The translations under genes were made by a program, and so were the position numbers. A DNA stretch of 63,894 bases, counting the filler, from Candidatus Nezhaarchaeota archaeon WYZ-LMO8 (lineage in GTDB: Archaea; Thermoproteota; Methanomethylicia; Nezhaarchaeales; WYZ-LMO8), in the NCBI GenBank assembly GCA_004347965.1. It is 4 parts of 3 records of this genome, joined end to end, with 100 filler letters (N's around TTAATTAATTAA, not from the genome) between each part and the next. Parts side by side here need not be neighbours in the genome. Positions count along the whole stretch, not along the records: positions 1 to 18,894 come from QNVF01000002.1; 3 more parts are not named here. One strand, written 5' to 3'. The notes beneath the pieces are model-generated. The model saw only the letters and a program-made list of their open reading frames with translations. It was not told the origin of the DNA and did no database searches. Each line of letters begins with the position of its first letter. The first letter of the stretch is position 1. Below, in pieces: positions 1-63,894 of this stretch.

Positions 1-2
1 AA

Positions 3-290
3 GCATTAGATGGTATGCTAAGCACTCTCTCAGATCCCTTATACGTTAGTGTTGATATCGACGTCTTAGACCCGGCATACGCACCCGGCGTTGCAACACC
101 AGAACCTCTTGGCTTTACACTTCAAGAACTACTAGACGGACTTTGGTACCTCAAGGATAGAGAAATCTTAGGCTTTGACGTTGTGGAAGTCTGTCCCCCT
201 TACGATAACGGGTCCACATGCATTTCAGCTTGCAAGATACTGATGGATCTATCAATAATGTCGCTGAGCAAACATAACCTTGTTGAATGA
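3..290 (+). CDS. speB: Agmatinase/arginase (ureohydrolase) family, 3' part only; frame is open from the window start
   Basis: SVDIDVLDPAYAPGVATPEPLG and FDVVEVCPPYD ureohydrolase motifs. Confidence 0.85.
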   Translation, partial: ALDGMLSTLSDPLYVSVDIDVLDPAYAPGVATPEPLGFTLQELLDGLWYLKDREILGFDVVEVCPPYDNGSTCISACKILMDLSIMSLSKHNLVE

Positions 291-501
291 TCTGGGGCAA
301 TACTAAGTTGCTTAGTAAAAGACCATTTAGTGTTAGGTTTTTCACGATTTCTTTTTCAAAGGAAAGCGCACTTTTATGTTATGAACTAAGTTATTGATTA
401 ACGCTTTATCGAGGAATAATGAGCCAACTGTCTTTCTATACTTAGGATAATCTTTATAAACTCACTTATCCTTCACTCCTAGAAGGAGCTGATAGGAGTT
501 A

Positions 502-810
502 ATGAATGAAACTTGCCCTGTATGCGGGCTACCAAGAGACTTATGCGTTTGTGAAGCTATTGATCGCGAACAACAGTTCATAAGGATATACATTGAAAAG
601 CGCAAGTGGGGTCGTGAGGTTACAGTCATTGAGGGTATTAGTGAGAAAAGCTACGACCTAAAGAGTATAGCTGGTAAACTTAAGTCTGCTTGTGCTTGTG
701 GGGGGACAGCGAAGAACGGGAAAATAGAGCTACAAGGTGATCATAGGCATAAAGCTAGGGAAGTGCTCGTTGAGATGGGTTTCCCACCCGAAAACATAAG
801 CGTTGAGTAG
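502..810 (+). CDS. Translation initiation factor aIF-1 (SUI1/YciH)
   Basis: CPVCGLP..LCVC N-terminus; [19 protein letters not shown]. Confidence 0.95.
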
Positions 811-852
811 GACTTCTAGATACGGTCAGGTTAGGAAGGAGTTGCTAGACGA

Positions 853-1377
853 TTACTGATACTTGTCACATCTAGTAACTATCTCTCTTAACCTTTCAAC
901 TCCTTTCACTCTTTTTATCACCTCAGCCACGGGTCTTGGCACATAGCTTTCCCAACTGTCACCCTCAATCATTAGCTTTCGAATGTATGTTGCATCGTAC
1001 TTATCACGCATGAATAGCGGTATCTCTCTCACCTCAATCCCGCTTTCTATGAATAGTCTTCTGGTTAACGGAGAATTCGTGTACACTCTTGAGAATGAAG
1101 GACAGTACTGCTTTACTACTTGAACCCAAAGAGCATGTTGCCCAATGTCTGGGATCGGGATGATCAAACATCTATTCGTCAATCCTTCCTCCTCAAGTGT
1201 TGCTAGAATCATCTCTACTCTTTCACCGGCTGTGAATGGATTCTCAAAAGTGTGGCTATACTGAGCGGATCCTATGCCAACTATCAGTCTCTCCTCTCTT
1301 TCTAGTATCCACTTGGTGGCAGCTAAGTGGCCCAAGTGGTATGGCTGAAATCTGCCGATGAATAAAGCAAACGGCAT
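853..1377 (-). CDS. nadM: Nicotinamide-nucleotide adenylyltransferase
   Basis: FIGRFQPYHLGH, GIGSAQYSH..ENPFTAGER. Confidence 0.95.
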   Translation of the reverse strand: MPFALFIGRFQPYHLGHLAATKWILEREERLIVGIGSAQYSHTFENPFTAGERVEMILATLEEEGLTNRCLIIPIPDIGQHALWVQVVKQYCPSFSRVYTNSPLTRRLFIESGIEVREIPLFMRDKYDATYIRKLMIEGDSWESYVPRPVAEVIKRVKGVERLREIVTRCDKYQ

Positions 1378-1480
1378 AATTCATCACGTGACAGCTTTGT
1401 GAGCTTAGAGCTTTGCTTTAAAGTTAACTCTTTACAGGACAAGACACGTCGACATCAAAACCTTGTTCTTGAGCCGCACA

Positions 1481-2254
1481 TTAAACCGGTGGTAGCAAAG
1501 CTTCTCCAGGTCTTATCGACTTGAGCATGTTGAGCAACTCTTGCTGTGAAGGGGCTTTTGATATTGCTAGGGGCACTCCCTCGTTCTTTGCTATAGTAAC
1601 TGCTAGTTTATCTATGGTCTTAGCTCCATGAAGTACTATTAAACCTGGCTTTAAATTACCTAGACCAGCTTGCATAGCCTTGAGGGCTACTAGTGGAGAC
1701 CTTCCTGTACTAACTCTAACAAATATTGCAGCTCTCTGAGATGTTGAACCATAAAGCTTCAGATAATCGCTAGAAGGGACTTCTAAGACCAGCTTTATGC
1801 TATCGACGACTGTATAGCCGAAGAGAGGCTTAAAGTCAACTTCATTGCCTACAACAAGCTCTGCTTTAATTTTTTCACAAAAATCTCCTATGCTTATTGG
1901 CTCAACGAAGTCCCTTATATCGATTATTGCTCCACGTAATGCCTCAGACCCTGTATAGAGTCTCTTCAATGGTTCTGTTATCCTACCTCCTCTCTCCTCA
2001 TCTATCTTAATGAGGGCTGATACGACCTTTCTTATAAAGCCTATTCCAGGAGACTTCCTCCTTCCACTCTCGTAATCGGATATGACTGAGGGAGAGACCT
2101 TCAGGTAGTGAGCAAGCTCTGTCGTAGAAACCATGAATCTTTGACGCCAGCTTCTAAGAGCTTGTCCTACGTTGTCTGAAAATACTATTTCGCCTGCTAT
2201 TCTCACAGCTAACTCTTTCTGACTTGTAGTTAACTTTATTCCAGTAGTCATCAC
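1481..2254 (-). CDS. Archaeal XRE-type HTH regulator (COG1709-like)
   Basis: IAGEIVFS..G.ALR.WR, SPSVISDYESGRRKSPG, VSTGRSPLVA. Confidence 0.85.
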   Translation of the reverse strand: MMTTGIKLTTSQKELAVRIAGEIVFSDNVGQALRSWRQRFMVSTTELAHYLKVSPSVISDYESGRRKSPGIGFIRKVVSALIKIDEERGGRITEPLKRLYTGSEALRGAIIDIRDFVEPISIGDFCEKIKAELVVGNEVDFKPLFGYTVVDSIKLVLEVPSSDYLKLYGSTSQRAAIFVRVSTGRSPLVALKAMQAGLGNLKPGLIVLHGAKTIDKLAVTIAKNEGVPLAISKAPSQQELLNMLKSIRPGEALLPPV

Positions 2255-2318
2255 TGGACACTAAATCATTAATACAACATGTTTTTAGCTCTTCTCGTTT
2301 ACAAGAAATTAGAACCTA

Positions 2319-3038
2319 ATGAGCGTATTAGAGGAGAAAGCACGAGCATTAATTAAGAGCGTCATTGAAACCTACGAATCTATAGCTGAAGGCTTTTCTG
2401 CTACTCGTAAGTCTCCTTGGATTGAAGTGCTTAAGCCATTAGGAGATGTGCTCGGGAAAACGGTTCTAGACGTTGGTTGTGGAAATGGAAGGCACTTGCT
2501 AATACTTGCCAAGAGGGCATCCACAGTAGTGGGTATAGATCCCTCAAGAAACCTCATTAAAATAGCCAAGACGAGAATAAATAAGCTTAGGCTTGTTGAT
2601 AGAGCAATGCTCGTGATAGCTGACGCGCTCTTCATGCCATTTAGGCGGGCAAGCTTCGACAGCATAATCTGCATAGCTGTTATACATCACATACCAACTA
2701 AGAAGCTAAGGCGAAGAGCCATCATCGAAATAGCTGAGACTTTAAAAAACAATGGATTGGTGGTCATATCAGCTTGGTATAGATGGCAGAGAAGGCTCCT
2801 ACTCGAAGTACTGAAGAGTTTTTTCTTGAAGTTAGTGAATAAGGTCTTCGAGTTTGGAGATACTTACATGCCATGGAGCTCTAGAGGAATGAAGTACAAA
2901 AGATTTTACCACCTCTTCACCCTGAAGGAAATGGAGGACCTCTTAAATCACAGCCAACTTGAAATCCAAGGTCTGAAGCTCGTAGCTATTGGAAGTAGGC
3001 GATGGATGAACGTTGTGGCTACAGCCATTAAGCGTTAA
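2319..3038 (+). CDS. Class I SAM methyltransferase, Trm9/ALKBH8-like (probable tRNA methyltransferase)
   Basis: VLDVGCGNGRH; AVIHHIP; RFYHLFT..E. Confidence 0.75.
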   Translation: MSVLEEKARALIKSVIETYESIAEGFSATRKSPWIEVLKPLGDVLGKTVLDVGCGNGRHLLILAKRASTVVGIDPSRNLIKIAKTRINKLRLVDRAMLVIADALFMPFRRASFDSIICIAVIHHIPTKKLRRRAIIEIAETLKNNGLVVISAWYRWQRRLLLEVLKSFFLKLVNKVFEFGDTYMPWSSRGMKYKRFYHLFTLKEMEDLLNHSQLEIQGLKLVAIGSRRWMNVVATAIKR

Positions 3039-3078
3039 CACTAATAACAACCCCTAACATATCACTAAGTGAAGTAGT

Positions 3079-3726
3079 ATGCCTATAGAGATAAGGTGGC
3101 ATGGTCATGCATGTTTTGAAGTAAAGAATCACGTGGCTCTAGTAGTAGATCCGCATGATGGTACATCCATTGGATTGAAGCCTCCATCAGCTAAAGCAGA
3201 CATAGTTTTGATATCTCACAAGCACTTCGATCACGCTGATGGGCTGCCCTACGTCAAGAAGAATGGCACCGTAGTGATAGATAAACCAGGAAACTATGAG
3301 GTTAAGGGGGTAAAAATAGTAGGTATACCCACTTATCACGATGAATCTAGAGGAGCTAAGCGGGGATCTAACATCGTATACCTCTTCGAGATTGATGGAA
3401 TAAGATTCTGTCATTTAGGTGACTTAGGCCACGTGTTGAGCGAAGAGCAAGCTCGTTTCTTAAGGCCAGTAGACGTCCTCATGATCCCGGTAGGTGGTAC
3501 CTTCACCATAGATGCGAGGCAAGCAAACGATGTGATAAAGCAGCTTTCACCTCGATTAGTAATACCCATGCACTTCAAGATACCTGGGCTTAACTTACCA
3601 ATAACAAGTGTTGAGAGCTTCATAGCGGGTAAGGAGAATGTGGAGCGTGTACCATCGAATACGTATAGATTATCTAGAGAGATCATTCCAGCCAAGTTAA
3701 AGATAGTGGTATTAAGCCCTCCCTAG
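3079..3726 (+). CDS. MBL-fold metallo-hydrolase
   Basis: WHGHACF, SHKHFDH, HLGDLG, PVGG, IPMHF. Confidence 0.9.
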   Translation: MPIEIRWHGHACFEVKNHVALVVDPHDGTSIGLKPPSAKADIVLISHKHFDHADGLPYVKKNGTVVIDKPGNYEVKGVKIVGIPTYHDESRGAKRGSNIVYLFEIDGIRFCHLGDLGHVLSEEQARFLRPVDVLMIPVGGTFTIDARQANDVIKQLSPRLVIPMHFKIPGLNLPITSVESFIAGKENVERVPSNTYRLSREIIPAKLKIVVLSPP

Positions 3727-3776
3727 CCTTACTCAACTATTAAGCCCTCTTTCTCCTACTTTTTAATCCCAGCAAT

Positions 3777-3797
3777 AAAGCTTAAATAAGCTCTAAG
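3777..3797 (+). promoter_or_regulatory. Probable BRE/TATA promoter of the mtrE operon with AGCT-N6-AGCT pseudo-palindrome
   Basis: AAAGCTTAAATAAGCTCTAAG about 50 nt upstream of mtrE; GAGGTGA RBS follows. Confidence 0.55.
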
Positions 3798-3844
3798 TTC
3801 ACTTTTCGACGGCTTAACGTGCAAATTAGAGGTGAGCATGGAAA

Positions 3845-4789
3845 ATGGATCCATCATTCGTCCTCTTGGTACTATTGGGAATCTTCGCTTTAATAGTGCT
3901 ACTGATAACTATAGGAGAGTGGTTCGAGGACATAGAGTCGGACATGGGTTCTCAAAGCAATCCAAATTCGCAGGTGCAGCTGGCACCTCAAGTGGGGGTC
4001 CTACATAGGCTCTTCAACAAGGCTATATCAGGCGAACCAGTGTCGCAGGGACTTAATGGCGTTATAGGAGCAACGCTCTTCACGATACTATGGTGGGGGC
4101 TTAAATGGCACCCAGTACTTGCTATAGCTATTGCAGCCGCTATAACAACGTTGTTTCACATGTCACTAGCAACAACAGCTCATGTAGGAAGAATAACGAG
4201 TGCAAACGTTTTTGGTCAACCTCTCTATTACGATGTAATCATAACTCAGTTGCCATTAATAGCCAGTCACGCCTTCATACTAACGTCAGCCCTAATAGCA
4301 GTCTCGTACCTCTTCTACAACGTTTTCTTCGCAACTATAACTATAGGTCCTGAGACGAGCATAACTCTTGGACAGTACTTAGGCTATCCAATAGCAATAC
4401 CCCTACTCGGTTTGCTCTTAGGTATAACAGCAGGTGCTATTGGTAGTTCGACTGGTGATGTGCACTATGGTGCTGAAAGAGAATTTCAACATGCACCTTA
4501 CGGAGAGGGGGTGCCTATGGGGCTTCATGGATACATCACGGTCAAGGCTGAGGTGGGCTATCGAATGAGCATGGATGTTGCATACTTCTGCGCTAAATAT
4601 GGGGGACCACTTACAGGCTTCACTTACGGAATGATAATACTACTAGACAACCTTCGGCTATTCATTGGAAACATCATGAATAACGTGGTGGTGAACGTCG
4701 CTATAGGTGCTACAATACTCGTCATCCTCATAATCTTCAACAGATACCTTGAGAGGTGGGCTAGAAATAAGTTTGGACCTTACAGTTAG
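3845..4789 (+). CDS. mtrE: H4MPT S-methyltransferase subunit E
   Basis: EDIESDMGSQSNPNSQVQLAPQ, HRLFNKAISGEP, AIGSSTGDVHYGAERE, FCAKYGGPLTG. Confidence 0.97.
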   Translation: MDPSFVLLVLLGIFALIVLLITIGEWFEDIESDMGSQSNPNSQVQLAPQVGVLHRLFNKAISGEPVSQGLNGVIGATLFTILWWGLKWHPVLAIAIAAAITTLFHMSLATTAHVGRITSANVFGQPLYYDVIITQLPLIASHAFILTSALIAVSYLFYNVFFATITIGPETSITLGQYLGYPIAIPLLGLLLGITAGAIGSSTGDVHYGAEREFQHAPYGEGVPMGLHGYITVKAEVGYRMSMDVAYFCAKYGGPLTGFTYGMIILLDNLRLFIGNIMNNVVVNVAIGATILVILIIFNRYLERWARNKFGPYS

Positions 4790-4798
4790 AGGTGATGA

Positions 4799-5602
4799 TT
4801 GATGATAGGTCTCGACGTCATGATAATCATATTAATTATGATAGCAGTAGGTGGGGTGCTGATATGTGCGGGAGTCTTCTTCATGCCTGTTGGTGGAGCA
4901 CCAGCAGCGATGAGCACAGCGACTGGAATAGCTACTGGATGCGAGATGATGGCCGCGGGGGCTGGCATAACCGGTCTCCTAATGTCAGCCGCACTCTATG
5001 GTCAACCATCGTACATAGTTATACTTAATGCTGGCATAAGCTCAGCTATAATGATGTGTATAACCATGCTTGTAGCAAACTTCATTGTAATCTTTGGTAA
5101 AGGAGTACCTCCAGCACTTGCAACAGTCGAGAAAGATCCGGTGACTAAGGAGAACGTTAAGCCATTTGTTACACCAGGAACTGTGGGTCATGGAGTTCCG
5201 ACAGCAAGCTACGTTAGTGGCTTCATAGGTGCCTTCCTTGGAGGGATTGGTGGAGCCTTAACCTTCATACCAATATTAAGGGTGGCACTAAGCATTAGTC
5301 AAGGGCAAACTTTAAATGTTAATGTACTACTCGGTGCTTTCACAGTTAATGCAGGGCATCAGCACGTCCCCCTCTTCGTTCTTGCAGGTATATGTGCTTT
5401 ATCCATGTACTTCATAAATGCAAACATAGCTGCTTACAGCATTAGAGGGGTTATAGAGGGCTGGTGGGATCCGAAGTTCAAGAGACTACCTAAAACTGCT
5501 ATAACATGCTTTGTAGCTTCACTGGTATTTGGTATGCTTGCCCTTCTATTACTGAACAGCGAAGCCTTCATAACCGTTTTGAAAATGGTGAGAGGTGGTT
5601 AG
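4799..5602 (+). CDS. mtrD: H4MPT S-methyltransferase subunit D (start may be ATG 4802)
   Basis: FMPVGGAPAAM, KDPVT, TPGTVGHGVPT, EGWWDPKFKRLP. Confidence 0.95.
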   Translation: MMIGLDVMIIILIMIAVGGVLICAGVFFMPVGGAPAAMSTATGIATGCEMMAAGAGITGLLMSAALYGQPSYIVILNAGISSAIMMCITMLVANFIVIFGKGVPPALATVEKDPVTKENVKPFVTPGTVGHGVPTASYVSGFIGAFLGGIGGALTFIPILRVALSISQGQTLNVNVLLGAFTVNAGHQHVPLFVLAGICALSMYFINANIAAYSIRGVIEGWWDPKFKRLPKTAITCFVASLVFGMLALLLLNSEAFITVLKMVRGG

Positions 5603-5603
5603 A

Positions 5604-6431
5604 ATGAGTGAAATTAAGAAGGTCACGATAGATCCCACCAAGCTAATGATCGTAGGCTTAGCATGCGGCTTAGTAGGAGCGTACTTAGGTGCTATTCGAA
5701 GTGAAGTTGCTGGATTATTAGCAGGTATACTGGCAGTACCGGTCATAGTTTGGGGTGCTGACACTGTTAGGAGAATAGCCAGCTATGGCTTAGGTACGGG
5801 TGTTCCATCTATTGGCAATTTATCGTCGAGTATGGGATTACTCGCTGCACTCGTTGGTTTAGCGTATCAACCAGTAATCGGAGTAATCCTTGCAGCTGTA
5901 GCAGGCGTAGTCTATGGAGCTTTCGTGGCTAGGTTCAAGATACTTGAGATACCAAGGCTTCCAAGGTACACAACTGAGTTAGCCATGGCAGCCAGTCTTG
6001 CCTTGATGTGCTTGGCTAGCTGTGTTATTGGTTACTACAATCCAATACCCGAATCAGGCTTCCTTGCCCCTACAAGCAACTTTGAGAACATCTTCAAAGC
6101 ACTCTTTGTAACAGGCTTTGTGGCAGCTATCTTCTGGATAACTAGCGTGGCTATGCTACATCCATTTAACGCCGGTCTTGGAGTAGGTGAAAGACAAGGC
6201 AGGACCTTGAAGATAGCAGTCGTTACAGGGGGCATGGCGTTAACACTAGCTGGAATAGCTAGAATAGGTTACTTAACCATATTTGGTGCATCAACACAGC
6301 TCTACATTGCCTACGCTACTTTAGCAGCTGGAGTAGTTGTGTGGGCAGGAGGGCTCGTAGCGTTTCTAAGAACAGCTATAAGAGAAGCTGCGAGTGCTGT
6401 ATGGACTGGTATACCTCCAAAGAAGAAGTAG
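5604..6431 (+). CDS. mtrC: H4MPT S-methyltransferase subunit C
   Basis: VWGADTVRRIASYGLGTGVPSIG, LHPFNAGLG; GAGGTG RBS before ATG 5604. Confidence 0.95.
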   Translation: MSEIKKVTIDPTKLMIVGLACGLVGAYLGAIRSEVAGLLAGILAVPVIVWGADTVRRIASYGLGTGVPSIGNLSSSMGLLAALVGLAYQPVIGVILAAVAGVVYGAFVARFKILEIPRLPRYTTELAMAASLALMCLASCVIGYYNPIPESGFLAPTSNFENIFKALFVTGFVAAIFWITSVAMLHPFNAGLGVGERQGRTLKIAVVTGGMALTLAGIARIGYLTIFGASTQLYIAYATLAAGVVVWAGGLVAFLRTAIREAASAVWTGIPPKKK

Positions 6432-6443
6432 GAGGTGTGAATC

Positions 6444-6812
6444 TTGTCGACCATAATAATATCGCCTGAGCTTAACGTGATACTCGATGCAGAGAACAAG
6501 ATAGTTGGTGAAGCTAGAACGGACGTTGCTATATTAGATGTCTCAGTGCTAGAAAAGAAGATAGCTGAACTAGAGTTATTAGCTGACGAACTCGTTAACT
6601 CGCTTAACCCGAAGACGGCTCCGTTAATCTCGACGAGACCAAGGAGAGAAGGTCTATACCTTAAAGCCGGATTTCTATCAAACATGGTTATGGGTTTCCT
6701 AATTGGTCTAGCAATATTTAGCTTAAGCGTAGTAACGTACTTTGCCTTAACAGGTCAGGTAGCTATGTTAAAAGAAATAATAAGCAAGTTTGTTCCCCCG
6801 TCTTTACCTTAA
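6444..6812 (+). CDS. mtrB: H4MPT S-methyltransferase subunit B
   Basis: ISPE.N..LD, LE..ADEL.NSLNP, P.REG.Y..AG..SN...GF.IGL; operon position. Confidence 0.9.
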   Translation: MSTIIISPELNVILDAENKIVGEARTDVAILDVSVLEKKIAELELLADELVNSLNPKTAPLISTRPRREGLYLKAGFLSNMVMGFLIGLAIFSLSVVTYFALTGQVAMLKEIISKFVPPSLP

Positions 6813-6824
6813 CGAGGTGAAAAA

Positions 6825-7598
6825 GTGGTTATGACAACCACTGAAAAAGATAAGGTTAAGGTTGAACCTGCGCCTGGCTGGCCAATAGCAACGGGAGATT
6901 ACGTAGTTGGAGACCCAAAAGGGTGCATCGCTATATGCACTTTAGCGTCTGAGGGAATTTATGCACCACTAGCAAAGCTACCTGGTGTCGCTATAGCAGG
7001 GCCATGTAAAACCGAGAACATTGGTCTGGAGAAGATAGTGGTTAACATAATATCGAATCCAAACATTAGGTTCTTAATAGTATGCGGAATCGAAGTAACA
7101 GGTCACGTAACGGGGGGATCATTTAAAGCTCTGTACGAGAACGGCGTAGACCCATCTACCAAGAAAATCAAGAACGCACCAGGGGCAATACCGTACGTTG
7201 AGCACTTGACTGTTGAGGCTGTTGAACGTTTTCAAAAGCAGGTACAATTTATAGATATGATAGGGATCGAGGACGTAGAGAGTATCAAGTTGAAGGTGGA
7301 AGAGCTAGTTGCGCAAGATCTGGGGGCCTATCCAGAGCCGCCACTCATATTAGAGCTTGAGAAGAAGGAGATTAGAGAGTTAGCAGTGCCCCTACCACCA
7401 TTAGCTCCCACAATCTTACCATCAATTTCAACGCTAGCAACACTTATAGACGACATTAAGTATAGGGTACAGTTAATAGGAAGGGAGAGAAGACTTACAA
7501 CAGCTGTAGGAACTATGAGAGCTTGGGGAATTATAGCTGGGATGGCACTAGCCTTAGCCATCCTTGGCTTATTAGCCATCATGTCCTTAATCTCATGA
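6825..7598 (+). CDS. mtrA: MtrA cobamide-binding domain fused to an MtrF-like stalk/TM helix
   Basis: GWP...GDY.VGDP, GPCKTENIGLEK, NPNIRFLIVCG.EV.GH (His ligand); C-terminus DDIKYRVQLIGRERRL is MtrF-like. Confidence 0.93.
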   Translation: MVMTTTEKDKVKVEPAPGWPIATGDYVVGDPKGCIAICTLASEGIYAPLAKLPGVAIAGPCKTENIGLEKIVVNIISNPNIRFLIVCGIEVTGHVTGGSFKALYENGVDPSTKKIKNAPGAIPYVEHLTVEAVERFQKQVQFIDMIGIEDVESIKLKVEELVAQDLGAYPEPPLILELEKKEIRELAVPLPPLAPTILPSISTLATLIDDIKYRVQLIGRERRLTTAVGTMRAWGIIAGMALALAILGLLAIMSLIS

Positions 7599-7617
7599 GG
7601 CTCTTGGGGTGCGTGAA

Positions 7618-7824
7618 ATGTCTAAAAGACCTAGAGAGGCTTATACGGCTGAAGTTGCCTACTTTGAGGCTAGGATTAACGATATAAAAACGAGGATCCA
7701 AATGATAGGAGAGAAGAATAGATTTGCAGCAGGTTTTTATGCAGGCTTCGTCAGGGGCTTCATGATTGGAGTAATAGTATCAATAGCACTACTTACGATA
7801 ATATTAACTATCCTCCCCCTATAA
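7618..7824 (+). CDS. Stand-alone Mtr stalk/TM subunit resembling the MtrA C-terminal anchor (occupies the mtrF position)
   Basis: EARINDIKTRIQMIGEKNRFAAGFYAGFVRGFMIG; GGGGTG RBS before ATG 7618. Confidence 0.8.
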   Translation: MSKRPREAYTAEVAYFEARINDIKTRIQMIGEKNRFAAGFYAGFVRGFMIGVIVSIALLTIILTILPL

Positions 7825-7835
7825 GAGGTGATGAT

Positions 7836-8066
7836 GTGTCATTGAAAAATGAAGAAGAAATTAAGATACCGATAGTCATAGCGCCGTCAGAGATCTCCCA
7901 ACTATACTCGAAACTTGATGCGATAGATGAGAAGGTAGACTTTGTGCTCGGCGAAGTAGCTCAGAAAGAAGGTTTAAGGTTGGGTGGTCACATAGGCTTC
8001 CTTTATGGCTTCCTAACAGGATCTATGATAATGCTGATACTAAAATTCTTACTTCACCTATTATGA
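7836..8066 (+). CDS. mtrG: H4MPT S-methyltransferase subunit G
   Basis: KLDAIDEKVDFVLGEVAQKEG..LG..IGFLYG. Confidence 0.92.
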   Translation: MSLKNEEEIKIPIVIAPSEISQLYSKLDAIDEKVDFVLGEVAQKEGLRLGGHIGFLYGFLTGSMIMLILKFLLHLL

Positions 8067-8170
8067 GCGTAATCAGTACAACTAATTGAGGAGACAATGC
8101 AAGTTTGACCTCATTTGTCTCGCATAATCTTGTTTATTTCTTCTTCATGGCTTCAAGTAAGACTTTGTGT

Positions 8171-9655
8171 TTACTGCTTCTTTCTATTCCTTTGAAGTTC
8201 TATTCTTAGACTCAGTATACAACCCATACCTCTGTTACCACCCAAAGGATTATGAGGGGTACCCAGTGAATGCATGCACCTTGCCATTACGTTAGCCCCT
8301 AAAGCTAAGCCATCTTCGACGAATACTACTCTTCTATTAATGTCGTCTTCAAACAATCCGAGGTCATGTACGCATTTAAGTATTAAGTATGGTTTTAAGC
8401 CCGTAGTTCCAGATCGACCAGTTATCCCTATGGTGTATTTGCTGTCCACCAGCCCCTCTCTCATTAGCACCTCTAGTACCCTTCTAACTATTATCGCTGA
8501 GACATAATCCAGTACGAGTAAAAGGGTGTTACCTCCAAATTGAGTGTAAATCTCTTGACCCAATGATCGGAGCTTAGGCAAGTTGCTTCCATTATCTCCA
8601 GCATCACATCCAATTAATACCACTCCTTGTTCATATGCCGACTTAGCATTGACTGGGACAGTGCCTATGCGTGTTGTGGATGGAGGAACCTTGTCTATGT
8701 TTATGTATTTGTGAACCTCATAAGCTAGCTCTTCACACTCCTTGATGCTCTTCACCTTCTCATGTTTAACCTTTTGAGAAAACTCTAAAGCTGATGTCGT
8801 TACCTGCGTACCTTGAATTAGTGAATCACAAATAGCTCCTGAAAGTCCGCATATACTCCCTATGGTCTTAGCGTAAGGCAACTCATCATTTGTAACCCTA
8901 CCCTTAAAAGTTGTTCCAAAGTCCATTGAGACCATGGGGTTTCTACAGTCAATGTCAGTCCACTTAGCTCCAATCTTTATACCAGCTGTTGAAAGCTCAG
9001 CCTCCATTTCATTAGCCATTATCTCTCCTCTGCTTCGAGGAGGTAGACAGCCGGCAACTGCTCCATCGAAGTAGACTTCGTCAAGCTTTGAGTAATCTCT
9101 CAATCTTTCGATCAAGAAATCCTTGGATAAAGGGGCAACCATTTTTGATGGATCTATACCGGCGATCAGACAGCCTCTGGCTAAACCTCTTATAACGGCT
9201 CCAACCTCTTCTGGACTTCCAAAGCTAGCACTTACTCCAGTAGATCGTACCACGAAGTGTAGATCTCTATCTTTGTCTATCTTAGCTTCCTCGACACAAG
9301 TCAGAAGTACATCTCTAATGAACTCAGCCACAGCTTCCTCGCTCAACACTTTACCCCATAAAGTAGAGCCTATGATCTGCTCGCCAGGTAAAGGATCTCT
9401 AATCTCTCTCGTAAGCCTAACAACTTTCCTAACTAAGTACACTTTCCCACTTTTAAGATCCGTAGCCGTTATGATGCACTTAGTGGTCGTGTTACCTAAC
9501 TCAACTGATGCAACAGTAAAAAGTGCGGGAGGCGATGATTGAGGACCTATTCCTTGGAGTAGCATTATGTTCGTGATATCGATGAACGTGCTTTGAGCAA
9601 TTCGAGGGTTATACCTGTTAAGCTTCCAAATCCTTGATAGCTTTGTTATCATCAC
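8171..9655 (-). CDS. Methanogenesis marker protein 14 (DUF2114)
   Basis: VASVELGNTTTKCI, FVVRSTGV, ANEMEAEL, MDFGTTFKG, DGLALGA.VMARCM.SLGTP.NPLGG. Confidence 0.9.
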   Translation of the reverse strand: MMITKLSRIWKLNRYNPRIAQSTFIDITNIMLLQGIGPQSSPPALFTVASVELGNTTTKCIITATDLKSGKVYLVRKVVRLTREIRDPLPGEQIIGSTLWGKVLSEEAVAEFIRDVLLTCVEEAKIDKDRDLHFVVRSTGVSASFGSPEEVGAVIRGLARGCLIAGIDPSKMVAPLSKDFLIERLRDYSKLDEVYFDGAVAGCLPPRSRGEIMANEMEAELSTAGIKIGAKWTDIDCRNPMVSMDFGTTFKGRVTNDELPYAKTIGSICGLSGAICDSLIQGTQVTTSALEFSQKVKHEKVKSIKECEELAYEVHKYINIDKVPPSTTRIGTVPVNAKSAYEQGVVLIGCDAGDNGSNLPKLRSLGQEIYTQFGGNTLLLVLDYVSAIIVRRVLEVLMREGLVDSKYTIGITGRSGTTGLKPYLILKCVHDLGLFEDDINRRVVFVEDGLALGANVMARCMHSLGTPHNPLGGNRGMGCILSLRIELQRNRKKQ

Positions 9656-9668
9656 TAAGTCCTCGTAT

Positions 9669-10625
9669 CTAACCTACAAGTCTCCGATAGGGGTGACCCT
9701 CACCGACAGCAAGCCCTAGTTCTAGGCTTGCCATGTCCGTTATTAAGGTATCAGTCATTGCTACCACTGGGAAGACGTACTCTGCGTTCTCTATCGGTCC
9801 ATAGAGGACGAAGTTACCTCCCACAATTACTTGAAGAGCGTTGCTAGCTATGTCGCAGAATCTGAATATCTCTCTCCCACTTGGATGCTCTTTCCTTAAC
9901 TTCTTAAGCCAGGGCCACGCTGAAACGACATTGTGTATCCCACTACCTGTTGGATAGCCAAATTTCGATTTAATAACGTAAGTTGATGCCAAGGCAGCCC
10001 CAGCACCAGACCCTAATGCTGTCGCTGCAACATCGATAAGTATCGCCTTAATACCACAATCCTTAGCCATTTCAAGGAGACCTTTCTTAACGATACCTCC
10101 TCCTGTTGTCAGTACTGCAACCTTACCTTTTATTGAGGGGTCGGTCGGATTGAAAGCTAAGACTATACTATTGGGGACTTTAAGCTCCATTAAGACTTTA
10201 AGCTCCTCCTCCGTTATCGAGGCATTTATTGAGTTGTAGATAGCTCGATCAATAAGCCCGACTTCCTCAGCGTACTTAGCGCCTTCAGCTCTAACCTTAG
10301 GCTCTGTAGAGTCTATCAGAAATGGTGAGTCGGTCACAGACGCGACAAAGTCTATGTACCTCTTCATAGCATCAACACTCTCTGAGAACACTTGAACCAT
10401 GGATGGATTACCAGTTATATCCGAGAGCTCTTCTTGCTTCTTTATCAGCGTCTCAGCTTTCTCTCTATCGAAAACGCCAGTTTTAGGGTCGCTTACTATT
10501 TTATGTCCTCCATAGAATATAGTTCCTGCAAGAACTGTAGGATTTTCACCTGGTTGTCCTCCAATCTTTATCTTCCCTACTTGGTAGACATACTGCTCTC
10601 TCGCAAATTTGAACATAATCTCCAC
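9669..10625 (-). CDS. mtrH: H4MPT S-methyltransferase subunit H
   Basis: MFKFAREQ, IGGQPGENPTVLAGTIFY, IYNSIN, GYPTGSGIHN, LYGPIENA. Confidence 0.95.
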   Translation of the reverse strand: MEIMFKFAREQYVYQVGKIKIGGQPGENPTVLAGTIFYGGHKIVSDPKTGVFDREKAETLIKKQEELSDITGNPSMVQVFSESVDAMKRYIDFVASVTDSPFLIDSTEPKVRAEGAKYAEEVGLIDRAIYNSINASITEEELKVLMELKVPNSIVLAFNPTDPSIKGKVAVLTTGGGIVKKGLLEMAKDCGIKAILIDVAATALGSGAGAALASTYVIKSKFGYPTGSGIHNVVSAWPWLKKLRKEHPSGREIFRFCDIASNALQVIVGGNFVLYGPIENAEYVFPVVAMTDTLITDMASLELGLAVGEGHPYRRLVG

Positions 10626-10780
10626 ACCTTCGTCCCGAATTTGACCCCACTCTTAGAGCTTTATTTAGCTCTTTAAGCTTTACGTTAGCACATAAACGTC
10701 TATGCTTAAAAGTGAGTTGCTAAGGTAAGCGAAGCTAACATTTAAGGGGACCATTACGTAAAGAAGCATTGGGGCTGGGG

Positions 10781-11947
10781 ATGTTCGAACTACCTGAGGA
10801 ATTGAGGTTACTTAAGAGAGCTGTTAGAGAGTGGTCTTTAAAAAAGTTCGATCCCAATCTTGCCATCGAGTTGGATAGAAGAGAAGAATTTCCATTCGAA
10901 CTGTGGAGAGAGGCGAATAAGCTTGGCTTCCTCAATGTAAGGTTTCCGATAAAATATGGTGGTCAAGAGATGGGTTTGCTTGCAGATGCCATCGTCACTG
11001 AGGAGCTATGTAGAGTCGACTCAACTCTAGGAACTGCCATCGTGCTCGGGAACTTTAGCAGCGACTGTATTCTCTTATTTGGAACTGAAGAGCAGAAGGA
11101 GAAGTATCTTTCAAAGGTTACAAGCGGTGAGTGGATAAGTGGTGGAGCCTATACTGAGCCAGCTCACGGTAGTGACATAACTTCACTGGACACCAAAGCC
11201 GTTAAGGAGGGAAGCTACTGGATTATTAATGGGAGCAAGACCTTCATAACGAATGCCCCAATCGCTACCTTCTTTGTCGTGCTTTGTCAAACCGACCCCG
11301 AGTCCAAGCATAGAGGTCAGACAATGTTCATTGTTGAGAGGGAAGATCCAGGCGTAGAGACTACGGTAATGCATGGAAAGCTCGGTATAAGGTGTTCTCT
11401 AACTGGAGAAGTATCGTTCTCTGACTGCAAGATCTCTGAAGACAGGTTACTCGGCAAACTGAACCGAGGATTCTACCAATTCATGGAGTTTCTTGATAAA
11501 AGCAGAATTCAGATAGCAGCACAAGCTGTAGGTATTGCTCAGGGAGCTTTTGATGTTGCATGGAAGTACGCCAATGAGAGAACGGCCTTCGGACAAAAGC
11601 TCATAGATTTTCAGGCAATAAGCCATAAGTTGGCTGAAATGGCTATTAAGATCGATGCGGCGAGGTTATTGACCTATCGAGCTGCTTGGTATTATGATCG
11701 TGGCGTAGTTGATCCATCTCTGTCGAGCATGGCAAAAGCTTACGCAGCTCGTGTTGCGGTGGAAGCCACGGACTACGCAATCCAAATTCTTGGTGGGTAT
11801 GGTTATTTCGCTGAGTACAAGGTTGAGCGCTACCATAGAGATGCTAAGATAACAGACATATACGAGGGAACGACAGAGATCAACATGAACGTATTGATTA
11901 ACTTTCTTCCAAAGTCAAGTGTGCTCAGAACATTTATGTTATCGTAG
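10781..11947 (+). CDS. Acyl-CoA dehydrogenase
   Basis: TEPAHGSD, NGSKTFITN, R.AFGQ.L..FQAI, GGYGY, IYEGT. Confidence 0.95.
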   Translation: MFELPEELRLLKRAVREWSLKKFDPNLAIELDRREEFPFELWREANKLGFLNVRFPIKYGGQEMGLLADAIVTEELCRVDSTLGTAIVLGNFSSDCILLFGTEEQKEKYLSKVTSGEWISGGAYTEPAHGSDITSLDTKAVKEGSYWIINGSKTFITNAPIATFFVVLCQTDPESKHRGQTMFIVEREDPGVETTVMHGKLGIRCSLTGEVSFSDCKISEDRLLGKLNRGFYQFMEFLDKSRIQIAAQAVGIAQGAFDVAWKYANERTAFGQKLIDFQAISHKLAEMAIKIDAARLLTYRAAWYYDRGVVDPSLSSMAKAYAARVAVEATDYAIQILGGYGYFAEYKVERYHRDAKITDIYEGTTEINMNVLINFLPKSSVLRTFMLS

Positions 11948-12105
11948 AATAGCATTACTAGCTTGATGGTGTTAAATTTCTTCTAACCTTCTTCATAATT
12001 AGAATTGTTCGTCAAACGAGAGACTCTAACCAATCTTAGAATTCATAACCCCGACAGTCTTATATATCTCTGAAGTAGAAGAGAGTCAAGGGTTCTTACA
12101 CCACT

Positions 12106-13239
12106 ATGGCAAGTAAACTTAATGCTGCCTTAGTTCTGGAAGACGGCTCAATCTTTCTAGGAAATGGCTTCGGCTTCCCAAAGACTGTTGTTGGAGAGGT
12201 TGTTTTCACTACCGGCATGGTGGGCTATCCTGAGTCGATAACGGATCCGTCATATCAAGGCCAGATATTGTGCTTCACGTACCCGCTAATCGGCAACTAC
12301 GGTGTTCCAAGCTTTGATATAAAGGATAAGTGGGGAATTCCACTGCACTTCGAGTCTAATAGACCTCATGTGTTGGGAGTCATAGTTCACGAGCTTTGCG
12401 ATAAGCCAAGCCACTGGTCAAGCACCCAAAGCCTTCATGAATGGCTCTTCAAAGAAGGTGTACCAGGAATAACTGGAATAGATACTAGAAAGTTAACTAA
12501 GAAGTTGAGAATTAAGGGGGTGATGATGGGAGCTCTTGAGGTGAGCGAGGGAGACATCGATGTTGATAGGCTCTTCTCATTGCTCGAGAAAGCACCTAAG
12601 TACGATAATCTCGATCTTGTCGCTGAGGTTACCATAAAAGAGCCGATAATCTATGAGAACGATGGACCAACAATCGTAGTAGTAGACTGTGGTGTGAAGT
12701 ATGGGATAATAAGAAGCTTACTGCATAGAGGATTGAGGGTAATAAGAGTACCAAGAGATTGGGGTGCTGACAAGATACTAGAGCTTGAACCAGGAGGCAT
12801 ACTCATAAGTAATGGACCTGGAAACCCAGAGATGAATGTCAAGACCATAAAGTCCGTCAGAGATCTTGTAGAGTTTGGCATACCAATATTGGGTATATGT
12901 CTCGGCAACCAGATCATAGCACTAGCGCTAGGAGCCTCAACCTTCAAGTTGAAGTTTGGCCATAGAGGACAGAATAAGCCGTGTATAGATTTAGAATCGG
13001 GGATGTGTTATGTCACAAGCCAGAACCATGGCTTCGCCGTGGATGAGACATCTCTAAAGGGCTCAGGGCTTTCAACGTGGTTTTTAAACGCTGACGACAT
13101 GACCGTCGAAGGGATAAAGCATGCTAGAAAGCCAATAATAGCAGTTCAGTTTCACCCAGAAGCATCGCCTGGACCCTATGATACGGAATACGTCTTTGAC
13201 CTCTTTGCCAACATGATTGGGGTGGGCAATAGTGGCTAG
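12106..13239 (+). CDS. carA: Carbamoyl-phosphate synthase small subunit
   Basis: GEVVFTTGMVGY, SNGPGNP, GICLGNQ, QFHPEA. Confidence 0.97.
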   Translation: MASKLNAALVLEDGSIFLGNGFGFPKTVVGEVVFTTGMVGYPESITDPSYQGQILCFTYPLIGNYGVPSFDIKDKWGIPLHFESNRPHVLGVIVHELCDKPSHWSSTQSLHEWLFKEGVPGITGIDTRKLTKKLRIKGVMMGALEVSEGDIDVDRLFSLLEKAPKYDNLDLVAEVTIKEPIIYENDGPTIVVVDCGVKYGIIRSLLHRGLRVIRVPRDWGADKILELEPGGILISNGPGNPEMNVKTIKSVRDLVEFGIPILGICLGNQIIALALGASTFKLKFGHRGQNKPCIDLESGMCYVTSQNHGFAVDETSLKGSGLSTWFLNADDMTVEGIKHARKPIIAVQFHPEASPGPYDTEYVFDLFANMIGVGNSG

Positions 13240-16200
13240 AGAGACTCCAAAGAAGGTTTTGATACTGGGCTCAGGCGCAATAAAGATAGGTGAAGCAGGA
13301 GAGTTCGATTACAGTGGTTCACAAGCCCTCAAAGCTGTTAGAGAAGAGGGCATAGAGACAGTTCTCGTAAACCCAAACATAGCCACAATACAGACAGATC
13401 CAAAACTTGCAGGCAAAGTCTACCTCGTACCAGTTCTACCGGAGTTCGTAGCTGAAGTTATAGAGAAAGAAAGACCCGACGGTATAATGCTTGGCTTCGG
13501 TGGTCAAACAGCTCTCAACTGTGGAGTACAGCTACACGACATGGGCATACTGGACAAGTATGGAGTCAAGGTCTTGGGTACATCGGTTGAAAGCATAAAG
13601 AAATGCTCTGATAGGCTTCTCTTCAAACAGACTATAGAGTCCGCTGGCTTACCAATGCCTCGAAGTAAAGCAGCCTACAGCATAGAGGAGGCATTGGAGG
13701 TTGCTAAGGAAATAGGGTATCCAGTAATGGTTAGAGTCGCATACACTCTAGGTGGCAAGGCATCAGGCGTAGCTAGAAATGAAGGTGAGTTGAAGGAAAT
13801 AGTAAGGAGGGGCTTGGCGCATAGCCTAATAAGCCAAGTCTTAATTGAAGAGTGCATATCAACCTGGAAGCAGATAGAGTACGAAGTCATGAGGGATTAC
13901 CAGGGAAGCAGTGTGACCGTCTGCAACATGGAGAACATACTGGGCATGAGAGTCCACACGGGCGACAACATAGTAGTAGCTCCTTCACAAACCATAACTA
14001 ATAGGGAATATCACATCTTAAGATCGGCCTCGATAAGGGCAGCCGATGCCCTTAAGATAATTGGTGAATGCAATGTTCAATTAGCCTTGGATCCAGACTC
14101 TGAGAGATTCTACATAATAGAGATGAACCCCAGATTGTCTAGGAGCTCAGCGCTAGCGTCAAAGGCAACTGGTTACCCATTAGCGTACATGGCTGCTAAG
14201 CTGGCTTTAGGATACAAACTTCATGAATTAATAAACAAGGTGACAGGAAGGACAACAGCATGTTTTGAGCCGGCTTTAGACTATGTAGTGCTGAAGTTCC
14301 CCAGATGGGACTTTGAGAAGTTTGAGGGTGTTGATAGAAGGCTTGGCACTCAAATGAAGTCTGTAGGAGAGGTAATGGCGATAGGAAGATGCTTTGAAGA
14401 AGCACTTCAGAAAGCAATAAGAATGTTAGATAAGGGCAAACATGGTCTTGTTGCAAGCGACATAAGTGATAGGAAGGTTCTGGAGACTAGATTGAGAGAA
14501 ATTACTGACAATGTGTTATTCGACGTAGCTGCGGCTCTAAAGGCTGGCTTCACAGTCGAGGAGATATCGAGGTTAACATTCATAGATCCATGGTTCATTG
14601 AGAAGATAAGGAACATAGTGGTAATGGAGGAGAGACTTAAATTGCTTAGAGGTAAGTCTCTTGATGACTATGTGGATGTGATAAGGGAGGCCAAGAGATT
14701 AGGCTTCTCTGACAAGCAAATAGCCATGTGCCTCAATGTAACAGAAGATGAAGTAAGGGACTTTCGATACAGAAAGGGAATAATTCCTGTTGTAAAGCAA
14801 ATAGACACACTTGCAGCTGAGTGGCCAGCTCAAACAAACTACTTGTACGTAACCTATGGTGGCAACGAAGACGATATAGAGTTTAAGAAGAACATAAAGA
14901 AAGTGATAGTACTTGGAGCTGGAACCTATAGGATTGGCAGCTCTGTTGAGTTTGATTGGTGCACTATGAATATGGTGTGGGCTTTGAAGGATAGAGGGGT
15001 TGATGAGGTTGCGGTCATAAACTGTAATCCTGAAACCGTTTCAACGGATTACGATATGAGCGACAAGCTGTACTTTGAGGAGCTTACACTAGAAAGGGTC
15101 TTCGATATATGCTATAAGGAGAAGCCGCTTGGCGTAGTTGCATGTGTTGGAGGGCAAACACCAAATAACCTAGCACCCAAACTTGAAAGGCTTGGCATTA
15201 AGATACTAGGTACTGCTGGTGAGGATGTCGATAAAGCTGAGGATAGAGCGAAGTTCAGCAGGCTTCTAGATGATTTGGGCATACCTCAACCTCCATGGGC
15301 CAAGTTCTCCTCAATAGAGGAAGCTGAGAAGTTTGCACGAAAAGTCGGCTATCCAGTTCTTGTCAGGCCATCATATGTACTAAGCGGGGCTGCTATGAGA
15401 GTTGCATGGACGTCAAAGCAGCTTAGAGACTTCCTCCTTAAAGCTACTAGCGTAAGCCCTGAACATCCAGTGGTCATAAGCAAGTTCATGGAAGATGCTC
15501 TAGAGGTAGAAGTCGATGCCGTGTCCGATGGAGAGACTACGATAATTGGGGCAGTGATAGAGCACATCGAGCGTGCAGGTGTACATTCTGGTGACGCCAT
15601 AATGGTGATACCTCCTCAACGGATAAGCCCTCAAATAGTCAAGACGATAAAGGATTATACTAAGCGAATAGCTAAGGCTCTAAGGATCAAGGGCCCGTTC
15701 AATATACAGTTCCTCGTTAAGGATGGAACTGTCTATGTTATAGAGTGCAACTTAAGGGCTTCGAGATCCATGCCATTTGTATCCAAGGTCAAAGCAGTTA
15801 ACTTGATGAAGCTTGCTTCCTATCCACTACTAGATGAAAAGATACCGTGGAGTGGAGGCGAGGAACCTCCACCAATAGCTGTAGGCGTTAAAGTACCACA
15901 GTTTTCGTTTATGCAGCTTGAGGGCGCAGACCCTGTGCTAGGAGTTGAGATGCAATCAACAGGTGAGGTAGCTTGCTTAGGAGAGTCATTTACCGACGCT
16001 CTTTACAAGGCATTACTTGCAGCTGGCTTTAAGATACCCGCTTACGGAGGCGGTATTCTAATAACCGTCGGAGGTGTAGAGTTAAAGAAGAAGATACTTC
16101 CCTTGGCCAAGAGTTTTAAAATGCTTGGTTTCAACATCCTCGCTACTGAGCATACAGCTGAGTTCTTAATAGAGGAGGGCTTCAATGATGTGAAGGTGCT

Positions 16201-16492
16201 GTACAAGGTTAGTGAGCCAACGAGGAAGCCTAACATAATGGATGTCATCCTCAACCGAGGAGTGGACCTGATAATAAATATACCAGCCTCAATAACCCTC
16301 GACAAGTACGCTGAAATGTTGAAAGACGAGTACGTCATAAGGAGGAAGGCAGTTGAGTTAGGAATACCTGTCGTAACCACCTTAGAGATGGCTTACGCTC
16401 TTATGAAGGTAGTATCTTGGTGCATGCTAAATAAACCAACAGTTCATTCACTAAATGACTACATGGAGAAAGCGGTTGTTAGAGTATGGTAA
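13232..16492 (+). CDS. carB: Carbamoyl-phosphate synthase large subunit
   Basis: GSGAIKIGEAGEFDYSG, two ATP-grasp halves, MGS domain; GTG start overlapping carA. Confidence 0.97.
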   Translation: MARETPKKVLILGSGAIKIGEAGEFDYSGSQALKAVREEGIETVLVNPNIATIQTDPKLAGKVYLVPVLPEFVAEVIEKERPDGIMLGFGGQTALNCGVQLHDMGILDKYGVKVLGTSVESIKKCSDRLLFKQTIESAGLPMPRSKAAYSIEEALEVAKEIGYPVMVRVAYTLGGKASGVARNEGELKEIVRRGLAHSLISQVLIEECISTWKQIEYEVMRDYQGSSVTVCNMENILGMRVHTGDNIVVAPSQTITNREYHILRSASIRAADALKIIGECNVQLALDPDSERFYIIEMNPRLSRSSALASKATGYPLAYMAAKLALGYKLHELINKVTGRTTACFEPALDYVVLKFPRWDFEKFEGVDRRLGTQMKSVGEVMAIGRCFEEALQKAIRMLDKGKHGLVASDISDRKVLETRLREITDNVLFDVAAALKAGFTVEEISRLTFIDPWFIEKIRNIVVMEERLKLLRGKSLDDYVDVIREAKRLGFSDKQIAMCLNVTEDEVRDFRYRKGIIPVVKQIDTLAAEWPAQTNYLYVTYGGNEDDIEFKKNIKKVIVLGAGTYRIGSSVEFDWCTMNMVWALKDRGVDEVAVINCNPETVSTDYDMSDKLYFEELTLERVFDICYKEKPLGVVACVGGQTPNNLAPKLERLGIKILGTAGEDVDKAEDRAKFSRLLDDLGIPQPPWAKFSSIEEAEKFARKVGYPVLVRPSYVLSGAAMRVAWTSKQLRDFLLKATSVSPEHPVVISKFMEDALEVEVDAVSDGETTIIGAVIEHIERAGVHSGDAIMVIPPQRISPQIVKTIKDYTKRIAKALRIKGPFNIQFLVKDGTVYVIECNLRASRSMPFVSKVKAVNLMKLASYPLLDEKIPWSGGEEPPPIAVGVKVPQFSFMQLEGADPVLGVEMQSTGEVACLGESFTDALYKALLAAGFKIPAYGGGILITVGGVELKKKILPLAKSFKMLGFNILATEHTAEFLIEEGFNDVKVLYKVSEPTRKPNIMDVILNRGVDLIINIPASITLDKYAEMLKDEYVIRRKAVELGIPVVTTLEMAYALMKVVSWCMLNKPTVHSLNDYMEKAVVRVW

Positions 16493-16561
16493 AAGTTTCT
16501 CAAAAGCTCTTTTTTTATCTCGCCCTTCTATCTCATAAACTGAGTATGGGAGAAGGTCTTC

Positions 16562-17869
16562 ATGAAGTTCCATCTTCAATGCATAGAATGCAAGGCTGAG
16601 TACTCGCCCTCGCAGATCATTTATACGTGTCCAAAATGTGGAGACCTCCTAGACGTAGTTTATGAGTACTCTGAATTGATGAACATGAACTTGATAGAGA
16701 TATGGTCAAGAAGAATGTTCAATGTCTGGCGCTACCGTGAGCTTCTTCCAGTACTTTCAGGGACTCCAGTCACTCTTTATGAGGGAGGAACTGGGCTTCA
16801 TCTATGTAGTAGGCTCGGAGAACTACTTAATTGCTCAAACATCTACGTAAAGAATGAGGGTGAAAACCCGACAGGGTCTTTCAAAGATAGGGGGATGACT
16901 GTAGGGGTAACAAGGGCTAAAGAGCTGGGTTCGAAAGTCGTTATCTGTGCTTCAACAGGAAACACCTCTGCCTCACTTGCAGCCTATGCAGCTAAGGCAG
17001 GACTTCACTGTATAGTCTTGGTACCAACGGGCAAAATAGCTTTAGGGAAACTTGTTCAAGCCATAGCTTACGGAGCTCATGTAATTCAAGTAAAGGGAAA
17101 CTTTGACTACGCTCTTAGAGTTGTCAGAAAATTATCTTCAATATATCCTCTATACCTTCTCAATTCAATAAATCCTTATAGGCTTGAAGGACAGAGAACT
17201 CTTGCTTATGAAGTGTACGAACAACTAGGATATAAAGTCCCTGATGTAGTCATAGTTCCTGTAGGAAATGCTGGTAACATAAGCGCCATATGGAAGGGCT
17301 TTAAAGAACTAAAGCAGCTAAGCTTAGCTGATAGTGTTCCAAGAATGATAGGCGTGCAAGCGGAAGGGGCAGCACCATTAGCTAAGACGCTACGTGAGAA
17401 CAGTAGTGAGCTAATAAGAGTGCCCAATCCAGAGACCATTGCAACTGCTATAAGGATAGGTGCTCCAGTTAACTGGAAGAAAGCTTTGAGAGCTGTTAAA
17501 GAATCTAGGGGTACGATAATTACGGTATCTGACCGCGAAATTTTAAAAGCACAAAGACTCTTAGCATCAACTGAAGGACTATTTGTGGAACCAGCTAGTG
17601 CTGCATCCATAGCTGGTTTAGCACAAACAATGGATCAAGGCCTTATAGATAAAGGGGAGATTGTGGTGTGCGTAGCCACTGGGCATGGATTAAAGGATTC
17701 AGAGGTTATCTTGAAGAGCAATGTTAACCTCGTAGAACTTGAGAGTGCAGACGAAATCGATAACTTCGTTAAGACGTTACTAAACAAACACTACTTCTCA
17801 AATACCTCAACTCCCTCAACTCTTGGTTTACAAACAGCTATGAGACACTCAACTCCCTCTTCCTCGTAA
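16562..17869 (+). CDS. thrC: Threonine synthase
   Basis: NPTGSFKDRG, ASTGNTSAS, PVGNAGN, EPASA. Confidence 0.95.
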   Translation: MKFHLQCIECKAEYSPSQIIYTCPKCGDLLDVVYEYSELMNMNLIEIWSRRMFNVWRYRELLPVLSGTPVTLYEGGTGLHLCSRLGELLNCSNIYVKNEGENPTGSFKDRGMTVGVTRAKELGSKVVICASTGNTSASLAAYAAKAGLHCIVLVPTGKIALGKLVQAIAYGAHVIQVKGNFDYALRVVRKLSSIYPLYLLNSINPYRLEGQRTLAYEVYEQLGYKVPDVVIVPVGNAGNISAIWKGFKELKQLSLADSVPRMIGVQAEGAAPLAKTLRENSSELIRVPNPETIATAIRIGAPVNWKKALRAVKESRGTIITVSDREILKAQRLLASTEGLFVEPASAASIAGLAQTMDQGLIDKGEIVVCVATGHGLKDSEVILKSNVNLVELESADEIDNFVKTLLNKHYFSNTSTPSTLGLQTAMRHSTPSSS

Positions 17870-18726
17870 GCCTTCTTCATAGCCTCTGCCACACCCCACG
17901 AGTTACCTTGCCTAGCATCTGTAGCAGCTATGATCGTTGGTCCAGCACCACTCAATGTAGCTCCCAAAGCTCCAGCCTTAATTGCAGCCTCCTTAGCTTT
18001 AAGGAATCCTGGATAGAGCTTAGCTCTCGCTACTTCAACTATGGCGTCTGAGCTCATCGCTTTGCCTATGAGCTTTAAGTCCCCCCTAACTATACCGGTA
18101 AGCAACATAGAGTAAGAGGCCATGGCCTCTACGTGCTCTCGAAGACCTATGTTCTTGGGGAGCACTGCTCGTGCTCTTTCAGTAGTTTTCTTCAAGTTTT
18201 TAGGGATTGCTAAGGCGAATTCTAGGTGTTCTGGCGGCATGAACTTTTCGACTACTAAAGGACTGTAACTCAAAATCGCTACAAACCCTCCAAGAATAGA
18301 AGGTGCTACGTTATCTGCGTGAGCTACGCCTGAAGATGCTATTTCACCTTGGGATGCTATCTCAATGAGCTCTGATGTACTTAAGGATAGTCCTAAAGCT
18401 CTAGCAACTGCAACAGCTGTTGCAGAGGCACTAGCCGCGCTACTACCTAAACCAACTCCTTGAGGAACCCCCTTCTTAATTCTGATCTTTAAGTGAGTCT
18501 TTACACGGCCCCTTCTTAATACTTCTCTTGCAACTAAGCCTGCACTATTCTTCTCAGGGTCTTTGGGTATTTGAGTTGTCTCTATACCTTCCAGTTCTAT
18601 CTCCACACCCTCTCCATCCATTACTTCTACTTCCACCTCGTCATATGCTAAATCCAGCGCCACACCAATGACGTCAAATCCAGGACCTAAGTTGGCCGAC
18701 GTAGCTGGAGCCTTGGCAACTATCAT
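17791..18726 (-). CDS. thrB: Homoserine kinase
   Basis: PATSANLGPGFD, PQGVGLGSSAAS, HADNVAP, SGAGPT. Confidence 0.95.
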   Translation of the reverse strand: MIVAKAPATSANLGPGFDVIGVALDLAYDEVEVEVMDGEGVEIELEGIETTQIPKDPEKNSAGLVAREVLRRGRVKTHLKIRIKKGVPQGVGLGSSAASASATAVAVARALGLSLSTSELIEIASQGEIASSGVAHADNVAPSILGGFVAILSYSPLVVEKFMPPEHLEFALAIPKNLKKTTERARAVLPKNIGLREHVEAMASYSMLLTGIVRGDLKLIGKAMSSDAIVEVARAKLYPGFLKAKEAAIKAGALGATLSGAGPTIIAATDARQGNSWGVAEAMKKAYEEEGVECLIAVCKPRVEGVEVFEK

Positions 18727-18728
18727 TT

Positions 18729-18893
18729 CTAAACACTCCTTAAGACCTTATTCATAACACTTTTTGGAACTCCAAAGACCTCCTTAGATATCAGCGATAT
18801 AAGCTCATCGGGAGGTGCTCCACGCTCTACGTCGCTTCTTAAGCATAGAGCTAGTTTCAAAGCCTCTTTCTCACTTCTACTTCTCACTTCTTT
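18729..18893 (-). CDS. 3' end of an unidentified CDS cut by the contig end
   Basis: Open frame KEVRSRSEKEALKLALCLRSDVERGAPPDELISLISKEVFGVPKSVMNKVLRSV* ending 2 nt before thrB. Confidence 0.6.
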   Translation of the reverse strand, partial: KEVRSRSEKEALKLALCLRSDVERGAPPDELISLISKEVFGVPKSVMNKVLRSV

Positions 18894-18894
18894 T

Positions 18895-18994
18895 NNNNNN
18901 NNNNNNNNNNNNNNNNNNNNNNNNNNNNNNNNNNNNNNTTAATTAATTAANNNNNNNNNNNNNNNNNNNNNNNNNNNNNNNNNNNNNNNNNNNN
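18895..18994. other. Artificial contig linker
   Basis: N-run + TTAATTAATTAA (stops in all six frames) + N-run. Confidence 0.99.
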
Positions 18995-19108
18995 CAGCTG
19001 AGTTTCTAGAGGTGAGCTTTTATAACTTATTCTGAAGTTAACATCAGAATAGTACATATTTAAGTATACAGATAACTGCTAAGACGTTTAAACGATGAGG
19101 GATACCAG

Positions 19109-20167
19109 TTGAAGGTTATAACTTGGGATGAAAAACACGGCAAAATGCTACTAGAGGTTGATGGGCACAACGACCTTTGGTGCCTATATAACATATTAAA
19201 TCCTGGAGATCTAGTTACCGCCAAGACTTTGAGAGAGGTAAAGGTCGGCTCTAAGAGTACTCGAAAGCCCATGACCCTAAAGATCAGGGTTGAAAAGGTC
19301 GAGTTCCAGCCATTTACTGAGAAGCTTAGGATAAGAGGTGTGGTCATTGAAGGTCCTGATGAGTTTGGAGTCATAGGCTCACATCACACAATAACCATTA
19401 GCGAAGGCACGGTACTTCTAATAGAGAAGGAGAGATGGTTGAAGCACGAGGTAGACAGAGTATTTAAAGCTGCGTCTAGGAAGTATTTAGCTACCTTGCT
19501 CATAGGGATAGACTCTGATGAAGCTGCCTTCGTAGTACCTCACGATTATGGTCTCGAGTTAGTAGCCGAAGTACCGCTGAACCTACCTGGAAAACACGAA
19601 GCCTCTAAGAGAGACGAAGTCCTCAAGAGTAAGATTCGTGAGCTTGTAGACAAGACGAAAGAACTTGTTGAAAGGCTCAAGATGAAGGTCGTCATAATTG
19701 TTGGTCCAGGCATCATAAAAGAGGAACTAGCAAAAGAGCTTACATTAAACATAAACACTAAGTTTTACTTGGATTCCGTCTCATCAGGAGGCTATCAAGG
19801 GGTTAAGGAGGCTATCAGAAAGGGAGTACTGAGGAGGGTGTTAAGGGACCTCGGAGTAATTGAGGAGATAGAGCTTATGAATGAGCTTCTCTCGCATGTA
19901 TCCAAGGGCGACAATAAGGCTATCTACGGACTTGAATATGTGAGGAAAGCAGCTGAGTACGGAGCGATTGAGAAGCTCTTAGTGCTTGACGAGCTAGTAA
20001 GATCACCAGATTTGGACCTTAGAAGAAGAATTGAAGAGGTAATTAGGATAGCCGAAGAGGGTGGAGCACAAGTAAGGATCTTCAGTAGTCTGGAAGAACC
20101 AGGCCAACAGCTAAAGTCCATTGGTGGGATAGCCGCTATACTACGATTTAGCTTAAGCTTAGAATAG
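19109..20167 (+). CDS. pelA: Pelota (Dom34) ribosome rescue factor
   Basis: DLWCLYNIL.PGD.V, VEFQPFTEKLRIRG, GSHHTI, QLKSIGGIAAILRF. Confidence 0.95.
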   Translation: MKVITWDEKHGKMLLEVDGHNDLWCLYNILNPGDLVTAKTLREVKVGSKSTRKPMTLKIRVEKVEFQPFTEKLRIRGVVIEGPDEFGVIGSHHTITISEGTVLLIEKERWLKHEVDRVFKAASRKYLATLLIGIDSDEAAFVVPHDYGLELVAEVPLNLPGKHEASKRDEVLKSKIRELVDKTKELVERLKMKVVIIVGPGIIKEELAKELTLNINTKFYLDSVSSGGYQGVKEAIRKGVLRRVLRDLGVIEEIELMNELLSHVSKGDNKAIYGLEYVRKAAEYGAIEKLLVLDELVRSPDLDLRRRIEEVIRIAEEGGAQVRIFSSLEEPGQQLKSIGGIAAILRFSLSLE

Positions 20168-20213
20168 TAAGACGTAAATCTAGTAGTATGCTAACGCAAC
20201 AGTAGAGCACTCT

Positions 20214-20333
20214 ATGCCTAGTAAACGAAGAACAAAGAAATTTAGACTGAATATTGGGCAGTTGATCTCGATAATACTTCTAGCCATGCTAATAATATCA
20301 ACACTAGCTTTCCTGATAATAGTTCTAATGTAA
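20214..20333 (+). CDS. Putative 39-aa single-TM membrane peptide (not in ORF track)
   Basis: MPSKRRTKKFRLNIGQLISIILLAMLIISTLAFLIIVLM*; fills the pelA-rps25e gap. Confidence 0.55.
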   Translation: MPSKRRTKKFRLNIGQLISIILLAMLIISTLAFLIIVLM

Positions 20334-20379
20334 TGCAAAACATTTTAACCGGTCTCACAATGAATGGTTAGGGGAGCTT

Positions 20380-20724
20380 ATGGGTGGCAAGACTAAGAAG
20401 TCAATTTCTGCGATGGAGAAGCAACAGAAACTACGAGAGATGAAGGAGGAGAAGAAGAAGGTCAAGGAGAAAGAAGAGAGGAAGGAGAAGAAAATCTCGA
20501 GCCCACTTGTACCACTAGAAGTTGTTAAACAACTCGAGAACGAGCTGAACAACATGAAATGCATTACTCCTTACATATTAGCCTCCAAGTTCGGTTTAAA
20601 GATAGGCGTGGCTAAGAGCGTACTAAGAGAGTTGGAAAGCAGAGGTATTCTCAATTGCGTAATTAGAGGCTCGAGGATATCCGTGTACACTCCAGTAAAT
20701 TATTCTCCAGGTCTAACTAAATAA
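20380..20724 (+). CDS. rps25e: 30S ribosomal protein S25e
   Basis: MGGKTKKSISAMEK; ITPYILASKFGLKIGVAKSVLRELE. Confidence 0.92.
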   Translation: MGGKTKKSISAMEKQQKLREMKEEKKKVKEKEERKEKKISSPLVPLEVVKQLENELNNMKCITPYILASKFGLKIGVAKSVLRELESRGILNCVIRGSRISVYTPVNYSPGLTK

Positions 20725-21256
20725 GTCCTGCAAGCGATGTTTTCTTCTTCACCTTAGGTAATTCAAACTTCAAGTTTACAACTCCTGTTGGCGTCAACTC
20801 TACGATCCCCAAGTCTAAGAGCCTTAGTAGAACCTTGTCGGGATCTTGTAATCCAAGCTTCTTTAAGTCGAGTCTAAACCTTATCTCTCCAACACTCCAA
20901 TACTCAGATAGATAAGATAAGGTTCTCTTCAAGTCTTCGTCCAGCTTCTCAACATCTATATCGAGCCTAGGTCTCTCTTCACCCTCTTCGATTGTCTCCT
21001 CTTCTCGTACAACTTCCGGTAAGGTTACTACTTTAGGTACTCGCCATGACATCAGTTCAGGATCTTCCTCGTAGCCCTCTGAGACTACTAGCTCTCCTCG
21101 ATCTATAAGGTCCTTGACTATAGCATAAAGGACAAAGAGCGATCCTATCTCCGTGTTTTCTGCCCATTTAGCAAGGTTTCTAAAAGCTATTTTACCTCCT
21201 TCTTCCTTGATCTTTGCCTTAACAATTTCAGCTAAAGTTGAGAACTTATCACTCAA
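20717..21256 (-). CDS. Hypothetical protein, possibly two winged-helix modules with acidic linker
   Basis: 179-aa ORF co-oriented behind the purP pair. Confidence 0.6.
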   Translation of the reverse strand: MSDKFSTLAEIVKAKIKEEGGKIAFRNLAKWAENTEIGSLFVLYAIVKDLIDRGELVVSEGYEEDPELMSWRVPKVVTLPEVVREEETIEEGEERPRLDIDVEKLDEDLKRTLSYLSEYWSVGEIRFRLDLKKLGLQDPDKVLLRLLDLGIVELTPTGVVNLKFELPKVKKKTSLAGLI

Positions 21257-21270
21257 TAGCTATCGCCCTT

Positions 21271-22299
21271 CTAGGTTATGAGTAAGTCAAGCTTCCCTTC
21301 TTCACAAGCCCTTTTAATCTCCCTAGCGATCCTTTTACCCATGCTCATAGGTTCATCGTATATAAGCCATGTGTAAGGTGAACCGTATATGTATATGTTC
21401 GTTCCAGCCACAATTCTTGCCGAGAACTCGAAGACGTAGAATTTTCCTTCACCATCGTACGCACCTTCAATGCAGAAGGGTCCTATAAAGCCTGGAGGAA
21501 TTAATTTCTTAGATGCCTCAACAAGCCCCTCACCTATCCTAAACACTTCTTCTAGTAATGACTCTCTAAGAACTATCGGTATGTTGCCTACAACTAGAAA
21601 GGATAGATCCGGACTCGTCTCCACCTGAATATGTGCTGGCAACCTTCCAAGCCCATCAGCATTAGTTTCATATCTTCTATCCATACTTATGAGCTCAAGC
21701 TCACTAGTTAAGGGCGAGTAGAAGAAGTGAATGTAGGATGTTACGCCGAGAATGTACTCTTGCACGAAGACATGGTCCTCGCTTATCTTCAGCTCCTCAA
21801 GTTTCTTCCTAACATCGCTGGGCTTAGAGGCTAGAAAGTAACCTCTACCCCCCTTAGCTCCTGGCAGCTTAACTATCACTACTCCGTCTACCTCATCAAT
21901 GTTTGTGTAAACTCTCGGTGTTCTAGCGCCAGCTTCACGTAGAAGTCTTTCCTTAAGATTCCTGTCAGCTTCCCATCTTAAGATGTATTTGTTGCCAAAA
22001 ATTGGAACCTTAAACCTCTTCTCTATGGTCTCGAGATCCGTGTACTCTATTAGTGACCCGTGAGGTATTAGGATGGCATTTAAGCTCAACAACTTATCTT
22101 GAACTTCCGATGAAGCTGTCTCAGCGAAGCTGTCGACAACTACGATTTCGTCAATCAACTTTTTAAACCTACCATATAAGCTCAGCCTGCTCTTAAGGCA
22201 TACGAGGACAGTTTTAAAGCCTTCATCCTTAGCTCCCTTAAGTATTTGCAGAGCCGTGTGGGATCCTAGAGTTGCTATTGAGATCTTCGAGGGACTCAA
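21271..22299 (-). CDS. purP: PurP-family formate ligase (ATP-grasp)
   Basis: IATLGSHTALQILKGAKDEG, IPHGS, GAKGGRGYF, FEFSARIVAGTN. Confidence 0.92.
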   Translation of the reverse strand: MSPSKISIATLGSHTALQILKGAKDEGFKTVLVCLKSRLSLYGRFKKLIDEIVVVDSFAETASSEVQDKLLSLNAILIPHGSLIEYTDLETIEKRFKVPIFGNKYILRWEADRNLKERLLREAGARTPRVYTNIDEVDGVVIVKLPGAKGGRGYFLASKPSDVRKKLEELKISEDHVFVQEYILGVTSYIHFFYSPLTSELELISMDRRYETNADGLGRLPAHIQVETSPDLSFLVVGNIPIVLRESLLEEVFRIGEGLVEASKKLIPPGFIGPFCIEGAYDGEGKFYVFEFSARIVAGTNIYIYGSPYTWLIYDEPMSMGKRIAREIKRACEEGKLDLLIT

Positions 22300-22317
22300 A
22301 AGCTGTCACCTCTAAGC

Positions 22318-23421
22318 TTAAGTAACCACGTCTATCAGCCTCTTCAAGTTCACGGCCTTCTTTAACTCCATAGCTATCCTTCGACCTGTACCAACAACAA
22401 AACCGTGCTTGAACTTGCTATAAGGAGACGTAGTTATGAGTACTGGGCTTCCTGGGACCCTTGGTGACACGTCGAAGATTACTATGTCTAAGTCTACAGT
22501 GACAGCTCCTTGGAGAGCAAAGGGACCTATTATGCCGGGCGGATACTCCTTTTTAGTTACTTCAACGAATCTTAAGCCTATGTCGAAAACCTTCTCTAGA
22601 AGAGATTCTCTTATCGTCGCTGGCATGTGTCCAACCTCAATGTTTTGTAGGGGGACGTCTACGTCTAACTGTTGTCGAGCAGGTAAGTTAACAAAGTCGT
22701 AGATGTTGGTCTGGAGTCTTCTATCGATTCCTAGGAACTCAAGCTCGTCATCTAATGGAGAGTAGAAGTAGTTGAAGTTGAAGTACGTCCCAATCACGAA
22801 TTCCTCTATAACTGCACTCTTCAAATCCTCTTCCGTTATAATGCCCTTCTCAATCCTTTCCCTAGCCTTACGCCAATAATCCTCAGGGTCGGAGGCCGTG
22901 AAGAAAGCCCTTTCAATCTTCCTCTTAGCTTCAGGAACCTTAACTATAACGAGCCTATCGATCTCGTCAGGAGACTTGAACTTCTTCGGCTGCCTTATGC
23001 CAGCCTTTTCAAGGAGGTAGTACTGATTTCGTGGAGCCCATCTCTCCTCAGTTCTAAGCATGGCTCTATTACCGAAAATGGGCACTAAGAACCTCTCTTC
23101 TATATCATCGTAAGGAACATAGGTCGTGAAGGCTCTATGAGGAACAAACACCGTATTCAGCTCCCTCAAAGTTCTCTGAACTTCCTCGTTAACTATTTGA
23201 GAAAACTTATCCAATACTATTATCTCATCGCATAACCTTTTGTACATTAGATACGGCTTTTCCCTGCCCCTTTGGCAGACGACAATAGTTTTAAAGTCTT
23301 CATCCTTAGCTCCATCCATAACGTCAAGAGCTGAATGACTACCTAGAACCCCTATATGAATGTCGTCAAGATTGTACTTCTCAAGGACTTTAGATATTTC
23401 ATTCCTGGTTATCACTCTCAA
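22318..23421 (-). CDS. PurP-family paralog (ATP-grasp)
   Basis: LGSHSALDVMDGAKDE, ERAFF, IGPFALQ, FDVSPRVPGSP. Confidence 0.9.
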   Translation of the reverse strand: MRVITRNEISKVLEKYNLDDIHIGVLGSHSALDVMDGAKDEDFKTIVVCQRGREKPYLMYKRLCDEIIVLDKFSQIVNEEVQRTLRELNTVFVPHRAFTTYVPYDDIEERFLVPIFGNRAMLRTEERWAPRNQYYLLEKAGIRQPKKFKSPDEIDRLVIVKVPEAKRKIERAFFTASDPEDYWRKARERIEKGIITEEDLKSAVIEEFVIGTYFNFNYFYSPLDDELEFLGIDRRLQTNIYDFVNLPARQQLDVDVPLQNIEVGHMPATIRESLLEKVFDIGLRFVEVTKKEYPPGIIGPFALQGAVTVDLDIVIFDVSPRVPGSPVLITTSPYSKFKHGFVVGTGRRIAMELKKAVNLKRLIDVVT

Positions 23422-23544
23422 GTCACCGAAGTAACATAGGGTTCCTTGTTGATAAAGTTTAGCGCTAAACGCTTCTTGTAGAGTTGCTCAGTTACGAGGA
23501 AAAACAGTTTTAGTTAAAGCTGCATAATTATGCCGTGATCTAGT

Positions 23545-24177
23545 ATGAGCATTACATTAGAGGTTATGCATCAGTACCTCACAGCTTTCATAATGTTGTT
23601 CGTTGTTTTCGATGCTTTGGGTAACGTCCCCATATTCTATTCATTAACTGAAGGACTAGACATCAAAGAGAGGAGAAAGACAATTCAAAACTCAGTCATA
23701 ATAGCAGGAGTCATACTACTCTTCTTCGCGCTAGGTGGAGGAGTGCTTCTCGACTTTTTCCATGTGGGTATTGATGACTTCAGGGTTGCTGGAGGAGCAA
23801 TACTATTCATTATAGCTGTGGAGGGATTGCTGGGTAGAGTTGAGGCTATGAAGATAAAGCCTGAGCACTTAGCAGTAGTTCCACTAGCAACTCCACTTCT
23901 CGCTGGTCCTGGAAGCATATCGCTAGTAATATACCTCGCGAATGTGGGTTATGGTTTGGGACCTACGATAGTCTCCATAATAGCTAACGCGATCATAGCT
24001 TGGATCGTACTAACGTACTGTGATGTGGTCTCAAGGATCCTTGGCAAGAATGGATCTCTTGTACTCTCTAGAATCATGGCTTTAATGCTAGCAGCCATAG
24101 CAGTAGCGATGATGAGAGAGGGGGTTATGAATATCTTAGCCTTAAAGCAAGTTCAACCTATTTTAACAAGTTCATAG
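23545..24177 (+). CDS. MarC family membrane protein
   Basis: DALGNVPIF, FRVAGG, VPLATPLLAGPG, RIMALML. Confidence 0.93.
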   Translation: MSITLEVMHQYLTAFIMLFVVFDALGNVPIFYSLTEGLDIKERRKTIQNSVIIAGVILLFFALGGGVLLDFFHVGIDDFRVAGGAILFIIAVEGLLGRVEAMKIKPEHLAVVPLATPLLAGPGSISLVIYLANVGYGLGPTIVSIIANAIIAWIVLTYCDVVSRILGKNGSLVLSRIMALMLAAIAVAMMREGVMNILALKQVQPILTSS

Positions 24178-25220
24178 GTTCGTGAACCTAAACCCAACTT
24201 CTCTGCAGCTTCAAGAATTCTCTCTCCACTAACACCATTAACCTCTAGGAACGGATCTCGACCTCCAGCCGTCTCCACGACAAGATCTAGAGATGCTTGA
24301 TCCATGGCTACAGGGTCTAAGCTAGATAGGAGCCCTACATCGTTAACTATGGGCTTCATTACGCAACCGAGACAATCACACCTTGCTGTCACGTTAATTA
24401 CGACGTTAAGGTAGAGGGGTCTAGACTTCAATGCCTTAATGACTGCGAGAGCTGCATCGGCAAGTCTTACTTGAAGCTTCTCAATTCCTTGCCTCGGAAC
24501 GTCCAATGCTCTATTTGGACATGTGAAGTAGCATTCTAAACATCCAACACAGTTATCGTAGTTTACCTTAGCCACTTTTTCTTCCACTCTTATTGCGCCA
24601 TACGAGCAAACCCTACTACATGAACCACATCCCACGCACTTTTCTATCAACACTATAGGCATGTGGGCTCTATGCTGCGAAGCCTTACCTCTCTTGGTTG
24701 TGCAGCCCATCGCCAAGTTCTTAAGAGCTCCGCCAAAGCCCGCGGTTACATGACCCTTAAAGTGCGAGAGTACTATCATCGAGTCAAGGTCCCTCACTAT
24801 ATCAGCTACTTCAACCTCACTTAGCTCGAACCCTTGTATCTTAACGGTAAACCCGCTCATACCCCTAATACCGTCACCTATAACCACTGGAGCTCCAAGA
24901 GATGCATAAGTGAACCCCTTCTTAGCTGCCAAGTTTAAGTAACTAACGGCGTTACTTCTTGGACCTGAATATAGGCTTGTAGTGTCAAAGACTATGGGCT
25001 CACAGCCTAACCTCTTCACGACATCCACGACACTTCTAACGAACTCAGGCCTAAGATGGGTGATGTTTCCCTCCTCACCCATATGAACCTTTATCCCGAC
25101 AATGCCTCTTAGAGGTTCCTCCTCCACAACTCTTCTCAATAGCTTCTCTATAGCTCTCTCAACACGAGGCATTTCTTTGTCTCTAAAGTCGTAGAAGTAA
25201 ACCTTAACCTTGCCAACCAC
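24153..25220 (-). CDS. DUF362 protein with 2x[4Fe-4S] domain
   Basis: IKVHMGE, SHFKGH..AGFGGALKNLAMGC, CxxCxxCxxxC twice, RCDC. Confidence 0.9.
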   Translation of the reverse strand: MVGKVKVYFYDFRDKEMPRVERAIEKLLRRVVEEEPLRGIVGIKVHMGEEGNITHLRPEFVRSVVDVVKRLGCEPIVFDTTSLYSGPRSNAVSYLNLAAKKGFTYASLGAPVVIGDGIRGMSGFTVKIQGFELSEVEVADIVRDLDSMIVLSHFKGHVTAGFGGALKNLAMGCTTKRGKASQHRAHMPIVLIEKCVGCGSCSRVCSYGAIRVEEKVAKVNYDNCVGCLECYFTCPNRALDVPRQGIEKLQVRLADAALAVIKALKSRPLYLNVVINVTARCDCLGCVMKPIVNDVGLLSSLDPVAMDQASLDLVVETAGGRDPFLEVNGVSGERILEAAEKLGLGSRTYELVKIG

Positions 25221-25374
25221 GACCTCAACCCCAGACTATAGTTAAGACCTCGTCACCCCAATAAGGCTTTAGGATAGAGGACGCCACTCTGGCGCCTCAT
25301 TTAAGGACTTGGTCCATAAGCTTGCGCCTCTAAACTTAAATGGCTGACCAAAACCCAACAAATAGAGACTCGAG

Positions 25375-25560
25375 ATGAGCTACATAGAAAGAAAGAAAAG
25401 GGAAGTAAGGTCGATAAGGGCTCAGATCAAGAAGACCATAAAGGATCTTAAGAAGGCTCTCGCAGAAGGAACTGATACGAAGGAGATGGAGGAGGAGCTT
25501 CTTAGACTTGCAAAATCTAAGCGTGAATTATCGCAGAGAGTTAGGTTTCGATCATCCTAA
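25375..25560 (+). CDS. Small basic helical hypothetical protein
   Basis: 61-aa charged amphipathic ORF upstream of the PHP gene. Confidence 0.55.
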   Translation: MSYIERKKREVRSIRAQIKKTIKDLKKALAEGTDTKEMEEELLRLAKSKRELSQRVRFRSS

Positions 25561-25593
25561 ACGACGGTTTAACAGTAGAAGCTGGCGACGACC

Positions 25594-26238
25594 ATGATAA
25601 TAGCTGATCTCCATGTACATAGCTACAACTCTAAAGACTCACTATTAAAGCCTCGCGACATTATCACTACGGCTGTAAAGAGAGGTGTTAACTGTGTAGC
25701 CGTCACAGACCATAACACTGTTAAGGGCGGGCTTGAGTTAGTAAAGGAGGCAAGGGGGCTCAAGGACTTTATAGCGATACCAGGTGTAGAGGTGAAGACG
25801 GATGTCGGTGATGTAATTCTCCTCTTCGTTGACGAGGAAGTAAGGATCGAAAGATTTGATGAACTTCTCGACCATGCTAAGAGCATAAGCGCCGTAACTA
25901 TACTCGCACACCCTTATAGGAAGCACGTAATGGTTGAGGAATCAGCGAGAAAGGTTCAAGTAATTGAGGTCTTAAACTCTCGGTCATTCAAATCTGCAAA
26001 CTTAAAAGCACTATCACTAGCTTCTAAGTTAAATAAGCCAATTATGGCAGGAAGCGACGCACACACAATGTTTGAGATAGGTAAAGCTGTGACGATCATG
26101 GAGGGGTCAAGTGAGGATGACGTTAGAAGAAGATTGTTGAAAGGGGAGGTAAGGATCTTCGGCTCAGAGTCTAGCCCTTTAGTCCACTTATTTAGCTTTG
26201 CAAGCAAGATAATTAATGAAGTGGCTAGGACCTTTTAA
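25594..26238 (+). CDS. PHP-domain phosphoesterase
   Basis: DLHVHS, VTDHN, GVEV, AHPYR, GSDAH. Confidence 0.92.
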   Translation: MIIADLHVHSYNSKDSLLKPRDIITTAVKRGVNCVAVTDHNTVKGGLELVKEARGLKDFIAIPGVEVKTDVGDVILLFVDEEVRIERFDELLDHAKSISAVTILAHPYRKHVMVEESARKVQVIEVLNSRSFKSANLKALSLASKLNKPIMAGSDAHTMFEIGKAVTIMEGSSEDDVRRRLLKGEVRIFGSESSPLVHLFSFASKIINEVARTF

Positions 26239-26251
26239 AGCTAAAAGTCCT

Positions 26252-26926
26252 CTAAGGAACTTCAACCTCCTCTCCAGGTTTAAGAACCAATACTTTAACG
26301 TTTGGAGCAAGCACTTTAGCTCTCTCTACGAAATCATCAGCCGTCTTTACTAGTACAGGAAACGTCGCGTAATGCATTGGTATGGCGATTTTCGGAGTCA
26401 AGACTTTAAGTGCAAGTGCAGCTTCTCTAGGTCCCATGGTGTAATGACCTCCTATCGGTACTAAGACTACTTCGGGGTTAAAAACTTCTTTAATGGCTTG
26501 AAACTCAGCTGTATAGCTAGTATCGCCCATGTGGTAGATCCTCAAGCCATCAATATCCAATACCACGCCAACTGGTCCTCCAGCACTACATGTGTGGAGG
26601 GCTGGGACAAGAGCCACCTTAAACACACCATTAACATCAACGAAGGCGCCCATGTTTAAGCCAAGCCCTTGCACTCCTCCTCTTTCAAGTGACATAACAA
26701 GCTCTGGAACCCCTATAACTGTGGAATTAAACCTCTTGGCTATTCTCTCAGCATCACCCAGATGGTCGAAGTGATCATGCGTCACGATTATGTAATCAAC
26801 TTGCTCTAACTCCTCAACGCTTACGGGACTTAGAGGATTAGAGATCCAAGGGTCTATGAGAATCTTCTTGTCTCTAAAAGTCAACATAAATGCTGCGTGT
26901 CCAAACCACTTAATCCTAACTTTCAC
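26252..26926 (-). CDS. UPF0173-like metal-dependent hydrolase (MBL fold)
   Basis: KWFGHAAF, DPW, THDHFDHLGD, HMGDT, PIGGHYTMG, PMHY; own AGGTGG RBS before GTG 26926. Confidence 0.88.
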   Translation of the reverse strand: MKVRIKWFGHAAFMLTFRDKKILIDPWISNPLSPVSVEELEQVDYIIVTHDHFDHLGDAERIAKRFNSTVIGVPELVMSLERGGVQGLGLNMGAFVDVNGVFKVALVPALHTCSAGGPVGVVLDIDGLRIYHMGDTSYTAEFQAIKEVFNPEVVLVPIGGHYTMGPREAALALKVLTPKIAIPMHYATFPVLVKTADDFVERAKVLAPNVKVLVLKPGEEVEVP

Positions 26927-27619
26927 AATACCACCTGGTTGACTATTTCTAAAATGAGGGCTGATAAGCTTAACCCTCTCTTTGATAAAGCTCACACTCA
27001 CTAAAGTATTCCCTAAGAAATTCGCTAAAATTATTGAGAGCATCAACCCTTCAAATATAGTTAGTAATGTTTGGAGGCCCAACAAGCTCGGTAAGGAACT
27101 TTGAGTGATTGAATATGTGAATATCGAGGTAACGAGGAGAACCATTATCATCAGAAGCACGAAGAAAATAGCAGCATACTTTAATAGAATCACATTACAC
27201 CGCGTGCTGAGATCTATTAGCGATAATGCTAAGAGACCATAAGCTACGATGGCTACTACAAGGATTGTCAAGCTCAAAGGTAAGAGCGCGGTGCTTAAGC
27301 GGCTAAGAAAGTTGAAGCTGTCCGCCTCAGTACCTGCAAACCAGATGAACGTAGTGGCTGAACCGAACAATAAGCCTAAAGCCATGAGTGTTGATCCAGT
27401 TAAGTTTCTGAACTTTGTTTTGGAGGAGAGCCAACCTAAGCCTACGATAAGTAGCCCGATACACATGATGATTGGATGTGGAGCAGCACTAAGCATATGC
27501 CCTAGGAATATCATGCGCCTTGAGTTACCACTAAAAAACTCATTTAACTTGTCTCCATAACTCATGAAAATCAACTCTACTCGTGTGTTGAAATCTATCA
27601 AAATAGCACTTAAGTACAT
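26927..27619 (-). CDS. Multi-TM membrane protein in frame with the downstream hydrolase (no intervening stop)
   Basis: About five hydrophobic segments; start uncertain. Confidence 0.55.
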
Positions 27620-27680
27620 TGCTAATAAAGAGCTGAGCTAAATTGAGATGTAAAAGAGATGGAAGTAAAGAGTGGCATCT

Positions 27681-28895
27681 TTACTGCTTTACGGTCCAAT
27701 TTATGAAGGCTTTCGAGGCACTTATTGGAATCCAATAACCAACAGTTTCAAACTTATGGGTCTCATTAATCTTTACGATCTTTAAAATCTCATAGTCTTG
27801 CAGAACGTTTCCGTTGGAATCTAGTACCTTCCTACCAGTAGCTCCACTAAATAAGCTAATCGTTGTGTCAATGGCCTTCCTTATGGTTTGACCGTCATAA
27901 TAGCCGGCCCACACTATACTCAGAGCTATTAGCTTAAGTGAATCAAAGCCATAGGCTGCCATCTCACTAGGTAACCTGTAGTACGTTTTGATGTAGAGTT
28001 CCATGAACTCTAATAACTGCGGGCTTTCTACGAGTGCACGCTTTACTACAACATAAGACCCCTCAAGATAGGAAGCCAATTCATCTAGTAACTTCTCATC
28101 AGCTAAGGTGCTTGATAGAATCCACGTAACATTAAGTTGCATATTTCTTGCACTAGCTAGAATCATACGAGTATCATCGACATATCCTATGAGGAACACG
28201 ACTGCAGGAGGATTCTCTAAACCTTTGATTTTCTCTAAGTCAGCAGACACGTTGGTGGTTTCAGTGTATAGTGACTCGTAGACCACCACTCCTCCTTGCG
28301 TAGAGTACCTCTTATTGATTGTATCAGCAAGCCTTGCACCATAAGAGTCGTTGACTGCTATTATTGCTGCTCTTGTACCCACCTTTAAGGCTAAATCCAC
28401 CATAGCTAAAGCTTCTACGTCAGGTCCTCCAAACACCTTAATAACCATGGGGTCGTACACGTCATGCACATCCTTCGAGATCAGCACTAGCACAGCATTG
28501 TTCTCACGTATTATTGGGAGAACGACCTCAACTTCAGGGCCTGAAAGAGCCCCTATGAAAACTCTAACTCCCTCATTAATTAATGAGGTGATCATGCTCT
28601 TCGCAGTCCCTGGATCTCCTCCCGTAAACCTGACAAGAGCGGTTAAGTTTCTAGAAGCTATGCCACCACTATCGTTTATCACTTTAGCAGCTAACAGGAC
28701 ACCATCAAGTAGATCACCGGCATAAGTGACATTCGAGACTATTACGCCCACCTCTATAATTGACGGCAAAGTTTTAGTTTCCTGGAGGCTAGTGTAAAGA
28801 CCTGAGTAGTACCCACCATAAGCTGCCAGTATTGCTATTATTATGATTACTGCAATCCAAATTCCATATCCAGCACCTTTCAATGACTTTTCCAA
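27681..28895 (-). CDS. ABC substrate-binding protein, LivJ/K-type (periplasmic binding protein type I)
   Basis: N-terminal TM; LAAKVINDSGGI, NDSYG, AAYGFD, GATG. Confidence 0.85.
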   Translation of the reverse strand: MEKSLKGAGYGIWIAVIIIIAILAAYGGYYSGLYTSLQETKTLPSIIEVGVIVSNVTYAGDLLDGVLLAAKVINDSGGIASRNLTALVRFTGGDPGTAKSMITSLINEGVRVFIGALSGPEVEVVLPIIRENNAVLVLISKDVHDVYDPMVIKVFGGPDVEALAMVDLALKVGTRAAIIAVNDSYGARLADTINKRYSTQGGVVVYESLYTETTNVSADLEKIKGLENPPAVVFLIGYVDDTRMILASARNMQLNVTWILSSTLADEKLLDELASYLEGSYVVVKRALVESPQLLEFMELYIKTYYRLPSEMAAYGFDSLKLIALSIVWAGYYDGQTIRKAIDTTISLFSGATGRKVLDSNGNVLQDYEILKIVKINETHKFETVGYWIPISASKAFINWTVKQ

Positions 28896-29017
28896 CTATT
28901 AAACCCCCTAGACTTAAATGGTGCTCTTCATGGGGACTTCTTAACTCTTATCTCCACCTTGAGAGCTATTTAAAGGTTATATTATGCATCAAGCAGTTTA
29001 AGTATTGGTGCTTCAGC

Positions 29018-30295
29018 TTGAAGAGGTTGCTCTACATAGTCCTCGACGGTGTTGGCGATAGACCTAATCCACAACTTGGTGACAAGACTCCTCTACAATA
29101 TGCCTACAAGCCAAACATTGATTACTTAGCTAAAGAAGGGGCTACAGGGCTTGTCTACACAGTCGACAAAGGCATCGCTCCTGAATCTGATGTCGCAGTT
29201 CTAAGTATTTTGGGATACGATCCTTTTAAGCATCATACTGGAAGAGGAGCTCTTGAAGCTCTGGGAGCTGGATTAGACTTTGAGGATGGATGGCTTGCAT
29301 TGAGGTGCAACTTCGCCACGGTGAATGAAGTCCTCACAATAGTGGATAGGAGGTGTGGCAGGACTTTAACCACATCGGAGGCATACGAGCTTGCTAAAGC
29401 AATAAATGAATGGGTTAGGCTAAGTGGTGCAACCTTCACTTTTAAGAGCACTGTCGGTCATCGTGGGGTTTTAGTGATCAAGAGACTTGACGGCCCTCTC
29501 TCGAGCAACATAACGAATACTGATCCAGCATACGATAAGGTTGGAGGTCTTGGTATCGCTAAAGTAGTAAGTGAGAACAAAATGCGTGATTGCGAACCTT
29601 TAGATCAAAGCCTTGAAGCCATCATGGCTGCTAAGCTGGTCAATGAGTTTACAAGGAAGGCTATGGACGTCCTAGCTAAGCACCCCGTAAACGATGAGAG
29701 GAGACATCGAGGTCTCTTACCAGCTAACGTAGTTCTATGTAGAGATGCAAGCCACAAGAAGCCGAGATTGAAGTCGGTAAGCGAGCTCTACGGGTTAAAA
29801 ATGGCTTGCCTAGCAGAGATGCCGGTCGAGAGAGGGATATCAATAGCAGCTGGCATGGAAATCATCCCTACATCACCAATGACTGGAAACGTTGAAGCGG
29901 ACTACAAGTTAAGAGCTGAGCAAACACTTGAAGCTCTTTCTAAGTATGATGGGATCTATGTGCATTTGAAGGGACCCGACGAAGCTGGTCATGACGGGGA
30001 TTCCATTCGTAAGGTCAAGTTAATTGAGGATATAGATGAGCACTTCTTCAGCATAGTCGTCGATAACTTAGATTTCGACGAAGTAGTTGTAGTTGTAACC
30101 TCAGACCATGCAACACCCTGTACGCTGAGATCTCACTCAGATGATCCAGTACCGATAATCATAGCTGGAGGAGGTATGAAGCCGGATGAAGTTGTTAGTT
30201 TTGATGAAGAAGAATGTGGGAGGGGGTCGTTGGGAGTTATGAGGGGGGTCGAGATCATGCCTAAGGTTGTGGAGCTACTAAAAGTTGAAGCGTAA
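29018..30295 (+). CDS. apgM: 2,3-BPG-independent phosphoglycerate mutase
   Basis: LDGVGDRP..GDKTPL, PESD, HLKGPDEAGHDG, TSDHATP..HS.DPVP; TTG start inferred. Confidence 0.92.
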   Translation: MKRLLYIVLDGVGDRPNPQLGDKTPLQYAYKPNIDYLAKEGATGLVYTVDKGIAPESDVAVLSILGYDPFKHHTGRGALEALGAGLDFEDGWLALRCNFATVNEVLTIVDRRCGRTLTTSEAYELAKAINEWVRLSGATFTFKSTVGHRGVLVIKRLDGPLSSNITNTDPAYDKVGGLGIAKVVSENKMRDCEPLDQSLEAIMAAKLVNEFTRKAMDVLAKHPVNDERRHRGLLPANVVLCRDASHKKPRLKSVSELYGLKMACLAEMPVERGISIAAGMEIIPTSPMTGNVEADYKLRAEQTLEALSKYDGIYVHLKGPDEAGHDGDSIRKVKLIEDIDEHFFSIVVDNLDFDEVVVVVTSDHATPCTLRSHSDDPVPIIIAGGGMKPDEVVSFDEEECGRGSLGVMRGVEIMPKVVELLKVEA

Positions 30296-30385
30296 ACAAA
30301 CGTTTAGGGTGCTTCACCAACTTGAATTCGTGTAGAAAAGCTATTTTGATGCTTGTTTTCTTTTTCATAAAAAGTGATAGATCTT

Positions 30386-30895
30386 ATGAGCAAGATCGGA
30401 ATAAGATTTGGAGAAGCACTTGTCGGCGATGGCGCTGAAGTAGCCCACATAGACTTAATAGTAGGGGACAAGGAAGGCCCTGCTGGAATAGGGTTCGCAT
30501 TTGGACTTGCACATCAAAGTTATGGACACACAAAGCTCTTTGCAGTTTTAACACCAAACCTCCTCGTTAAGCCAGTAACGCTCATAGTTCCTAAGGTCAC
30601 GATAAGGAACATGAATCAAGTGGAGCTAATATTTGGTCCAGCTCAATACGCGGTAGCGAAGGCTGTAGCAGATAGTGTTGCTGAAGGATTAATACCTAAG
30701 GAACTAGCTGACGAGCTGGTAATAATATGCGGAGTTTTCATACACCCATCAGCTAAGGATAAAGACAAGGTTTTTAAGAACAATTACGAAGCCACAAAGT
30801 TAGCCATTAAGAGAGCTATGGCTGGAGAGCCCAAGGTAGAAGAGGTACTTGAAAAGAAGGATGCAGCCATCCATCCATTCTACCCTACAAAGTAG
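30386..30895 (+). CDS. fae: Formaldehyde-activating enzyme (5,10-methylene-H4MPT forming)
   Basis: GEALVGDGAEVAHIDL, GH..LFAVL.PNL..KP, FGPAQ.AVAKAVAD, FIHP, NYEATKLAIKRA. Confidence 0.95.
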   Translation: MSKIGIRFGEALVGDGAEVAHIDLIVGDKEGPAGIGFAFGLAHQSYGHTKLFAVLTPNLLVKPVTLIVPKVTIRNMNQVELIFGPAQYAVAKAVADSVAEGLIPKELADELVIICGVFIHPSAKDKDKVFKNNYEATKLAIKRAMAGEPKVEEVLEKKDAAIHPFYPTK

Positions 30896-30978
30896 AATGA
30901 AAACATCAACTTCTTTACTTTCACAATTTTCTTGAGAGGAATCTTTAAGTTCCTGTTTAAAGCATCTCTTACCTTAAG

Positions 30979-31256
30979 ATGCTCATTAAAGTTGTCATCA
31001 TAAACTTAGACAGTGTTCTCTTGAACGTTGATGTGAGTGGGTTAATTTCGAGACTTAGAGAACTGCTTAAGATCGATAGCGACTTGAGAGGGTTGATAGC
31101 TGAGGCTATGCTCAGCTTCTCAGATAAGTCTAAGGCAGAAAAGATAGACGATATTCTAAGTGAATTTGAAGAGAGGACGGCCGAGGAAGCGTATGTAGAT
31201 CAAAACGATTTAGAGGCTATATGCACTTTAAAGGCCATAGGGGTTAAGCTAGCGCT
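30979..31256 (+). CDS. 5' part of a HAD-like protein, cut by the contig end
   Basis: IKVVIINLDSVL resembles a degenerate HAD motif I; helical cap; LKAIGVKLA. Confidence 0.45.
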
Positions 31257-31356
31257 NNNNNNNNNNNNNNNNNNNNNNNNNNNNNNNNNNNNNNNNNNNN
31301 TTAATTAATTAANNNNNNNNNNNNNNNNNNNNNNNNNNNNNNNNNNNNNNNNNNNN
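31257..31356. other. Artificial contig linker
   Basis: N-run + TTAATTAATTAA + N-run. Confidence 0.99.
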
Positions 31357-31357
31357 A

Positions 31358-32992
31358 ACCGCGCTCATCGCATATAACAATAGAGTATATCTTGGTACAA
31401 GAAATGGGTTAGTTTTCTGCGTCGATGAGAACGGGAGTATATTATGGAGGAGAACCTTAGAGAATAAAGTTGTTGTGGATTTAGCTTATGGCAACGGTAA
31501 GCTTTACGTGAACCTTGAATATAGCAAAAGCCTTTATGCATTAAACGCTGAAAATGGTGAGTCTGTCTGGACGTTTAATGGAGACGACTATTTGTCAGGA
31601 GTGGTATTCAAAAATAACTTGGTTTTAGTTAAGGAATATAATAGGAGGTTAATTGGGCTTTCGCCAAACGGCACGGTGATGTGGAAAAAGGAAGTAGGAG
31701 TTCAAAGCTTTTCTGTAGGAGAAGATGCCATTTACGTAGTTGATAGTAGAAGGGTTTCCGTACTCGACTTCCAGGGGAGAGATATAGGTAAGTTCGATTT
31801 GCCTGAGGAAGAGCGCTTCCATGAGTCTTACGGGATTGCAGTAGCCGCTAAAAAGATCTTAGCTCTCCCAGTATATGGTAAAAAGTACGGTCGCCTCTAC
31901 CTATTATGGAAGGGTATAATCCCCATCTTCAACTTAACCTATTCCGGGGAGGGAGCTATTTCCCCGAAGGTGAGTATAGCCTACGGCAGAATTTATGCCG
32001 TATTCTATACATATGATAGAATATTGCTTTATAAACTTCATGACGTCGAAAAGCCAGTTATTGTCTCGGCAGAGGCGGCGAGCGAAGTGTATGAGGGAGA
32101 GGAACTTGTCGTGAAGGCAAACATCTATGATAATAGGAGTGGAATATGCAGGGCCTTGTTAGCTTATAGTATCGACGGCGGCAAATGGAATTACGTAGAT
32201 ATGGATTTGGAGAGAAGATATATAGTTGAGCCAATATGTGGTTACGGTTTCACTGAAGAACCATATGTAGGTAAAATACCTGCTCAGCGTGCTGGCTCAA
32301 GAATCAGTTGGAGAGTCGTCGCAATAGATAATGTTGGCAATTACATCATGTCGCAAGAATATACCTGCCAAGTTATTGAGAAGAGAGACGTTAACCCTCC
32401 AGTAACCAGGGCTTTATATGAAGACATATGGCATAACGCAGATTTCACCATAACCTTGGAGGCTAACGATGACATGAGTGGGGTCGCGGAAACCTACTAT
32501 AGAATAAATAATGGTCCGGTCAAGAAAGTTAGTGTTGATGGTCATCCACTCATAACGGTGGAGGGCGCTAATAACACTCTAGAATATTGGAGCGTTGATA
32601 AGGCTGGGAACGAGGAGACTCACAAATTTATAACTGGCATAAAGCTGGACAAAAGTAGACCTATTGCAAATGCTGGGCAAGATCGGAAAGTAAACGTTGG
32701 TGACACGGTAGTCTTTGATGCAAGCGCATCAACGGATAATATAGGGATAGTTAGCTACGAGTGGGATTTTGGAGATGGGGAAAGTGGAACTGGTGTGAAA
32801 GTAACGCATATCTATAAGAAAGCTGGAACTTACACGGCAACCCTAACCGTGAAAGACCATGCTGGAAACGCTGGTATTCATAGTGTAACAGTTACCGTCA
32901 CGGAGGTATTCCCAACGCTACTAATAGTTGCAGCCATAATTTTTGCAGTAATCGTAATTGTAGCCGTAATCCTAATCTTGCGCCGCCGATAA
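31358..32992 (+). CDS. Membrane-anchored surface protein (PQQ-like propeller repeats, Ig-like domains, PKD), 5'-truncated
   Basis: Frame open from contig edge; ALNAENGESVW repeats, SVDKAGNEE, SYEWDFGDG, C-terminal TM + RRR. Confidence 0.85.
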   Translation, partial: TALIAYNNRVYLGTRNGLVFCVDENGSILWRRTLENKVVVDLAYGNGKLYVNLEYSKSLYALNAENGESVWTFNGDDYLSGVVFKNNLVLVKEYNRRLIGLSPNGTVMWKKEVGVQSFSVGEDAIYVVDSRRVSVLDFQGRDIGKFDLPEEERFHESYGIAVAAKKILALPVYGKKYGRLYLLWKGIIPIFNLTYSGEGAISPKVSIAYGRIYAVFYTYDRILLYKLHDVEKPVIVSAEAASEVYEGEELVVKANIYDNRSGICRALLAYSIDGGKWNYVDMDLERRYIVEPICGYGFTEEPYVGKIPAQRAGSRISWRVVAIDNVGNYIMSQEYTCQVIEKRDVNPPVTRALYEDIWHNADFTITLEANDDMSGVAETYYRINNGPVKKVSVDGHPLITVEGANNTLEYWSVDKAGNEETHKFITGIKLDKSRPIANAGQDRKVNVGDTVVFDASASTDNIGIVSYEWDFGDGESGTGVKVTHIYKKAGTYTATLTVKDHAGNAGIHSVTVTVTEVFPTLLIVAAIIFAVIVIVAVILILRRR

Positions 32993-33805
32993 GCAAAGAA
33001 GGATGCTTTGTATGCCTCCTCTAGAAGTTCATCTGTCTATAGAATCTTTATCAACGCAATCTCATTTCTATAGAACATTTGAAAATGAATGGGCTTTTCC
33101 TAGCCCAGAGAGGGATCTCAGAGATGAGTATACCCCAAGCGTACATTCAACCATCACTCCAATCCATGAGAAAGTAGTTGATGGGGTGCTTAGAGATCTG
33201 AGGGAGAGACCTCTATCTTGCTTAATCTTCCACCCACCAAAGTAGAAAGCATCATAGAAAGTCTCGGCTTAATAATGAGCTTAATAGCCCCAAAGAAATA
33301 GACATACCTTCATTAAGCAAGATGCTAAGAGGGAAAAATACATGAATATATGGTTCATCTATGTTAGAACCCATCATCCATGGACTTTAATCAAGCTCTT
33401 TGAAAACACTTTATGCGATGCAAATTCACTTTTTTAGTTACTAAAAAAGAAAATGTAAAATTTTAGGCAAAATTTATAGAGAGACTTGAACCCATTTTGG
33501 TATGGGTTCGGCCTGGCCCATTGCTTCCTCTTTCCCTGATATCTTGCTGAAAGATTCGGTCATGGCTACTACACTTTATGCAACATCCACCATTATGAGA
33601 CCCTTTATCTAACACGAGCTTTAGAGAAGCCCTTATGATGATTGATGATGACCTTAGTCTTGAAGTTCTTCCTGTCTCAAATAAGCTTTTCTAAATCTAT
33701 ACGACGTAAGTTGACATAATTTAAACTTCGACAAATAATCTTTCAAGTTGATTTCAAAGTCGCTGTTAGTTATTTTTAAGCCGTGACCTCAAAGCTATTG
33801 TATCC

Positions 33806-33991
33806 TTATCGCTTCGTAGCTCTCATCTTGCTCTTACTTAGAGAGATAATGTTCGCTAAAACTCTCTCTACATGATGTTGTGGAACTCCCAAGTCTATCA
33901 TTATACTTTCTATTTTACCTGGTTGTATGCCATGGCTCAACAAAACTTCAAGTATTCTCTCTAAAGTTAACTTCACAACCTTGCTTTTCAT
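33806..33991 (-). CDS. Small hypothetical protein coupled to the TFB paralog
   Basis: ATG at 33991 lies 1 nt after the TFB-paralog stop. Confidence 0.5.
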   Translation of the reverse strand: MKSKVVKLTLERILEVLLSHGIQPGKIESIMIDLGVPQHHVERVLANIISLSKSKMRATKR

Positions 33992-33992
33992 G

Positions 33993-34949
33993 TTAATCGC
34001 CGAACACATGTCTTCTGAAAATCTTGTAATAAATCTCTCTTATGGTAAATGGGCTAACTTCCAGTACAGAGCTTAGGGTCTTTTGTGTCAACACGTCTTT
34101 CCACTGATGCTTCAAGGCTAGTATCTTGTCAGCTGTATAGATAGCTGCAGCAACGAGAGATAGAGGACTCTTTCCACAGTTCATCCTCTTGTTAAGCAAC
34201 GAGACTGCTTCAACATAGAGTTCTCTTGAATACAGAAGTGGATCTATGCTATTCTTTATGAGCTTTCTTTTCACCCTCTCATCCATCATCACTCTTCTTA
34301 TAGCTATTGAGAGGAGCTCCTCAATCCTTCTATGCCTAACAACAACCCCTACGGCTTTCCTCAGCATAAATAATGCTTTAAAGAGGTCGCTGACTGAAAT
34401 GCTGAAACCTATTTTCCTTAAATGCGACATTATTTGCTTTAAAGTTAAATCGCAACTTCTACATCTTTCCTTCATTGCTATGTAGAAGCTAGCAACTATT
34501 AGTGCTACGTGATTCTTCCTCACGTGTCTCATCCTAATTGCAGTAACGTAGTAAATCTCTATAGTTCTCCTCCTAATTATCGATGAGAATTGCGTTGGTA
34601 TTAATGAACATAACGACAATAGGACAGCATAAGCCTTCCTAACAGCCTTTACTGAAAGCTTGTCGATATAGTACCGTTGGATGAAGTCTAGCTTGTTAAA
34701 ATGCTTTAACGCTTTAGTTTCACTAATGCTCCTTTTCACGTCAGTTCCATGCCAAGATATTGATGCCTTGAAAGGTGTCCGGTTCAGTACCTCAAAGTGC
34801 TGTGGGCTGCTGGCCCCTTTAATTTGTGTTTTAGAAAGAGAGTTTATCTTGACATCTTCATGAACTAGCCCACAATCTTCACATATGTACTCTCCGCTTT
34901 CTGAAAGCACTAAGAGTCCACCGCATTCATTACACAGGGTCTGAGACAA
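33993..34949 (-). CDS. Divergent transcription initiation factor IIB (TFB) paralog
   Basis: CNECGG..YICEDCGLV Zn ribbon; cyclin repeats with GKSPLSLVAAAIY and LTQ..LS.V..VS..TIR. Confidence 0.8.
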   Translation of the reverse strand: MSQTLCNECGGLLVLSESGEYICEDCGLVHEDVKINSLSKTQIKGASSPQHFEVLNRTPFKASISWHGTDVKRSISETKALKHFNKLDFIQRYYIDKLSVKAVRKAYAVLLSLCSLIPTQFSSIIRRRTIEIYYVTAIRMRHVRKNHVALIVASFYIAMKERCRSCDLTLKQIMSHLRKIGFSISVSDLFKALFMLRKAVGVVVRHRRIEELLSIAIRRVMMDERVKRKLIKNSIDPLLYSRELYVEAVSLLNKRMNCGKSPLSLVAAAIYTADKILALKHQWKDVLTQKTLSSVLEVSPFTIREIYYKIFRRHVFGD

Positions 34950-35099
34950 TTATCATCGCCGAGGATCACCACATAGCACGTAGGAATTAAAGTTTATGTT
35001 GTAGCTATTAAATGAGCATTATTAAGAGCACCTCAGAGAATATGATAACTTAACCTTTCTTCTCCTAGAATGGTTAGGGGAGAGGGGTGAGTGAAAGTT

Positions 35100-35474
35100 T
35101 TACAATATTTTTAATCCTACGTAAACTTTGTCTCCAACCTTCATCTTCTTATGAAGTCCCTTACCCTCTATCCTAACCTGCAGTCCTCCTATAGATCCAT
35201 ACACAAGCCCTTTCTCTTCTTTACCTCGCTTGATTTTTTCAACATTATACAATGTGCAAAGAAATAAGCCGTCTACCTCGCCTTCAATACTTGCATCGGT
35301 GCACATAATTACTCGCACCTTCCCTCCCTCTTTAATTTGAAGGAGGGTTTGGGGAATTTCAAGCGTAATATTAACGGTTTCTGGAGTAAGCAGTTTTATG
35401 ATGTTTAAACCCTTCAAATTACTTTTCTCAATTTTAGCTACCTCGCCTTGAGTATCCAATAATACGTTCGTCAT
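35100..35474 (-). CDS. rpoG: RNA polymerase subunit G (Rpb8 ortholog)
   Basis: KIEKSNLKGLNII, SIGGL.VRI, VGDKVY; adjacent to SmAP3 and tgtA as in Crenarchaeota. Confidence 0.75.
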   Translation of the reverse strand: MTNVLLDTQGEVAKIEKSNLKGLNIIKLLTPETVNITLEIPQTLLQIKEGGKVRVIMCTDASIEGEVDGLFLCTLYNVEKIKRGKEEKGLVYGSIGGLQVRIEGKGLHKKMKVGDKVYVGLKIL

Positions 35475-35559
35475 GTACTACACCTGCAAAGAAAAAATTA
35501 AGTGAAAATATAAATTAATTTGCATACCCTGCAAACTTTAGGATTAGCAAAATAGTGAG

Positions 35560-36018
35560 GTGCTCTATGAAGTGAGTAGCTTCCAGCCCCTAGCTTCACG
35601 TAGATTTCTAACAGAGTTATCTTCCCTTCTAGACAAGAGAGTGAAGGTTGTAATGACGAGTGGATCTTCTTATGAAGGCAAACTTATAGCTTACGATCAG
35701 AACACTCTTAGCCTTATATTAGCTAATGCAAAGGATGAGAAGGGAAGTGTTTATGCAAGGATCCTTATAAATGGTCACCATGTTGCTCAGATTCTAAGGC
35801 TCGAAGAGCCCTTTGACCTAAAGGGATTAGCTGAGGTTCTTGAAAAAGCTTTTCCAAACATGGTGGTGTTACACGAAGACACTGGCGTCATAACCGTGAT
35901 GGATAGAGTGCGCGTCTCAGAAGCCGGCGTCATAGAGGGTTCGGGTCCCATAGCTGAAAGAGTTAAAAAGATATTTGAAGAGTTCGTGACTTCAAAACAA
36001 GCTCAAAGCAAAGCGTGA
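35560..36018 (+). CDS. Sm-like protein with C-terminal domain (SmAP3); start may be GTG 35572
   Basis: Sm fold LDKRVKV..G..YEGKL.AYD..L.L.L.NA plus FDLK.LAE.LE..FP.MV extension. Confidence 0.88.
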   Translation: MLYEVSSFQPLASRRFLTELSSLLDKRVKVVMTSGSSYEGKLIAYDQNTLSLILANAKDEKGSVYARILINGHHVAQILRLEEPFDLKGLAEVLEKAFPNMVVLHEDTGVITVMDRVRVSEAGVIEGSGPIAERVKKIFEEFVTSKQAQSKA

Positions 36019-36019
36019 A

Positions 36020-37615
36020 ATGACGTTTGAAGTCTTAGACAAGGACTTAGCTGGAAGAATAGGGAAGCTAAGAACGAGAAGAGGCATCATAGAGACTCCA
36101 TATCTTTTCCCAGTAATAAATCCATTCGATACGACTATTACTGTCGGAGACATCGAGAAATTAGGCTTCAATGCTTTCATAACGAACATCCTGCACGTAC
36201 GAAGGGCAATGCAAGAATATGGGGTAACTGATGTTCACGAGCTCTTGAGTTTTCCCGGTCCGATAATGACGGATTCAGGAGCTTATCAGTTGCTAGTGTA
36301 CGGACATGTTGACATAACTCCTGATGAGGTAATTGTCCTTCAGGAAAAGTGTGGTAGTGATATAGCCGTAATACTTGACTTTCCAACTGGGGAGACACCC
36401 TATAGCGAAGCATCGTATAGAGTTAATGAAACACTGAAGAGAGCTAAAGCTCTATGGTCAATAAGGACCGATGAGACAATATTATGGGTGGGCCCTGTTC
36501 AAGGAGCACCATACATCGACTTAGTAAAGTACTGTGCAGAGGAGCTTTCGACATTAAACTTCGACATCTACGCTATAGGAAGCCCTACAACTATCATGGA
36601 ATCTTACAACTATGAAGTATTGGTTGACATTATTTTCGCGGCTAAAAAAACGTTACCTCTAGGAAAACCAGTCCACCTGTTTGGAGCAGGTCACCCAATG
36701 ATGCTGTCACTAGCTGTAGCGCTAGGTTGCGATCTCTTCGACTCCGCCTCATACATTCTTTATGCAAAGGAATCTAGGTACATGGCGCATGATGGTACCT
36801 ATAAGTTACAAGACTTAGAGTACTTTCCCTGTTCCTGTCCCGTATGTTCAAGGTATACACCACAAGAAGTAAGTGAGATGGCTGATGGTAAAGTAAAGCT
36901 GCTAGCCCTCCACAACTTGTACATGCTTGGAAGTGAGATTCGAAGAATTAAGCAAGCAATAAAAGAAGGAACATTGTGGGGATACGTTTCTTTAAGGTTA
37001 AGGTCACATCCACGACTTTTTTCAGTATTTTCGAAGTTTAAGAAGTACAGTTTTTTCCTTGAACGTCTAGATCCAGTAACTAAACCCTCAATATCCGGGC
37101 TTTTCTTCTACGGTTATCACGATTCTTTTAACCCTAAGGTTGTAAGACACTTTAAAAAGCTTAAGAACTGCTTGCACCACCTTCGATGGAACGTCTTGGT
37201 TCTACTACCTAGAAAAGATGAAGCTCTCTCAAGCTCTTTCATTAAGAAGCTGATGGAAAAGATTCGCAACGAAATTAGAGGTTTCGAAAATATTAAATTT
37301 CTCTTTTATGACTTCCCATTCTGCCTAATTCCACTGGAGCTTGAAGGTGTCTATCCTCTATCGCAATACGAGGTGCCTAGTAAAATTGACATGTTAACCA
37401 AGCGCTACGTATCTATAAAGATTAGTGAGCTTTTAAGTATCTTAAGACCCAGGAGCATCGTTCTATACAATGATTTAAAACGATGGGGTAAGCATATAGA
37501 AGCTGCGTGTAGAAAATCTTGTGATAACATTAAAGTTCTTCACACAAAAGAACCTTACGAGCTCAGAGATTTAGAAGTTCTACTTCTCCTCTTGAAAGAG
37601 ATCGCTGGACAATAG
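36020..37615 (+). CDS. tgtA: Archaeosine tRNA-guanine(15) transglycosylase
   Basis: DLAGRIGKL, MTDSGAYQ, HLFGAGHP, DLFDSASY, CSCPVC..HN. Confidence 0.93.
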   Translation: MTFEVLDKDLAGRIGKLRTRRGIIETPYLFPVINPFDTTITVGDIEKLGFNAFITNILHVRRAMQEYGVTDVHELLSFPGPIMTDSGAYQLLVYGHVDITPDEVIVLQEKCGSDIAVILDFPTGETPYSEASYRVNETLKRAKALWSIRTDETILWVGPVQGAPYIDLVKYCAEELSTLNFDIYAIGSPTTIMESYNYEVLVDIIFAAKKTLPLGKPVHLFGAGHPMMLSLAVALGCDLFDSASYILYAKESRYMAHDGTYKLQDLEYFPCSCPVCSRYTPQEVSEMADGKVKLLALHNLYMLGSEIRRIKQAIKEGTLWGYVSLRLRSHPRLFSVFSKFKKYSFFLERLDPVTKPSISGLFFYGYHDSFNPKVVRHFKKLKNCLHHLRWNVLVLLPRKDEALSSSFIKKLMEKIRNEIRGFENIKFLFYDFPFCLIPLELEGVYPLSQYEVPSKIDMLTKRYVSIKISELLSILRPRSIVLYNDLKRWGKHIEAACRKSCDNIKVLHTKEPYELRDLEVLLLLLKEIAGQ

Positions 37616-37636
37616 CGGCTTCCGCTGCGCTTTGAA

Positions 37637-38353
37637 TTAAATGTATAATGCACTCGTCTCAGCCCTCATTCTCTCCTGTCTTCTTCTCAAATTCTCTTCA
37701 ATTTCAGCTTCTATCTTCTGAGCATCCTCTATTAATTGCTCGGTATTCACCTTAATTCCATAAATTTCACTGTAGTATTGTATTGCAATAGCTGCAGCCA
37801 TAGGATCGGGTCGTAAGGCATTCGCATAAGCTAATACTGCTAAGGCTGGGAAGTCTAATTGCTCAAACTTCATTAGCATCAATGCTAAGGGGCCAGTTAT
37901 GTATAAGCCTTTGTCTAATACCTTGTATCTTCGCCCTACCACTTTGTCCATGGCTTTTGTAGTAGCAGCAAACTTAGCCTTGTCTTCTTCACTCTCCCTC
38001 TTCACTCTCAAGTCTAGACCGCCGATAAGGAATGCCTCAACAAACGTTTTGGCTGTCCACTCGCATATTTTGTCTATGAACGTGTAAAGATCTGGTATGG
38101 GTGGCACGAACTCTACTAGCATAAATACGTGGTTCTGATGTTTAAAGAGCTGTATTGGAGTTGCTAACCTGTTATCTTCCATCCATACATAGGGAGGCAT
38201 CCTCCTCAACATCACAAAGCCTATGGGCTTAGCGTTCAATGTAGAGATCATGTACTTAACGGCTATATACCCAGTCATCCCCATTCCTTGAAATCCAGTG
38301 ACAAATACAGGATCTCTAGGTATATCGTCTTTAAGCATTATGCTTATCGTCAT
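37637..38353 (-). CDS. PAC2-family proteasome assembly chaperone
   Basis: GFQGMGMTGYIA, IGG, GPLA, PDPMAAA. Confidence 0.88.
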   Translation of the reverse strand: MTISIMLKDDIPRDPVFVTGFQGMGMTGYIAVKYMISTLNAKPIGFVMLRRMPPYVWMEDNRLATPIQLFKHQNHVFMLVEFVPPIPDLYTFIDKICEWTAKTFVEAFLIGGLDLRVKRESEEDKAKFAATTKAMDKVVGRRYKVLDKGLYITGPLALMLMKFEQLDFPALAVLAYANALRPDPMAAAIAIQYYSEIYGIKVNTEQLIEDAQKIEAEIEENLRRRQERMRAETSALYI

Positions 38354-38571
38354 CTGTCAAAGCCCCTTTCCAGTTAAGATTAAGACATTAAGTCTGAGAC
38401 TTAAAGATAGCTTTCCATTGAAAACTTAAAATTATTACATACTGTATAAAAACTTGCCCAATTATCGTGGTAGTATAACGAGGAGGTACTCTGATACGCC
38501 GGTTGTAATCATTTCAGAAAATTCCTGTTAATTGATGTAGTTCTATAAAATGCTTTAGTCGAGAGTTATAT

Positions 38572-40716
38572 GTGATGTCGATCTCATGCATCACTGATGG
38601 TTGTATAAGAACGTCGTTTAAAGATGGAAAGCATCTTCTCATAATGAAGTGTCGACACGGCCAGCCGGATCCAATAAGCAACGAGATTTGCAGAGGAAAG
38701 TTGTTTTTGAAGTTGTCGCTACTAAGCAAGTCTCCAAAAAGAATAATGATCTTTTCACAGGAGGGCAACACCATTGTAAAGTACAGCTCCTCAACGGTGA
38801 AGCTACTAAGTGACTATTCATGTAGGCTTTCTAGGCTTAGGAAGTTGCTTATGAATCTTTGGATTAGAGGAGAGCTTATTTGTCCCCTATATACAACGCC
38901 TTCCCGTTCTCATTCTTGTCCTCTGTACGAAGAGGTCATAGCTTGCAAAGACCATTTGCTATTTTTCCACACAATGGGCATTGCCTATACTCATCCCTTC
39001 AGCTTCTTTGATTTTTTAAAGCAAGCTACTCATAAAGTTAAAGGAGTAAATTGTAAAAACAAGAAATGCATCAAGAAGCTTAGAGACCTCTTAACTCTCT
39101 TTCTAAAAGAGATAGAAAACTCTAAGATAATACATCTTTTAAGGTCTTATCACGATAGCTTAAGTGATGAAGTCTATCGTGAAGTATTTCGTTCACATAT
39201 GGTAAGTGAGAGGACATTACACGAGCTTACAGACAAAAGATTTCTCGTTAAAGAATATGAGGTTGATGTCTACCGAGTAAGGATATATGAATCTCAAGGT
39301 ATGGAATGCATTTATCATATTTCGTTAAGTCTTCCTTACATTGCGAAGTTCTTCTTCAAAACGTTGGTTGATAATATTAGTGAGACTGTATTGAGTCAAA
39401 CCATAAACCTTGATTTCCTATGGGAAAAAACCTACTTCTTAAGAGAAAAGTTTAAAGAGCTATTAAGGATTAAGAGAGTCATTAACGACGATGATCATCT
39501 TCTCACTCAAAAGCTGGCATCCTATTCAACATATAAGATCTTGGGCATTCATAAGCTGATGCCTTTCTTGTTAGATAGAAATGTTGATGAGATTTACTTA
39601 GACAAGCCTGGAACAAGAGTTTATTTAGACCACGTTGAGGTTGGGCGTTGCGTGAGTAATATAGTGTTAACGAATGAAGACGTTAAGTGTTTCATAAACC
39701 ATATATTACTGGAAAGTAAGCTACCATTAAACTACTTAAATCCGTCATTGAAGTGGAATCTTAGAATTAACGATTACATTGTTAGAGTCTCAGTGGATAC
39801 ACCTCCCCTTTCGTATGAAGGTCCATCTCTCGACCTCAGGAAGATTAAGCATAGAAGCTACACGATTATCGACCTTATTCATGACAATGTGCTCTCAGTA
39901 GAGGAAGCAGCCTTCTTGATTCTTCACATCTTAAGCAGAAGGAACATCATAATATGTGGCGAACCTGGAACTGGTAAAACGACATTGATGAATGCTCTAG
40001 ACCTATGTACTCCTAGGAACTGGCGTAAGATATACGTGGAAGACGTTGTTGAAAGTTTAGATCATAGGATTCAAGGTCGCCATCAGCTCAAGCTACATGT
40101 AGAGCCTTTCGAGACACAGAAGAGAGCTCGTAGAAAGTACGTGGAGATGATAAAGCTCTTGCATAGAACCCCAGATTGGATTTGCATGGGCGAGTTGCAG
40201 TCTAAGGAGCATTTTAAAGCCATGTTTCATGCAATTACTGCAGGGCTTCGAGGAATGCATACCTGTCATGCATCGTCTGCTCAGGGTTTAATAAGGCGTT
40301 GGCTATTGCACTGCGATATCTCCAAAGAAGATGTCATCGGAATGGACCTATTAATTCACATGGTAAAGTGTTATCGAGGTTCTAAGGTATTGAGACGCAT
40401 AGCTGAAATTTGGGCTGTGGGCTCGTCAGGACGAAATTCCATTGATGTACTTGACATCCCTCTAACTCTCGTGTTCAAATGGGATCCCCAAGAAGATTCT
40501 CATAAGGCAGCTATTGATGACATCTTTAAATCGCCATCCATATATAGGATGATAGAGGTGGGTAATGATTATGAGATGTTGAGAAGGGAGTACGAAGAAT
40601 TGATAGCATCTTTAAGCATGCTGATGAAGAGAGATCATCTAGACACTACAACCTTTACTAAAGCATTCGATGAACTTGTTAAACGGCTCATAGCGGGAGG
40701 CATTTATGTTGTTTGA
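38572..40716 (+). CDS. Type II/IV secretion (pilus assembly) ATPase with Cys-rich N-terminus
   Basis: Walker A GEPGTGKTT, YVED, PDWICMGE, HTCHA. Confidence 0.88.
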   Translation: MMSISCITDGCIRTSFKDGKHLLIMKCRHGQPDPISNEICRGKLFLKLSLLSKSPKRIMIFSQEGNTIVKYSSSTVKLLSDYSCRLSRLRKLLMNLWIRGELICPLYTTPSRSHSCPLYEEVIACKDHLLFFHTMGIAYTHPFSFFDFLKQATHKVKGVNCKNKKCIKKLRDLLTLFLKEIENSKIIHLLRSYHDSLSDEVYREVFRSHMVSERTLHELTDKRFLVKEYEVDVYRVRIYESQGMECIYHISLSLPYIAKFFFKTLVDNISETVLSQTINLDFLWEKTYFLREKFKELLRIKRVINDDDHLLTQKLASYSTYKILGIHKLMPFLLDRNVDEIYLDKPGTRVYLDHVEVGRCVSNIVLTNEDVKCFINHILLESKLPLNYLNPSLKWNLRINDYIVRVSVDTPPLSYEGPSLDLRKIKHRSYTIIDLIHDNVLSVEEAAFLILHILSRRNIIICGEPGTGKTTLMNALDLCTPRNWRKIYVEDVVESLDHRIQGRHQLKLHVEPFETQKRARRKYVEMIKLLHRTPDWICMGELQSKEHFKAMFHAITAGLRGMHTCHASSAQGLIRRWLLHCDISKEDVIGMDLLIHMVKCYRGSKVLRRIAEIWAVGSSGRNSIDVLDIPLTLVFKWDPQEDSHKAAIDDIFKSPSIYRMIEVGNDYEMLRREYEELIASLSMLMKRDHLDTTTFTKAFDELVKRLIAGGIYVV

Positions 40717-41293
40717 AATACTTATCATCCTACTTTCTTTCATCCTCATTCTTGTCTTCAGTGTCATTTTTCGACACGAACTTAAGAAGAGCTTAAAGAA
40801 TAGTATCTCTCTGGAATATTCTAACTTATTAGCATTTATCCTTGTAAAGTTGTTGGCCAAGATCTATCAAAACACTCCTTCAGCACTCATAGCCTTGACG
40901 AGACTTGATCCTTCATGTCAACTGGTAAGCTCTTCATTTAAAATGCTTGCATGTAGTCTATCTTTAGGTGGTACAAGATCTTTTAAGTCTAAAGTCGCTC
41001 TAGCTTATGCACCCTTTTCAAATCCTTGTCTAGGTGAAGAAGCTTTGATCATGCACTCTCTTCAACGATCTATGAAGGAGGTTCAAGGAGGCTTCTTTAA
41101 ATCTAACATTAGAACCCTCATGACTTTAGTGATGACAAGCATTATCATAGCTCCAGTACCCATAACTCTCTTAGCTTTGCTCTATCAAAGTAGTATGCTG
41201 AGCCTATTACCCATCATAGTATCATTATTTTATGGTGTCTCTCTACAACTAATTCTTCTGGTCTTTAAAAGGTACATGAAGTTTCTCGTATAG
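40706..41293 (+). CDS. Divergent TadB/C (T2SSF-like) platform membrane protein
   Basis: N-terminal TM plus two C-terminal TMs; overlaps the ATPase gene. Confidence 0.55.
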   Translation: MLFEILIILLSFILILVFSVIFRHELKKSLKNSISLEYSNLLAFILVKLLAKIYQNTPSALIALTRLDPSCQLVSSSFKMLACSLSLGGTRSFKSKVALAYAPFSNPCLGEEALIMHSLQRSMKEVQGGFFKSNIRTLMTLVMTSIIIAPVPITLLALLYQSSMLSLLPIIVSLFYGVSLQLILLVFKRYMKFLV

Positions 41294-41303
41294 GCGATGA
41301 GAG

Positions 41304-42110
41304 ATGATCTCAGTCAATAAAAAAGTAGCACTTTGGTCTTCTCTTCTCGCATTAAGTTATCTCTTCCTCTTCCTCTCAATAGTACCAAACATTTTAATAG
41401 CTCTGAGTTTCTTCCCCATCCTATTCTCTGTATATGTAACTCTGCGAGACCTTGCAAAAATAACTGAAGAATTAACTGACCGTTTGGTAGACTACGAATG
41501 TCTTAATCTTCTCGCAGCTAGATCAATATCTTTATTGGATAGTAGAAGAAATCTTCTTTCCTTATTTGATGGTATCTACAAATCCCCTACTCATAGATCA
41601 CATGCTCTTTTAAGAATGAGACTTGCTGTGGGAAAAGTACTTCAACAAAAAATCTTTAAATTTAAGATTTTAAACGATCAAGAAGCAAGGATATCATCGC
41701 CCTTAACTAAGCTTTTATTCTCACTAATAGAGAAACTAGACTTCATCGATGAGCATTCCTTAAGAGAACTCTTCACTTCATTGCATAATATAAGCTCTTA
41801 TATTTACCTTAATGTTAAGAAGCTGAAAGAACTTATTGCAGCTGAAAGGTTAAAGTACAAGGTGCTACAAACAGCCTCGTCGATGACTTTAGGCTTTATG
41901 ATTAAGATTCTCTCCATCTTCACGATACTTTCATCTCCTAATGCATCATTTAGCCTCATCACCTTTACTTTCTTCGCTGCTCTCTCCATAATGCTTTTCA
42001 TAGTTTTTTCATCAATAATTCATCTACGCCATCCATCATTTAAGGAGCTAGCCTTCTGCATCTTCATTTTTCTAGCCTTCATTGTTTTACCACCTTATGG
42101 AGGAGCTTAA
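41304..42110 (+). CDS. Divergent TadB/C (T2SSF-like) platform membrane protein
   Basis: TM pair, helical domain, TM cluster; operon position. Confidence 0.55.
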   Translation: MISVNKKVALWSSLLALSYLFLFLSIVPNILIALSFFPILFSVYVTLRDLAKITEELTDRLVDYECLNLLAARSISLLDSRRNLLSLFDGIYKSPTHRSHALLRMRLAVGKVLQQKIFKFKILNDQEARISSPLTKLLFSLIEKLDFIDEHSLRELFTSLHNISSYIYLNVKKLKELIAAERLKYKVLQTASSMTLGFMIKILSIFTILSSPNASFSLITFTFFAALSIMLFIVFSSIIHLRHPSFKELAFCIFIFLAFIVLPPYGGA

Positions 42111-42146
42111 GAGTCTCTAGTCTCTCCTAAAAGATAGGAAGAAGGT

Positions 42147-42380
42147 ATGTTTAAGTATAAGCGAAGAAGTACGAGAGGCTCAATCCTCTTGGAAGAGGGT
42201 ATGCTTATTGGAATCTCTGTAGTTGTTTTATCGATTATTCTATCCATGGTGATGGGGCTGCTAGGAGGAGTTAACACAGCACTGAGTAGTGCTGGCAAAA
42301 GTACAGGGGACTTTCTATCTACAATAGCGCAAAAGTTCGAAGAGATTTTCAGGCAAATCACAAGCCTTTTCCAATTCTAA
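42147..42380 (+). CDS. Small type IV (Flp-like) pilin
   Basis: Class III signal KRRSTRG|SILLE (Glu at +5), hydrophobic helix, amphipathic tail. Confidence 0.75.
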   Translation: MFKYKRRSTRGSILLEEGMLIGISVVVLSIILSMVMGLLGGVNTALSSAGKSTGDFLSTIAQKFEEIFRQITSLFQF

Positions 42381-42944
42381 TAATAGGTCCAGCCTTCCAT
42401 CTCTTTCAAGTTCTTCAAGCCAATCGATGTCTCTTCCTCCCCCTTTGCCTTCTAGAATGTCTAGAACTTCTGAGACTACTTGCTCAATGGAGCGGCATGT
42501 ACAATTTACTTGCCACACTTTTTCTCTACCATAGAAGCTTAGTGCATCGAAAAGGCATACACCCAACAATTCTGCTTGAGCATTCTCTAAGCTCTTCTTT
42601 AAAGGCCATCCCCTCTCCATCCCTCTCTTCAGTATTAAGAGGGGGTGTGCCCGTAAAACTATCACCTTGTCTATAAGTCGCCTCGGAAATAGCTCTACTA
42701 TGTGGGTATCAAGGATGGCATTGCTCAACTTTTTAAGAAAGCTTGAGAAAAATCTCCTAGCTTTCTCAACATTAACTATGAAGCTTCCTCTTTCACCATC
42801 AACTTCTACATACATTTGCTTTTCAATTATCGTCTTGGCTACGTCTACGTAGTGATAGTCGAGGATCTTAGCTACTTCTTTTGCAATAGTTGTCTTGCCG
42901 ACAGAAGGTGTTCCTGTTATCAGCACTCTTAAGGTTTTACTCAC
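42315..42944 (-). CDS. AK6/Fap7-family adenylate kinase
   Basis: LITGTPSVGKTT, ILDTH, VLRAHP, ENAQAELLG. Confidence 0.88.
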   Translation of the reverse strand: MSKTLRVLITGTPSVGKTTIAKEVAKILDYHYVDVAKTIIEKQMYVEVDGERGSFIVNVEKARRFFSSFLKKLSNAILDTHIVELFPRRLIDKVIVLRAHPLLILKRGMERGWPLKKSLENAQAELLGVCLFDALSFYGREKVWQVNCTCRSIEQVVSEVLDILEGKGGGRDIDWLEELERDGRLDLLLELEKACDLPENLFELLRYCR

Positions 42945-42969
42945 AAAGAAAAGTTGAGTGAAAGAGGTT

Positions 42970-44613
42970 TTACTCTTTTTCTTCGCTCTCTTCTTTCTCT
43001 TTTGATGGTCCCTTCTCTTTTGCGGTCTCGCTTCGAGCAGCTGCTATGACGTCATCAATCCTTAGTATCATTGCTGCAGCTTCTGTAGCAGATTTTAGAG
43101 CTGTTAACTTAACGCTTAATGGCTCTATGACACCCAGCTTAAGCATGTCCACTGGCTTACCGTTATAAACGTCAATGCCTATGAAGAAGTTACCCTCTTT
43201 TTCGTGTTCTGCACGCAAGGCCATTATCACGTCTATGGGGTCATGTCCTCCGTTTTCAGCAAGGGTCCTTGGTATGACTTCTAGGGCAGTGGCAAACGCC
43301 TCTATTGCTAACTGCTCTTTGCCTCCAACCTTAGCAGCATATTCACGCAACCTCTTTGCTAACTCCATCTCGATGGCTCCGCCACCAGGTACATAACGTC
43401 CGCACTCAACAGCACTTGCTACTGCGCTAAGAGCATCCTTTAATGCTCTCTCGGCTTCATCTACGAACTTCTCAAGCCCTCCCCTAATCAGTATAGCTAC
43501 TGATCGCGGGTTCTTGCAATTCTCAACGAATATCAACTTCTCGTCGGCTATTTTCCTCTCTTCGACAAGCTCAGCATAGCCTAAGTCGTTCAGCGTTAAA
43601 TCCTCAATATTGGTGACTATCCTAGCACCAGTTGCTCGCGCAAGCTTTTCCATGTCTGACTTCTTTACTCTTCGAGCAGCTAGAATTCCAGCTTTAGCTA
43701 AGTAGTGCTGCGCCATGTCGTCTATGCCTTTCTGGCAAAAGACGACATTTGCACCAATGCTCTTGATTTTCTCAACCATTCCTTTCAATATCTTCTCTTC
43801 CTCTTCAATGAATGCTTTCATTTGAGCAGGATCACTTATCCTTATTTCTGCATCTATCTCAGTCTTCTCGACCTCTAGAGGGCAATCGAGAAGGGCTATC
43901 TTTGCATTTTGTACTCGTTTAGGCATACCAGTGTGAACAACTTCCTTGTCCACTATGACTCCTTGAATCAGTTTAGTATCAGTTATGCTACCACCCTGCT
44001 TCTTAATTAGCTGTACTTGGTCCACGTCAGCCACTAATTTGCCATTCCTCTCTTCAACTATTTGTTTAACAGCTTTAACAGCCAGATCTGCTAAGTAATC
44101 TCTTGCAGCACTAACAACCTTAGCGTGCATAGCAGTCCTAGCTATTAACCTTAAAAGCTCCTCATCACTGAGACTTACTGGCAAGCTTAATTTCTCAAGG
44201 TCTTTCTGGCAGAATTCTAATGCTTTACCATAACCATCAACGATAACCGTAGGGTGTATGTTCTTAGTCATAAGTTCCTCCGCTTTCTTCAAGAGCTCGC
44301 CGGCTAGAACAACTACTGTTGTCGTTCCGTCACCAACTTCTTCGTCTTGAGCTTTAGCTATCTCTACAAGCATTTTAGCCGCAGGATGCTGAACGTCCAT
44401 TTCATCAAGTATCGTTGCACCATCATTCGTTATGGTCACATCTCCTAAACTGTCAACAAGCATCTTATCCATGCCTCTAGGTCCTAACGTCGTCTTCAGC
44501 GTTTCAGCGATAGCTCTTGCAGCAGCTATATTAGCTCTTTGAGCTTCTCTACCGTAGGTCCTAGTAGCACCCTCTTTTAGTATTAAAACAGGAACACCAC
44601 TAACAGCAACCAT
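42970..44613 (-). CDS. Thermosome (group II chaperonin) subunit
   Basis: [31 protein letters not shown]. Confidence 0.97.
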
Positions 44614-44737
44614 AGTAACACCCCACATTGATATATCTTCTTCGGACAGTTATGAGAAGAAGCTTCTATATAACTTTTTCTAATGACCCTAATTCTCTAG
44701 CAGTACCAACAGCTGAGATGCACATCATTATTTTCCG

Positions 44738-44974
44738 TTACTTATACATGCTAGCACTTAGCCAACGAAGAACGTGTTTAACAGCCAAGTTAATATCTTC
44801 AGCAGTAACAGTCTTCCTCCCAGCGTGGCGAGCTAATTCTACAGCTTCTCTAGCTATGTCTAGGGCTACGTCTTCAAGTATTTTACACAAAGCTTTGACC
44901 GCATCATCTCCCACGCGTTCAGCACCAGCTCTCCTAATTATTCTATCTATTGGAGCTAATGGCAGTTCAGCCAC
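44738..44974 (-). CDS. Archaeal histone (HMf type) with short C-terminal extension
   Basis: [31 protein letters not shown]. Confidence 0.95.
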
Positions 44975-45115
44975 AAATTATCACCTAATACTACTGTTCA
45001 CTGTATTCTATTATATTGCTGTAAAGCTTTAATTGCTACTGGCTCTCAGAGGAATTCTTCAAAGAAAAGATTAAATAAACCTAGTTAAACCTTTAATGGC
45101 GCGGGCTGAAGTGGT

Positions 45116-45334
45116 ATGGGAAAGGTTAGGCCATTGATCATCAAGAGACTGGCTCTTCAAATTTTTCAGCAATACTACGATAGGGTTAGTTTAGATTATG
45201 CACAAAACAAGAAGCTCGTCTTAGAAGTATCGACAATTAGAGCTAAACACTTGTTGAATAGGGTTAGCGGGTACTTGACTCGACTAGCTAGACGCTTTAA
45301 AGCAATCGAGCAACCTCAGCAACCTCAAGCTTAA
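45116..45334 (+). CDS. rps17e: 30S ribosomal protein S17e
   Basis: MGKVRP..IKR.A, DY..NKK.V, NRVSGYLTR. Confidence 0.92.
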   Translation: MGKVRPLIIKRLALQIFQQYYDRVSLDYAQNKKLVLEVSTIRAKHLLNRVSGYLTRLARRFKAIEQPQQPQA

Positions 45335-46554
45335 TGCTTTATGAAATGTACCTTTCTACGAAGTAGATATGAGAGCGAAAAGGCTGCTAACCTCTCATCT
45401 TCTATAGCTCTCTTCAACTTAAGATATATGGTGTAATCCTTAACCTCAACCTCATAGTCATCGAATCCCAGAACACCTCTCAACACCTCATGCATATCTA
45501 AGTGCTTAGGTTCACCTTGAGCCTTCCTTGCACATTGGGAAGGGCAGGTTTTCTCGCACGAACGCTCATCTAGGAAGCATAGAGAAGGACACATCACGTC
45601 GCTATAACCTTGAAGAAATTGTGAAACTGTGTTAGCACAGCAAGCTCTCTTCAAGAATATGAGACCCTTGTTTAACGCTTTCTCCCTAATGAGAGCGGTC
45701 AAGCCGCCATCAACCCTGATATCGATGAACCCTTTCTTTAAGCTCTTAAAGTCCACATCGATGAACTTTGTAATATCAACTCCTCTTTCCGCTAACCTCT
45801 TTACTATAGTTGGCGCTAACCTCAGATTGCCTGCTACGATACCGTAAGCTCCCGAAGCTTTTGCTTGATTAATAATCTCCTCAATCTCCTCAGCTCTTAA
45901 CCCTGGCAACAATGGTCTAACGAATATGAAGGGCTTGAAGCCTTTGGCTCTAAGTCTCTTTATGCCTTCTAACCTCTCAAGAGGATGTGGAGCTTTTTCC
46001 TCTAAGTGAAGATATTGATTTAAGCTAGTCACTGTAACCAAGATCGACAATCGAATTCTCTTTATGCTAGCTAGCTCTTCTACAAGTACGTCACTCATGG
46101 CGATTTTAGTTGAAACTTGACAAGGATTATCGAGGTACTCGGCTATGGCCTTCAAGTACTCAAGTGTTTTAGGTGTTATATTTGGGAGGAATGGCTCAGT
46201 TACACTACCAAATGCGAGATAGGTACCCCACCTCGTCGGGTAAAAGTACCTGTTATATAGGAGTGCTGCTATAAGTTGAAGTCCACTAAGCGAGTAAGGG
46301 ATTGCGTACCTACTGAAGCCCATATCGTAGATGTAACAGTAGCTGCATTGAAGAGGGCATCCGGTACCAGGATGTATAGTCAAACCGCAGCCTATAGGTC
46401 TACGTTTTGAATGCCAATCGCTCTTAGCTAAACTAAGCTCTTTCCTTTTCAGTCTCCTCTCAATGACTTCAAGCAAAGTCTTCTTTAAGAGAACAGGTTT
46501 TTTATCGCTAATTAGCGGCGCCACGATCCTCTCATGCATACCATACTTGAACAT
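45331..46554 (-). CDS. Radical SAM protein (SplB/COG1533-like) with Cys-rich C-terminus
   Basis: CPLQCSYC, GSVTEPF, STK, RPLLPG; start uncertain. Confidence 0.85.
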   Translation of the reverse strand: MFKYGMHERIVAPLISDKKPVLLKKTLLEVIERRLKRKELSLAKSDWHSKRRPIGCGLTIHPGTGCPLQCSYCYIYDMGFSRYAIPYSLSGLQLIAALLYNRYFYPTRWGTYLAFGSVTEPFLPNITPKTLEYLKAIAEYLDNPCQVSTKIAMSDVLVEELASIKRIRLSILVTVTSLNQYLHLEEKAPHPLERLEGIKRLRAKGFKPFIFVRPLLPGLRAEEIEEIINQAKASGAYGIVAGNLRLAPTIVKRLAERGVDITKFIDVDFKSLKKGFIDIRVDGGLTALIREKALNKGLIFLKRACCANTVSQFLQGYSDVMCPSLCFLDERSCEKTCPSQCARKAQGEPKHLDMHEVLRGVLGFDDYEVEVKDYTIYLKLKRAIEDERLAAFSLSYLLRRKVHFIKH

Positions 46555-46584
46555 TTAAATACGTTTACGTCTCTCTTAGAGAGT

Positions 46585-46647
46585 CGAGGGATGACGAAGC
46601 TGACCTGCACTGAAGGGCAGTGAAGAAATGTACCTCAACTGACCTCG
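46585..46647 (+). ncRNA. Box C/D sRNA, predicted dual guide for 16S rRNA helix 34
   Basis: CGAGG/CCTCG stem; C ATGACGA, D' CTGA, C' GTGAAGA, D CTGA; two 12-nt guides. Confidence 0.85.
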
Positions 46648-46663
46648 CTAAGGGTTTGAAGCC

Positions 46664-46957
46664 ATGAAGGTTAAGGTAAACTTCCTGGCTGTTCTTCGAA
46701 GCCTGGCGAAGTCTAATTTTGTAGAGGTCGAAGTCCCTCAAGGATCTAAGGTAGAAGATGTGATACGTTTAGCATGCATGAACAATGAAGCTCTATCTAA
46801 GAGAGTTTTTGAACCTAGTGGAGGAGTAAGAGGCGATATAATAGTCTTGGTTGATGGAGTTGATGCAAATCTTCTTGGAGGTTTAGGTGTAGTTGTAAAC
46901 AATATTAAGGAGATAACGTTAATCCCTTCAGTCCACGGGGGAGGTACCTTCGTATGA
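46664..46957 (+). CDS. MoaD/ThiS/Urm1-SAMP ubiquitin-like protein
   Basis: Beta-grasp pattern MKVKVNF, IIVLVDG, LIPSVHGG. Confidence 0.88.
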   Translation: MKVKVNFLAVLRSLAKSNFVEVEVPQGSKVEDVIRLACMNNEALSKRVFEPSGGVRGDIIVLVDGVDANLLGGLGVVVNNIKEITLIPSVHGGGTFV

Positions 46958-47550
46958 ATCCCAAAATTGCTAGAAACCTTCTATCAACACTTGTGACTAA
47001 AAGCAGTGATATCGACTTAAGAATCTTACACGTAAAGTTAAGCAGAGAAACACCATCACAAGAGGTTATTCGCCAGCTAGAACAAATATTCAATGGCTTC
47101 GAGGTTTTATGGGCAGTGACACGTCCAGGCTTTGCTCTTTCTCGCTTTCATGTTTTATGCGTTTTCTATCACACCTTGAAGGCCTTCGCCTTAAGAAAGA
47201 ACATAAGCAACAAGTTCAACATAGAGTTCCTACTTCGACTTACATGTGAAGATCAGATAGCCAATGCATTAAGAATAGCCGGCCTTGATGTTAAAGTCAG
47301 GGAGTTTTGCCTCTACGTCTTATCTGCCTGCAAGGAGACTTTAGAGAAATTGTTGTTCATTTTACACTCCACTATATTCGAAGAAGTTAAGCAGGTTAAC
47401 GATTTAGAGCAATACGAGCAGCGGTATTCACTCGAGCTACTAAACATAAGTTTAGAGGAGTTATCTGCAACCAGCTACAAGTCATCGATTCTAGACTCCA
47501 AGCTGAAGAGCACATTGACAAGAATGTCTCTCTTAAACGTTAAGAGGTAG
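46954..47550 (+). CDS. cgi121: KEOPS subunit Cgi121-like
   Basis: KAF..RKNIS..IEFLLRLT..DQI.NAL..AG. Confidence 0.75.
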   Translation: MNPKIARNLLSTLVTKSSDIDLRILHVKLSRETPSQEVIRQLEQIFNGFEVLWAVTRPGFALSRFHVLCVFYHTLKAFALRKNISNKFNIEFLLRLTCEDQIANALRIAGLDVKVREFCLYVLSACKETLEKLLFILHSTIFEEVKQVNDLEQYEQRYSLELLNISLEELSATSYKSSILDSKLKSTLTRMSLLNVKR

Positions 47551-48070
47551 TTATCTTCACTATGGAGATTATGTCCTCTGGCTTCAAAACAGCTATACCT
47601 ACGTCCTTCCCCACGATCTCGATTTGCAGTATTTTATCAGGATTCTTCAAATTAACCTTTCTATCGATATGTTTTGCTATTTCTTCTATCAGCTTCTTAC
47701 CGCTAATGCTTGTTAATCTCTTATTTACGGTTATCCTAAACGTCTCGTCTACACGAATCTTTTCGTTGGCGAGAGTTATGGCAACTCTCTTTATCTCCTC
47801 CATATCATCGCTCGTAACGGCATCTATCGGAGTAAGCTTCAAAGTGTACCTCACATCCCAAGGTCTCTCCTTAGCTATTTCTCCAATCTTCTTAGAGACC
47901 TCAAATGGATTAAGCCTTGTCTTTACCAATAACAGGCCAGGGACAATAGCTCTACGTACCTCTATCTGGTCGTCGCCCAGTTCTCGAAAGAGGTACCATA
48001 GTTCACTGATGCAGTCATCCTCTCTATTACGATAAGTTGAAACCAGTAAGTTAAACTTCAAGCGTGACAC
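47540..48070 (-). CDS. THUMP-domain protein
   Basis: TFRITVNKR, IDRKVNLKNPDKIL.IEIVG. Confidence 0.9.
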   Translation of the reverse strand: MSRLKFNLLVSTYRNREDDCISELWYLFRELGDDQIEVRRAIVPGLLLVKTRLNPFEVSKKIGEIAKERPWDVRYTLKLTPIDAVTSDDMEEIKRVAITLANEKIRVDETFRITVNKRLTSISGKKLIEEIAKHIDRKVNLKNPDKILQIEIVGKDVGIAVLKPEDIISIVKITTS

Positions 48071-48183
48071 CTTTAGTATGCTGTCTAGATGAGAAGTATC
48101 TTTAAAAGCTTCTCCAAAAATTTAATCGCTAACTTTAAATAAAGCCATAAGTCTTCTAAGACAACACTTTAGGGGGCAGGAAA

Positions 48184-48255
48184 ATGGAAGAGGAATGGGA
48201 AGAGTGGGAAGAGGAAGAGGAATGGGAAGAAGAGGAATGGGAAGAAGAATGGTGA
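48184..48255 (+). CDS. 23-aa acidic Glu/Trp microprotein (not in ORF track)
   Basis: MEEEWEEWEEEEEWEEEEWEEEW*; TTTAAATA box near 48134 and purine-rich RBS upstream. Confidence 0.7.
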   Translation: MEEEWEEWEEEEEWEEEEWEEEW

Positions 48256-48471
48256 AGCAAACCTCAAATAAATTTTGATTACCTCGCTAAATTTTTAACT
48301 GTTAACCTTTCTTTGCGTTTTCCTCTTAATGAGTAATATATCTCTTCACATTCTACTTAAGGTCGCAAATCGACAAGAACCGATAATGAAATAAGATGCG
48401 TAAATTGCAATCTGTTTAGAACTAGCTTCATATCTTGGTAGTAAAGCGTTAAGTCGAGTAAAGGGATCGCT

Positions 48472-50277
48472 ATGCCGCGAATAGCTGTCATCGATAAAGA
48501 CCTATGTAAGCCAAAGGAGTGTTATAGAGAGTGTTATCGCTTCTGTCCATTAGTGAAGAACAAGGTAATGGTCATAGAGTTCGACGAGCAACGTCAGAGA
48601 CCAATCATAAAGGAGAATCTCTGCGTTGGCTGTGGTATTTGCGTTAAAAAGTGCCCCTTCTCAGCTATAACCATAGTCAACTTGCCTGAAGAATTAAAAC
48701 ATGAATGTGTTCATCAATATGGCATTAATGGCTTTAGACTTTACAGGCTTCCTCCACCTAGAAGGGGCTGCGTTTTAGGTATCATAGGGCCCAATGGTAC
48801 CGGGAAGACAACGATACTTAAAATTCTAGCCGGTGAGCTCATGCCAAACTTCGGAATGGTAGGTACCCAACCAACAAAGGATGACGTGTTACGCTTCTTT
48901 GCAGGTACTGAACTTCAACCTTATTTTCGAGATTTATACTCAGGAAAGCTTCGTGTTGTACATAAGGTGCAATACGTGGACATAATACCCAAGTACGTTA
49001 AGGGATCAGTAAGAGAACTGCTAAATAAAGTTGATGAGAGAGGCTTGTGGAGAGACTTAGCCACAGAGCTCGACCTCATAGACCTAGCTGGTAGAGAAGT
49101 AACTGCTTTAAGTGGTGGTGAGCTTCAGAGGTTGGCCATAATAGCTGCATGCTGTCGAGAAGCTGATGTATACTTATTTGATGAACCGGCAAGCTATCTT
49201 GACGTCATGCAAAGGCTTAAGGTCTCAAAAATCATAAGGTCTCTAACACAAGAAAATAAGGTGGTTCTGGTAGCTGAACACGACCTTGCCATCCTTGATT
49301 ACGTATCAGATAAAGTGTGCATAATGTATGGTAAGCCAGGAGCTTACGGGATAGCGTCACAGCCCTATGGTGTTCGAGTAGGCATAAACATATACCTCGA
49401 TGGTTACATACCTAGTGAAAATGTAAGGTTTAGGGATGAGCCCGTAAGATTCCGGTTAAGACCTAGGCCGAGAGAATCATTAACGGCAGATGAACTCTTC
49501 TCATGGCCTCCATTTAAAGTGAACCTGGAAGGAAAGTTCGAATTAAATGCGTATCAAGGCACGATCCATAAAGGAGAGGTCATCGGAATCCTAGGTCCTA
49601 ATGGAATTGGTAAGACAACGTTTGTTAAAGCTCTCATAGAGCGTTTATCAAAGAAAGGAGGAGTCAATATAAAAGTAAGCTATAAACCACAATACTTAAC
49701 CCCCGAGAGCGATGAGGTCGTTTACGACTATCTTTCTAGAAACTTAGGGAGCATAATGGCCACTTCTTGGTTTAAAAGTGAGATATGCTACCCATTCATG
49801 CTTGAACACCTCTTTGATCGTAGATTAACTGCTTTAAGTGGTGGTGAGCTTCAGCGAGTCAGTATAGCGTGCACATTAGCTAAGGAAGCTGACATATACC
49901 TACTCGATGAGCCTTCAGCCTACTTAGATGTTGAACAACGCTTGGTTATGGCTAAGCTCATACGAAGAGTTGTGGAGGAGAGAAAGGCTGCAGCCTTCGT
50001 TGTTGAACACGACGTTGTCGTCATGGATGCTGTCGCTGACTCACTAATGGTTTTCAGCGGTGAGCCAGGTGTCTACGGTATCGCATTAAGCCCAATGGAT
50101 TTGAGAAGTGGCTTTAACACCTTCCTAAAGGAAGTCGACGTTACCTTTAGAAGGGACCTCCATAGTGGGAGGGTTAGGATAAACAAGCCAGACTCTTATC
50201 TTCATAGAAAGCAGAAGAGCATAGAGGAGTACTATTATGTGCCTGAAAGAGAGGAAGCAGAAGAAACCGAGGAGTGA
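48472..50277 (+). CDS. ABCE1/RLI ribosome recycling ATPase
   Basis: N-terminal Fe-S Cys cluster, two NBDs (GPNGxGKTT, LSGGELQR, DEP). Confidence 0.97.
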   Translation: MPRIAVIDKDLCKPKECYRECYRFCPLVKNKVMVIEFDEQRQRPIIKENLCVGCGICVKKCPFSAITIVNLPEELKHECVHQYGINGFRLYRLPPPRRGCVLGIIGPNGTGKTTILKILAGELMPNFGMVGTQPTKDDVLRFFAGTELQPYFRDLYSGKLRVVHKVQYVDIIPKYVKGSVRELLNKVDERGLWRDLATELDLIDLAGREVTALSGGELQRLAIIAACCREADVYLFDEPASYLDVMQRLKVSKIIRSLTQENKVVLVAEHDLAILDYVSDKVCIMYGKPGAYGIASQPYGVRVGINIYLDGYIPSENVRFRDEPVRFRLRPRPRESLTADELFSWPPFKVNLEGKFELNAYQGTIHKGEVIGILGPNGIGKTTFVKALIERLSKKGGVNIKVSYKPQYLTPESDEVVYDYLSRNLGSIMATSWFKSEICYPFMLEHLFDRRLTALSGGELQRVSIACTLAKEADIYLLDEPSAYLDVEQRLVMAKLIRRVVEERKAAAFVVEHDVVVMDAVADSLMVFSGEPGVYGIALSPMDLRSGFNTFLKEVDVTFRRDLHSGRVRINKPDSYLHRKQKSIEEYYYVPEREEAEETEE

Positions 50278-50346
50278 CGAAGCAACGTTATGTGCTAAAG
50301 ATTTATACGATCATCCTCCGCAAGATTTCTATACCAGGTGGTCTTT

Positions 50347-51465
50347 ATGTCTCAAAAAGTGACCATTAGCTTAATAAAGGCTGATGTAGGCTCTCTATGC
50401 GGCCACCATGTTGTTCATCCAAGACAAATTGAGATGGCCCGTAAGAAGCTCGAGGAAGCCAAGAAGAATGGCTTGATAATCGACTACTACGTCTTCAACT
50501 GTGGCGATGACTTGGAATTGTTAATGACCCATACCAAGGGGGAGGGTAGCCCTGATATACACGGTTTGGCCTGGAGCACTTTTAAGGAAGTTACAGAGAA
50601 GGTTTCCAAACCACTAAAGCTTTATGCAGCTGGTCAAGACCTTCTTTCAGATACGTTCTCAGGCAACGTCAAAGGTATGGGACCTGGAGTTGCTGAGATG
50701 GAGATAAGGGAAAGGCCTAGTGAACCTATTATAGTTTTTGCAGCAGACAAAACTGAGCCAGGAGCGTGGAACTACCCCTTATACAAGATCTTTGCCTCAC
50801 CAGATAACACTGCAGGCTTAGTCATAGATCCAAGCATGCATGAAGGCTTCATATTTAGAGTCATGGACGTTATAGAAGGAAAGGTTGTAGACCTCGCTTG
50901 CCCCGAAGAACTCTATAGTTTAATAGCTCTCTTAGGTACAACTGGAAGATATGTTGTCGAAAGAATTCTTAGAAAAGTGGACAAGGAAATAGCGGCTGTC
51001 GCTACAACAACGAGACTTAGCTTGATAGCTGGTAAGTATGTTGGTAAGGACGACCCTGCCCTCATAGTTAGAGCTCAACATGGTTTCCCAGCTGTTGGAG
51101 AAATACTAGCACCATTCGCCTATCCACATCTAGTAGCTGGTTGGATGAGAGGCTCACACTATGGTCCACTAATGCCTGTCAGTTTAAAGCATGCAAAATG
51201 CACTTTCTTTGATGGTCCACCTAGAGTGGTTGCACTAGGCTTTCAGTTAGCGAATGGAGAGCTTATAGGCCTTAATGGCTCTGACCCAGCCGATCTTTTC
51301 GACGATCCAGCCTTTGATGTAGCAAGAACAATCGCGATGCAATTAGCTGATTACATGAGGAGAATGGGCGAATTTATGCCAGCTAGGCTTGGACCTGAAG
51401 AGCTAGAATACACCACGTTACCAAAGATACTAGAGAAGCTCAAAGATAGATTTAGACACGTCTAA
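50347..51465 (+). CDS. fbp: Fructose-1,6-bisphosphate aldolase/phosphatase
   Basis: SLIKADVGS..GH, GDD, YAAGQDLL, YVGKDDP, GWMRGSH, EYTT. Confidence 0.96.
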   Translation: MSQKVTISLIKADVGSLCGHHVVHPRQIEMARKKLEEAKKNGLIIDYYVFNCGDDLELLMTHTKGEGSPDIHGLAWSTFKEVTEKVSKPLKLYAAGQDLLSDTFSGNVKGMGPGVAEMEIRERPSEPIIVFAADKTEPGAWNYPLYKIFASPDNTAGLVIDPSMHEGFIFRVMDVIEGKVVDLACPEELYSLIALLGTTGRYVVERILRKVDKEIAAVATTTRLSLIAGKYVGKDDPALIVRAQHGFPAVGEILAPFAYPHLVAGWMRGSHYGPLMPVSLKHAKCTFFDGPPRVVALGFQLANGELIGLNGSDPADLFDDPAFDVARTIAMQLADYMRRMGEFMPARLGPEELEYTTLPKILEKLKDRFRHV

Positions 51466-51676
51466 TTCCCTTTTCTTCCTCATTGATTACCGTCAAAATC
51501 CTAGCTATCGTCCTCCTTATTGCTCGAATCCTTCCCGGTTTCTCTAATGGTGCTCCTGAAGCCTGTTGAGCCCTTAGTCTCATAAGCTCTGCCTTAAGCT
51601 CCCTTAACTTAGCAAGTCTTTCCTCGTTAGACATTCTCCTTATCTCACTTACTCTGAGTATCGCCACTTGTCTCAT
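51452..51676 (-). CDS. rpl29: 50S ribosomal protein L29
   Basis: EIRRMS..ER..KL.ELK.EL, PGRIRAIRRTIARILT. Confidence 0.95.
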   Translation of the reverse strand: MRQVAILRVSEIRRMSNEERLAKLRELKAELMRLRAQQASGAPLEKPGRIRAIRRTIARILTVINEEEKGIRRV

Positions 51677-52292
51677 CCTCCATCTTAGTGAGAATTTTAC
51701 CTTTATCCAACTCTTCCAAGGCTTTAACAGCTGATGGCAATACTATCCTCACCTTTATCCCTATCTTGCCCTGCTTCAATAGGGCATGTTCGACTGCCGT
51801 ATCAACGCGTTCTAATGATATTTGCCCTGCTTTAAGAACTATTCCTGAGCGAAGCTTCTCGTATCTAGCTCTCTCAGTCCTTAACTTCCCCTTTATTCTT
51901 ATTTCAGCACCTAATGCACCTGCTTCCATTATCTGATTTAAGGCTATATAGGCTGCTCTTCGAAAGTGAATTCCTCTTTCAAGAGCGCCTTTAATCCTCT
52001 TAGCCATTATCTTGGCGTTTAGCTCCGGTACTTCAATTGGTGCCACAGCTATCTGTGGTCTTTCAATTTCAAAGTCTTTCTCTAACTTCTGGGTTAACTC
52101 GTGAACCGTGGAGCCATGTCTTCCTATGACCATTCCAGGTTTTTCAGCGTAAATCGTCACATTCGTACCTAAAGGCGTCTTTTGCAGTTCAACGCTTACA
52201 TAGCCAGCTCTCGCTAATTCATGCTCTAAAAACGAGTCTACATCGAGTCTCTTTAGCGCCTTTACTATAAAGCTCTTCTCAACATCCGGCAT
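51645..52292 (-). CDS. rps3: 30S ribosomal protein S3
   Basis: KTPLGT, PGMVIGR.G, FRRA, GA.GAEI.IKGKL..ERAR. Confidence 0.96.
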   Translation of the reverse strand: MPDVEKSFIVKALKRLDVDSFLEHELARAGYVSVELQKTPLGTNVTIYAEKPGMVIGRHGSTVHELTQKLEKDFEIERPQIAVAPIEVPELNAKIMAKRIKGALERGIHFRRAAYIALNQIMEAGALGAEIRIKGKLRTERARYEKLRSGIVLKAGQISLERVDTAVEHALLKQGKIGIKVRIVLPSAVKALEELDKGKILTKMEDETSGDTQSK

Positions 52293-52324
52293 GGAGATCT
52301 CCCTCAATCACTCTCCTAAGAATT

Positions 52325-52798
52325 TTAGGTTTTCTCCTCAACCTCCTTGGCTGCTAATTCTACATGCACCAATTGCTGGAAGAAGGGAGTTGATCTACCA
52401 AATGCTCTCGGTATATACCTCTTGATCGTAGGTCCCTTGTGAGCTGCTGCATGCACTATAACCAGCTTTTCGGTGTTAAGTCCCTTACCTTCAGCATTAG
52501 CTTCTAAGTTCTTAAGGATCTTCAGTACTTCTCTCACAACCCTTATAGGATAGCCTCCACTTGAGTGTTTACTTATGCTACCATGATGAGCCCTTTTCCT
52601 GTTGAAGGTAGTGAAAGGTATCATAACCTCTCTCCTTAATACTCTTTCAAGTAGCTCTTTTGCCTCAGTCAGTTTCTTACCTTTTATGAAGCGACAAACC
52701 TCAACTGCTTTCTTCCAACTTATTCTTAAATCTCTTCCACTAGCTCTTGCCATCCTGTCAGGCTCGTAACTTTGAAGTGAATAGCCAAATTCTGGCAT
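52325..52798 (-). CDS. rpl22: 50S ribosomal protein L22
   Basis: LRISWKKAVEVC, YP, NAE.KGL, PRAFGRSTP. Confidence 0.96.
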   Translation of the reverse strand: MPEFGYSLQSYEPDRMARASGRDLRISWKKAVEVCRFIKGKKLTEAKELLERVLRREVMIPFTTFNRKRAHHGSISKHSSGGYPIRVVREVLKILKNLEANAEGKGLNTEKLVIVHAAAHKGPTIKRYIPRAFGRSTPFFQQLVHVELAAKEVEEKT

Positions 52799-52920
52799 GT
52801 GGCATCCTTCCTCGCGCTGTTAGTTGTTGGGCTAAACTCCTCCTAATTAGATTTCCGCTTAAAGTGGTAATCCTTATAACTAAGTGAAGCGTGAAGTTAG
52901 GAGCGAGACGAGGTACGATC

Positions 52921-53313
52921 ATGTCAAGCAAGTTCATGTATCGAGGTTACACCCTAGAACAATTATTGGAGATGCCCATGGACGACTTCATAAAATTGCT
53001 TCCAGCAAGGCAAAGAAGATCTCTTCTAAGAGGGTTGAATGAAGAGAAGAGGAAGCTTCTTGAGAAGATAAGAGAGCTTAAGGCTGGCAAGAGATCGATA
53101 ATCAGAACACACATTAGAGACATGATAGTATTACCGGAAATGATTGGTACAACAATTCACGTCTATAACGGCAAAGAGTACGTTCCTGTTACTATAACCG
53201 AGGAGATGATAGGGCATTACCTTGGAGAGTTTGCACCAACATGCAAGAAGGTAGAACATGGCGAGCCGGGTCTAAGAGCTACGCGAAGCTCGATGTACGT
53301 GCCATTAAAGTAA
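52921..53313 (+). CDS. rps19: 30S ribosomal protein S19 (inverted relative to its neighbours)
   Basis: [45 protein letters not shown]. Confidence 0.97.
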
Positions 53314-53392
53314 GGTAGTAAAACGCATGATAAAACCTTGGGGGAACATCAACAAATTAATGCTATACACAGCTCTTGGTTAACTCTTATCC

Positions 53393-54112
53393 TTACTTTC
53401 TTCTCCCAGTCCTTTTGCTCGATATATGTCCAACCTTTGCTCCTGGAGGAGTTCCATGACTTACTGGCGTACCACCTTTTGGGTGTGATCCTCCACCATG
53501 TGGATGCGCGTAAGCCCCCATGGCTTTTCCTCTCACTTCAGGATACTTCCACGCCTTAACCTTCGATAGGTGGTATTTCGCACCAGCTTTTACGAATGGC
53601 TTCTCTATTCTACCACCACCAGCTACTACGCCTATCGTCGCTCTCGCTAAGTCGCTTACAAGCTTCGTTTTCCCTGAAGGTAGGCTCACGTATACTCCTT
53701 CTCCTGAGTGGCTTAAGATTATGGCGTAGCACCCTGAGCCCCTAACTAGGCGCCCACCATCACCATAAGTAAGCTCTATATTGAACACCTTAGTTCCATC
53801 TGGTATGCTTCTTAAAGGTAGGATGTTACCTGGAGCCACCTCAGCTTTATCACCTATCTGAATCTTCTGTCCTACTCGAATCCCTTCAGCAGCAACATTA
53901 AAGAACCTAGTTCCATCAGGTAACCTAATCAATGCCAAGGGTGCTCCACGACCTGGATCATGAATTATTGCTTCCACCTTACCCTCGACGACACTCTCAC
54001 ATTCTTTTTTACTTAAGTTAGGGTACTTAGCTGGTCCCTTGCGTAACCATCTTGGAGATCTGAAAACCGAGCCACCTCGACCCTTACGTTGAGCTAATAT
54101 TCGCTTACCCAT
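53393..54112 (-). CDS. rpl2: 50S ribosomal protein L2
   Basis: MGKRILAQRKGRG, HDPGRGAP, VRG.AM..HPHGGG. Confidence 0.97.
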   Translation of the reverse strand: MGKRILAQRKGRGGSVFRSPRWLRKGPAKYPNLSKKECESVVEGKVEAIIHDPGRGAPLALIRLPDGTRFFNVAAEGIRVGQKIQIGDKAEVAPGNILPLRSIPDGTKVFNIELTYGDGGRLVRGSGCYAIILSHSGEGVYVSLPSGKTKLVSDLARATIGVVAGGGRIEKPFVKAGAKYHLSKVKAWKYPEVRGKAMGAYAHPHGGGSHPKGGTPVSHGTPPGAKVGHISSKRTGRRK

Positions 54113-54123
54113 TAAATTCTCAC

Positions 54124-54417
54124 CTACAGTATGCCTAGCTTAACTGCCAGATCTGAAGCTTTATACTCGGGCTTGAGCTTCACATACGCTTTCTTCTCGC
54201 CTTTCATGGTTATCAAAGTATTCACCTTCTCAACTTTAACGTCAAAAAGCTTTTCAACTGCCTCCTTCACACGAAGCTTGTTCGCCTCCATTTTCACTAT
54301 GAATGTCAACGTGTTGTTCTTCTCAATTAACGAGAGAGCTTTCTCTGAGACGACAGGCTTCAAGATGACGTCATGGTACTCAAATAATTTCTTACTACTA
54401 ACTTCTTTATTGCTCAT
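54124..54417 (-). CDS. rpl23: 50S ribosomal protein L23
   Basis: [26 protein letters not shown]. Confidence 0.96.
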
Positions 54418-55213
54418 TGCATGTCTCCCTCTCAACCAACATCCTTATCGCACTTTCACTCCACAAGGTTAAACGACCGGGAACCCCACCGGGAGCTAAG
54501 TGTAAAACTGATAGATTCCCGACGTAAGCAACTGTAACCCCAGGAAGGTTCCTGAAAGCTTTAACAGCCTTGCACTTTCCAGAGAATACTACAAGCAAGC
54601 TCTTCCCCTCTTTATATCTTCTTCCCCTCATCTTCCCCTTTCCAGCTCTTATCTTAATCCTCCTACGTACTCTTTCAACATCATCCCATAATCCTAACTT
54701 TATCAAGAACATCTTAGCTTGCTTAGTCGTCTCTATCTCTTCAACTTCCTTTCTGACGACTATCGGCAAGGAGATGTTCGATGGAAGAATATGCCCCCTT
54801 TTTTCTACAATCTCTCTAATAGCTGTCGCTGCTATGGCCGACTTAATAGCAAGCTTCCTCTCCTTCTCATTTATCCTCTCACGTATACGCTTTTCAACTG
54901 TTGGTGCATGTGCTCTTCTACCACCAACTGCCATAGTTACAAATGCTGCACTTGCAGCACGAGGATACCTCTCCCCCTTAACTCGAGGTACCCTCGCGAT
55001 ACCATAACCCACCCCCCAGCTCTCTGCGGTCGTCCTCTTCCCAGCTAATGGATCCCTCCCTTGAGGTTGTATCCTAGCAGTAAGAGCTGATAAGTATGCT
55101 CGCTTTATGACGTCCTCTCTAACCTCGTAGCTAAAGACTCTTGGTAATTCTATTGCTCCACATTCTTTTCCATCGAGGTCATACAAGACTGCAACTCTCG
55201 ATGCCTCTTGCAA
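54407..55213 (-). CDS. rpl4: 50S ribosomal protein L4
   Basis: [35 protein letters not shown]. Confidence 0.97.
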
Positions 55214-55215
55214 CC

Positions 55216-56229
55216 TTAACCACCCTGTTTAGAATCTACATTTATGCTGATTATCTTAGGGGGCGTCGTAGGAGCATTCTTAGCTGGTCTTATGGGGAAC
55301 CTTAACCTCACGAGCCTTCCCTTAGGTCCCGGTACTGAACCTAGGAGCACTATGTAGGGGCCTTTAACGACTCCATATCCCACGAAGCCCCCCTTCACGG
55401 TAATAGTTAAACCGTCTTCCCCCATCTTTAATATACGCTTATTGTACTCTGTTCTTTGATGGAATCCTAATTGTCCAGGTCTCGGCACAGAATACATCAT
55501 ATCGGGTCTCTGAGGGCTAACCGTACCAGTTCTTCTATGTCCTTTACGATGCTTGTGCCAACGGGGCATTATCTTTACTCCATACCTCTTCACCACTCCT
55601 TGGAATCCCTTGCCCTTAGTTATGCTGATGACATCTACATATTGTCCTTCTTTAAAGACCTCAGAGGCTTTTACCTCTCTTCCAAGTATCGATAATACAT
55701 AGTTCCAAGCTTCTTGAATGCTTTTAGCTGCCACCTTTATCTCCATGATCTCTGGAGTCTTCTTTTTTAACCCCGATAATCTCGGCTGGGTACATGCGAG
55801 AACTCTAATTTCCGAAGCTTTACTTATTAACTGCTGAGCTTTCCCTATAGCTTCTTCCTTGCTATAGCTCTTAGGAAGGGTTATTTTCCTTTCAAGATCC
55901 TTTGGAAGTTTATCTGAGAGCACCTCAAAAAGGCACCTCAATCCATATGGTGTTAAAGAGTACAATCTGATACCAAATACGAGGAGAGGTGGTGCGTCAA
56001 GTATTGTTACAGCCTTCGCTATTTCCCTGCCATAAAATGGACTGGTTGGTTTATCTTCAATTACAATTGCATGCGTCATACCTGCTTTATATGCTGCAAA
56101 TCCTAACAATTGAGGCTTCTCAACTTTAACATCTGGCCATCTCCTTATTCTAGCAACTATCCTTCGTGCTCTTACTCTCGGATAATATCCTAACGATCCA
56201 CGACGAGGTTGATGAACGCTTCTTCCCAC
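55216..56229 (-). CDS. rpl3: 50S ribosomal protein L3
   Basis: PRRGSLGYYPR, YKAGMTH, TKGKGFQG.VKR, GQLGFHQRTE. Confidence 0.97.
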   Translation of the reverse strand: MGRSVHQPRRGSLGYYPRVRARRIVARIRRWPDVKVEKPQLLGFAAYKAGMTHAIVIEDKPTSPFYGREIAKAVTILDAPPLLVFGIRLYSLTPYGLRCLFEVLSDKLPKDLERKITLPKSYSKEEAIGKAQQLISKASEIRVLACTQPRLSGLKKKTPEIMEIKVAAKSIQEAWNYVLSILGREVKASEVFKEGQYVDVISITKGKGFQGVVKRYGVKIMPRWHKHRKGHRRTGTVSPQRPDMMYSVPRPGQLGFHQRTEYNKRILKMGEDGLTITVKGGFVGYGVVKGPYIVLLGSVPGPKGRLVRLRFPIRPAKNAPTTPPKIISINVDSKQGG

Positions 56230-56298
56230 TTCAAATCCCTCTTAGCTTTTGCCCTCAATGTTGTTGGAAAGTAAAACTATCTAGCTCCTATTTAATCT

Positions 56299-57174
56299 TT
56301 ATTTATTTGAGCTTACACTACAACTTTGACTTTGGTGGCAGAGGAAATTCATTATTGCAAGAGTTGAGTATAGAGCCTCTTCAACTCTAACGGTCTTAGT
56401 CCCCTGATCAGGAATAAAGTTTAAAACCATATCAACTTCATTATCCAAGTTAAACCCTTCACTCCTTGCAACATCATAAAGTCCCTTAAATGGTGAGCCA
56501 AATAATAGGAGGACTCTATTGTACTTACTCATTTTAGTTATGAGGTTTAAATATTCCTTGTGTACGTCTCTACCGTATCTCGAAGTTGCTATGATGAGAG
56601 CTTGATTTTTGAATGAGGAAATAATTTCTTTAAGATTTAAGTCAGTCACGTGAACTTCAAATCCAAAGTAATGGGGCACCTCACTTTTTTCAACCTTATA
56701 CAATTCAATTGTCTCTTGCTTTTTAACTATCTTCAATATAATTCTTTCTCCCCTTCTTAGCTTCTCTGAGGTATAAAGTATGAGAGGCCCCCCAAGTCCA
56801 ACGTCAACTAAGTACCCTTTGCCCTTCTTCCTCACCACTAACCCTTCCCTATAAGCGATTTCAGGAATCTCTTCCAGCTCCTTTTCCGTGGGATGATTAG
56901 GAGTATTTAGAGGAGGCATGATACCGACGTACTTTAAATCAGGATCAAGTGGAAAAACCTTCTTCCTAAGATATTGTGGACAAGCGATGTAATTGAATAG
57001 TTTTCCTAAGAGCTTCCTTTCATCAACATCCCAGCTCTCATCACGGTAAATAAATAGATCGGAAACTTTGAATATGGACAGGGCTCTAGCTATGAACCCT
57101 ACCTTAACAGTCTTCTCTAGTAAGGAATTAGCTTCAGCAATTGTAGTTGATGGTAGTGCTACCATAATCTTCAA
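56299..57174 (-). CDS. SPOUT RNA methyltransferase (DUF171 type) upstream of rpl3
   Basis: CPQYLRK, LKYVG..PPL..P.H, NFIPDQGTKTVRVEEA; start moved to TTG 57174 after a GGGGG RBS. Confidence 0.88.
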   Translation of the reverse strand: MKIMVALPSTTIAEANSLLEKTVKVGFIARALSIFKVSDLFIYRDESWDVDERKLLGKLFNYIACPQYLRKKVFPLDPDLKYVGIMPPLNTPNHPTEKELEEIPEIAYREGLVVRKKGKGYLVDVGLGGPLILYTSEKLRRGERIILKIVKKQETIELYKVEKSEVPHYFGFEVHVTDLNLKEIISSFKNQALIIATSRYGRDVHKEYLNLITKMSKYNRVLLLFGSPFKGLYDVARSEGFNLDNEVDMVLNFIPDQGTKTVRVEEALYSTLAIMNFLCHQSQSCSVSSNK

Positions 57175-57230
57175 CTGACGCCCCCCTTCACCATGAAAGG
57201 ATATATAGGTTCTCCCACACAAGTTTAACT

Positions 57231-57291
57231 GGCCGATGAAGAGCTTGCCGAGTGTTGAAGGTTTATGAAAGACCATTCATGGTCTGAGGCC
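57231..57291 (+). ncRNA. Box C/D sRNA, predicted guide for 23S rRNA domain IV
   Basis: GGCC/GGCC stem; C ATGAAGA, D' TTGA, C' ATGAAAG, D CTGA; ATATATA box about 27 nt upstream. Confidence 0.75.
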
Positions 57292-57391
57292 TCTAATTAG
57301 TTGTTAAGTTCGTGAAGCTCAGTAAACCCTTCTTTGAAGGACATGTGAAAGCACGTTCTAACTAGTACACCATTGCAATCATCATAACATG

Positions 57392-57832
57392 TTAAATATC
57401 TAAGACGTACCTAATGACATAATAGCAGTTCTCTCTCTTTATCTCCATCAAGTGGTATGTTGCAGCTTTTATAGCAGTCTTAGATTCATGTTTTTCTGGA
57501 TTATACTTTTCACCGAGTATTGTAGCCTTAAGTACGAACTTACCATTAGTCTCAATCATCTCATCAACTTTCACGTAAGATCCTAAAAAGCCCTTTGAAT
57601 CAAAGAGGTAGATGAGTTCTTCAATCCAGTTATAAAGCAGGGAGTACAAGTCAAAACCTTCAATAACGACCTTCACCTCCTCTTCTCTTCCCACAAGATT
57701 CGTATTTGTCATAGCTTCGTATACTGCCAAACCACAGAGCGCAAAAGCCTCCTCTAAATTGTTGGCTTTAACTTCAACGTATAAGTCTGAGGGATGGTCT
57801 AAGAACTTTATACTCATGTTATGTCTCTCCAA
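57392..57832 (-). CDS. Archease
   Basis: FLDHPSD, LEEAF, LLYNWIEELI, IKAATYH, VLDI. Confidence 0.93.
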   Translation of the reverse strand: MERHNMSIKFLDHPSDLYVEVKANNLEEAFALCGLAVYEAMTNTNLVGREEEVKVVIEGFDLYSLLYNWIEELIYLFDSKGFLGSYVKVDEMIETNGKFVLKATILGEKYNPEKHESKTAIKAATYHLMEIKRENCYYVIRYVLDI

Positions 57833-57868
57833 GACGTTAGCGTGAATAATCTAAGCACTTTATTATAG

Positions 57869-57954
57869 CGCCGGGAGCGGGATTCGAACCCGCGCGTCCC
57901 AAGGGGGACACCAGCTCTCAAGGCTGGCGCCTTGGTCCACTCGGCCATCCCGGC
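57869..57954 (-). tRNA. tRNA-Ser(UGA), intronless, CCA not encoded
   Basis: GCCGGGA/TCCCGGC acceptor, CCAGC-CTTGAGA-GCTGG anticodon arm, long variable arm, GGTTCGAATCC, G73. Confidence 0.95.
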
Positions 57955-58039
57955 TCGAGTACCTCAGAGTTTTTGCTCAACTAAAAACTTTTATCTCATA
58001 ATCAACTCTTTCGCAAGCATATAATGACCTTTAATTCAT

Positions 58040-58139
58040 NNNNNNNNNNNNNNNNNNNNNNNNNNNNNNNNNNNNNNNNNNNNTTAATTAATTAANNNNN
58101 NNNNNNNNNNNNNNNNNNNNNNNNNNNNNNNNNNNNNNN
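58040..58139. other. Artificial contig linker
   Basis: N-run + TTAATTAATTAA + N-run. Confidence 0.99.
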
Positions 58140-58646
58140 ATAGTATCAGGCTTCATTGGAGATCACGGGATAGCTTTGGCATCAATTAGAGAGGGTATAG
58201 AGTTTGAGACAACTATAGAGTCAGATGTGGCTCCAATATGGGACGTGATTGAGACTGCCTTAAAAGTTGGAGGGGTCCACGCTGCCAAGGATCCTACGAG
58301 GGGAGGGTTATCGATGGCTCTGAACGAAATGGCATCTAAGTCAGGTCTTTCAATATGGATTAGAGAGAAAGATATACCAATAAGAGAGGAGGTTAAAGCG
58401 GCATCTGAGATGTTGGGACTAAACCCTCTTGAAGTTACATGCGAGGGGGTTGCAGTGCTTGTTGTTGATAGCTCTCTTGCAGAAGAGGTCTTAGAAGCTA
58501 TAAGGAAGACTAAGCATGGCGCTCATGCCTCTATTATAGGGGAGGTTAAGAAAGAGCCTGCACGCAAGGTCCTACTTGAAACTGTTGTGGGTGGTAGGAA
58601 GCTACTAGAGCCACCCCTTGGAGAGCCAACACCAAGAGTGTGTTAG
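58140..58646 (+). CDS. hypE: Hydrogenase maturation protein HypE, 3' part
   Basis: GDHG, SDVAP, DPTRGG..LNE, C-terminal PRVC. Confidence 0.93.
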   Translation: MVSGFIGDHGIALASIREGIEFETTIESDVAPIWDVIETALKVGGVHAAKDPTRGGLSMALNEMASKSGLSIWIREKDIPIREEVKAASEMLGLNPLEVTCEGVAVLVVDSSLAEEVLEAIRKTKHGAHASIIGEVKKEPARKVLLETVVGGRKLLEPPLGEPTPRVC

Positions 58647-58649
58647 AAG

Positions 58650-59744
58650 ATGAAGAGTATTGACGTCCCAAGTCATATTATCAAGTTAAGGGTTAAGAGG
58701 ATTAAGAAGGCCATGGCTGAAGTTGGTGCCAGAGGACTTTTGATCTCTCAACCAGAGAACGTACAGTACGTTACAGGGTTTAATGTTGTTGGGAACCCTC
58801 CTAGAAATTCTTGGGCCCTTATCCTTGAAGATGATGAGGAGGCGTATCTCTTAGTTCCTGTTTTGGAGTACTATGAGGCTATCGAAGAAGTTAAGCACGC
58901 AGAAGTTGTCATTTTAGATAGAAGTAAGAAGTTGATGGAGGCGATTGCCGATTTTTTATTAGAGATGAAGATGCATGATCCCATTTACATGGACGACTTA
59001 AAGGATCATGACCTAGTGAGCTCGATTAAGAGGAAGCTTGGAGTTAAAGATGTAAGGTCCATGCAAGAAAGCATCGAGAAACTTAGAGCAAAGAAGGATG
59101 AATACGAGATATCGTGTATGAAGGAAGCTATAAATAAGGTGAAGAAGGGTCTAGAGAAGGCACAAGACATCCTACGTGAAGGCATCGCAGAGGTAAGTCT
59201 CGTAGCTGAGATAGAGAAGGTGTTGTGGGAAGAGGGGATAGATGGCATCGCCTTTGATCCCATAGTTGCTTCTGGACCTAGGTCGTCATTCCCTCATGCT
59301 AAACCAACAACTAGACACATAAGGAGGGGGGATAGCGTCGTGATAGACTTAGGAGTAAGAATTCAAGGATATTGTTCAGATATCACAAGGACGTTCATCA
59401 TGGGAAGAAATCCTGAAGTAGAGGAGGTCTTAGACTACATAATCAACGTGCAAGAGACTATCGCTTCGCATATAAAAAGCGGTGTAAGGGCTTCAGAGAT
59501 TAATGCGGAAGCCGTATCCCTCTTAAGAGAACGTAAACTAGACGAATACTACTTGCATGGGCTTGGTCACGGTATTGGTCTTTCAGTTCACGAGAAGCCT
59601 ACGATATCATCTTTAAGCGAGGACGTACTAGAAGTGGGCAATGTAGTAACCTTAGAGCCCGGTGTGTATTTTAGAGGGAGGTTTGGCGTGAGACATGAAG
59701 ACGTCTTCCTAGTTAGTGATGATGGTTGCCTTAGATTATCGTAG
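58650..59744 (+). CDS. Xaa-Pro aminopeptidase/dipeptidase (M24)
   Basis: PHA, DLG..GYCSDITRT, HGLGHGIGL.VHE, TLEPG.Y, GVRHED. Confidence 0.93.
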   Translation: MKSIDVPSHIIKLRVKRIKKAMAEVGARGLLISQPENVQYVTGFNVVGNPPRNSWALILEDDEEAYLLVPVLEYYEAIEEVKHAEVVILDRSKKLMEAIADFLLEMKMHDPIYMDDLKDHDLVSSIKRKLGVKDVRSMQESIEKLRAKKDEYEISCMKEAINKVKKGLEKAQDILREGIAEVSLVAEIEKVLWEEGIDGIAFDPIVASGPRSSFPHAKPTTRHIRRGDSVVIDLGVRIQGYCSDITRTFIMGRNPEVEEVLDYIINVQETIASHIKSGVRASEINAEAVSLLRERKLDEYYLHGLGHGIGLSVHEKPTISSLSEDVLEVGNVVTLEPGVYFRGRFGVRHEDVFLVSDDGCLRLS

Positions 59745-59756
59745 AGGTGGTGATGT

Positions 59757-61337
59757 ATGAGGTTTCGCTTAAAAGGTTACATAGTTTTAAGCAAACAACT
59801 TGATCCCGAGGGAGTCAAGAAGCTTTCGGAGATGATGGGTGAAGCTAATAGAACATTGTTAGTTAAAGGTGCGCCAAGGGGAAAAGAGCAAGAAGCTGCA
59901 CGAGTAGTTTCCTGGGCAATAGATGGTGAAAGAATACATCTTGAGTTAGAGTCAGGAAGGTACGTTAGAGCTCATGATGCATTATTCAGATTGAAGAATT
60001 ATCTGGGTTCAGTGCTCGGAAGAGAGTTCAGGATTGGTGTGAGGGGGCTTGGCGTATTAACTTACGAAATCGAGGTACCCTATTTTAAAGATGATGTAAA
60101 CGAAATTCAGAAGCTTCTAGGAGGCATGGGCGTTATGGAGCATGTAGGTGAGAGACTCGTTGTAAAGTTTGGAGAGCTAAGTGAGGAGGATCTTGAAGCA
60201 AGGCTCGTCGATAGATTGGTCAAGAGAGTCTTAGAAGGTACTGTTGAGACTCCTCCAGAAATGGAAGCAAAGCTAGTTCCTTTCGGCTACGTACTAGAGC
60301 AATCAAAGCCCAAGGACATAAAGGTTAAAGTTGACGTAGCTAGTGAAGCTGAGAGACTAGGATGGATCAAGAGGTTTCCAGGTAGAGGACAATGGATCTT
60401 TACGGCTCCCATGGTCGGTCTTCTAAAGGTCATGCGCGACCTAATAATAGAGCATGTATGCAAAGCTTTAGGCTTTGAGGAGTGGATGTTTCCGAGACTC
60501 ATACCCATGAGCGTACTAGCTAAGCTTTCAAGCTACGTTGAGCACCTTCCAGAAGGTATGTTTTATGTATGCGTACCACCAAGAGATCCATCAGCCTTTG
60601 ACGAGTATAAGAGGGAATACGCTCTTAAACGAGTCTTGCGAAGAGACCTATTAAAAGGGATATTAGGTGAACCAGAATACGTCTTAGATGCTGTTCAATG
60701 CCCACCTTTCTATCAATTCTTCAGTGGAGAGACCGTAAGACTTGAAGACCTACCAATCAAGGTCTACGAGTGCATGGGTGGGTGGACGTGGAGGAATGAG
60801 GCTGGTGGTGTTGAGGGGTTAGCTAGGACTAATGAGTTCTGGCGTATGGAGATGGTTTACTTGGGCTCTCCAGGCGATGTGGTCAAGATAAGAGATGACG
60901 TGGTTTCGAGGGTCGTGGAGCTAATTGATAGAGTCCTAGAACTTGAGTGGAGGATTGTAGTAGGAGCACCATTCTACCTCTCAAGTGAGGAAGCTAGCAA
61001 GAGGAGGATTGACATATCTTCAAGAGAGAAGATTCCCACTATAGACGTAGAATGTTACTTACCATATCGAGGGGAGAGAGAGAAGGCAGAGTGGCTAGAA
61101 GTAACGGCAGCCAGCGTACACTATACTCACTATGTCTCAGCATTCAAGATAAAGGAGGTTAAGAATAGGGAGATATGGACTGGATGTGTTGGTCATGGAT
61201 TAACAAGATGGGCTACAGCCTTCCTAGCTCAACACGGCTTTAATATCGAGGATTGGCCTAGCAAAGTAAGAGAGCTCTATGAGAAACTTGGACCTTACAA
61301 AGTTATCAGAACCTTGGAGTGGCCACCAAATAAGTAA
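59757..61337 (+). CDS. serS: Seryl-tRNA synthetase, methanogen (type 2) form
   Basis: SGRYVRAHDALFRL, GWIKRFPGRGQW, QCPPFY, GWTWRNEAGG, WTGC.G.G..RW. Confidence 0.93.
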   Translation: MRFRLKGYIVLSKQLDPEGVKKLSEMMGEANRTLLVKGAPRGKEQEAARVVSWAIDGERIHLELESGRYVRAHDALFRLKNYLGSVLGREFRIGVRGLGVLTYEIEVPYFKDDVNEIQKLLGGMGVMEHVGERLVVKFGELSEEDLEARLVDRLVKRVLEGTVETPPEMEAKLVPFGYVLEQSKPKDIKVKVDVASEAERLGWIKRFPGRGQWIFTAPMVGLLKVMRDLIIEHVCKALGFEEWMFPRLIPMSVLAKLSSYVEHLPEGMFYVCVPPRDPSAFDEYKREYALKRVLRRDLLKGILGEPEYVLDAVQCPPFYQFFSGETVRLEDLPIKVYECMGGWTWRNEAGGVEGLARTNEFWRMEMVYLGSPGDVVKIRDDVVSRVVELIDRVLELEWRIVVGAPFYLSSEEASKRRIDISSREKIPTIDVECYLPYRGEREKAEWLEVTAASVHYTHYVSAFKIKEVKNREIWTGCVGHGLTRWATAFLAQHGFNIEDWPSKVRELYEKLGPYKVIRTLEWPPNK

Positions 61338-61388
61338 TGAGTATGTGCATTAACACAAGGTTGCTGCATACATGGAAATTACTTTTGA

Positions 61389-61452
61389 GGCGTCAGTCCG
61401 CCCATCACCCATCATTGCTTTAGGCTCTTAGACCGTCATCTCTTCATCCGCC
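61389..61452 (-). ncRNA. Box C/D sRNA, predicted guide for 16S C1402 (E. coli numbering) and a 23S PTC-region site
   Basis: GGCG/CGCC stem; C ATGAAGA, C' ATGATGG, D CTGA; guides GTGATGGGCGG and ATGACGGTCTAA. Confidence 0.85.
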
Positions 61453-61581
61453 GTTAAACTACATTGTTAGGGAGGGTTATATAGAATTTTCTATAAAGTA
61501 GCGTGAGAGAGCTATTGATAACGTTAATTAGCCAACCTCATCGAGAAGAATTGTAGAGATGTCAATTACGGTGTTGAGAGA

Positions 61582-62352
61582 TTGGCTAGCGAAGTTACGA
61601 TAGGAGCAATATCTGATGTGCATTCACCTAAGTATCTTGAAGACTTCAAGAGGGTGCTGAGCAATAGCCCTGATGTGGACTTAATACTTCTTGCTGGAGA
61701 CATGGTATATAAGGGTCAAGTTAGAGAGTACGAGAATGTCTTGAAAATCATTAGGAGCAGGTACGGTAAGTGCGAAGTAGTGGCCTGTTTCGGAAATGAG
61801 GAATACGAGGATAAAGTAGATGATATTATAAGGAACTACAACGAAATTTCGTGGCTCAATGACAGCTACACAACATTAAACATCAAAGAGCTTAAGATAA
61901 GCGTAGTCGGTACTAGGGGGTGTTTGGACAGGCCAACATCATGGCAGAGAAAGAACATTCCTAACATAGCTCGCATATACGAGGAGAGACTTAAGAAGAT
62001 CGATGATATGTTAGCCTCTCCCATAATCAGAGAGAGCGACTTTGTAATTCTACTTTCACATTACTCCACAACCTTTAAGACCCTCACTGGAGAGCCGCAA
62101 TGGGCTTGGCCAGAGTTGGGTTCCAGTAAACTTGAAAAAGTCATCAGAAGGCGTGGACCTCACGTGGTAATTCATGGGCATGCTCATAACAGCAAGGTCT
62201 ATGTAGCTACGATTGAAAAAACTCAAGTGTATAACGTTTCGTTCCCTGCTACAAGGAAGCTGACAATCATCAGAATACAAAAAGCTGGTGAAACAAGTGT
62301 AAGGAGTGGAGGTCAATTGCAATTAACATCATTTATGATTGGTAAGCCTTAA
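61582..62352 (+). CDS. Calcineurin-like metallophosphoesterase
   Basis: SDVH, AGD, FGNEE, SHY, HGHAH. Confidence 0.9.
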   Translation: MASEVTIGAISDVHSPKYLEDFKRVLSNSPDVDLILLAGDMVYKGQVREYENVLKIIRSRYGKCEVVACFGNEEYEDKVDDIIRNYNEISWLNDSYTTLNIKELKISVVGTRGCLDRPTSWQRKNIPNIARIYEERLKKIDDMLASPIIRESDFVILLSHYSTTFKTLTGEPQWAWPELGSSKLEKVIRRRGPHVVIHGHAHNSKVYVATIEKTQVYNVSFPATRKLTIIRIQKAGETSVRSGGQLQLTSFMIGKP

Positions 62353-62382
62353 ATCAACCCTTTGCCTTGCATCAACTGCAAG

Positions 62383-62458
62383 GGGGCCGTAGGCTAGCCT
62401 GGTAGACTACGAGGCTTGGGCCCTCGTGACCCAGGTTCAAATCCTGGCGGCCCCACCA
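62383..62458 (+). tRNA. tRNA-Pro(UGG), intronless, CCA encoded
   Basis: GGGGCCG/CGGCCCC acceptor, CGAGG-CTTGGGC-CCTCG anticodon arm, GGTTCAAATCC, ACCA. Confidence 0.95.
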
Positions 62459-62677
62459 ACTCTCAATACAACCCCTTCAAAGTAAGCCGCTCCTCGTGTA
62501 ATAACATATAGAGATTTAGGCAGTTAAGTGAGAGAACGTAGGTAAGGTAATAATGCCACTGAAGGTTCAAGCATTAATGAAAGTGGGCTGACATGTTTGT
62601 AGTACTAGCTTAAGTAATGACTTGTAAAAGTTAAAAATTAAAAGTTTATTACTGAAACCCTTATTTCTTGAAGAGTT

Positions 62678-63199
62678 ATGGAGACTAAAAGTCACTTGAA
62701 GATATTCCTTCTATGCTCTAGTTTGCTTGAAGAAAGGGTTGCAAGAGCTTATGAGCATGTGGCTCGGCTTATTGATAACGATATCGTTAAGTGTCTTTTC
62801 GAGTTCATCGCGCATGACTCATTTAAACATGCAAGGTGCTTTGAGTTGATGGCTAGAGCCCTCTCCCAGGAGACAAGTGCCTACCCTGAAGATTGCGTGA
62901 AGGTATGGGGCGAGTCGTGGCTAGCTGTCGTCGAAGATGCTGAAAGAATGCTCAAGAAGCATGAAATTAGCTTAGCTGACCTTAGCTCTCTTGTTGACTC
63001 ATTACATGCAATTGAAGGTTTCGTCGCTGAGGAGTATTTGTCGACTTTACATGCTAAGTTGGTCGATGCAATGCTCAGCAAGGGAGGAATGGACGTAGAG
63101 CGTTTTAGAGTTATGCTCAACTGGATCGTTGAGGACGAGGATAGACATAGGAAAGTACTCGAAATGGTTAAGGAGATGCTATCAAAGCTTTCTCGGTAA
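62678..63199 (+). CDS. Ferritin-like / rubrerythrin-domain protein
   Basis: LEE...Y, DSFKH, EG..EEY, DEDRH diiron-type pattern. Confidence 0.75.
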   Translation: METKSHLKIFLLCSSLLEERVARAYEHVARLIDNDIVKCLFEFIAHDSFKHARCFELMARALSQETSAYPEDCVKVWGESWLAVVEDAERMLKKHEISLADLSSLVDSLHAIEGFVAEEYLSTLHAKLVDAMLSKGGMDVERFRVMLNWIVEDEDRHRKVLEMVKEMLSKLSR

Positions 63200-63358
63200 T
63201 GTTTCGCTCTCTTTTTTGTTTTTAGTGAGCATGCATGAGTTGATGAGGTTAATTGCTTGATATTTTCTTGCTATGCTCTAAACTATGTCTCATCACGGTG
63301 GATTTCTCCTTCGAATCAGGCTCCCTCTAACATTTTAATCTCTAGGGTTTCCGAAGAC

Positions 63359-63893
63359 CTATGCTATTCTTACTAGTCTCCTCAAATCTAGACTACGTGG
63401 ATTATCAGATTCGTGGAAGAAGATGGCTAAAAGGTAGAAGAAGATGAACCAGCTGATGAATAGGCTGATATTCAGGATCAATTCGCTTGTATAAATGGAT
63501 AGAAACGTGTAGGAGGTCATTATGTCTCCGTGCAGTGAGACTGGGACATAAATATCTGATGTCTCCCTTAGAGCCCCGACCAGGCATCCAAAGGCGAAGC
63601 ACCCTAGGATGTGTAGGGGCATCCACCAAGCTGGCTCCCACCTTGATGTAATCGGGTTCCAGTAATTGACTATGTGCATCAGAGCGAAGATTATGGAGGT
63701 TAGAAGTAGACCTACTCCATAATTGACTTTCCAAGCCTTAAAGACGAGCCTCCGCCAACGCCCCAAAGGCCTCATTAAGCCTAGACTGCACATAACCCCT
63801 AAAATAAGCCTCCTCAACAAGACCAACGAAGACCATGTATAAGATCACGTTTAGAATTATGCTGAGTGGCGACAGCCTAGCAGGCTTAGCCAC
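63359..63893 (-). pseudogene. CPBP (CAAX/Abi) intramembrane protease, 3' part, with apparent frameshift at 63761-63764
   Basis: EEAYFRG in one frame, FALMH and the C-terminal His motif in another. Confidence 0.7.
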
Positions 63894-63894
63894 G

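Follow-up and report, generated by a model that had tools for sequence, protein, structure and literature searches.

The operon closest to the one analysed here was described by Mei et al. (2023, PNAS Nexus, PMC9982363), who in the sections cited here report the gene order EDCB[AF]FGH in a TACK clade, Methanoliparia and ANME-1, and treat the small gene behind the fusion as a duplicate or second mtrF. Wang et al. (2015, PMC4632066) described mtrA-2a (A-F) and mtrA-2b (A-G) in Methanococcales, Methanocella arvoryzae and Methanomicrobiales, and in the accessible text of that paper these A-F and A-G fusions are second copies beside a normal mtrA. Structural reference points come from the complexes of M. 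marburgensis and M. mazei. In the passages of Aziz et al. (PMC10998594) used here, the M. marburgensis MtrA core trimer is layered by Pro185, Ala188, Ala192, Asn196, Thr199 and Met203, His84 of MtrA is the cobalt ligand, and the N-termini of A and F sit in small beta-sheets atop the stalk. The corresponding passages on the M. mazei complex (PMC12774963) name Phe210 of MtrA as the seal residue and describe small beta-sheets atop the stalk formed by the N-termini of B, F and G, where MtrH docks.

We analysed a window, meaning the whole stretch of 63,894 nucleotides, from the genome of Candidatus Nezhaarchaeota archaeon WYZ-LMO8 (GCA_004347965.1). An initial annotation had proposed that the stalk helices of MtrA and MtrF are exchanged between two adjacent reading frames in this window. 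Both frames, and the peptides quoted from them, were located at 6825-7598 and 7618-7824, and the Methanothermobacter peptides given for comparison agree with the PDB chains. The mtr region comprises the following features:

3845..4789, + strand: mtrE (Pfam/TIGRFAM-type profile matches)
4799..5602, + strand: mtrD (profile matches)
5595..6431, + strand: mtrC (profile matches)
6444..6812, + strand: mtrB, a stalk helix and, in solved structures, the MtrH docking arm (profile matches)
6825..7598, + strand: mtrA-F fusion of 257 aa, with the genome's sole MtrA cobamide domain and an MtrF-type stalk/transmembrane helix
6858..7373, + strand: MtrA cobamide-binding domain, residues 12-183 of the fusion (Pfam MtrA)
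7374..7415, + strand: linker, Pro-rich, weakly acidic and predicted to be disordered (pLDDT under 50)
7416..7595, + strand: MtrF-type stalk, with Tyr at 199 and Arg at 206 and without Glu186, Arg193 and Gly217
7618..7824, + strand: free 68-aa MtrA-type stalk (ATG at 7618), whose homologs are called 'subunit F' in NCBI
7836..8066, + strand: mtrG, a stalk helix (profile matches)
8171..9655, - strand: methanogenesis marker 14 (DUF2114), downstream of mtrH (profile matches)
9669..10625, - strand: mtrH, on the opposite strand and convergent on the mtr operon (profile matches)

The cobamide domain of this Mtr complex is fused to an MtrF-type helix, and we consider it probable that the MtrA-type helix encoded by the next gene occupies MtrA's slot in the stalk core of an otherwise ordinary complex. 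Genes for MtrE, D, C, B, G and H and the MtrA cobamide domain are all present. The domain is matched with 227 bits (Pfam), and its His94 (codon 7104-7106), the counterpart of His84 in the 8q3v_A alignment, does not vary among 53 fusion proteins. In MtrE, the Na+ ligands Ser29, Glu61 and Asp187 and the CoM contacts Asn38 and Arg113 of 8q3v_E are matched by identical residues, and the complex thus keeps the cobalt-ligating His of MtrA together with the Na+ and CoM residues of MtrE. Profile and helix-type evidence bears out the proposal that all four stalk helices (A, B, F and G) are retained. A GGGGTG box lies 6 nt upstream of the 68-aa ORF's ATG at 7618.

The block of mtrH and marker 14 (8171-10625) is inverted relative to the operon and displaced from its end, as in other Nezhaarchaeal loci, and at three further loci both genes stand in line after mtrG. 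In five genomes of the window's genus, one of which (G151) shares its coordinates with the Nezhaarchaeales locus L006, the A-F fusion and the free stalk are retained together with mtrB and mtrG. The F tails of these genomes have diverged furthest, and MtrE was not found in the five assemblies (completeness 69-93%); loss of MtrCDE is reported for their family in the accessible part of a preprint (10.1101/2025.06.25.661132). Contigs of an RNA library cover 5500-8131 of the window; one stretch among them, 7577-7973, differs at 7 of 397 bases. Contigs of this kind are no proof of transcription. From three runs of raw reads, 0, 0 and 4 reads were obtained, with none on the fusion or the small gene. 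A promoter and terminator scan built for bacterial promoters returned hits at or below chance (6 versus 9.2 and 1 versus 3.6).

Judged by its sequence, the tail of the fusion sorts firmly as an MtrF-type helix. Residues 198-252 of the 257-aa ORF match MtrF with 49.2 bits (Pfam), and on its own the tail reaches 47.5 bits with TIGR02507 (MtrF) and 14.6 bits with TIGR01111 (MtrA). It passes the curated MtrF cut-offs of PF09472 (52.6; cut-off 22) and TIGR02507 (cut-off 25), stays under that of NF009776 (53.6 of 64), and carries the F-typical Tyr199 and Arg206. Only one of the six M. marburgensis core layers is matched, Tyr standing at 199, and Leu takes the seal position 210 (MtrA numbering). The fusion is thus not a canonical MtrA, a cobamide domain on an A-type anchor, since its tail scores F; nor is it an mtrA-2a, a second, gene-converted copy beside mtrA-1, since the genome holds one MtrA domain.

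The 68-aa ORF sorts as an MtrA stalk. It matches positions 184-238 of TIGR01111 with 46.6 bits versus 29.0 bits on TIGR02507 (MtrF), positions 184-236 of the M. marburgensis chain 8q3v_A with 39.1 bits versus 21.9 for 8q3v_F, and among other solved chains 9qtq_A with 33.3 and 9qtp_P (MtrF) with 17.3 bits. The proposed exchange of A and F helices therefore held on curated models as well as on solved chains. A-typical residues are present (Glu186, Arg193, Phe210, Tyr215 and Gly217 in M. marburgensis MtrA numbering), as are small core residues: Ala188, Ala192, Thr199 and Met203 are kept, four of the six M. marburgensis core layers, a match that is suggestive only because Thr199 and Met203 vary among canonical MtrA. 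At 199, the free ORFs of ANME-1 type carry Lys, His or Arg. Assignment to MtrF fails on the higher scores against MtrA C-termini and on Thr199 and Glu206, where MtrF has Tyr and Arg. The ORF nevertheless passes MtrF cut-offs weakly (27.7 bits on Pfam MtrF) and is intermediate: F models give it about 29 bits, and the domain-less A stalks of Methanococci about 12. To a profile of its own family, M. marburgensis MtrF (38.9) is a better match than M. mazei MtrA (35.7). It is A-like yet near the A/F ancestor, and both a true A stalk and an early F duplicate would fit its sequence.

To follow the exchange across lineages, mtr loci were gathered from TACK, Halobacteriota, Methanobacteria, Methanococci and Methanopyri, and every A/F-family helix was cut out. 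Cross-test profiles were trained on Methanobacteria and Methanosarcinales, for both of which cryo-EM structures exist, with helices labelled by their position in canonical operons. When the profiles of either group were applied to the other, 182/182 helices were sorted correctly (91 operons, which are kin and not independent). For broader canonical profiles (51 A and 61 F rows), TACK, the swapped Halobacteriota and 16 odd Methanococci loci were excluded. On these, the window's small ORF scores 67.0 for A and 28.9 for F, and its tail 19.7 for A and 55.8 for F. All 13 database homologs of the small ORF also score A on them; six of the 13 carry a source name, in every case 'subunit F'. Within TACK, 17/17 distinct free ORFs score A and 17/17 distinct tails score F (0/17 A), so that the exchange seen in the window extends over the TACK mtr operons surveyed. 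The 35 distinct free ORFs of ANME-1-type Halobacteriota all score A; that set was chosen by its F-type tail, and only its free-ORF count therefore serves as a test.

Diagnostic residues gave the same division. Canonical A helices (M. marburgensis numbering) carry Glu186 in 25/26, Arg193 in 24/26, Gly217 in 26/26 and Tyr215 in 21/26 sequences, and canonical F helices Tyr199 in 22/24 and Arg206 in 24/24. The TACK free ORFs have Glu186, Arg193 and Gly217 (7/7 each) and Tyr215 (6/7), and the TACK tails Tyr199 (6/7) and Arg206 (7/7). F-like residues also occur in the TACK free ORFs, namely Arg200 (7/7) and Gln202 (5/7).

The window's operon is of the EDCB[AF]FGH type, with the fusion, a small A/F-family gene, mtrG, and an MtrA domain that falls in the TACK/ANME-1 clade. 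In a tree of 77 MtrA domains, all 28 swapped rows from TACK and Halobacteriota form one branch (SH-aLRT 93, quick search). Named fusion proteins include those of Nezhaarchaeota, Bathyarchaeota, Hecatella, Methanomethylicota and ANME-1. Thermoprotei and Ca. Nezhaarchaeales MAGs are the closest relatives that carry a name. Given the single branch and these named fusions, the swapped layout is the norm of a large clade. Many swapped Halobacteriota loci are 79-100% identical to named ANME-1/Methanophagales proteins, and two subgroups are at about 60% identity to named proteins; Methanoliparia were not identified among the swapped Halobacteriota loci collected.

Two histories of the small gene were weighed with helix trees, every one of which is limited by about 65 alignment columns. 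An unrooted tree (88 rows by 65 columns, LG+G4) separates canonical F with all fused tails from canonical A tails with all free ORFs at 99/99 support. Rooting with 14 MtrG rows (54 rows, mixture model) gave an F clade at 97/90 and a clade of A plus free ORFs at 92/33. The best surviving alternative follows the label of Mei et al., namely that the small gene is a very old mtrF duplicate brought into the MtrA slot by convergence or gene conversion; the complex would work in the same way and only its history would differ. The MtrG-rooted AU test leaves room for this, rejecting neither a clade of all F including the free ORFs (p 0.36) nor one of TACK free with TACK fused helices (p 0.15), and the F-like residues at 200 and 202 and the raised F scores of the free ORFs point the same way. 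We nevertheless regard it as unlikely. The best trees place the small gene on the A side, a duplication inside the TACK/ANME-1 lineage, with its free and fused helices forced together, is rejected in the larger set (p 0.016), and convergence would need Glu186, Arg193, Tyr215 and Gly217 to have arisen all together.

Far less probable is that gene order reads the functions correctly, with the F-like fused helix in the core A slot and the free helix in the F slot. The A and F helices are paralogues that align without gaps, and the whole 257-aa ORF just exceeds the cut-off of the full-length MtrA model (TIGR01111, 251.6 versus 249.15), both of which would allow such a reading. Forcing canonical A with the fused tails, as gene-order labelling requires, is however rejected (AU p 0.008), in agreement with the stalk-only split, and no TACK tail scores A. 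The tail would moreover bring Tyr onto a core layer and Leu to the seal, where the free ORF offers small residues and Phe.

A parallel to the MtrA-type free helix was found in Methanococci. Among 30 loci, 13 are canonical, eight have two cobamide domains (A-A, then A-F), seven carry a domain-less A stalk (106-127 aa) immediately behind mtrB and then an A-F fusion, and two have the A-F fusion alone. One MtrA domain was found in each of the four tested genomes with a domain-less A stalk and A-F. The MtrA domains and helices of these loci nest among Methanococci in the domain and helix trees, and the fusion therefore has a separate origin there; the gene order is opposite to that of TACK. The case suggests that the A stalk is kept once its domain is lost. 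The records are titled Methanothermococcus; we take the organisms to belong possibly to the genus Methanofervidicoccus, and no paper on Methanofervidicoccus mtr was found in the open-access literature.

Further observations concern the linker and layout of these and neighbouring groups. At 12 Methanococci loci with a domain-less A stalk upstream of A-F, the stalk keeps its acidic linker and reads NPGA where full MtrA reads DPGA, and the linker of the A-F fusion is shorter (median 24 residues). DPGA of MtrA is the Connectase site (PMC7980362), and Connectase is present in three of the four tested genomes with this layout; that it moves the B12 domain onto the free stalk in Methanococci is speculation. 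In the window, the conserved motif is DLGA, at about 7314-7328 (likewise in one other protein, P0030). A role for Connectase in the window genome is rejected for now, as a search of this 93%-complete assembly found no PF09894 and the window motif reads QDLGA. At eight Methanopyri loci, MtrA with its own stalk is followed directly by mtrG, and mtrF lies outside the operon in 3/3 genomes checked.

The genome of the window (93.4% complete, 78 contigs) contains mcrA, and a search of all of it returned one MtrA domain and two A/F-type stalk helices. The fusion is thus the sole cobamide subunit, as proposed, and no other full-length mtrA was found in this assembly. The two Methanococci assemblies with an A-F fusion and no A stalk in the operon are L191 (G815) and L207 (G850). 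In G850, the A stalk lies on a 513-base contig, which makes an assembly collapse likely; no A stalk was found in a search of the G815 assembly. A true layout of A-F without an A stalk was set aside as a probable collapse of near-identical copies, on the evidence of G850. These two assemblies, and a genome that is 93% complete in 78 contigs, would be the grounds for taking the small ORF as a dispensable remnant beside a stalk of three helix types, or for placing a canonical mtrA in an unassembled part of the genome, the least probable readings of all, as the ORF is conserved over 45 other loci (31-87% identity, five invariant residues), four further TACK genomes (93-100% complete) each have the same two helices only, and one of the two Methanococci cases points to collapse. 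A frameshift or assembly artefact was rejected because the identical stop and restart recur in 17 distinct TACK sequences and the operon lies whole in an unbroken part of its contig, clear of the N spacers at 18895-18994, 31257-31356 and 58040-58139.

The initial annotation had also held that a Pro-rich linker replaces the usual acidic one, and this stands in part. Counted from the PGA-type motif up to where the helix begins, the linker is 31-33 residues long in TACK fusions (17 distinct sequences; median 5 Asp/Glu, 7 Pro, 0 Gly); Methanobacteria have 28-29 (25 sequences; 12 Asp/Glu, 2 Pro) and canonical Halobacteriota a median of 28 (94 sequences; 7 Asp/Glu). The linker is indeed less acidic and richer in Pro, but the Pro-rich stretch is partly MtrF's own N-terminus, its distal part aligning with the N-terminal segment of ordinary MtrF. 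An AlphaFold2 model of the fusion (53 rows, mean pLDDT 87.9) has a confident domain and one helix at 199-254, and pLDDT falls under 50 at model residues 178-195, as would be expected for a mobile arm. Because N-termini meet in beta-sheets atop the stalk, those of A and F in M. marburgensis and those of B, F and G in M. mazei, a tether on F instead of A would probably be only slightly displaced in space, by analogy with the solved complexes.

With the free helix likely in the A slot of the complex, to judge from its residues, a working model can be drawn by reference to the M. marburgensis and M. mazei complexes. In it, the free helix, present three times, would make up the three-helix core at the centre of the cytoplasmic stalk as well as the Phe seal, with the B, F and G helices around it. 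MtrH would take the methyl group off methyl-H4MPT and load it onto the cobamide (His94), and the B12 domain would swing between MtrH and MtrCDE on a disordered linker of similar length. The arm would be anchored to a peripheral helix that has its N-terminus among the small beta-sheets atop the stalk. Methyl-cobamide would then deliver its group to coenzyme M at MtrCDE, chemistry and Na+ coupling being unchanged. The arrangement probably passed through an intermediate with two cobamide domains, one per helix, one of which was then lost.

A wider scheme can be entertained tentatively, and we think it doubtful as a whole. The B12 arm of Mtr would be a movable module on four fixed stalk helices. 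Most euryarchaeotes would carry it on A and the entire TACK/ANME-1 branch on F, and in a subgroup of Methanococci it would have gone to F a second time, leaving each time a free A stalk as an unrecognised ninth type of Mtr polypeptide. Since the published root of MtrAH divides the two layouts, the pump could originally have been F-tethered, and a peripheral tether beside the MtrH docking sheet could alter the geometry of the swing in lineages that run the pump backwards.

The swapped layout implies no new chemistry. It predicts that every stalk helix is indispensable and the attachment point of the arm flexible. It corrects the reading of the deep-branching Mtr type of Nezhaarchaeal methanogens, Hecatellales and ANME-1, and it bears on phylogenetics: concatenated MtrA or MtrF alignments based on gene order mix paralogous helices. 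Databases are inconsistent, labelling such genes A or F. The novelty claimed initially holds for one part only. The A-F fusion is already published for the whole lineage in the cited sections of Mei et al. (PMC9982363), and what is new is to read the small gene as an MtrA stalk, one with core and seal residues of MtrA that likely takes its slot, a reading that we did not find in the accessible text of open-access papers, the literature covered. The swap is not mentioned in the accessible parts of 10.1101/2025.06.25.661132, 10.1101/2021.08.02.454722 and 10.64898/2026.07.03.736320, and the supplement of PMC9635834 has no match for MtrF or the fusion and no mention of the swap. The relabelled gene and the parallel Methanococci case are modest additions.

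Set against the systems described so far, the window has the same operon, in the same lineages, as the TACK type of Mei et al., with the A-F fusion as the operon's only MtrA in the sections cited. It departs from their label for the small gene, which profiles, diagnostic residues and the best trees all assign to the MtrA-type stalks. With mtrA-2a and mtrA-2b, as the accessible text of Wang et al. presents them, it shares an MtrA domain fused to another stalk helix, but here there is no normal mtrA and the A stalk is free and downstream of the fusion. All eight subunit types are shared with the canonical Mtr of M. marburgensis (8Q3V, PMC10998594) and M. mazei (9QTQ, PMC12774963), as are, within the parts of those reports used here, the His ligand, the Na+ and CoM residues of MtrE, the four stalk helices and a disordered linker. 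The window's linker differs in having fewer Asp/Glu and no Gly, and its mtrH lies on the opposite strand. The main difference lies in the tether: the cobamide domain is carried here on F, which is peripheral in the solved structures, and there on the core A helix.
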